A DNA stretch of 32,000 nucleotides, taken from Patescibacteria group bacterium (GTDB lineage: Bacteria; Patescibacteriota; Minisyncoccia; RBG-13-40-8-A). Below are positions 1 through 32,000 of this stretch, piece by piece. The position numbers and the translations under genes were made by a program. The notes under the pieces were generated by a model. The model did no database searches and was not told the DNA's origin. It worked only from the letters and a program-made list of their open reading frames with translations. Within the stretch, counting starts at the first letter, position 1; each line of letters begins with the position of its first letter. The stretch lies in contig JBMORO010000040.1 of NCBI GenBank assembly GCA_049322295.1, forward strand, positions 33,960-65,959, written 5' to 3'.

Positions 1-6871: not shown

Positions 6872-7477
6872 TTAAATTGAACTTATTTCTACTAAACTAC
6901 CATTGGGACCAGGCACGGCTCCGGTAATGGCTAGCAGGTTATTTTTATCATCAACTAAGGCGATTTTTAAATTTCTTATCGTGACCCCTCTCCCACCAGT
7001 TCGACCAGGCATTCTTTTTCCTTTGATTACCCTTTCGGGAAAAGAGGTACCAATCGAGCCCGGTCTCCTTAAAACATGACGGTGGCCGTGCGAAGCCGGA
7101 CCACCGGAAAATCTATGTCTTTTAACTACGCCCTGAAATCCTTTTCCTTTTGAAGTGCCAGAAACCTTAATCTTGTCTCCCTCGGTAAAGATTGAAACCC
7201 CAATTTTGTCTCCTTTTTTAAAATCATACTTTTCTCCCTCTCTTATTCTGAATTCTTTTATGTATTTGAATGGTTTATCTTTTTGAGGTTTTTTTATCTT
7301 ATCTAATTTTAATTCCTCAAAACCAATTTGAACTGCTGAATAACCGTCTTTTTCTTTCTCTTTAATTTGGGTAACAAAACAAGGGCCGGCTCCGATAACA
7401 GTTACCGGAATAATATTTCCCCTCTTATCGAAAATCTGCGACATCCCAAGTTTTTTACCTAAGATAAATTTCATCAT
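6872..7477 (-). CDS. rplC: 50S ribosomal protein L3
   Basis: 201 aa with the L3 signature GKGFQGVVKRHRFSGGPASHG. Confidence 0.97.
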   Translation of the reverse strand: MMKFILGKKLGMSQIFDKRGNIIPVTVIGAGPCFVTQIKEKEKDGYSAVQIGFEELKLDKIKKPQKDKPFKYIKEFRIREGEKYDFKKGDKIGVSIFTEGDKIKVSGTSKGKGFQGVVKRHRFSGGPASHGHRHVLRRPGSIGTSFPERVIKGKRMPGRTGGRGVTIRNLKIALVDDKNNLLAITGAVPGPNGSLVEISSI

Positions 7478-7480
7478 AAT

Positions 7481-7630
7481 GTCTACAAATTTACAAATAA
7501 ATACAAATATACAAATTAAATACCGGGCACTACCCGGTATTTAATACGGCTAGAGTTATCCCTTTGGTTTAAAAACTTTTGGGAAAAATAATCATATTTG
7601 TACATTTGTAAAAAATTTGTACTTTTGTAG
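7481..7630. repeat. Family B AT-rich palindrome, copy B1 (split arms with a 76-bp central insert)
   Basis: The left arm is GTCTACAAATTTACAAATAAATACAAATATACAAATT (7481-7517). The right arm is ATATTTGTACATTTGTAAAAAATTTGTACTTTTGTAG (7594-7630). The centre carries the hairpin AAATACCGGG-CACTA-CCCGGTATTT (7518-7542). Confidence 0.7.
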
Positions 7631-7635
7631 AGAAA

Positions 7636-7977
7636 TTAGATTTTAATTTCTATGTCGACGCCAGCGGGCAGGTTCAAATTCATTAAGGCATCAATAATCT
7701 TTGAATTCGGATTAGAAATATCAATCAAGCGCTTATGGGTCCTCATCTCAAACTGCTCTCGGGAGTCTTTATGAACAAAAGTAGAACGATTAACTGTAAA
7801 TTTTTGAATCTGAGTTGGCAGAGGAACTGGACCAATTACCTCGGCGCCATAACGCTCAGCCGTCTCAATAATCTGACGGGCTGACTGGTCAACAATTTTA
7901 TGATCGAAAGCCTTAATTTTAATTCTCAAACGTTGTTTTATCTCTGGCTCAGCTTCGACTTCTTTCTTCTTTACCAC
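7636..7977 (-). CDS. rpsJ: 30S ribosomal protein S10
   Basis: 113 aa with a GTG start. [41 protein letters not shown] is an S10 signature. Confidence 0.97.
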
Positions 7978-7984
7978 AATGCTT

Positions 7985-8053
7985 GTCTACAAAAATACAA
8001 ATTTTTACAAATATACAAATTTGTAAATTTGTATATTTTTGTAATTTTGTAGC
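7985..8053. repeat. Family B AT-rich palindrome, copy B2 (tuf stop to rpsJ start)
   Basis: GTCTACAAAAATACAAATTTTTACAAATATACAAATTTGTAAATTTGTATATTTTTGTAATTTTGTAGC is an imperfect palindrome centred on ACAAATTTGT. It abuts the tuf TAG (8054-8056) and ends 7 nt before the rpsJ GTG. Confidence 0.75.
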
Positions 8054-9250
8054 CTATTTGATAATTTTAGTTACCACTCCAGCTCCAACTGTCTTGCCGC
8101 CTTCTCGAATAGCAAATCTTTGTTTTTCTTCCAGAGCAACCGGATTAATTAATTTAATGGTCAACTTAACTGTGTCACCGGGCATAACCATTTCTGCCCC
8201 TTCGGGTAAGGCTACTATATCACCAGTTACATCAGTAGTTCGGATATAGAATTGGGGTTTATAACCCTTAAAGAATGGGGTATGACGGCCACCTTCTTCT
8301 TTACTTAAGATATAAACCTCTCCTTCAAAATCAGTATGGGGGGTAACACTTCCTGGTTTAGCAATGACTTGTCCTCTTTCTACATCTTCTTTCTTTAACC
8401 CTCTTAAAAGAATACCGGCATTATCACCAGCCATGCCTTCATCTAATGATTTATTAAACATCTCAATACCTGTAACTACTGTCTTCTGGGTGGGTCTTAT
8501 ACCAACAACTTCAACTTCTTCATTTAGTTTAATAACCCCCCTTTCAATCTTTCCAGTAACTACTGTTCCTCGCCCTTCAATTGAGAAAATATCCTCAATT
8601 GGCATTAAAAATAGCTTATCGGTTTCTCTTTTGGGTTCGGGAATATACTCATCTATTGCTTTAACCAACTCAAAAACGCATTTAGCATCTTCGGAATCTG
8701 GAGAATCAGCTTCTAAGGCCTTTAAAGCCGAGCCTCTTATTACTGGAATCTTGTCGCCAGGGAATTCATATTTGGTTAAAAGCTCTCTTACCTCGGCTTC
8801 AACTAAATCAATCAACTCTGGATCATCAACTTGGTCAATTTTACTAAGAAAAACAACTATTGCCGGTACACCGACCTGACGAGCTAACAAAATATGCTCC
8901 CGGGTTTGGGGCATTGGACCATCAGCAGCTGAAACAACTAAGATTGCTCCGTCCATTTGAGCAGCTCCGGTAATCATATTTTTAATGTAATCAGCATGGC
9001 CAGGAGCATCGATATGGGCGTAGTGCCTCTTTTCGGTCTCATATTCAACATGAGCCAAGGCAATAGTAATACCTCGCTCTCTTTCTTCAGGAGCATTATC
9101 AATATCATCTACCCCTTTTTTAGAGGCCAGAAAACCCTTTGCTCCTAACTGCTTTAGAATAGCTGCAGTTAAGGTTGTTTTACCGTGGTCAACATGACCA
9201 ATTGTCCCAACATTAATGTGAGGTTTTGTTCGTTCAAATTTTTCAGCCAT
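8054..9250 (-). CDS. tuf: Elongation factor Tu
   Basis: 398 aa starting [31 protein letters not shown], with the DAPGHADY and NKxD-equivalent regions. Confidence 0.99.
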
Positions 9251-9260
9251 AAATTATTCG

Positions 9261-9333
9261 CAAGCAACAGGTATCAGCAGACAAGAAACACTTCGTATTT
9301 ATTGAATACTGCTACCTGAATACTGTTACTTGT
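9261..9333 (-). promoter_or_regulatory. Long imperfect hairpin in the tuf 5' leader
   Basis: In minus sense, CAAGUAACAG-UAUU-CAGGUAGCAG ... CUGC-UGA-UACCUG-UUGCUUG form two stacked ~10-bp helices. The direct repeat CAGTATTCA occurs twice in the 5' arm. The structure ends ~10 nt before the tuf ATG. Confidence 0.45.
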
Positions 9334-9353
9334 TATTTTAGATGTTAATTTTA

Positions 9354-9382
9354 AGTTTAAATATTAAATAATTTTTAGTCAA
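9354..9382 (-). promoter_or_regulatory. Putative sigma70-type promoter for tuf (TTGACT-N17-TAAACT)
   Basis: Minus-sense GGACTTGACT AAAAATTATTTAATATT TAAACT. The -35 box is at 9382-9377 and the -10 box at 9359-9354, with an exact 17-nt spacer. It lies in the only large gap (166 nt) of the str operon. Confidence 0.5.
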
Positions 9383-9416
9383 GTCCGACCTTTTATAATT
9401 GTTGATAATTTGTTTA

Positions 9417-11525
9417 TTATTTCTTTTTGCCTTCTATAATCTGTTGAGCAATATTATCTGGAACTTGGGCATAGTGATCAAACTCCATGGTAAAACTTCC
9501 TCTTCCCTCAGTCATAGAACGAAGTTGAGTAGCATAACCAAACATTTCAGCTAATGGCACTTTAGCATCAATTACTTTCACATTTATTCTTTCGCTCATC
9601 TTCTCAATTTTGGCCCTTTTACTACTTAAATCACCGGTGATGTCTCCCAAAAATTGCTCTGGTACTATTACTTCAACTTTCATAATTGGCTCCAGCAATA
9701 TTAATTTAGATTTTTTAGCAGCTGATTGAAAGGCAATTGAACCAGCAATCTTGAAAGCAGCTTCTGAGGAGTCGACCTCGTGATACGAACCATCATAAAG
9801 AGTGGTTTTAACGTCAACAACCGGATAACCAGCCAAGACTCCTTTAGCCATTGCTTCTTTGACTCCTTTTTGAACTGCGGGAATATACTCGGAAGGAATA
9901 ATTCCTCCTTTAATAGCATTAACAAACTCAAATCCCCTGCCTCTTTCTAATGGTTCAACCTTTAACCAAACATGACCATATTGACCCCGACCCCCACTCT
10001 GACGAATGTATTTTCCTTCAGCTTCAGCCAGACCTAAAATGGTTTCCTTATAAGCAACTTGAGGACGTCCAACATTAGCTCCTACACCAAACTCTCTAAA
10101 CATTCTATCAACAATAATTTCCAAATGGAGCTCGCCCATACCTGAAATTATGGTCTGACCAGTTTCTTCGTCAGTTCTTACCTTAAAAGTCGGATCCTCA
10201 TCAGAAAGCCGTTTTAAAGAAAGACTTAATTTCTCTTGATCAGCTTTGCTCTTGGGTTCAATAGAAATATAAATGACTGGTTCAGGAAAGATAATTCTCT
10301 CTAAAATAATGGGATTATCAGGATCGCAAAGCGTATCACCGGTAGTGGTATTTTTTAACCCCACTGCTGCCCCGATCTCTCCAGCAAAAATTTCTTTTAC
10401 ATCCTCACGATGATTAGCATGCATTCTTAAAATCCTGCCTATTCTTTCTTTCTGACCGCTTATTGTATTTAAAACATAGGAGCCAGCGCTTAATTTTCCT
10501 GAATAAACCCTAAAATAAGTTAAACTTCCCACATAAGGATCGGAAGCTACCTTAAAAGCTAAAGCAGAAAAAGGCTCATCATCTGAAGCTTTTCTAGCTA
10601 ACTTTTCCTCGGTTTTGGGATGAATCCCCTCAACTGGAGGTAAATCAATTGGCGAAGGTAAATAATAAATAATAGCATCAATTAAAAGTTGAGTGGCCGT
10701 GTTTCTTAAAGCTGCTCCGCAAAAAACTGGCACTAATTTATAATTAATTGTTGCTTGGCGAAGAACTTCTCTTAATTCGTCAATTTTAATTTCTTTACCT
10801 TCTAAATATTTTTCCATTAAACTATCATCTTGTTCGGCTATTTTTTCTACTAATTCATGTCTTAATTTTTCGGCTTCGGTTTTAAGATTTTCAGGTATTT
10901 CTTTTTCTATGACTTGTTCTCCGTTTTTCCCCTCAAAATAATAGGCTTTCTGAGTTAATAAATCCGCCACTCCCTGATGCTCGTTTTCTAAACCAATAGG
11001 AATCTGCATTCTCACAGCATTGGGGGTTAATCTTTCTAAAATTGAGGCAAAGCTTTTTTCAAAACTTGCTCCTAATCTATCCATTTTATTAACAAAACAA
11101 ATTCTTGGCACTTTGAATTTATCTGCCTGATGCCAGACAGTTTCTGACTGCGGCTCTACCCCAGCTACTCCATCAAAAATAACCACTGCCCCGTCCAAAA
11201 CCCTTAAAGACCTTTGAACTTCAGCCGTGAAATCAATGTGTCCAGGAGTATCAATAATGTTTATTCTGTATTCTTTCTCGGTTTCCTTTTTTAAATATTC
11301 TTGAGGTGTCCAAAAACAAGTAGTAGCCGCAGCGGTAATGGTAATTCCTCTTTCTTTTTCCTGAGCCATCCAGTCCATAATTGCCTCACCCTCGTGAACT
11401 TCGCCAATTTTGTGAGAAATTCCAGTATAAAAAAGTACCCGTTCAGTAACAGTTGTCTTTCCAGCATCAATATGAGCAATAAACCCAATATCCCGATTTC
11501 TTTCAATGGAGTACTGTCTGGCCAT
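9417..11525 (-). CDS. fusA: Elongation factor G
   Basis: [35 protein letters not shown]... from ATG at 11525. The track start at 11543 would overlap rpsG. There are about 702 aa, with DTPGHIDF. Confidence 0.98.
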
Positions 11526-11536
11526 AAATTTATGTT

Positions 11537-12007
11537 TTACCAAGCAAAATGGGCGAAGGCGCGATTGGCTTCGGCTATTCGGTGGGTTTCTTCTTTCTTT
11601 TTAACTGCCTCACCAGTATTATTAAAGGCATCAACTAATTCTTTGGCTAATTTTTCTGCCATTGATTTACCTTTTTTCTTTCGCGCTGCTTCAATAATCC
11701 AGCGCATGGCTAAAGCCTCTCTCCTTTTTCCTTTAACTTCGTAAGGAACCTGATAATTAGCTCCTCCTACTCTTCGCGATTTTACTTCTAATAAAGGAGA
11801 GGTATTTTTTATTGCCTCTTCTAAAATTTCTAAAGGATTATCTTTTTTTAGTTGTTTAGCTACTAAATCTAAAGCAGTATAAAAAATATTCTGAGCTATT
11901 GATTTTTTTCCTCTTTCCATTAGATTATTAATAAATTTAGCCACCAAAACACTATTATATTTGGAGTCAGGATTTGTTTCTGTTTTGAATGTTTTCTTTT
12001 TACGCAT
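11537..12007 (-). CDS. rpsG: 30S ribosomal protein S7
   Basis: [43 protein letters not shown] from ATG at 12007. The track extension MTEGN is leader read-through. Confidence 0.96.
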
Positions 12008-12043
12008 GTTCCCTTCGGTCAAAATAAAATATTAAATATAAAA
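12008..12043 (-). promoter_or_regulatory. Conserved translation-initiation leader motif (rpsG copy)
   Basis: Minus-sense TTTTATATTTAATATTTTATTTTGACCGAAGGGAAC precedes the ATG. It is 34/36 identical to the rpsN copy at 1066-1101. Confidence 0.5.
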
Positions 12044-12056
12044 GATAAAGTACTTT

Positions 12057-12545
12057 TTATTTTTTATTTTCCTCCTTGCCTTCTGGTTCGGTCGGCTTTT
12101 CTCCCTCTTCCACTGATGCTTCTCTTTTTATACCCACCTCTCCTTTCTTAGCTCCGTATTTTGATCTTTGTTGTTTCCGACCTTCCACTCCAGCTGTATC
12201 TAAGATTCCTCTAACAACATGATAACGAACTCCTGGCAAATCTTTTACTCTACCCCCGCGGATAATTACAATTGAATGCTCTTGCAAATTATGACCTTCA
12301 CCAGGAATATAAGCAGTTACTTCCATACCATTAGTTAATCTTACCCGAGCAACTTTTCTTAAAGCTGAATTTGGCTTTTTGGGAGTAGTAGTATAAACCT
12401 TTAAACAAACTCCTCGTTTAAAGGGAGAATACTCTTTAACTGGTCTGTTCTTGAGAACATTAAAACTTCGGCGAAGAGCCGGGACTTTCGCTTTTTTAGC
12501 TGTTTTCTTTCTTGGCCTTTTAATTAGTTGACGAATTGTTGGCAT
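12057..12545 (-). CDS. rpsL: 30S ribosomal protein S12 (with ~30 aa acidic/Lys C-terminal extension)
   Basis: [14 protein letters not shown]...[37 protein letters not shown] from ATG at 12545. The tail is ...[20 protein letters not shown]. Confidence 0.97.
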
Positions 12546-12620
12546 GTTCCTTTCAGTCAAATTAAAAATTAAAAAATAAAAATTTAAAAATAAACCTCAA
12601 ATTTATTGAGCTTAATAAAA

Positions 12621-12649
12621 AATATAGCAATAATTTAAAAATTAGTCAA
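12621..12649 (-). promoter_or_regulatory. Putative promoter of the rpsL-rpsG-fusA operon (TTGACT-N17-TGCTATATT)
   Basis: Minus-sense TTGACT AATTTTTAAATTATTGC TATATT. The -35 box is at 12649-12644 and the -10 box at 12626-12621, with a TGn extended -10. It starts 1 nt after the tRNA-Pro 3' end. Confidence 0.55.
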
Positions 12650-12650
12650 A

Positions 12651-12721
12651 TCGGGCTGCCGGGAGTTGAACCCGGATCGCATGCACCCCATGCACGTATA
12701 CTACCGTTGTACTACAGCCCG
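12651..12721 (-). tRNA. tRNA-Pro (anticodon GGG), no encoded CCA
   Basis: Hand-folded cloverleaf: CGGGCTG TA GTAC AACGGTA GTAT A CGTGC AUGGGGU GCATG CGAT CCGGG TTCAACT CCCGG CAGCCCG A. C1-G72, A73 and G37 are typical of bacterial tRNA-Pro. Confidence 0.9.
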
Positions 12722-12906
12722 CTACCTTTGCTCATCTTCTTAATACATTTAGCACAAACTTTAACTCTTTTTCCATTACTCAAAATCACCCATTGTAAAT
12801 TGGGATATTTTCTTTTTTTAGCCGTAGGATTATATTTGCTTCGTAACTTTTTTCGTGTTACAGTTACAATAGATTTTTTCCCACAAATAGCGCAAACTCG
12901 TGACAT
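12712..12906 (-). CDS. rpmB: 50S ribosomal protein L28 (Cys4 form)
   Basis: 64 aa, MSRVCAICGKKSIVTVTRKKLRSKYNPTAKKRKYPNLQWV...CAKC. The L28 signature is present (C.ICGK ... PNLQ). The last 10 nt overlap the tRNA-Pro 5' end. Confidence 0.93.
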   Translation of the reverse strand: MSRVCAICGKKSIVTVTRKKLRSKYNPTAKKRKYPNLQWVILSNGKRVKVCAKCIKKMSKGSGL

Positions 12907-12928
12907 AGTATTTTGAGTTTAGCATAAT
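12900..12928 (+). promoter_or_regulatory. Putative promoter for the M50 protease gene (GTGACA-N17-CATAAT)
   Basis: The -35 box GTGACA is at 12900-12905, the spacer is 17 nt, and the -10 box CATAAT is at 12923-12928. It is divergent from and interleaved with the rpmB promoter. Confidence 0.4.
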
Positions 12929-12944
12929 TTTTTTAATTTAGCAA
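12916..12944 (-). promoter_or_regulatory. Putative rpmB promoter (TTGCTA-N17-TGCTAAACT), near-leaderless geometry
   Basis: Minus-sense TTGCTA AATTAAAAAAATTATGC TAAACT, then CAAAATACT, then ATG. Only 9 nt separate the -10 box from the start codon. Confidence 0.5.
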
Positions 12945-12949
12945 TAAAT

Positions 12950-13582
12950 ATGGAGTATTTACTTTTAATAATCATCCTTATTTTTTCAATCGTTATTCAT
13001 GAGGTCTCTCATGGGGTAATTGCTAATTGGCTAGGTGACCCCACTGCTAAATATGCTGGCCGTCTTACTTTAAATCCCTTAAAACATTTAGATCTTTTGG
13101 GGTCAATAATTTTACCTTTGATTTTAATTATAATGGCTAACTTAACGGGGGGTGGATTTATCTTCGGCTGGGCTAAACCAGTTCCTTATAATCCCTATAA
13201 TCTTAAAAATAAAAAATGGGGACCAGCTATGGTGGGAATTATTGGGCCGGTCTCAAATATAATTTTAGCCCTAGCCTTTGGCTTATCAGTTCGTTTGCTA
13301 CCAACGGCTTCATCTGTTTATTTTACTAATTTAGCCGACGTCTTTAAAGCTATTGTTTGGATTAATCTCTTATTAGCGGTCTTTAATCTTGTCCCTATCC
13401 CTCCTTTGGATGGTTCAAAAATTCTTTTTGCTCTTCTCCCCTCCAAATATCAACGTCTATCATTTGAATTCGAACGTTATGGTTTAATTTTAGTTTTATT
13501 TTTTATTTTTTTCCTTTTCAGATTTATTATCCCGATTATCTTCTGGCTATTTAAAATAATTGTTGGCAGCTCGTTATTATAG
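12950..13582 (+). CDS. Site-2 protease family (peptidase M50) membrane metalloprotease
   Basis: 210 aa and polytopic. It has the HExxH motif (IHEVSHG) in TM1 and the second motif NLVPIPPLDGSKI. Confidence 0.9.
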   Translation: MEYLLLIIILIFSIVIHEVSHGVIANWLGDPTAKYAGRLTLNPLKHLDLLGSIILPLILIIMANLTGGGFIFGWAKPVPYNPYNLKNKKWGPAMVGIIGPVSNIILALAFGLSVRLLPTASSVYFTNLADVFKAIVWINLLLAVFNLVPIPPLDGSKILFALLPSKYQRLSFEFERYGLILVLFFIFFLFRFIIPIIFWLFKIIVGSSLL

Positions 13583-13585
13583 GAT

Positions 13586-13614
13586 TTGCTAAAAAATTTT
13601 TATTGTGATAAACT
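13586..13614 (+). promoter_or_regulatory. Putative promoter of the 65-aa orphan gene (TTGCTA-N17-TGATAAACT)
   Basis: The -35 box TTGCTA is at 13586-13591, the spacer is 17 nt, and the -10 box TAAACT is at 13609-13614, preceded by TGA. The hexamers are the same as in the rpmB promoter. Confidence 0.5.
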
Positions 13615-13657
13615 AAAAATTCGCTCTCTTGAGCAAATTTAATCTAAGGAGGAAAAA

Positions 13658-13855
13658 ATGGGTCAGAACAGTACTTTAATTAGCGAGTTAGAGGCGGTGA
13701 ATTGCGAAACAATGACCGTCGTCTATGAAAAGTGGGGGGTTCGGAAAGAATATAAAGGATCAAAAGATGGAACTATTTCCCTTGTTAAAAAAATCCTCGC
13801 CTCTCCTAAGGAGATGAGGATAATAGAAATCCAGCACCCGCCGGCAGCCGAATAG
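13658..13855 (+). CDS. Hypothetical small protein (65 aa), no recognisable family
   Basis: It has the strongest SD in the window (AAGGAGGAAAAAATG), its own promoter and a rho-independent terminator. It is visibly GC-richer than its neighbours and has no TM segment or signal peptide. Confidence 0.65.
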   Translation: MGQNSTLISELEAVNCETMTVVYEKWGVRKEYKGSKDGTISLVKKILASPKEMRIIEIQHPPAAE

Positions 13856-13874
13856 GCTGCTTTTTTATTTTTTT
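13844..13874 (+). terminator. Rho-independent terminator after the 65-aa ORF
   Basis: GCAGCC-GAATA-GGCTGC (13844-13860) is followed by TTTTTTATTTTTTT. The stop codon TAG lies in the loop. Confidence 0.75.
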
Positions 13875-14722
13875 ACGAAGAAATTAATTCCGTCACTTAA
13901 AATTTCTACATCCCCGTCTCTATCAGTCTGAAAAATCCCTAAATTCGCCAATCTTTCTAAAACCTCTTGATGGGGGTGGCCATATTTATTATCTTTGCCA
14001 ACTGGAATTACTGCTAAAATCGCATTCACTGCTTTCAAAAATTCTTCGGAAGTGGATGTTTTGCTGCCATGATGAGCGATTTTTAAAATATCAGATTTAA
14101 GATTGACACCAGCAGAAATTAGTTTATTTTCCACGCTTTTTTCAATATCTCCGGTAAAGAGGGCCTCAAAATTGTTATAAACTAATTTACCAACAATAGA
14201 TGTGTTATTACTTTCGGAAAGTTCCTTACCAACCAAGGTTTCAAAAGGATAAAGAATATCGAATCTTATTCCATTATTAAAATTGATTTCTCCGCCAGAT
14301 TTGGCAAGATAAATCGGAATATTCTTTCGCTCAATATTTCTCAGCCATTCTTTATATTGTTCAGTGTCTCGAAAAATACCAGTCATAATAATTGCGCCAA
14401 TTTGATATCTTTTGATAATTTCAATTAAGCCACTTAGATGGTCGGCTTCGGGATGACTTAAAATTATCAAATCAATATATCGATCATAAAAAGGCATTTC
14501 CCTGCCGATTTTTTCCAAAATTGACAAATCCGGACCACCATCAATCAATATCTGTTTTTTGTCCATTGTTTCAATAAAAATCGCATCTCCCTGCCCAATA
14601 TCAAAAAATTCTACTTTCAAAAATTTATTGCCTTCTTGTTTAAAAACAAAAATCCAAATAATAATCGCAATTATAAAAAGAAATATTAATAAACCAATTT
14701 TTTGTTTCTTTTGTATAACCAT
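13865..14722 (-). CDS. comEC: ComEC/Rec2 C-terminal part: TM helix plus metallo-beta-lactamase domain
   Basis: MVIQKKQKIGLLIFLFIIAIIIWIFVF then LKVEFFDIGQGDAIFIET...SHPEADHLSGL...HHGSKTS, the MBL motifs of the ComEC C-domain. The first ATG is at 14722 and the maximal ORF reaches 14767. It is in the -1 frame relative to the upstream comEC part. Confidence 0.85.
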   Translation of the reverse strand: MVIQKKQKIGLLIFLFIIAIIIWIFVFKQEGNKFLKVEFFDIGQGDAIFIETMDKKQILIDGGPDLSILEKIGREMPFYDRYIDLIILSHPEADHLSGLIEIIKRYQIGAIIMTGIFRDTEQYKEWLRNIERKNIPIYLAKSGGEINFNNGIRFDILYPFETLVGKELSESNNTSIVGKLVYNNFEALFTGDIEKSVENKLISAGVNLKSDILKIAHHGSKTSTSEEFLKAVNAILAVIPVGKDNKYGHPHQEVLERLANLGIFQTDRDGDVEILSDGINFFVKK

Positions 14723-15993
14723 ATAAATCCAATTATTAAAATATAATAACCTATTAAAAATAACCAATGTACGTTTTTAATTTCCTTGGCCGACCAAGGA
14801 ATTTTGGAAAGTAAATCTATGGCCCGGATAACATAAGTAAAACCCAAATAAACCGGCCATAAAATAATCTTTGCCAAGAATGACCAGATAACTGCCGAAC
14901 CAATAAAAATAAAACCCAAAATAGTTAAAAAATAAATTGTCGGCACAATCAGAATATTGGCAATTGGTGAAATAAAAGAAATTCTGCCAAAATTGTAAAT
15001 CAAAACCCCCAAAACCGCGATTTGGGCAGCTAAAGTAGTGGTAATTATTTCCAAAAGCCAACCAATTTCCTCAATTTTTCTTAATTTTTCCAGCCATTCA
15101 TCCAAAATCGGTTTAATGTAAATCAAACCAAAAACCGCTAAAAAAGATAACTGGAAACCAACATCATATCTTAAAAGTAATGGATTAAAAATCAACATTA
15201 TTGCGCCAGCAAAAATCATAATCCGAGTGGCATTACTTAGCCGACCGATTTTTTGCGCGTAGAGCAGAAGGGCGCCCATAATCCCAGCCCGAATCGCAGA
15301 AGCAGGCGCGCCAACCATAATAATAAAAAGAAAAATCAAAACCAAAACAAACCAAAATGCCTGCTTACGCCACATTCCCAATCCGATTAAAACAAACATC
15401 AAAATCTCAGAAATAATCACAATATTCATTCCCGAAATTGCCACAATATGACTGGTGCCAGTAATACTTAATTCATTTTTTATTTCTTCGGAATATATCT
15501 GTTTATTGCCTAAAATTATCCCCTCTAAAAGCGATATTTCAGGAAAAGGCATAATTTTTTCTATTTTTTCAGTTATTTTATTTTTAAATTTTAAAATTGC
15601 CGAATAAATAAAAAATCCTTTGTTTCTTTCTAAAATTTCAATTTGCGGATAATACATTACTGAATAGATGTCTTCTTTGGCTAAGTAGTTTTTGTAGTTA
15701 AATTCCTCAAATACAGCTGGCGTCTTTAATTTGCCTTTAATTTTTAAAACATCACCATAAAAATATTCTGGATAATTTTCCGTGGTTACTAGAACTTTCC
15801 CCTCCTCCGTTTTTATTATCAGTTTGGTGTTATTGGATTTTATTTCTGGTTCTTTAACAACCTTGCCAACAAAAACACCCCCATCTTTCTCAGAAAGGTG
15901 AGGGTTATTTTTCTCAATCAATCCCGGCGACCCCAAAAACACCACTACAATAAATATCAAACAGATAACGAGAAAAATATTAGAAATTTTCAT
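14686..15993 (-). CDS. comEC: ComEC/Rec2 N-terminal part: OB-fold (DUF4131-like) plus polytopic competence channel domain
   Basis: 435 aa with an N-terminal TM, a soluble domain and then ~9 TM segments (SHIVAISGMNIVII..., typical of the competence domain). The start overlaps the nrdG stop by 4 nt. Confidence 0.85.
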   Translation of the reverse strand: MKISNIFLVICLIFIVVVFLGSPGLIEKNNPHLSEKDGGVFVGKVVKEPEIKSNNTKLIIKTEEGKVLVTTENYPEYFYGDVLKIKGKLKTPAVFEEFNYKNYLAKEDIYSVMYYPQIEILERNKGFFIYSAILKFKNKITEKIEKIMPFPEISLLEGIILGNKQIYSEEIKNELSITGTSHIVAISGMNIVIISEILMFVLIGLGMWRKQAFWFVLVLIFLFIIMVGAPASAIRAGIMGALLLYAQKIGRLSNATRIMIFAGAIMLIFNPLLLRYDVGFQLSFLAVFGLIYIKPILDEWLEKLRKIEEIGWLLEIITTTLAAQIAVLGVLIYNFGRISFISPIANILIVPTIYFLTILGFIFIGSAVIWSFLAKIILWPVYLGFTYVIRAIDLLSKIPWSAKEIKNVHWLFLIGYYILIIGFIWLYKRNKKLVY

Positions 15994-16688
15994 ATTCTCA
16001 ACTCTATTCTCTCAATATATTTTTCCAAAATTTTTTTAAATTCTTTTAAGGTTCCTTCGGGATAGGGCTGGATTTTTTCGAATGACTTGTCTAAAACTTT
16101 TTTATTTTGAAATTGTTGAAGAGCGAAATTTTTTGCGCCCTTCAACCATTCACCCATTCTTTCAACATCTTCTTTTCCCACTAAACCCGGCACTATGGTT
16201 GTCCGAAATTCATAATCTATTCCGCTATTTTTTATAATTTCCGCACTCTTTTTTATTTTTTCCAAATCAACTTTCACTCCTGTTGCTAGGTCATATTTTG
16301 ACCAACTGGTTTTTATATCCATAGAAATGAAATCTAATAATTTAGATTTAATCAGCTTTTCTAAAACTTCCGGATTGCTGCCATTAGTGTCTAATTTTAT
16401 CAAAAATCCTTTTTGTTTAATTTTTTTGATAAAATCAATTAAATCTTTATGAATTGTCGGCTCGCCTCCGGTAATACAAACTCCGTCAATTAATCCTTTT
16501 CTCTGGTCTAAAAAATTAGAAAATTCTTTTTCGGAAATCTCTGGCTGTTTTTTTATTTCGTCCGGATCCACTAACTCTGGATTCTGGCAAAAAGGACATC
16601 TAAAATTACAGCCAATTAAAAAAACAGTGGCCACAACTTTTCCCGGATAATCAACGAGAGTAAGTTTTTGCAAACCACCGATTAACAT
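15990..16688 (-). CDS. nrdG: Anaerobic ribonucleoside-triphosphate reductase activating protein (radical SAM)
   Basis: 232 aa with the CNFRCPFCQN (CxxxCxxC) cluster and GGEPT. It lies immediately downstream of nrdD. Confidence 0.9.
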   Translation of the reverse strand: MLIGGLQKLTLVDYPGKVVATVFLIGCNFRCPFCQNPELVDPDEIKKQPEISEKEFSNFLDQRKGLIDGVCITGGEPTIHKDLIDFIKKIKQKGFLIKLDTNGSNPEVLEKLIKSKLLDFISMDIKTSWSKYDLATGVKVDLEKIKKSAEIIKNSGIDYEFRTTIVPGLVGKEDVERMGEWLKGAKNFALQQFQNKKVLDKSFEKIQPYPEGTLKEFKKILEKYIERIELRI

Positions 16689-16700
16689 AGGGCTACTAAA

Positions 16701-18815
16701 TTATGATTTAACTCTAAACTCTAATCTATCTTTAAATTCTTGTTGCTTGCCTTTGTTCCATTGCTGGACTGGCCTAAGATACCCAACTATACGCGAATAG
16801 ACCTCACACGGCTGTTCAATTGTGCATTTAGGACAAGTAAAATGTTCGCCGGAAATATAGCCGTGATTAGGGCAGATGCTAAATGTGGGAGTAATGGTAA
16901 CATAGGGAAGATGGAATTTCTCAAAAATCTTTTTAATCAACTTCTTAACTGCTTTAATATCGGAAATCCTTTCCCCCAAAAAAAGATGAAGCACCGTGCC
17001 TCCAGTATAACGCGATTGAAGTTCATCTTGAAGTTCTAAAGATTTGAAAATGTCATCAGTATAGTAAACTGGCAATTGAGTAGAATTAGTGTAATAAGAC
17101 ACTTTTTTTGTTCCGGTAGTAATTATATCTGGATATCTTTCTTTGTCTTTCAAGGCTAATCTGTAAGCAGTCGACTCGGCTGGAGTGGCTTCTAAATTAT
17201 AAAGATTGCCAGTTTCTTTTTGATATTCCACTAATCTCTCGCGCATAAAATCTAAAATTTCAATGGCAAACCTCCTTCCTCTTTTAGAAGCAATATTTTC
17301 TCCAATAAAATTAAGCAGGGCTTCATTCATTCCAAGCAAACCAATGGTAGAAAAGTGATTACCAAAATACTGACTGCGCATTTTCTTTATTCCTTCTAAA
17401 TAATATCTGGAATAAGGATAAAGTCCTTTGGTCATAAAATTTTCTAAGGCTTTTCTTTTAATCTCCAAACTGTCCTTAGCCAAGTCCATTACTTGTCTCA
17501 ATCTTTCAAAGAATTCCCTTTTAGTTTTGGAAAGATAGCCTATGCGTGGTAAATTAATCGTCACTACACCAATACTGCCAGTAAGAGGGTAAGAGCCAAA
17601 AAGTCCACCCCCACGTTTATAAAGTTCTTTGTTTGATAATCTTAAACGACAACACATTGACCTTACATCCTCGGGTTTCATATCCGAATGAATAAAATTA
17701 GCAAAATAATTTACTCCATATTTAGCTGTTGCTTCCCAAAGAGGATCAAGATTGGGATCTTCCCAATCAAAATCCTTGGTAATATTGACTGTAGGGATGG
17801 GAAAAGTAAATGGCCTCCCCCGGGCATCGCCTTCCATCAAGCCTTCATAAAATGCCCGATTAAATATATTCATTTCTTTTTGGAATTCCCCATAAGTTTC
17901 TTTTTGAGGCTGACCACCAATAATTACTGGCTGATTAGCTAAGGTTGGCGAGGGTTTAATATCCACGGTAACATTTACAAAAGGAGTCTGAAAACCCACG
18001 CGCGTGGGAATGGCACAATTAAATAAAAATTCCTGAATTGCCTGCTTTACTTGAGAATAATTTAAATGGTCATATCTAATAAAAGGAGCAAGCAAGGTAT
18101 CAAAAGAAGAAACCGCTTGCGCCCCAGCACTCTCTCCCTGAAGAGTATAGAAAAAATTAACCAATTGCCCTAAGGCAGAACGGAAGTGTTTAGCTGGCTT
18201 TGATTCTACTTTCCCAAAAACTCCACCAAAACCCTTTAGAAGTAAATCATAAAGGTCCCAACCACAACAATAAGTAGCTAAAGTATCTAAATTATGGATG
18301 TGCAAATCTCCTGCTCTTACCGCTTCTCTAATTGCTTCAGGATAAATCCTATTTAGCCAGTATTTTTTTATAATATAAGTTACTCCATAATGATTAAATC
18401 CCTGGAGAGAAAAAGCCATATTAGCATTTTCCTGAACTTCCCAATCCAATTTCTCCAAATACTGATCAACTCTATCTACTGCCTCTTCGGCTACTTTCAC
18501 TGCTTCTCTTATTCTTCTTCTTTGCTCTCGATATAAAATATAGGCCTTGGCAGTCTCTACCAGGCCTTCTAAAATTAAAACTTCTTCAACAATATCCTGA
18601 ATTTCTTCAACGGTGGGAATTTCTTGGGCTTTAAAGCGACGGTTCAAAATTTGAATCACTCGATTAGAAAGAGATTTTGACTTTCTTCCGTCTCCTTGAT
18701 TAGTAGCAGTTAAAGCTTTGAAAATCGCGTTAGTAATTTTCCCTTGATCAAAATCAACTATTCGGCCGTCTCTTTTTCTAATTTTAGTAAATTTATTTTT
18801 CATAATAAAAATCAT
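16701..18815 (-). CDS. nrdD: Anaerobic (class III) ribonucleoside-triphosphate reductase
   Basis: 704 aa with an N-terminal ATP-cone (KIRKRDGRIVDFDQGKITNAI) and a C-terminal Zn site (CPNHGY...CPKC). The glycyl-radical motif is SRIVGYLRPV. Confidence 0.95.
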   Translation of the reverse strand: MIFIMKNKFTKIRKRDGRIVDFDQGKITNAIFKALTATNQGDGRKSKSLSNRVIQILNRRFKAQEIPTVEEIQDIVEEVLILEGLVETAKAYILYREQRRRIREAVKVAEEAVDRVDQYLEKLDWEVQENANMAFSLQGFNHYGVTYIIKKYWLNRIYPEAIREAVRAGDLHIHNLDTLATYCCGWDLYDLLLKGFGGVFGKVESKPAKHFRSALGQLVNFFYTLQGESAGAQAVSSFDTLLAPFIRYDHLNYSQVKQAIQEFLFNCAIPTRVGFQTPFVNVTVDIKPSPTLANQPVIIGGQPQKETYGEFQKEMNIFNRAFYEGLMEGDARGRPFTFPIPTVNITKDFDWEDPNLDPLWEATAKYGVNYFANFIHSDMKPEDVRSMCCRLRLSNKELYKRGGGLFGSYPLTGSIGVVTINLPRIGYLSKTKREFFERLRQVMDLAKDSLEIKRKALENFMTKGLYPYSRYYLEGIKKMRSQYFGNHFSTIGLLGMNEALLNFIGENIASKRGRRFAIEILDFMRERLVEYQKETGNLYNLEATPAESTAYRLALKDKERYPDIITTGTKKVSYYTNSTQLPVYYTDDIFKSLELQDELQSRYTGGTVLHLFLGERISDIKAVKKLIKKIFEKFHLPYVTITPTFSICPNHGYISGEHFTCPKCTIEQPCEVYSRIVGYLRPVQQWNKGKQQEFKDRLEFRVKS

Positions 18816-18827
18816 TGTTAATATTTA

Positions 18828-18856
18828 ATTTTAATCAAAATAAAAAACTCGGTCAA
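18828..18856 (-). promoter_or_regulatory. Putative nrdDG-comEC promoter (TTGACC-N17-TAAAAT)
   Basis: Minus-sense TTGACC GAGTTTTTTATTTTGAT TAAAAT, followed by 12 nt and then the first ATG (18815). Confidence 0.5.
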
Positions 18857-18879
18857 ATTTTTTAACAAACCAACAATTA

Positions 18880-19001
18880 AGAAAAACCCAAAGTTTATAT
18901 TTGTATTAAGGGGGAAAGTCATTATTGTTTGTAATATAAATAAAATAAGGGGGGTGTAGGGTCTCCCCCTTATTGGACAAATATAGGCTTTGGGTTTTTC
19001 T
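18880..19001. repeat. 25-nt inverted repeat pair bracketing the htrA terminator
   Basis: AGAAAAACCCAAAGTTTATATTTGT (18880-18904) matches the reverse complement of ACAAATATAGGCTTTGGGTTTTTCT (18977-19001) with 2 mismatches. The right arm abuts the htrA stop (19003). Confidence 0.6.
18944..18973 (-). terminator. Rho-independent terminator of htrA
   Basis: Minus-sense AAUAAGGGGG-AGACCCUACAC-CCCCCUUAUU is followed by UUAUUUAUAUU. Confidence 0.7.
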
Positions 19002-19002
19002 G

Positions 19003-20202
19003 CTATCTCATTTCTCCTAACACAGCCTTAACTACAATCTCTTTATCATCCCTTAAAATCTTCAAATTAACCTTATCACCTGGTCTGTGTTTAGAAATTA
19101 ATTTTGCTAAAGTATTATTCTCATTTATTCTTGTTCCATTTAGCTCCAAAATAATATCCCCTTCTTTAATACCAGCTTTATCAGCTGCGCTATCGGGAAC
19201 AATGGCTGGCTCATCTGGATTGTCTCCTCTGCTAATAAGGGCCCCGTAATCAACTGGCAATTTATTGCTCTCAGCAATTGCTTTGTTAACTAAAATATAG
19301 CGAACACCTAAAAATGCATAAATTATCCTCCCTTTAGTTTCAATATCAGCGATATCTCTCTTTACTTTATTTATAGGAATAGCAAAACCAATATTTTCTG
19401 CTTCGGTAGCTACAGCTGTATTCATCCCAATCACTTCCCCATAAAGATTTAAAAGCGGACCACCGGAATTACCCGGATTAATTGCCGCGTCAGTTTGAAT
19501 TATATCTTCTAATTGTTCACTGATTCCGCCTCCACTGGCTGTTATTGTCCGCAAAAGTCCAGAAATTATGCCAGAACTTACTGTGTTTCTAAATTGACCT
19601 AAGGCATTGCCAATAGCAATTACGGTTTGACCAATCTCTAAATTATCAGAATCACCTAATTTAACCACTGGAAGATTAGATGCCTCTATTTTAACAATAC
19701 CAATATCTTGAACTGGGTCACGAGCTAAAATTGTGGCCTTATACCTATTTCCATCATTGGTTAAAACCGTATATTCCGCCTCATCATCTAAAACCACATG
19801 TTTGTTAGTAGCTATTAAGCCATTAGAAGAAACGATGAAACCTGTGCCCGCTCCTACTTCTCTTAATTCTTTTCCTTTTTCCTGAATTATAGGAATTCTG
19901 ATATCAAAAGGACTATTTTCGCCAAAAGGATTATAATAACCCTGTTCATAAACAGGCACATATTTACTAATAATAATACTTACCACTGCTGGCGAAGCTT
20001 CTTTTACAACCTGGGGAATGGTTTCTGGCAGTTGAACCTGTTTTTCTTTTGATAATTCTTTATATAATAACTGACCAAAATAAACCGAGGGGATTAAACC
20101 GCCAAGCAAACCAAAAATAAAAGAGACAATAATAATCCAAAAAATAGGTTTCTTTAAAAACCTAAATTTTAAATCTGATCTATAAAAATAAAATGACTTC
20201 AC
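19003..20202 (-). CDS. htrA: HtrA/DegP-family serine protease (trypsin-like domain plus PDZ)
   Basis: It has an N-terminal TM, the catalytic regions TNKHVV, D and GNSGGPLLN, and a C-terminal PDZ domain (GIKEGDIILELNG). The maximal ORF reaches an ATG at 20223 inside element A3. I favour GTG at 20202 (MKSFYFYRSD...), as explained in the findings. Confidence 0.92.
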   Translation of the reverse strand: MKSFYFYRSDLKFRFLKKPIFWIIIVSFIFGLLGGLIPSVYFGQLLYKELSKEKQVQLPETIPQVVKEASPAVVSIIISKYVPVYEQGYYNPFGENSPFDIRIPIIQEKGKELREVGAGTGFIVSSNGLIATNKHVVLDDEAEYTVLTNDGNRYKATILARDPVQDIGIVKIEASNLPVVKLGDSDNLEIGQTVIAIGNALGQFRNTVSSGIISGLLRTITASGGGISEQLEDIIQTDAAINPGNSGGPLLNLYGEVIGMNTAVATEAENIGFAIPINKVKRDIADIETKGRIIYAFLGVRYILVNKAIAESNKLPVDYGALISRGDNPDEPAIVPDSAADKAGIKEGDIILELNGTRINENNTLAKLISKHRPGDKVNLKILRDDKEIVVKAVLGEMR

Positions 20203-20341
20203 CCCGTACCGAAACTTCGACATTTATACATCGAACATCGAGGTCTCTAAAATTAATAATTATTGTATATCAATTATTTTATTCTTGCCCCCGTACTTTC
20301 GTCCCGACTAAAGTCGGGGCAGTCGAAGTTCTGGTACGGGG
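20202..20341 (-). mobile_element. Family A MITE-like element, copy 3 (140 bp) between the last minor pilin stop and the htrA start
   Basis: TIRs are CCCCGTACCGAAACTTCGAC (20202-20221) and GTCGAAGTTCTGGTACGGGG (20322-20341). Direct TTCA repeats lie at 20198-20201 and 20342-20345. Confidence 0.7.
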
Positions 20342-20347
20342 TTCATC

Positions 20348-20695
20348 TTAGAAAGAAACTTCTATTGAACGTTTAGTGTTTTTATAACAGCCAATTGATT
20401 TAAGATTAACACTATCACCAGTCCTACTAACCCCAACCCCGTAATAACTACCATTAGTTAAAGAAACTGAGCATTCGGCACGACTCTGGGCGCCAGTTTG
20501 TTGCCATTCCTCAAATAATGCCCGCTCCACTCCTGTCTCAGCTGCATAGTAAGCAATTAAAGAAGCTGGGAGGTCTCTTACTAATTTTATTTCACCTAAA
20601 CTTAATCTTGCTATTCCAATAGCCATACTCAAAAGAGCAGCCATTACTAAAAGCGTTAAAAGAAGAGCAGCGCTTTTTTGGTTGGTGATTTTCAT
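20348..20695 (-). CDS. PilX-like minor pilin / pseudopilin (no canonical G/F cleavage motif)
   Basis: 115 aa with the hydrophobic N-terminus SAALLLTLLVMAALLSMAIGIARLS. It is the last of four consecutive pilin-like genes and overlaps the upstream gene by 4 nt. Confidence 0.6.
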   Translation of the reverse strand: MKITNQKSAALLLTLLVMAALLSMAIGIARLSLGEIKLVRDLPASLIAYYAAETGVERALFEEWQQTGAQSRAECSVSLTNGSYYGVGVSRTGDSVNLKSIGCYKNTKRSIEVSF

Positions 20696-21204
20696 AATTC
20701 AAGATTATGTTGAGTAAGAGTGGTCTGAAGTTCAGCTATAGCTCTTTCTCCTGGTCTCTGACCAGTTGTTTCTACTTTTATTACCACGGTTACTCTAGGT
20801 TGTTGATTATCGCCTATACCAATACCTATAGTATAAAAACGACCAGTTACTCTTACGTCATTAGAATTTAAAGGCCCGCTACTTGAAGGAACTCCGCTTA
20901 CTGTTCTTTGAAGGGAGCCATTATAAAAACTATAACTAACTTGTTGATCATCGGCTCGGGTAATATTTAAAGTATAATAGTTAGGATTCCCAGTAATTGT
21001 TCCCATTCTCATCTCTTTGGCAATAAAGCCCAATAAAAACATAGCATTGCCTTGGACGTTCTGTTGAGCAATAATTTTTCTTTGACCACCAATAGCAGTT
21101 AAAAATAAACTTAAAACTACCGAAACCACAATCACAAAAGCTGATATAGCCACAATTGCTTCAATTAAACTAAGCCCTTTTTGATTTTTTAGTATTCTTT
21201 TCAT
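20692..21204 (-). CDS. Type IV minor pilin (PilW/GspJ-like)
   Basis: 170 aa. MKRILKNQKG/LSLIEAIVAISAFVIVV is a prepilin-type N-terminus with the conserved Glu5. Confidence 0.7.
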   Translation of the reverse strand: MKRILKNQKGLSLIEAIVAISAFVIVVSVVLSLFLTAIGGQRKIIAQQNVQGNAMFLLGFIAKEMRMGTITGNPNYYTLNITRADDQQVSYSFYNGSLQRTVSGVPSSSGPLNSNDVRVTGRFYTIGIGIGDNQQPRVTVVIKVETTGQRPGERAIAELQTTLTQHNLEL

Positions 21205-21213
21205 AAAAAAGCT

Positions 21214-21729
21214 CTACTTAAACCAATTAAAGAAATGGGTTTGAACGCTTACTGTATTATTCTTTCCTTTTTCTGACCAAGTTACTTCGGAAGTAACTCT
21301 AATTTCATCAGCGCTTAGATTTTCGATAATTATTCTTCTTCGAAAGGGGGTCTGGGTTCCTGAACCATACTGATAAAAACCATTAGTGTCTTTAGACAAA
21401 GTGGGGTTTTCAGAAAGAGAAAGAAGCTCTGGAGAGTTATATTGGGCTCGGTAAGTTCCAGCTGCTAAACCAGTGGTCCAACGCCAACTCTCTCCTTGCT
21501 CAATCTCGCTTCTGTAACGCATCCAATTGCTGTCTCTAATATTTCTAACAATCTCTATTCCCTCTTGGGCTAAATTAACCGCTATAACCCTAGATTTGGC
21601 TGGGGTAAGGCCAGAAATGCTAAAAGAAATTAAACCAATTAAACCAACTAAGGCAGTTACAATAACTGCTATAGCCACAATTACCTCTATCAGGGTGAAT
21701 CCCCTTTTCTCTATTACTATTTGTTTCAT
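21214..21729 (-). CDS. Type IV minor pilin (PilV/GspI-like)
   Basis: 171 aa. MKQIVIEKRG/FTLIEVIVAIAVIV is a prepilin N-methylation motif. Confidence 0.75.
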   Translation of the reverse strand: MKQIVIEKRGFTLIEVIVAIAVIVTALVGLIGLISFSISGLTPAKSRVIAVNLAQEGIEIVRNIRDSNWMRYRSEIEQGESWRWTTGLAAGTYRAQYNSPELLSLSENPTLSKDTNGFYQYGSGTQTPFRRRIIIENLSADEIRVTSEVTWSEKGKNNTVSVQTHFFNWFK

Positions 21730-21733
21730 GTTC

Positions 21734-22300
21734 CTAATCTATACTTATCTCGCCTGTTTTTTTAATTATGATATTTTTGCAATTAGCTGAGGGGCAGCTG
21801 GCCCCGGTCTTTTTTATAACAATAGTAGCTGAACTAGCTTGAGGGTTAATATTTGTGAAACCATCGGGTAAAGAAAAGGCGATATCAAGATCTTGGGGAC
21901 TTGAGGAAAGAGAATGAATTACAATCCCGGGCTCTATAGAAATTGATTGAACAATTAAATCATCAGCAGATGGGGTTTGGTAAGTATTATTATTATTCCT
22001 ATCACAAAAAATAATATAAGAATTTATTGTTCCGCTATCAAAATTGACACCGAATGAACTATTGGGTATCTGACCATCGCTACAATTTCTTCCGGATAAG
22101 GCCATTTCTTGAACTTTTCTAATATTCTGGACAATTTCCTGGGCTGCTCTTTGAAGTTGAGATCGATTCTCGTTCTTTCGCCAATTCACTATCAAAATTG
22201 TAGAAATTATACCAATTATAAAAACAACCACCAACATCTCAATGAGGGTGAATCCCGATTTATTAGTAAGCTTGAATCTTCGGGATATTGTCTTTTTCAT
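21734..22300 (-). CDS. Type IV minor pilin (FimT/GspH-like)
   Basis: 188 aa. ...TNKSG/FTLIEMLVVVFIIGII is a prepilin motif. Confidence 0.75.
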   Translation of the reverse strand: MKKTISRRFKLTNKSGFTLIEMLVVVFIIGIISTILIVNWRKNENRSQLQRAAQEIVQNIRKVQEMALSGRNCSDGQIPNSSFGVNFDSGTINSYIIFCDRNNNNTYQTPSADDLIVQSISIEPGIVIHSLSSSPQDLDIAFSLPDGFTNINPQASSATIVIKKTGASCPSANCKNIIIKKTGEISID

Positions 22301-22301
22301 A

Positions 22302-23087
22302 CTAAATAAATAAATCTAGGTACCACCTTATCAAACCCACTCCTAGAAACAAAACAATAAAAGTAGCTCCGCTTAAAAATGGTCCGAAGGGAATCTCTGA
22401 TTTTAATGTCTTTTTCTTTAAAACCAACAAAATAATTGAAACAATTGCCCCAATCAAAAAAGCTAAAAACAAAACAATAAAGAATTGGGGCAAACCAAAA
22501 AATAAACTAATTAAAATTCCTATTTTTAAATCACCCATTCCCATCCATTTACCCTTAGAAATCAGAATCAAAAAGAGAAAAAAGCCAGCTGCAATAAGGG
22601 CAGCAATAATTGAAGAACTCAAAAGAGACCAATCTCCAACCATCAGGGATATATAAATATCATAGATTAGAGTAATAACAATGGCTGGATAGATTATTTT
22701 ATCAGGAACTAAATAGTGCTTTAAATCGTAAGTAAAGATAATTATTAAAAAACAAGAAAAAATTATCAAGAAAACAATATTAATTAAGCCATAAAGAGTA
22801 AAATCTAAACCATAGGCAGCAATTAGAACAAAAATTAAACCAGTAAAAAATTCTACTAAAGGGTATTGAATAGAAATTCTCTTTTTACATCCTTTACATT
22901 TTCCTTTCTGGATTAAAAAACTAAGAATTGGAATAAGTTCAAACCAATTCAGTTTCTTTTTACAATAGGGACAAGAGGAGCGACCCTTAAAAATTGACTC
23001 CCTGGTTTCAGAACGGATAACCACCACATTTAAGAAACTACCAACTAAAGTCCCTAAAATGAAAAATAAAATATAAACTAAGACCAT
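22302..23087 (-). CDS. pilD: Prepilin peptidase (A24 family) with N-terminal Cys4 region
   Basis: 261 aa and polytopic, with CPYC...CKGC, YPLVE and the catalytic-Asp context GMGDLKI. Confidence 0.9.
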   Translation of the reverse strand: MVLVYILFFILGTLVGSFLNVVVIRSETRESIFKGRSSCPYCKKKLNWFELIPILSFLIQKGKCKGCKKRISIQYPLVEFFTGLIFVLIAAYGLDFTLYGLINIVFLIIFSCFLIIIFTYDLKHYLVPDKIIYPAIVITLIYDIYISLMVGDWSLLSSSIIAALIAAGFFLFLILISKGKWMGMGDLKIGILISLFFGLPQFFIVLFLAFLIGAIVSIILLVLKKKTLKSEIPFGPFLSGATFIVLFLGVGLIRWYLDLFI

Positions 23088-23114
23088 ATTTTAAAAATTA
23101 GCTTAACACTCTAC

Positions 23115-23137
23115 TCCTCCGACTTAACGTCGGAGGA
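23115..23137 (-). terminator. GC-rich stem-loop 3' of the major pilin gene (attenuator or mRNA stabiliser; no clear U-tract)
   Basis: TCCTCCGAC-TTAAC-GTCGGAGGA forms a 9-bp perfect stem 23 nt after the pilin stop. Confidence 0.4.
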
Positions 23138-23159
23138 ATCTGACTATTAGGCTAAATTT

Positions 23160-23618
23160 TTATGGCTGGATGCAATAGCGATAAGCGGCATCATCACAAG
23201 CACAACCGTAGGTGGTATTATCGACATCAGTGTCTAAAGCAGGATCATCCCTTTCTAACTGAGCTTTCAGAAGATAGTCAGCATTATTTGTACCAACGCT
23301 ATATTGATAGGTCTCCGTGACTCCGCCTGGATCAAGGGGAACCTTAGTCATATAGCCTCCGGTCTCAAGAGCAGTTACCATAGCTGCCCAATCATCACAG
23401 AGACCATTAGCGGTGCCAGGATAACCAGTAGTAGTATTATCATCATAATACATCTCTAAAGCCAAAGCAATCTGACGCATATCACTAAGTCTTCGGCTAT
23501 CTCGAGCTTTTTGTCGAGCAGTGTTTAATGAGACCAAAACAATAGTAGCTAAGATGCCAATAATAGCGATAACTACTAACAATTCGATTAAAGTAAAACC
23601 TTTTGATTTCTTTCGCAT
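23160..23618 (-). CDS. pilA: Type IV major pilin candidate
   Basis: 152 aa. MRKKSKG/FTLIELLVVIAIIGILATIVLVSL has a short leader. The C-terminal Cys pair (CACDDAAYRYC) is typical of the pilin D-region. Confidence 0.88.
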   Translation of the reverse strand: MRKKSKGFTLIELLVVIAIIGILATIVLVSLNTARQKARDSRRLSDMRQIALALEMYYDDNTTTGYPGTANGLCDDWAAMVTALETGGYMTKVPLDPGGVTETYQYSVGTNNADYLLKAQLERDDPALDTDVDNTTYGCACDDAAYRYCIQP

Positions 23619-23687
23619 AGTTATTTATTAGTTATTAATTATTAAATTTTAACCAGTCGACCTTTTGTGTTTTCTAATTCTATTATA

Positions 23688-24896
23688 TCACAATCCAGAA
23701 GCAATGTTATAAATGGGCATTAAAATAGCTGAAACCAAAAATCCTACACCCGCTCCTAAAATCAAAATCATAAATGGCTCAATCAACTGGGTCATATTAG
23801 CCACTGTCCTATCAACCTCTTGCTGATAAAAAATGGCTATCTTTTCCAGAATCATATCTAATTCAGCGGTCTTTTCTCCAACCCCAATCATCTGAGTAAC
23901 CATGGGGGTTATTTGCTTGGGATAATTAGAAAAAGCTGAGTTAATGGTCTTGCCAGCCCTTACCTGTTCTTTGGCTTCATTAATTATCTTCTCGTAGATT
24001 TTATTGCCAATTACTGTTGCGGTAATCTCTAAAGCTCTTAAAATGGGAATTCCTCCTATTAAAAGGGTTTTAAAATTTTCAGATAAACGCGTTAAATATA
24101 TTTTTTGAAAAAGTGATTTAAAAACCGGGATTTTTAATTTAATAATGTCTAAAACCAAACGTCCTTTTTCTGTTCTTACTAATCTAATTATGATAATTAC
24201 TAAAACGATGACTATTAAAGCAACTAACCAAAACCAAGACCTTAACAATTTACTAGTGCCAATTAAAATCCTAGTAGTAATAGGCAATTTCTGACCTATT
24301 TCTTCTAACATTGAAGCCAACTGAGGAACAACGTAAATCATCATCAAAATAGCTACTACAATGAATAGACTTAAAATTACGGCTGGATAAGTAAAGGCTC
24401 CTCTTACTTTAAAATTTAAATTATACTCCCTTTCAGCGTGGTCAGCTAGATACCGCAGGATTTCGTGAAGTTTCCCAGTTGCCTCACCCGCTTTAACTAC
24501 ATTTATATAAAAAGCAGAAAAAATCTTAGGATGTTTAGCCATGGCTGAAGATAGAGTTTCACCACCCTTGATATCTCTTTCGATATCAAAGATTAATTCC
24601 TTAAAAAGAGGATTTCTGGCCTGTTCTCCTAAAATTTTTAAAGAATCTAAAGGAGAAACGTTGGCTTCAAAAAGAATAGCTAATTGACGATAAAAAATTG
24701 TCAGTTCCTTTGCTTTTATTCTTTGGAAAATTCTTAAAGAACGAGTATAAAAGGGAACCTCAGCCAATTCCTCCAGAAAAACTACTACCAAATCATAGCG
24801 CTGAAGCGTTTCAATGGCCGCTTCTCGGCTCCCGGCTTCTACTACGCCGGTTTGAATTCTACCATCTTTGGTTCTGGCTTGATAATTAAATCTCAC
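23688..24896 (-). CDS. pilC: Type IV pilus platform protein PilC (GspF family)
   Basis: 402 aa with two GspF repeats and 3 TM segments, located in the pilT/pilB context. Confidence 0.93.
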   Translation of the reverse strand: MRFNYQARTKDGRIQTGVVEAGSREAAIETLQRYDLVVVFLEELAEVPFYTRSLRIFQRIKAKELTIFYRQLAILFEANVSPLDSLKILGEQARNPLFKELIFDIERDIKGGETLSSAMAKHPKIFSAFYINVVKAGEATGKLHEILRYLADHAEREYNLNFKVRGAFTYPAVILSLFIVVAILMMIYVVPQLASMLEEIGQKLPITTRILIGTSKLLRSWFWLVALIVIVLVIIIIRLVRTEKGRLVLDIIKLKIPVFKSLFQKIYLTRLSENFKTLLIGGIPILRALEITATVIGNKIYEKIINEAKEQVRAGKTINSAFSNYPKQITPMVTQMIGVGEKTAELDMILEKIAIFYQQEVDRTVANMTQLIEPFMILILGAGVGFLVSAILMPIYNIASGL

Positions 24897-24903
24897 AAAA
24901 TTT

Positions 24904-24971
24904 GTCTACGAATTACAAATTCCTTACGAATTTACGAATTTGTATATTTGTAGAAATTTGTATTTCGTAGT
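24904..24971. repeat. Family B palindrome, copy B3 (pilT stop to pilC start)
   Basis: GTCTACGAATTACAAATTCCTTACGAATTTACGAATTTGTATATTTGTAGAAATTTGTATTTCGTAGT abuts the pilT TAG and ends 7 nt before the pilC start. Confidence 0.75.
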
Positions 24972-26045
24972 CTATTTGCCTAATAGCATCCTTAAATCAG
25001 ATGGGCTTAATGAATATATCTCAGCGTTTTCTAATGAAATTTCTCCTTTATGAACCAAATCAGCCAAGGACCTGTTTAAAGAAATCATTCCCTCTTCTGT
25101 ACTCGTCTCGATAACTAAATCTATTTGATAAATTTTTCCTTCTCTAATTAAATTCCGGACAGCTGAGTTTGCTATCATTACTTCTACAGCCGGGATTCTG
25201 CCTCCGTTTACTTGAGGAACTAAACGTTGAGAAACAACACCTAAAAGGGTAGCGGCTAATTGAGCCCGAACCTGATTTTTGGCCTCAGCGGGAAAACTAT
25301 CAATTATTCTATCAATGGTTTGGGGGGCATTATTGGTATGAAGGGTGGCTAAGACCAAATGACCGGTTTCAGCAGCAGTTAAAGCTGTGGAGATTGTCTC
25401 TAAATCCCTCATTTCTCCTACCATTATTACATCAGGGTCTTGACGAAGAGCTGAACGCAAAGCCCGGGCAAAGCTTTTGGTATCATTTCCTACTTCTCTC
25501 TGGTCAATAATACTTTTGTCCTGGTCAAAAATATATTCAATAGGATCCTCGATAGTGACAACATGTTTGGCAAAATGATGGTTTATATAATCAATTAAAG
25601 CAGCTAAAGTAGTTGTTTTGCCATGACCAGTGGGACCAACTACTAAGAAAAAACCTTGGGAATGGGAAGCAAATTTTTCAACAATAGATGGTAGGTTAAG
25701 TTCTTTAACTGTTCTTATCTTTGGGGGGAGAAAACGCAAAGCAGCAGAGAGATATCCGCGTTGGAAAAAAACATTCACCCGAAAGCGAGCTTTTTCTTTA
25801 TAACTATAAGAAAAATCAATTTCCTTATCCGTAAAAAGTTTCTGCTTTTGTTCTTCGGAAAGAAGGGCATAAATTAAACCAGCAGTATGTTCACTGGTTA
25901 AAACTGGATATTTTGTTAACTCTGTTAGTTTGCCATCAATTCTGATAGCTGGTCGCTTGCCCACTGTAAAGTGAAGGTCAGAAGCATTATGTTTGCCTAC
26001 TATTTCTAAAAATTCTTCTAACTCTATTTGATAATTGTTTTTCAT
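24972..26045 (-). CDS. pilT: Twitching-motility retraction ATPase PilT
   Basis: 357 aa with ASDLHFTVGKRPAIRIDGKL, Walker A GPTGHGKTT, DPDVIMVGEMRD and ETGHLVLATLHTN. Confidence 0.93.
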   Translation of the reverse strand: MKNNYQIELEEFLEIVGKHNASDLHFTVGKRPAIRIDGKLTELTKYPVLTSEHTAGLIYALLSEEQKQKLFTDKEIDFSYSYKEKARFRVNVFFQRGYLSAALRFLPPKIRTVKELNLPSIVEKFASHSQGFFLVVGPTGHGKTTTLAALIDYINHHFAKHVVTIEDPIEYIFDQDKSIIDQREVGNDTKSFARALRSALRQDPDVIMVGEMRDLETISTALTAAETGHLVLATLHTNNAPQTIDRIIDSFPAEAKNQVRAQLAATLLGVVSQRLVPQVNGGRIPAVEVMIANSAVRNLIREGKIYQIDLVIETSTEEGMISLNRSLADLVHKGEISLENAEIYSLSPSDLRMLLGK

Positions 26046-26047
26046 AA

Positions 26048-26112
26048 GTTCTACGAATTACGAATTAGTACGAATATACGAATGTCTCCAAAAAAAATTG
26101 TAATCTTGTAGC
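26048..26112. repeat. Family B palindrome, copy B4 (degenerate; pilin stop to pilT start)
   Basis: GTTCTACGAATTACGAATTAGTACGAATATACGAATG...TTGTAATCTTGTAGC. The left arm is intact and the right arm is eroded. Confidence 0.55.
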
Positions 26113-26113
26113 T

Positions 26114-26578
26114 CTAGGGAATAAAGTAATTTTCGCCTTTACTTTTACCATGAATTGAATCAGTCTCCAAACAATATCCTAAATAATAATCTCGACCATC
26201 GGTGCTTCTATAATAATAGTGATAACCAGATAAAGAACCACATCCAACTGAATCTTGATTTAAGGGATCGAGGGGAGGGTTATTCATTATTTCAGCATTT
26301 ATCAATGCCGTAGAAAGAGAATCGGTTCTGGTAATATAACCATCATAGATTGGATAAGTATTATAATCATTGTGATAAAGACCCAGGGCAGTAGCATAGC
26401 TATTAATATCAGCTACTCTTTGAGTGTCTCTGGCCTTAGCTTTTATACCTTTGATACTAATTACCAACATTCCGACCAATAAACCAATAATGGCTACCAC
26501 TACCAAAAGTTCGACTAAAGTAAACCCCCTCTCTTGTTTTTTAAATAATCTTTTCATCAATTTATTATTACTCTTCAA
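26114..26578 (-). CDS. Type IV pilin (second pilin, between pilB and pilT)
   Basis: ...KKQERG/FTLVELLVVVAIIGLLVGMLV. A start at 26557 (MKRLFKKQERG) would remove the 11-nt overlap with pilB and give a more typical leader. Confidence 0.85.
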   Translation of the reverse strand: MKSNNKLMKRLFKKQERGFTLVELLVVVAIIGLLVGMLVISIKGIKAKARDTQRVADINSYATALGLYHNDYNTYPIYDGYITRTDSLSTALINAEIMNNPPLDPLNQDSVGCGSLSGYHYYYRSTDGRDYYLGYCLETDSIHGKSKGENYFIP

Positions 26579-28310
26579 CCTCTTTCTTTACCTCTTCCAA
26601 ACCAACTAATCCTCGTAAGGCCTTTAAAATCCCGTCCTGAAGCATAGTTAGCATTTCTTGCCTTCGGGCTTCTTTTTTAATATTGGCTTCTGATGGTTCC
26701 TTTAGAATAATTTCCTCCAATTCTGGAGTCATTTCTAACATCTCAAAAATAGCTATTCTTCCCTTGGTTCCTTTGGGACATTCTTTGGATATCCGCGGTT
26801 CGTAAAGAACGTAGGGTTCTTTAATATTGGCTTTTCTTAACTGATCTGGTGGAATATTGCTTAATTCTTTTTTAATTAAATTTAGCATTTCTGGCGAAGG
26901 TTTTATTTCTCGCCTGCTGTGGGGACAAAGTCTCTGAACTAACCGCTGGGCTATGGCTAAAATCAGAGTAGGAGGAATTAAATATCGGTCAATGCCCATA
27001 TCAATTAAACGAGGAATTACACCTAAGGCATCATTGGTATGAAGGGTAGAAAGAACTAAATGGCCAGTTAAAGCAGCGTGAACAGCCAAGGCCGCAGTTT
27101 CATTATCTCGAATCTCACCAACCATAATTTTGTCTGGATCTTGACGTAGAATATGTCTCAATCCAGTAGCAAAAGTATAGCCAATCTCTGGTCGAACTTG
27201 GGACTGATTTATTCCCTCAATATAATACTCAATTGGGTCCTCTAAACTAACAATATTAACTCCTTCTTCGTTCAAAATATGCATAATACTATAAAGAGTG
27301 GTAGTCTTTCCTGAGCCAGTTGGGCCGGTCAATAGAATCAAACCATGAGGCTTCTTAATAGTATTTTTTAAAACTTCTAAATTCCGGCTCTCTAAACCCA
27401 AATCAGATAAATCTCTCAAGCCAACCGTAGGATCCAAAATCCTCATTACTACTTTTTCTCCGGTATAAGTGGGAAAAGTGGAAATTCGAAAATCAATTTT
27501 TTTCTTACCGCTTTGGGTAAAAAATCTACCATCCTGAGGTTTCCTAGTCTCATCAATTTTCAAATGGGAAAGTATCTTAACTCTAGAAACAATAGCTGGA
27601 TGGATACGAATGGGAAGAGTTAGGTTGGTATATAAAATTCCATCAATTCTAAAACGGACTCTAATCGACTTTTCACTGGGTTCAATATGAATATCCGAGG
27701 CATTTTCTTCAATGGCGTGTTTAATAATTAGGGCAACAACCTTACTAATTGGTGCCTCTTCGGCTATCTTCTCTATCTTTTCTTTTTCGACAACTTTAAC
27801 CCCCTTTTTTTCTTCCTTCTCTAATTCCTCTTTTAACTCTTCTAAGGCTTCCTTTATCTCTCCTCTTAAAGTGGAGTATTCTTTAAGAATGTTTCTAAAA
27901 TCAGTAAGAGTTATAATATATGGTTTGGGAGTAAGATTATGGCGATGGGCAATAAATTTTAAAGCCTCACCAGCATCGATGTCCTCTGGATTAAGCATCC
28001 CAATCTCTAGAATCATTTTTTTCTTATCAACATTAATAGGAACAAAACGATAATGCTGAGCTGCTTCTAAGGGAACCAACTTTAAAATTTCTGCCCCTGC
28101 TTTGTAGCCAGCCAAATCTTTAAAAGGAATTTTTAAAAGTTCTCCTTTTAGTTGGTATAACTTTTCTTCAGGGACTAATCCTCTCTCTACAAGTAACTCT
28201 TCTATATTTCTATTATCTTTCTCGGCCTCTTCCTTAATATTATCTAAAGTTACTGGGTCAATTAGCTTTTTATTTACTAAAACATCTAAAAGATTTTTTT
28301 GTTTAGCCAC
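26568..28310 (-). CDS. pilB: Type IV pilus assembly ATPase PilB (GspE family)
   Basis: 580 aa with a GTG start, an N-terminal GSPII_E_N-like domain, GPTGSGKTTTLY, DPDKIMVGEIRD and LTGHLVLSTLHTNDA. Confidence 0.95.
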   Translation of the reverse strand: MAKQKNLLDVLVNKKLIDPVTLDNIKEEAEKDNRNIEELLVERGLVPEEKLYQLKGELLKIPFKDLAGYKAGAEILKLVPLEAAQHYRFVPINVDKKKMILEIGMLNPEDIDAGEALKFIAHRHNLTPKPYIITLTDFRNILKEYSTLRGEIKEALEELKEELEKEEKKGVKVVEKEKIEKIAEEAPISKVVALIIKHAIEENASDIHIEPSEKSIRVRFRIDGILYTNLTLPIRIHPAIVSRVKILSHLKIDETRKPQDGRFFTQSGKKKIDFRISTFPTYTGEKVVMRILDPTVGLRDLSDLGLESRNLEVLKNTIKKPHGLILLTGPTGSGKTTTLYSIMHILNEEGVNIVSLEDPIEYYIEGINQSQVRPEIGYTFATGLRHILRQDPDKIMVGEIRDNETAALAVHAALTGHLVLSTLHTNDALGVIPRLIDMGIDRYLIPPTLILAIAQRLVQRLCPHSRREIKPSPEMLNLIKKELSNIPPDQLRKANIKEPYVLYEPRISKECPKGTKGRIAIFEMLEMTPELEEIILKEPSEANIKKEARRQEMLTMLQDGILKALRGLVGLEEVKKEVEE

Positions 28311-28315
28311 AAGAT

Positions 28316-28384
28316 GTCTACAAAACTACAAATAATTACGAATATACAAATTTGTATATTTGTAGAAATTTGTATTTCGTAGCC
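28316..28384. repeat. Family B palindrome, copy B5
   Basis: GTCTACAAAACTACAAATAATTACGAATATACAAATTTGTATATTTGTAGAAATTTGTATTTCGTAGCC abuts the TAA at 28385 and ends 5 nt before the pilB GTG. Confidence 0.75.
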
Positions 28385-28702
28385 TTAATAAGGTATAAAA
28401 GGGTTTTCCCGACCAGTGGTTCCTTTTTTCACCGGTATATTGCCGTGAATCTTCAAAAATGATAAAATCTTCTGATTTAAAAACTCAAAATCTAAATTAA
28501 TCCTTTTCAATTTTTCTTCTAAGATAGCTGGCAATTGTTCTCCTTCGCCTTCAGGAGAGACTGGCTGAGATTCCGGAGGAACAACTTTTTCTTTTTTCCA
28601 AAAACCAAAATATAAAACCAAACCAGTGATTGCAAAAATAACCAGGGCTACAATTAATAAAATCTGCTGACGCTTTCTTTGTTCCAGGGATTTAATGGGC
28701 AT
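28385..28702 (-). CDS. Small single-pass membrane protein of the pilus operon (PilP-like position; family not recognised)
   Basis: 105 aa with one TM segment (ILLIVALVIFAITGLVLYFGF), a Pro/Glu linker and a C-terminal ...GRENPFIPY. It sits between pilO and pilB. Confidence 0.6.
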   Translation of the reverse strand: MPIKSLEQRKRQQILLIVALVIFAITGLVLYFGFWKKEKVVPPESQPVSPEGEGEQLPAILEEKLKRINLDFEFLNQKILSFLKIHGNIPVKKGTTGRENPFIPY

Positions 28703-28712
28703 ATATTATATA

Positions 28713-29270
28713 TTATTGATGATAAGTAATTAGTCTTACCTCAAAACCAAAAACCTTGCCTCCCTCCTTTGATTCGGTAGTAAATTCTACGGAATTAATA
28801 TCTAATAGACGAAGATTTTCCTCTACAGATTTTAGAAAAGCTTTAAAAGCCTCGTAGCTGCCGACTATCTTCATGCTAACACTCATGGTTTTATAAGTTA
28901 CAGCCGGCTTCTCCGTGAGAGTAGCTTGAGGCACGCGGGACTCTTCCTCTTTAATAGTTATGATATCAATATTTTCCAATGATAAACCCTGTTCAAAGGC
29001 TAGGGCTTCAAGTTGAACAATTAAGTCAGGAATTTTTTCACCAGAAGGTAAAATATGGTCTATTTTTTCCACGCTTTCTTTATTTTCTTCATAAGCCTGG
29101 ACTAGTCTTTCTACTTTGGCAAAAAGTTCTTGTTTATCTAAAAGTTTTTCTTTCTCACTGGCTATACTTTTTCTCAATTCTAAAATGTTCTGAACCCCTG
29201 GCACGTCCAAAAAAACAACCAGGGCTATAAAACCTAATATTAAAATTATAATAATAATATTCTTAATCAT
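28713..29270 (-). CDS. pilO: PilO-like pilus alignment protein
   Basis: 185 aa with an N-terminal TM, a coiled coil and an alpha/beta domain. It follows pilN with a 4-nt overlap. Confidence 0.7.
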   Translation of the reverse strand: MIKNIIIIILILGFIALVVFLDVPGVQNILELRKSIASEKEKLLDKQELFAKVERLVQAYEENKESVEKIDHILPSGEKIPDLIVQLEALAFEQGLSLENIDIITIKEEESRVPQATLTEKPAVTYKTMSVSMKIVGSYEAFKAFLKSVEENLRLLDINSVEFTTESKEGGKVFGFEVRLITYHQ

Positions 29271-29824
29271 TTATTTTCTAATAGAATCTCTCTAGAAAAA
29301 GTAATTGAAAGATTAAATTTTAGTCCAGTTTTCTCATCTAAAGAAATTCCAGAAACCTGGGTTCTTTTAACAAATGAGTCTTCTTGAAAGCTCAAAATTT
29401 GGCGAGCTAAATTAGTATAAGTTGAAGTATTGCCCTCAAGATTTAGTTCAAGAGCAACACCGGAAAGATTAAACTTGGCCTGAGAGAAGTAAACCTCAGG
29501 GATAGTTAATTCTTCTATTTTCTTAAATAAACTCGACCAATAAAGATGGTTTTCAAATAAAGTTTTTAGATCGCTTATTTTTTTATCCAAATCTATCATT
29601 GATTTCTCGATCTTGGGATTTCTTTTACTATTTAATGTTCTTATCTCTTCTTTAATATTGTTCCAATCATTCTTTAAATTTTTTTGATATAATAAAAGCC
29701 CACCATAAAAAAGTAAGCTCAAAATAATTAGAGTCAAGATTATTAAAGTAGCTTTAGAAAAAATTATTTTAAATCCTTCTTTTTTTTCTCTATATTCTCT
29801 TGGAATTAAATTAATATCAACCAT
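29267..29824 (-). CDS. pilN: PilN-like pilus alignment protein
   Basis: 185 aa. MVDINLIPREYREKK is the conserved PilN N-terminal INLLP-type motif. It is followed by a TM segment and a coiled coil. Confidence 0.8.
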   Translation of the reverse strand: MVDINLIPREYREKKEGFKIIFSKATLIILTLIILSLLFYGGLLLYQKNLKNDWNNIKEEIRTLNSKRNPKIEKSMIDLDKKISDLKTLFENHLYWSSLFKKIEELTIPEVYFSQAKFNLSGVALELNLEGNTSTYTNLARQILSFQEDSFVKRTQVSGISLDEKTGLKFNLSITFSREILLENK

Positions 29825-29829
29825 AAGAT

Positions 29830-29899
29830 GTCTACAAAATTACAAATTAGTACGAATTTACAAATTTGTATATTTGTAAAAAATTTGTATTTTGTAGCC
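29830..29899. repeat. Family B palindrome, copy B6 (pilM stop to pilN start)
   Basis: GTCTACAAAATTACAAATTAGTACGAATTTACAAATTTGTATATTTGTAAAAAATTTGTATTTTGTAGCC. The proximal flank AAGATG-GTCTACAAAA is identical to that of B5. Confidence 0.75.
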
Positions 29900-29906
29900 T
29901 ATTTTG

Positions 29907-30998
29907 TTAGGCTTCTCGCATAGCTGCTCCTACAGCTACAGAATATTGGGGACCATTTTTTTTAAGAATTTCACCAAGAATAGTTGGATAAACTACTCTT
30001 GACCAGGGGTAAGCAACCACTGTTTTTATGTCCAATCTCTTTTCAATGTAATCTTCTAATCCTGCTAATTGGGCCGAACCGCCGTTTAAAATTAATTTTT
30101 CTACTTTTCTATCTGTTTTTAAATAATAAGAATTTATCATTCGTTCAATCTCATCGGCTATTTTTTCTATAGGAATATGAAGGAGTTCTCTTATTTCTTT
30201 TCTTCCTTCTTTGTCTTCTCTATGGTTAAGCCCATAGGTTACTTTAAATTCTTCAGCTCGCTTGGAAGCTATTCCCAAACCAGCAGCTAAGGTCTTAGTC
30301 ATTTCTGCTCCGGCTATATCTAAACTATGACTCATCTGAATAACCCCCTTATCAACAATAGTAAAAGAACTAGCCCGAGCTCCTACATCTAAAATACAGG
30401 CAGAATTTTTGTCATCGGCCATTAAAGACCGAGCTAAACTAAAGCTTTCTAATTCTAAAGCCTTAACTTTTAAACCTAATTCATCAGTAATTCTAAGATA
30501 TTTATTGACCACTTCTCTGGGGACGGCAATTAAAAGTATTCTTTTGCCCCTGAATGGCTTCGGTGAAATCTCGTCCTTTATCAATCCTGATTCGATAATC
30601 TTCCAATCAAGAGCTACCTCAGTAATAGGAATGGGTACATAGCGCCGGGCTTCAAATTCTATGGCCTGGCCCAATTCTTTACCACCCATCTCGGGCACTT
30701 CTATAACACTCACAAAACTAGAAAAAACTGGAATAGTCATTACTGCTTGTTTGGTGGTAACTTCAGCTTTCTCGAGTAAAATCCTTAACATTTCTCGGGT
30801 TGCTGCTTCTCGGGTTTTTAAAGTCGTAATCTGAAAAGCATCATCTAATTTCTCCAAATATCCAGCCGCAGAAATTTCTCCGTAAGTCTCCAATTCAAAT
30901 TTATCCTTTTCTTTCTTTAATTGTACCATTTTTATAGAAGCAGTGCCAATATCAATACCCAAACATGATTTGGGTTTTTTTCTAAAAATATTAAACAT
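29907..30998 (-). CDS. pilM: PilM, actin-like ATPase of the type IV pilus alignment complex
   Basis: 363 aa with the GIDIGTASIKMVQL phosphate-1 motif and LNGGSAQLAGL. It lies upstream of pilN and pilO. Confidence 0.9.
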   Translation of the reverse strand: MFNIFRKKPKSCLGIDIGTASIKMVQLKKEKDKFELETYGEISAAGYLEKLDDAFQITTLKTREAATREMLRILLEKAEVTTKQAVMTIPVFSSFVSVIEVPEMGGKELGQAIEFEARRYVPIPITEVALDWKIIESGLIKDEISPKPFRGKRILLIAVPREVVNKYLRITDELGLKVKALELESFSLARSLMADDKNSACILDVGARASSFTIVDKGVIQMSHSLDIAGAEMTKTLAAGLGIASKRAEEFKVTYGLNHREDKEGRKEIRELLHIPIEKIADEIERMINSYYLKTDRKVEKLILNGGSAQLAGLEDYIEKRLDIKTVVAYPWSRVVYPTILGEILKKNGPQYSVAVGAAMREA

Positions 30999-31058
30999 AA
31001 CTAATCTCTAATAACTAATTTCCCTAATTGGGCTGAGCCCAACGGGCTGTAAGCTAAT

Positions 31059-32000
31059 TTATGGCTTCACCTCTCTCCATTTAGGCAAAGGAAATCTAAC
31101 TGGCACAGACTGGGAGAGAGTACAGCTATTATTGTTGCCATCAGTAATGGTTAGAGTAACGACCTTATTACCTTTAGACTGGAATTTGGTATTAGGAGTA
31201 GGAGTATTAGCTGTAGCAGGATTACCATCTTGAAATGTCCAGTCAAATCTATCATTAGTATCTAAAGAGCAAGGACTACCATTATAGTCATTATCATAAC
31301 AAAGGGAATCGCTGGAATCAAAATTAACCTGCTCCTCAACACTGGGTCGACTAGGTGTCCAGTCAAAAGCTGGTTCAGGGAAATGACGAGCTGGGGTAGT
31401 GAAAGAAGAACCATTATTCCAACCAGAATCAAGACCAGGTTGGTCATAGACTTTAACTCGCCAATAATAGGTGGTCTTGTAGATGATTTTATCAGGAGTA
31501 GCAGTAAGAACTAGATATACAGCCTGATTATTAGTTGATGGGCTAGGATTAGATAAACCAGAGATAGTACGATTTATTTCTGGGGAAGAGAAATTACTAT
31601 TATTATCTATTTGAAAATCAAATCTGGTCTGTTTATCATTATCAGGGTCAGCATAGGTCCAGGAGAAGAAATAAGTTGGGTTAGTGGCACAAAAAGAGGT
31701 ACTGGTGTAGTCTAAATTAGTAGCAGTTGGAGCTTGATTGATTTTAATTAAAACTGAACCATCATAAACATAATCTGACCAGTTTCCAGCATTATCTCTG
31801 ACTCGGTATCTGAATTCATAAGTAGAACCATTATTTCCTATATAGGTGAAGTTATCAATAGTTGAACCATTATTAGGTAGACCAGTATTAACCCAAGAAC
31901 CGCCATTGATTCTGACATCCACATCTCCTTCAGCAATACCGCTTCTCTCATCTGTTTCAGTTAAATTAACCCAGATAGAGGCATCTGGAGAAGTGCCATT
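31059..32000 (-). CDS. Large secreted/surface protein with Ig-like/FN3-like and PKD-like repeats (C-terminal part; open to the window edge)
   Basis: The frame stays open from 31922 to 32000 (NGTSPDASIWVNLTETDERSGIAEGD-), so the track start is not the true start. It has YYWRVKVYD and a C-terminal PKD-like FDWTFQDG...VTLTITDGNN, and is Asn/Thr/Ser-rich. Confidence 0.7.
   Translation of the reverse strand, partial: NGTSPDASIWVNLTETDERSGIAEGDVDVRINGGSWVNTGLPNNGSTIDNFTYIGNNGSTYEFRYRVRDNAGNWSDYVYDGSVLIKINQAPTATNLDYTSTSFCATNPTYFFSWTYADPDNDKQTRFDFQIDNNSNFSSPEINRTISGLSNPSPSTNNQAVYLVLTATPDKIIYKTTYYWRVKVYDQPGLDSGWNNGSSFTTPARHFPEPAFDWTPSRPSVEEQVNFDSSDSLCYDNDYNGSPCSLDTNDRFDWTFQDGNPATANTPTPNTKFQSKGNKVVTLTITDGNNNSCTLSQSVPVRFPLPKWREVKP

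Follow-up and report, generated by a model that had tools for sequence, protein, structure and literature searches.

The window analysed here, a 32,000-nt stretch of the Patescibacteria contig JBMORO010000040.1, carries six copies of a heptad-array palindrome of ~70 bp, in which each arm holds four TAC-N-AAT heptads and the two arms are mutually inverted. Each of the six copies is flanked on both sides by a minus-strand ORF and falls outside any CDS. The occupied junctions are tuf–rpsJ, rpsJ–rplC, pilM–pilN, ORF105–pilB, pilin–pilT and pilT–pilC. In the window copies the heptad reads TAC(A/G)AA(A/T), with start-to-start spacings of 8, 10 and 8 nt in either arm. The upstream stop codon is found 2–10 nt from one end of the palindrome (31 nt on the eroded side of the pilin–pilT copy) and the downstream start codon 6–10 nt beyond the other. 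The copies also have the flanks (A)AATAG(G/A)CTAC...GTAGAC in common, of which AAATAG is the last Lys codon and the stop codon of tuf and of pilT. They are picked up by a repeat finder, which assigns them to families D1, D2 and D4 and to palindromes I10 and I11. The original prediction had located six such copies, always intercistronic and never within a CDS, and all of them were found in those positions. Its description of about four heptads in each of two inverted arms holds for four intact copies, whereas the copy at 7481–7630 is split and that at 26048–26112 is one-armed.

The four intact 4+4 palindromes score 59–78 bits against a covariance model and, folded in silico, reach −18 to −25 kcal/mol on both strands (z = −4.3 to −6). 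In the tuf–rpsJ gap, the intact copy at 7985–8053 consists of four TACAAA(A/T) heptads followed by four inverted ones (−21.7 kcal/mol, z = −4.8, 63 bits); the tuf stop codon TAG (8054–8056, minus strand) directly adjoins one end, and 10 nt separate the other from the rpsJ GTG start codon (7975–7977). The pilT–pilC copy (24904–24971; −23 kcal/mol, 78 bits) is bordered by the pilT stop codon TAG at 24972–24974 and the pilC GTG start codon at 24894–24896. Between the 105-aa ORF and pilB, the copy at 28316–28384 (−22.2 kcal/mol, 75 bits) is similarly placed between a TAA stop codon (28385–28387) and the pilB GTG start codon (28308–28310), and the fourth intact copy occupies the pilM–pilN gap (29830–29899, 70–74 bits). 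In the rpsJ–rplC gap the palindrome is split (7481–7630; arms at 7484–7516 and 7596–7629) by an 81-nt insert that contains a terminator-like GC hairpin (7515–7545, sense strand minus), and the whole folds at −52.4 kcal/mol (z = −8.7). In the pilin–pilT gap, the half-decayed copy (26048–26112, 22 bits) retains four intact TACGAAT heptads (26052–26083) opposite an eroded arm and folds no better than shuffled sequence (z = +0.3). Finally, the 12-nt nrdD–nrdG gap contains TTTAGTAGCC (16691–16700, minus strand), which is probably the one-heptad remnant of a lost copy, because a full copy occupies this junction in a relative (L042).

The window is AT-rich (~35% GC), and chance matches in low-complexity AT sequence were therefore weighed as an explanation. 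The core pattern matches the window eight times and does not match any of 100 dinucleotide shuffles, and a heptad-pair pattern matches 18 times, as compared with 0.57 ± 0.82 times in shuffles. The original prediction had allowed that shuffled controls might give similar numbers; they do not. Together with the identical architecture in contigs of up to 62% GC and covariance-model scores of 60–86 bits, these values rule out the low-complexity reading, which retains virtually no credence.

That architecture, CTACGAAT-TACGAAT-n3/4-TACGAAT-n-TACGAAT joined to TCGTA-n-ATTCGTA-n3/4-ATTCGTA-ATTCGTAG, is present in at least 137 loci of 31–62% GC, nearly all of which carry labels of the ultra-small Patescibacteria (CPR) or come from CPR-rich metagenomes. 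The absence of copies outside the window, also entertained in the original prediction, is contradicted by the more than 130 further loci. A scan of 185,579 species, with one genome per species, returned 17 loci with the strict core pattern. These are labelled Parcubacteria, Falkowbacteria, Uhrbacteria, Roizmanbacteria, Patescibacteria or Saccharibacteria, save for three contigs from two bins labelled Gammaproteobacteria (all labels as deposited). At least 120 loci were contributed by a metagenome scan, mainly from groundwater and sediment samples. The same pattern has no match in the viral contigs scanned, and a viral origin was rejected on this basis. Across this broader set the consensus heptad is TACGAAT, of which the window lineage has an A/T-shifted variant, and in contigs of 58–62% GC the full copies form AT-rich islands. 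The covariance model (R1) scores copies at 60–86 bits and detects ~70 sites in 491 kb of loci, a density that is biased by the selection of these loci for carrying the element. In Rfam, only a tRNA passes the gathering score and no family corresponds to the palindrome; by E-value threshold, only AU-rich miRNA hairpin models appear, all of them sub-threshold. No description of a heptad-array palindrome was found in a literature search. The family is thus undescribed in Rfam and in the literature searched, and dispersed intergenic palindromic repeats are already known as a kind. Set against the same two sources, the new features are the heptad-array build, the intercistronic specificity and the superphylum-wide conservation.

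Based on raw counts, which gave no impression of a bias, the element is present at 81 of 644 co-directional junctions (12.6%), 5 of 55 divergent junctions (9.1%) and 6 of 75 convergent junctions (8.0%). When the 11 convergent and divergent exceptions were checked by Pfam and ORF inspection, at least five proved to be ORF mis-calls; the junctions concerned are really trx, rpsC–rplP, rpmJ(?)–rpsM and, twice, rplN–rplX. The corrected values are ~86 of 649 co-directional junctions (~13%) versus ~6 of 125 convergent and divergent junctions (~5%; Fisher p = 0.006). A convergent copy in L060 and a divergent copy in L082 are true exceptions. Across the loci, no copy is found within 150 nt of any of the 33 tRNA genes or inside a credible CDS. 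Placement within the gap is tight: on the stop side the distance is typically 2–7 nt, with a mode of 2–4 nt, and on the start side the mode is 7–10 nt. The spacer that remains next to the element is 18 nt at the median, versus 139 nt under length-weighted random insertion; the median length of co-directional gaps that lack the element is 39 nt. TAA/TAG as an insertion target is suggested, not decisively, by its occurrence in 14 of 31 cases as compared with 7 of 31 on the mirror side.

The occupied junctions are also recurrent. They include pilB–pilT and pilT–pilC (10 with upstream ATPases, 6 with downstream PilC), rplN–rplX (5), rpsH–rplF (4), rplJ–rplL (3), tuf–rpsJ and ftsA–ftsZ, as well as the intergenic regions preceding efp, mreB, gap, ssb and rnhA; near-identical contigs from different samples contribute to some of these totals. 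A copy is present at pilT–pilC both in the window (35% GC) and in L091 (60% GC), whose PilC proteins share only 37% identity, and additionally in L004, L023, L104 and L131. In the original prediction, the tuf–rpsJ copy was noted to occupy the place of an S10-operon leader. Its position is as described, but the same element precedes dozens of unrelated genes. Two links to translation initiation were discarded. Replacement of the Shine–Dalgarno (SD) sequence does not account for the element, as the window genome is SD-poor throughout and, in SD-using lineages, the SD follows the element. A link to non-ATG starts is suggested by the window, where three of six element-led genes begin with GTG, and disappears overall, where 16% of element-led genes versus 24–27% of other genes have non-ATG starts.

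This placement would suit a host cis-regulatory mRNA hairpin that is itself under selection, either for translational coupling, in which a terminating ribosome would unwind the base of the stem and uncover the region around the start codon, or as punctuation for RNase III or exonucleases. Its heptads would be read by an RNA-binding protein or a nuclease, and it would have spread by duplication and gene conversion only. Such a hairpin is favoured by the concentration of copies in stop-to-start gaps and their absence near tRNA genes, by their close spacing to both codons and by the occupation of the same junctions in very distant lineages. The pattern of conserved and variable positions bears on it in both directions. 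In all eight heptads, among them the outer ones not forced by the search pattern, positions 1–3 and 5–7 are almost invariant, which bears out the original statement that sequence is conserved and not only structure. Position 4 is free (G > A > T). The inner 1-nt spacers are paired in 34 of 74 rows, versus 41 by chance, and do not covary. The 3–4-nt spacers are anti-complementary (0.11 versus 0.30 with shuffled partners; 9 of 2000 shuffles as low), to which the shared ancestry of the copies may contribute, and the start-proximal one is A-rich (51% A). Position 4 of the two inner heptads pairs somewhat above shuffle expectation. Covariation is observed only at the stem base, in the terminal 2–4 bp, where pair 12-81 is UA in 61 rows, AU in 11 and CG in 1, and pair 11-82 is CG in 54 and UA in 10. 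In addition, two flanking positions that are not conserved form pairs in 46 of 74 rows versus 28 expected, with all four Watson–Crick types represented. All of these counts are inflated by sequence relatedness. The distance between the arms is 0, 11–18, 56 or 81–103 nt, and the split design with a GC hairpin seen at rpsJ–rplC in the window recurs in a close relative (L025) and in a different lineage (L035).

Confinement of covariation to the stem base, where a terminating ribosome would act, and tolerance of apical insertions agree with an mRNA hairpin. The helices themselves, by contrast, are conserved in sequence rather than covarying, and position 4 and the 1-nt spacers are often mismatched. 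On the mRNA strand, mismatches of the A.C type (58) outnumber G.U pairs (39), so that G.U is not favoured. The antisense strand has the stabler fold in 38 of 55 junctions; on average, the mRNA-strand fold is 1.7 kcal/mol weaker (Wilcoxon p = 0.0016), a bias that is absent from sequence-unrelated intercistronic hairpins. The ~30-bp RNA hairpin of the original prediction thus forms in silico, but within the heptad region nothing indicates that pairing is selected on the mRNA strand. Furthermore, a single RNA-binding protein cannot read both UACNAAU and its complement, and the real copies in convergent (L060) and divergent (L082) gaps are also at odds with an mRNA hairpin. The unrelated intercistronic hairpins described below, which show the same stop-hairpin-start geometry, speak for it. 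On balance, selection for the mRNA hairpin as such is considered a live, if less likely, alternative. The arm asymmetry of the window, with 10 TACGAAT and no ATTCGTA on the plus strand, was examined as an antisense-strand signal and rejected as not general, given GT and AC counts of 14 and 18 in the metagenome set. A weaker bias towards the antisense fold persists.

Two fixed triplets around a free base, repeated as identical sites on both strands, form a pattern typical of protein–DNA sites, and the absence of a strand preference in mismatch type in the metagenome set is in line with it. These properties would also be accounted for by an array of eight TAC-N-AAT sites in duplex DNA that serves as an operator or roadblock for a conserved global regulator or nucleoid protein, the bound complex modulating read-through between cistrons or organising the chromosome. 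Runs of heptads in direct and inverted orientation at 7–8 bp spacing, an arrangement also present in omega-repressor operators, fit such an array. An operator does not account for the arm-to-arm distance of 0 to 103 bp, the covarying flanking bases, the presence of several unit types per contig, or the homogenisation within genomes and turnover between relatives described below, and it provides no evident reason for the avoidance of convergent gaps and tRNA flanks. As a complete explanation, an operator array is a live but improbable alternative.

Transcription signals were assessed as well. Each GTA-n-ATT junction between heptads reads TAnATT and resembles a −10 box, the A-rich start-proximal spacer is located at the distance expected for a transcription start, and one copy is situated where the S10 operon promoter would be expected, all of which could indicate a promoter, possibly a bidirectional one. 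Sigma-70 promoters have −35 and −10 hexamers 16–18 bp apart and are concentrated ahead of first genes. The consensus nevertheless lacks a −35 or extended −10 element, and a sigma-70 scan flags none of the intact copies and yields pilus-region counts that are only modestly above shuffles. Specific motifs, namely a Bacteroidetes-type TAnnTTTG, TTGTAT-N16-TAATTT and a central TAnATT −10 box, were likewise rejected, since the consensus reads TTCGTA without a −35 element and neither the scan nor the junction classes are supportive. As for an intrinsic terminator, the stem is AU-rich and has no U tract, and, among the copies, the terminator scan picks up just the GC hairpin within the split one. Neither divergent gaps, as expected of promoters, nor convergent gaps, as expected of terminators, are enriched, and copies are found inside tight operons (for example, rplN–rplX and rpsH–rplF). 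A promoter or terminator is accordingly regarded as very unlikely.

Comparison of copies within and between contigs shows how the element is distributed. Copies on one contig share spacers and flanks, both of which differ between lineages; those of L051, for example, share ATGAGC..AGCA..CACA..TATCAGC. In a public assembly of the same organism (L001), a 3.4-kb contig is broken off within a copy at either end. Relatives compared at ~70–77% nucleotide identity differ in the presence of a copy at three junctions. At pilM–pilN, the window is occupied and L104 is empty (TAA-TTTT-ATG), the insert being composed of CAAAATAGG, the palindrome and ACATC. At nrdD–nrdG, a full copy in L042 corresponds to the single heptad in the window. 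At rplN–rplX, L028 has a copy and the window, L064, L098, L045 and L025 are empty; the same junction is also occupied in L017, L117 and L120. No target-site duplication is seen in the occupied/empty comparisons of pilM–pilN and nrdD–nrdG. No gene is found between split arms, the largest insert being 103 nt in loci that were selected via abutting arms, and the genes between consecutive copies are housekeeping genes; neither an autonomous element nor a transposase was found in either position. A phmmer search for IS200/RAYT-like ORFs gave no match among 3,413 ORF pieces from ~0.93 Mb of loci, a weak negative obtained with IS608 TnpA and E. coli RAYT sequences as queries. Copies that are homogeneous within genomes and present or absent between relatives, with a variable arm distance and covarying termini, show the behaviour of a copied dispersed repeat of the REPIN/MITE-like type.

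The closest known counterparts are the REP/BIME and REPIN–RAYT systems of Enterobacteria and Pseudomonas, which are short extragenic palindromic repeats present in many copies per genome. Like a REPIN, the palindrome is built from two inverted units that form a long hairpin (−18 to −25 kcal/mol) outside genes; like REP and REPIN sequences, it is homogenised within a genome, non-coding and devoid of a target-site duplication. REP sequences can also sit between cistrons and affect mRNA stability, and a GTAG motif marks the element boundary in both. The original prediction of a REP/BIME-like dispersed element or a protein-recognition array is upheld to the extent that the palindrome is dispersed, intercistronic, homogenised within genomes, and gained or lost between relatives. 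Membership of the REP/BIME group itself is not supported, given several differences. A REP unit is a short imperfect palindrome, whereas each arm here is made of four direct heptads without an internal dyad. REP has a conserved 5′ GT(A/G)G head, whereas GTAG here closes the 3′ end of each strand. REP sequences are specific to a species or genus, whereas the heptad is conserved over class-level CPR lineages and occurs in Parcubacteria, Falkowbacteria, Uhrbacteria and Roizmanbacteria MAGs of 31–62% GC. Finally, unlike REP, the copies here are depleted in convergent gaps. In REPIN systems a cognate RAYT gene, which encodes a Y1 HUH transposase, is located in the same genome and is usually repeat-flanked.

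Other repeat classes share some of these properties. As in a MITE, a derivative of DDE transposons, the palindrome has terminal inverted repeats, the whole element being two inverted arms with covarying terminal bases, but unlike a classical MITE its copies are not flanked by a target-site duplication in the two comparisons made. ERIC/IRU and Correia (NEMIS) elements are likewise imperfect intergenic palindromes, of roughly 70–150 bp, which are co-transcribed with the flanking genes and fold into RNA hairpins; reportedly, they affect how stable adjacent cistrons are and how well these are translated. Those elements are restricted to a genus or family and conserved along their whole length, in contrast to the conservation of heptads only across a superphylum, and the TA duplication of Correia elements is not seen here. 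The RNase III signals of phage T7 are comparable in that related hairpins lie between the cistrons of polycistronic mRNAs, with two helical segments and an internal loop, to which the 3–4-nt spacers, unpaired in the predicted fold, would correspond. An RNase III processing signal is a helix of ~20 bp or more with an internal loop, and the predicted shape of the palindrome fits this description. T7 signals, however, are not heptad arrays, and the mRNA strand here shows no structural optimisation. The operators of omega, a ribbon-helix-helix protein of inc18 plasmids, also consist of runs of 7-bp heptads in direct and inverted orientation. Being read cooperatively by one small protein, they could serve, by analogy, as a working model for the reading of eight TAC-N-AAT sites. 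The omega heptads (WATCACW) are contiguous and are found at a few plasmid promoters; in contrast, the spacing here is 7–8/10–11/8 bp, and the many copies are chromosomal and intercistronic, not at promoters.

The palindrome is not the only hairpin at such positions. The window also contains stop-hairpin-start hairpins of unrelated sequence, namely Family A, whose 23-bp stem includes the downstream AUG, and hairpins in the rpsQ–rplN and pilin–pilD gaps, the latter conserved in L104. Across the CPR loci, 50% of the co-directional gaps of 45–160 nt that lack the heptad palindrome fold at z < −2 and 36% at z < −3; the corresponding values at z < −2 are 33% for divergent and 59% for convergent gaps. 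In the co-directional gaps of these same CPR loci, the median distance from the stop codon to the beginning of the dominant stem is 6 nt, and that from its end to the start codon is 8 nt. Many of these hairpins consist of three or four tandem units and their inverted image, with other unit sequences (ATAGAAT, TA(G/T)GAAT, TGCGAAT, GATTAAG, TAGCTT, GAAATTA, AACAT). A GAAT core is common to several unit types, and a single contig can carry more than one type.

Taken together, the palindrome is best explained, tentatively and with somewhat less than even confidence, as an undescribed, Patescibacteria-wide dispersed repeat of the REPIN/MITE-like type whose heptads are recognised by a protein and which persists in operons through its hairpin. 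Identical sites, a free central base and free spacers, and an unoptimised mRNA fold are what sequence-specific protein recognition would produce, and reading in duplex DNA would be its simplest form. The heptads would be recognition sites for a conserved trans-acting protein that copies or maintains the element, and the two-fold symmetry of eight identical sites would arise because the same site is read on both strands of the duplex. The transcribed hairpin, in turn, appears to matter, either as the reason for tolerance at these junctions or as a function, because the copies strongly prefer stop-to-start gaps, keep tight distances to both codons, avoid tRNA flanks as well as convergent gaps, and are retained at the same junctions over deep divergence. 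Once transcribed, the element would fold into a ~30-bp hairpin with its base 2–7 nt after the stop codon and 7–10 nt before the start codon, so that the two codons would stay adjacent in the mRNA, and the element would persist at intercistronic junctions because it folds in this way. A terminating ribosome may open the stem base and thereby free the AU-rich 3′ arm for initiation. More speculatively, the hairpin might also act as an exonuclease barrier or as an RNase III target.

Other observations touch on this explanation. The variable distance between the arms is as in transposon ends or stems and is in its favour. Neither a trans-acting protein nor an autonomous element was found in the loci, target-site duplications were not seen, and pairing at position 4 of the inner heptads is somewhat above shuffles, all of which run against it. 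A selfish element would be expected to be commonest in convergent gaps, where the palindrome is depleted. Occupancy of pilT–pilC at 37% PilC identity looks like long-term retention and not like mobility. In addition, the coexisting palindromes with other unit sequences are not explained by one sequence-specific protein.

More broadly, the palindrome points to a shared mode of operon punctuation in Patescibacteria. A further-reaching proposal, which must be regarded as doubtful, is that the TAC-N-AAT arrays are cis-sites of a conserved, Patescibacteria-specific protein and together form a global operon-punctuation system. A nuclease, an RNA- or DNA-binding regulator or a domesticated recombinase could be this protein, and the system would mark the stop-to-start junctions of housekeeping operons (ribosomal, pilus, division and others) and would determine how strongly neighbouring cistrons are expressed relative to one another. 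Patescibacteria account for a substantial part of bacterial diversity and have tiny genomes with few recognisable regulators, and their control of gene expression is almost uncharted. In the sampled contigs, about one in eight operon junctions carries the 66-nt element, from 31 to 62% GC. A synthetic 66-mer could be used as bait and would provide a direct handle on the putative conserved factor. The element is also a sequence marker for CPR DNA in metagenomes and a likely cause of assembly breaks in CPR MAGs. Should it be only a selfish repeat, it would still be the first repeat family documented across this superphylum. Finally, the element and the other stop-hairpin-start palindromes together suggest that CPR operons are organised by intercistronic hairpins.

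The family-B copy at the rpsJ|rplC junction (7481-7630) is split, with an 81-nt insert separating its arms, and this loop contains a terminator-like GC hairpin, AAATACCGGG...CCCGGTATTT (7515-7545). Two further loci show the same split layout at this junction: L025, from a close relative (hairpin at ~6520-6545), and L035, from a second lineage (~7065-7085). The GC hairpin within the split copy may be an attenuator or a ribosomal-protein binding site.

On the plus strand of the window, the G variant of the heptad, TACGAAT, occurs 10 times in the left arms of the family-B copies, whereas ATTCGTA occurs 0 times in the right arms. This imbalance between the arms is a strand-asymmetric transition pattern, and the deamination biases that commonly accompany replication or transcription do not readily explain it. 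A GTG start codon is used by three of the six window genes that follow an element (rpsJ, pilC and pilB, at 7975-7977, 24894-24896 and 28308-28310) compared with one of the 34 other genes; no such excess after a family-B element is found across the other loci.

Intercistronic palindromes with the build of 3-4 tandem units followed by their inverted image, and with units other than that of family B, are observed in other CPR loci (L017 7398-7472 and 3338-3391, L083 1316-1403, L064 216-291, L098 4531-4604, L119 5050-5161 and L016 1457-1565). Their units are ATAGAAT, TCGATAT, TA(G/T)GAAT, TGCGAAT, GATTAAG, TAGCTT and GAAATTA, and a GAAT core is common to family B and several of these palindromes.

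Other elements also lie between genes of the window. The rpsQ|rplN gap is occupied by a GC-richer hairpin unrelated in sequence (2381-2470, minus strand; GCGACAC...GTGTCGC), which has a predicted folding energy of -39 kcal/mol (z = -6.1) and ends 6 nt 5' of the rplN ATG. The hairpin between the major pilin and prepilin peptidase genes (23088-23159, minus strand) is also kept in the relative L104 (551-636), where the outer stem, TAATAGTCAGATTC...GAGTAGAGTGTTA, is identical and the inner GC stem covaries. Family A, a second intercistronic repeat family of ~135-150 nt, is present in three copies with the minus strand as sense (335-480, 4017-4165 and 20197-20345). Its terminal inverted repeats, CCCCGTAC(T/C)AGAACTTCGAC ... 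GTCGAAGTTTC(A/G)GTACGGGG, make a stem of ~23 bp within which the downstream start codon falls, for example that of rpsC, and the predicted folding energies are -51 to -57 kcal/mol (z = -6 to -7). Finally, a conserved minus-strand leader, TTTTATATTTAATATTTTATTTTGAC(T/C)GAAGGGAA(C/T)ATG, precedes three ribosomal-protein genes (1055-1135, 11997-12077 and 12535-12615), namely rpsL, rpsG and a 66-aa ORF at 880-1080. Few window genes other than these three carry a Shine-Dalgarno-like GAAGGGAA.

Two otherwise near-identical family-B copies, L056 2415-2494 and L028 8719-8796, differ upstream of the inner heptads, where the L056 copy has GC-rich sequence in place of the outer distal heptads. This difference in sequence suggests a rearrangement breakpoint within the element. 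The sole public contig that encodes the exact window PilB protein is the 3.4-kb Logan contig SRR32167786_219054 (L001). Because both of its ends fall inside family-B copies, these repeats probably fragment CPR assemblies.

Follow-up and report, generated by a model that had tools for sequence, protein, structure and literature searches.

A family of small inverted-repeat elements located at start codons in Patescibacteria, and a probable rebuilt GTG start in htrA

The window, a stretch of 32,000 nucleotides from an uncultured Patescibacteria (CPR) bacterium, carries on its minus strand a minor-pilin-like gene followed by htrA, and the same gene order is found at two further loci (L152 and L155). 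In the window the two genes are separated by a 140-bp MITE, designated copy 3 of family A, which has the same orientation relative to the downstream gene as all other copies and is bounded by TIRs of 20 nt each, CCCCGTACCGAAACTTCGAC at 20202-20221 and its near-complement at 20322-20341 (Table 1). A base-for-base check showed that the statements made on the sequence of copy 3 in the initial annotation were correct. The proposed flanking repeat TTCA (TGAA on the coding strand) was read at both 20198-20201 and 20342-20345, and deletion of the element together with one repeat gave the pre-insertion junction that had been suggested (...GTT TCT TTC TAA G ATG AAG TCA TTT TAT...). The old ATG (20346-20344) indeed heads a mini-ORF of 12 codons (ATG AAC CCC GTA CCA GAA CTT CGA CTG CCC CGA CTT TAG, encoding MNPVPELRLPRL), the stop of which ends at 20308, and the GTG said to be formed at 20202-20200 lies 21 nt (7 codons) downstream of an ATG at 20223, in the frame of the ORF 19003..20223. 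Use of this ATG would add the residues MSKFRYG, as had been stated, while its description as lying inside the TIR was slightly loose, the G being the innermost TIR base and the A and T lying just inward of it.

Table 1. Positions in the window of the pilin-htrA junction, of family A copy 3 and its parts, and of the two further copies.
Feature	Position	Strand	Basis or remark
Family A MITE copy 3 (140 bp)	20202..20341	minus	TIRs and TSD read directly; aligned with copies 1 and 2 and 21 metagenomic copies
5' TIR arm, coding orientation, CCCCGTACCAGAACTTCGAC	20322..20341	minus	TIR search and copy alignment
3' TIR arm, coding orientation, GTCGAAGTTTCGGTACGGGG	20202..20221	minus	Terminal G (20202) supplies the first base of the rebuilt GTG
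Upstream TSD copy TGAA	20342..20345	minus	With A20346 makes the original ATG-AA
Downstream TSD copy TGAA	20198..20201	minus	TG of this copy completes the GTG
Rebuilt in-frame GTG, probable start	20200..20202	minus	Would restore the ancestral N-terminus (M)KSFYFY...; frame, orthologue N-termini, NCBI call, parallel cases
Alternative in-frame ATG at the inner edge of the TIR	20221..20223	minus	Would add MSKFRYG
Mini-ORF from the orphaned original ATG, MNPVPELRLPRL + TAG	20308..20346	minus	Sequence read
GC hairpin CCCGAC-N4-GTCGGG adjoining the 5' TIR	20303..20318	minus	Folding and family alignment
htrA (S1C serine protease, PDZ domains), 399 codons from GTG	19003..20202	minus	
Minor-pilin-like gene upstream of htrA	20348..20695	minus	TAA stop separated by 1 nt from the original htrA ATG
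Family A copy 1 (340-475) with TSD CATA/TATG	336..479	minus	rpsH stop / rplF ATG junction
Family A copy 2 (4021-4158) with TSD CATA/TATG	4017..4162	minus	rplV stop / rpsC ATG junction

The state of the junction before insertion was assessed by comparison with related genomes. Among the 60 closest relatives of HtrA, the majority start with MKSF (or MKLF/MKRF), and the comparison of htrA 5' ends, as proposed in the initial annotation, revealed two genomes in which the pilin-htrA junction is uninterrupted, reading TAA-AAAT-ATG-AAA-TCG-TTT in L152 and ...AAATAAT-ATG-AAA-TCA-TTT in L155. An allele from the same species lacking the element at this junction was not found. The junctions reconstructed from the TSDs agree with the orthologue starts for rplF (MSRIGK) and rpsC (MGHKVHP) as well as for HtrA (MKSF), and the comparison thus supports the reconstructed ATG-AAG-TCA (MKS...) as the likely ancestral htrA start. 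The present htrA ORF is intact, with 399 codons and 76-81% identity to orthologues over the full length.

The TIR motif gave five matches in the window at up to three mismatches, compared to 0.01 expected by chance. Copy 1 is located at the junction rpsH-TAA-T-ATG(rplF) and copy 2 at rplV-stop-N6-ATG(rpsC), with the ATG duplicated in both cases, and reading of the TSDs and junctions upheld the earlier claim that all three insertions in the window (3/3, or three copies in 32 kb) are at start codons and that a start is kept in each. Family A elements are 124-143 bp in length, following no mod-3 rule, and duplicate 4 bp, occasionally 5 bp, of target. All 24 copies have 20-nt TIRs (CCCCGTAC-N6-TTCGAC) and a terminal GGGG. 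Folding and alignment indicate that the TIR ends pair with each other, the TIR differences between subfamilies being compensatory, and that the interior comprises a GC hairpin at one end, an AT-rich core and a small hairpin adjoining the other end. In the family alignment, the pairing of the GC hairpin is conserved while its sequence varies, with compensatory changes in pairs 23-29/34-40, and the elements as a whole fold strongly (z-scores of -4.9 to -8.5). The exact-end TIRs, the site-dependent TSDs, the small size and multiple copies without a transposase ORF (only mini-ORFs of 4-42 codons occur), and the presence or absence at orthologous junctions are all features of MITEs.

A fuzzy TIR scan of the fetched loci recovered MITEs only and no autonomous partner with matching TIRs, and a scan of viral contigs gave two chance matches and no family A element. 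There was no support for a transposase whose translation begins at the host ATG and runs across the TIR, since a protein search with the 42-aa mini-ORF returned the query itself as the sole match. No prior description of the family was found in the literature. The motif GGGG-TATAAT is common in one subfamily and absent from window copies 2 and 3, and a sigma-70 promoter scan scored none on the gene strand of copy 3; an internal outward promoter in family A is a weak possibility.

The distribution of the family was surveyed by a two-TIR scan of metagenomes in which the flanks were left unconstrained. The scan returned 30 loci representing 21 further unique sites, which together with the three window copies give 24 independent sites. 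A 14-base single-TIR scan of genome contigs gave 120 matches, nearly all of them chance matches in GC-rich genomes, the sole real copy (L033) being located at the pheS start of Ca. Portnoybacteria RBG_13_40_8. At 23 of the 24 independent sites the insertion falls exactly at the start codon of a long ORF, whose frame spans 90-522 codons or remains open up to the end of the contig. This extends the start-codon rule well beyond the 3/3 seen in the window, and all 23 of these copies, from both TSD classes, have the same orientation. The TSD is xATG at 18 sites (plus the tandem locus L143), two of which have TATGA, and TGAA at five sites; across copies the duplications TATG, TATGA, TGAA and TCAA were seen, and the TSD class is independent of the element subfamily. 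The other registers of the stop-start junction in which an insertion would be tolerated contained none among the 24 sites. The gene-side ATG is unmutated in all copies, and the orphaned upstream ATG is mutated in four (L131, L139, L147 and L151), a pattern in line with selection on the TSD copies. At L143, in a GC-rich host, two diverged copies are arranged in tandem at one start codon. The host genes are unrelated to one another and include the essential genes rplB, rplF, rpsC, rpsL, rplD, rplT, nusG, rpoD and pheS, with ribosomal-protein genes making up 6/23 of the hosts. In the RuvC, L20, TsaE, UvrD, NusG, L4 and NTP_transf_3 hosts the Pfam domains begin at residues 3-17.

All five TGAA sites display the same rebuild, in which the terminal G of the element and the TG of the TSD form GTG. 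Apart from htrA, the independent hosts concerned are four in number, namely tsaE, rplB, a methyltransferase-like gene and an NTP-transferase gene (L128, L142, L144 and L149). At L128 and L149 an in-frame TAG is located three codons upstream of the rebuilt GTG, which leaves the GTG as the sole possible start in these genes; with numbering from the GTG, Pfam domains start at residues 3-7. We infer that the rebuilt GTG is also the start used in htrA. It is possible, if somewhat doubtful, that htrA is instead translated from ATG 20223 into a protein of 406 aa carrying the repeat-encoded MSKFRYG, the GTG being incidental. This ATG is in frame with htrA without an intervening stop, is a stronger codon than GTG and is chosen by a Prodigal-type gene call (406 aa, P0002; L121); an in-frame ATG is moreover kept in all three TGAA-class copies with the GTTTCRG variant of the TIR (window copy 3, L142 and L144), and a short extension ahead of the membrane anchor would likely be harmless. 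However, MSKFRYG was absent from the 60 closest HtrA relatives, the comparison set out in the initial annotation, except for the same locus called from ATG 20223, and the homology-aware NCBI annotation picks the GTG (399 aa, P0001), which at L128 and L149 suffices as a start at the element edge. Furthermore, the first 12 nt after ATG 20223 form a TIR arm, and the predicted cost of opening positions 0 to +12 is 14.3 kcal/mol, compared to 4.7 kcal/mol for the GTG. Opening energies were computed by constrained global folding, as local-window accessibility underestimates the TIR helix.

With regard to the siting of the family, the most probable explanation, to which we assign a probability of roughly 0.7, is that family A is a non-autonomous cut-and-paste MITE with a preference for TATG and TGAA, and that copies at start codons survive since the start codon is kept. 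The element would insert into TATG and less often into TGAA, and much of the non-coding TATG in these very compact and AT-rich genomes of Patescibacteria consists of a T followed by a start codon. Insertion into TATG would duplicate the ATG, so that both the upstream stop and the downstream start survive, while insertion into TGAA may be tolerated at genes starting with ATG-AA(R), since the G that terminates each copy gives GTG when joined to TG. In htrA, insertion into ATG|AA would have left the old ATG on the 12-codon ORF and created G|TG AAG TCA, encoding the ancestral MKSF... N-terminus. Selection would then filter the insertions, and translation of the upstream gene or of the mini-ORF may open the TIR helix and make the downstream start reachable.

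Depending on the gene caller, 37-78% of non-CDS TATG and 14-60% of non-CDS TGAA would be at start codons under the null, and a curated map of the window and a better caller were also used, as the automated null overcounts intergenic sites. With such shares, the 4-mer preference and purifying selection explain much of the pattern. Still, the placement of 19/19 TATG-class and 5/5 TGAA copies at starts has a probability of about 0.009 and 0.08, respectively, even under the most generous null, and a far lower one under the automated nulls, which indicates that preference and selection may account for only part of the pattern. They leave the constant orientation (23/23) unexplained, since the ends are near-identical and a flipped element would keep the start equally well. 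Moreover, opening the region around a start next to the MITE on read-through mRNA is predicted to cost 10-19 kcal/mol, compared to a background median of 4-5 kcal/mol, and with essential ribosomal-protein genes among the hosts an unmasking mechanism has to be assumed.

Active homing to start codons, whereby a putative transposase or cofactor would read more than the 4-mer and insert the element in one orientation, appears unlikely. The element would in this case be expression-neutral and compatible with operons, having no terminator, with the start kept via the TSD or the terminal G, and the TIR helix would bring the upstream stop beside the downstream start and thereby allow coupling. Placement of 23/24 copies at start codons against a null of 47-78% (TATG) or 21-60% (TGAA), the identical orientation in both TSD classes, the tandem insertion of diverged copies at L143 and the share of ribosomal-protein genes among the hosts all point in this direction, as does the finding that no T-run follows the GC hairpin on either strand. 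In addition, a position-weight model of the sites cannot separate starts and other ATGs, with starts making up no more than 51% of its non-CDS matches. On the other hand, the site context nearly equals the background context of gene starts, the curated window null is already about 0.72-0.78, gene direction is confounded with replication direction at these loci, and the transposase behind the family is only putative. To our knowledge, start codons bear no mark in the DNA that a transposase could recognise, which also counts against homing. If true, active targeting of this kind would be a new form of target selection by mobile DNA, and start codons a previously undescribed safe niche for it in ultra-compact genomes.

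Two further ideas on how starts beside the element are reached were rejected. The mini-ORF from the left ATG does not generally act as a coupling relay ending beside the gene start, since only 3/24 reach the terminal TAG/TAA and most stop mid-element, and the GGGG end is not a Shine-Dalgarno motif, its spacing being 0-1 nt in a genome without Shine-Dalgarno use.

The repeat might instead be a cis-regulatory RNA or leader of the host, such as a riboswitch, an attenuator or a ribosomal-protein leader, and not mobile DNA; the strong folding, the compensatory changes in the hairpin and the position directly upstream of start codons would be in line with this. This is very improbable, as it is contradicted by the TSDs, perfect short duplications differing in sequence which flank 20-nt TIRs, and by the empty sites at orthologous junctions; the host genes are also mutually unrelated, and an Rfam search gave nothing at 20150-20400 even at E ≤ 1, the sole match in the window being a tRNA at 12651-12721. 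That the insertion turned htrA into a pseudogene or silent gene, as the predicted 20-bp helix beside its start region on read-through RNA might suggest, is hardly credible given the intact and conserved ORF and the same type of insertion at the essential genes listed above.

The results indicate that a minimal genome can accommodate a structured insertion of 140 bp within its most conserved operons (the S10/spc/str ribosomal-protein operons, nusG, rpoD and pheS) and keep them intact, since a start codon is duplicated or rebuilt by the very chemistry of insertion. There are also consequences for annotation, as gene callers disagree at family A loci (399 vs 406 aa at htrA) and may add repeat-encoded extensions or miss GTG starts. 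The host organisms have almost no Shine-Dalgarno motifs, and start codons 0-1 nt from a 20-bp helix are evidently functional, which makes these loci natural test cases for Shine-Dalgarno-independent initiation and translational coupling.

Small non-coding repeats with TIRs and TSDs are known in many copies as the Correia elements (CREE) of Neisseria, the pneumococcal RUP and the enterobacterial ERIC/IRU; these form a long stem when transcribed, occur between operon genes and can affect mRNA processing and expression (PMC3184786). Family A resembles them in being small, non-coding and multi-copy, with TSDs and with TIRs that form a stem. In contrast, CREE, RUP and ERIC duplicate TA or other sites and are scattered intergenically, whereas family A duplicates xATG or TGAA and is found on a start codon in one orientation. 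A MITE of the Correia/IS630 type was rejected, since a TA target duplication is required and the flanks of the TGAA class cannot be read as TA...TA in any register. The Neisseria REP2 and Borrelia IR repeats are located immediately upstream of ORFs and fused at the translation start (PMC3184786). Promoter, RBS and ATG are all supplied by these repeats, which lack TIRs and TSDs, whereas in family A the ATG is derived from the host via the TSD, and the TGAA class takes only the G of the GTG from the element. A start-site repeat of the REP2 type was ruled out by the TIRs and TSDs, by the origin of the ATG in the host TSD and by the lack of a sigma-70-type promoter in copy 3. Likewise, a PATE derived from IS200/IS605 was rejected, as no TSD, a fixed tetra- or pentanucleotide 5' of the insertion and subterminal hairpins would be expected, whereas family A has real TSDs and pairing ends. 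Elements of the IS1380 family have ends reported to begin with CC and target duplications of 4-5 bp, and by description family A is compatible with them in these two respects only, with no claim of membership. Rickettsia palindromic elements are mobile, translatable palindromic repeats that reduced genomes tolerate within or bordering essential genes; they are located in frame inside coding regions and become part of the protein, whereas family A lies outside the ancestral protein, apart from the optional extension of 7 aa in three copies. Finally, Tn7 inserts at attTn7 downstream of glmS in a fixed orientation and leaves essential genes intact, but its one unique site is chosen by a DNA-binding protein dedicated to targeting, whereas four bases and their context offer family A hundreds of potential sites.

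The junction between htrA and copy 3 of family A, a MITE with 20-nt terminal inverted repeats (TIRs) and a target-site duplication (TSD), was read directly on both strands; all genes around it lie on the minus strand. After the TAA of the pilin-like gene comes G, then ATG AA-element-TGAA GTC ATT TTA T, and removal of the element plus one repeat restores TAA G ATG AAG TCA TTT TAT. The original ATG (20346-20344) now heads a 12-codon ORF (MNPVPELRLPRL-TAG), and the element's final G (20202) joins the distal repeat's TG to make a GTG at 20202-20200, which shares the reading frame of the long ORF 19003..20223. Seven codons upstream of this GTG, on the inner border of the TIR, is the ATG at 20223 of the ORF list; a start there would extend the product by MSKFRYG. 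The initial annotation had held that the insertion split the htrA start codon and that the element's terminal G and the TSD rebuild a GTG; this observation is confirmed, all of its sequence statements being correct. The same insertion is also found in the Logan assembly of run SRR32167786 (L121, a 5,970-bp contig), a possible source of transcripts or empty alleles.

Features of the window (TSDs as read / on the coding strand)
Feature	Position	Description
Family A copy 1	340-475	TSD CATA / TATG; junction rpsH-TAA-T-ATG (rplF, MSRIGK)
Family A copy 2	4021-4158	TSD CATA / TATG; junction rplV-stop-N6-ATG (rpsC, MGHKVHP)
Family A copy 3	20202-20341	140 bp; TSD TTCA / TGAA; junction pilin-TAA-G-ATG (htrA)
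Copy 3 TIR arms (20 nt)	20202-20221, 20322-20341	CCCCGTACCGAAACTTCGAC; near-complement
Copy 3 TSD	20198-20201, 20342-20345	Perfect 4-bp direct repeat; TGAA on minus strand
Pilin-like gene	20348-20695	Minus; 115 aa; ends ...GTT TCT TTC TAA
TACAAA/TTTGTA arrays	7479-7517, 7983-8059, 24902-24978, 26056-26083, 28314-28390, 29828-29904	
Conserved ~60-nt leader	1063-1124, 12005-12066, 12543-12604	...ATTTTATTTTGAC(T/C)GAAGGGAA(T/C)ATG
Two ORFs	13865-15993	Minus; 435 aa (membrane-rich) and 300 aa; 82-nt overlap, different frames

At up to 3 mismatches, the window contains five occurrences of the TIR motif, where chance would give 0.01. The junctions of copies 1-3 bear out the earlier claim that all three insertions sit at start codons, and their orientation relative to the downstream gene is identical (3/3). 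For copies 1 and 2 the ATG lies within the duplication and is thereby carried on both sides of the element. Each copy folds to a long TIR stem around a GC hairpin (z-scores -4.9 to -8.5). A window-wide Rfam search at gathering score gave no match to the element, nor did a search with the element alone at E<=1. At TIR positions 9-12 the arms of all family A copies differ by an AG/GA swap (CTGAAT versus CTAGAT, the complement of the other arm), leaving a conserved stem mismatch, and the arm carrying each version flips between subfamilies.

Outside the window, a genome scan with a single-TIR pattern, which was too loose, gave one real copy only, at the pheS start of Ca. Portnoybacteria. A metagenome scan requiring both TIR cores 85-115 nt apart, with unconstrained flanks, returned 30 loci, which after orienting and de-duplicating gave 21 further independent sites and, with the window, a total of 24. 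At 23 of these the element lies exactly at a start codon, always in the same orientation to the gene, in front of ORFs that span 90-522 codons or continue without a stop to the end of the contig. Among the host genes are rplF, rpsC, rplD, rpsL, rplB, rplT, nusG, rpoD, pheS, ruvC, tsaE and uvrD. In the predicted proteins the Pfam domains start at residues 3-17, which identifies these as true N-termini. The TSD is xATG at 18 sites and additionally at a tandem one (mostly TATG, with 5-bp TATGA twice and some CATG/AATG variants), and TGAA at five. The sole copy away from a recognisable gene start (locus L137, 289-419) has TSD TCAA, diverged TIR interiors (TTCGGGTC) and no adjoining long ORF, only a 20-codon ORF upstream. 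The larger finding is that family A is a Patescibacteria MITE associated with start codons.

All copies retain an intact ATG on the gene side, while the orphaned upstream ATG is mutated in four, always within the ATG itself (AT-, with the G lost, in L131; CTG in L139 and L151; ACG in L147). This contrast indicates selection on the gene-side start, and the decay suggests that the upstream ATG is dispensable or mildly harmful. The fates of an ATG 22 nt from the element's 3' end indicate the same selection: in 13 copies a TAG/TAA of the TIR itself ends its frame ahead of the gene start, five copies lack it, in three it is in frame with the gene, and in one its frame differs from that of the gene and runs across the gene start.

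The five TGAA sites each derive from ATG-AA, yielding G plus TG-AA, and concern htrA, tsaE (L128), rplB (L142, MKIYKPTTPGRR), a methyltransferase-like gene (L144) and an NTP-transferase (L149, MKVIILAGGK). The TIR variant of L128 and L149, ATG TCG AAA ATC TAG TAC GGG GTG, places an in-frame stop three codons before the GTG, which is the only possible start in both genes; in L149, position 1 of the Pfam NTP_transf_3 profile aligns to residue 3. With the variant GTTTCRG, present at htrA, L142 and L144, the -22 ATG is in frame with the gene and no stop intervenes, and either this ATG or the GTG could serve. Constrained folding gave opening costs (0..+12) on read-through RNA of 4.7 kcal/mol for the htrA GTG versus 14.3 kcal/mol for the ATG at 20223, which is followed directly by the TIR arm, and costs of 3.5 versus 8.1 kcal/mol (-3..+15) in a transcript without the 5' arm. 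These modelled costs lend modest support to the GTG. We put the probability that the GTG is used at a meaningful level at about 0.75, and lean slightly towards it being the principal htrA start.

When the GTG-start product was used as protein query, an identical 399-aa NCBI protein was found ('S1C family serine protease, Patescibacteria group bacterium'), showing that the NCBI pipeline calls the GTG, together with an identical 406-aa Logan gene call starting at ATG 20223. HtrA orthologues shared 55-81% identity, and the best 60 N-termini were overwhelmingly MKSF(R/H)(I/F)YN..., or MKLF/MKRF. MSKFRYG, whose conservation among orthologues would have told against the initial annotation, occurred in none of these 60, upholding the original ATG-AAG-TCA start of the initial annotation. 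The pilin-htrA-nrdD synteny is kept on the contigs of two orthologues, whose junctions are empty: TAT TAA AAAT ATG AAA TCG TTT (L152, 81% identity) and ...AAATAAT ATG AAA TCA TTT (L155, Ca. Portnoybacteria RBG_13_40_8). N-termini and empty junctions together show the reconstructed ATG-AAG-TCA-TTT to be the ancestral start. The extension is repeat-encoded and not conserved, and both the sequence and the comparisons support the interpretation first given.

The association with start codons could reflect a 4-mer preference combined with selection, or insertion machinery that itself selects start codons. The tetranucleotide is clearly preferred: at a TAA-T-ATG-AGT-type junction seven insertion registers would keep stop and start, and only the TATG (or TGAA) register is ever used, TGAA being used in genes without T at -1 (htrA, L128, L149). 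Among window genes, T stands at -1 in about 62-70%, and many are spaced by just 1-10 nt. The site consensus, A-A-T-ATG-A/G, hardly differs from the sequence around gene starts in general in these genomes, and a weight-matrix model failed to tell starts apart from other ATGs (no more than 51% of its matches outside CDS were starts). As null, the fraction of TATG and of TGAA sites outside coding sequence that coincide with start codons depends on the gene caller, at 37% and 14% with a crude ORF caller, 47% and 21% with an improved caller (138 kb), and, at the high end, 72-78% and 40-60% in the hand-curated window. Across these nulls the probability of 19/19 xATG sites at starts is about 6e-7 to 9e-3, and that of 5/5 TGAA sites about 4e-4 to 8e-2. 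Much of the pattern, possibly not all, is therefore explained by this preference together with loss of gene-disrupting insertions in so compact a genome. The constant orientation is left unexplained, since either end terminates in GGGG and an inverted copy would preserve the start just as well; asymmetric target recognition, replication-strand bias or selection on internal features could account for it, gene and replication direction being confounded at these loci. On a GC-rich groundwater contig (L143, 382-634), a single start codon carries a tandem pair of diverged copies (TAA-CCGT-TATG-copy-TATG-copy-TATG-CCC-GAA...), each bounded by TATG, an arrangement which implies that the duplicated TATG was hit again and hints at a hot spot. 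Were active homing shown, the finding would rank considerably higher.

On read-through mRNA, opening the MITE-adjacent starts takes 10-19 kcal/mol, where the background median is 4-5, yet these starts belong to essential genes. Shine-Dalgarno motifs are almost absent from the genome, going by the gene starts listed in the window, and upstream regions are AT-rich. A possible explanation is that upstream translation melts the outer helix and thereby exposes the downstream start. The TIR helix sets the upstream stop codon directly opposite the downstream start (in 16 sites, stop and helix are 0-10 nt apart), a mini-ORF still runs from the upstream ATG into the 5' arm, and no terminator-like T-run follows the hairpin on either strand, all of which fit such unmasking. 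Alternatively, RNase III cleavage of the helix may keep expression going, or an internal promoter may do so; many members of one subfamily contain GGGG-TATAAT, but window copies 2 and 3 lack it.

Family A displays every testable feature of a bacterial MITE, and no autonomous partner was found among fetched loci and viral contigs or by mini-ORF peptide search. An IS200/IS605-type PATE is ruled out, the duplications being real and the ends TIRs, as are TA-duplicating Correia or IS630-type elements. Neisseria REP2 and Borrelia IR repeats carry their own promoter, RBS and ATG and, in contrast to family A, lack TIRs (PMC3184786); this type is likewise ruled out. The full-text literature searched gave no prior description of a start-codon MITE family in CPR/Patescibacteria, which, from one library, is absence of evidence.

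A second, AT-rich repeat family consists of arrays of TACAAA/TTTGTA units forming palindromes, which on the gene strand end in ...TTTGTAGACA(T)NTT; at six genes or more, only 3-4 nt separate this end from the start codon. The arrays could be promoters for leaderless or near-leaderless mRNAs, or operator arrays. The ~60-nt leader precedes a zinc-ribbon S14-like gene and ORFs with predicted starts near 12022 and 12560, and contains the only SD-like motifs seen in the window (GAAGGGA). The overlapping ORF pair resembles, by eye, two halves of a ComEC-type competence protein and may represent a split gene or a frameshift.
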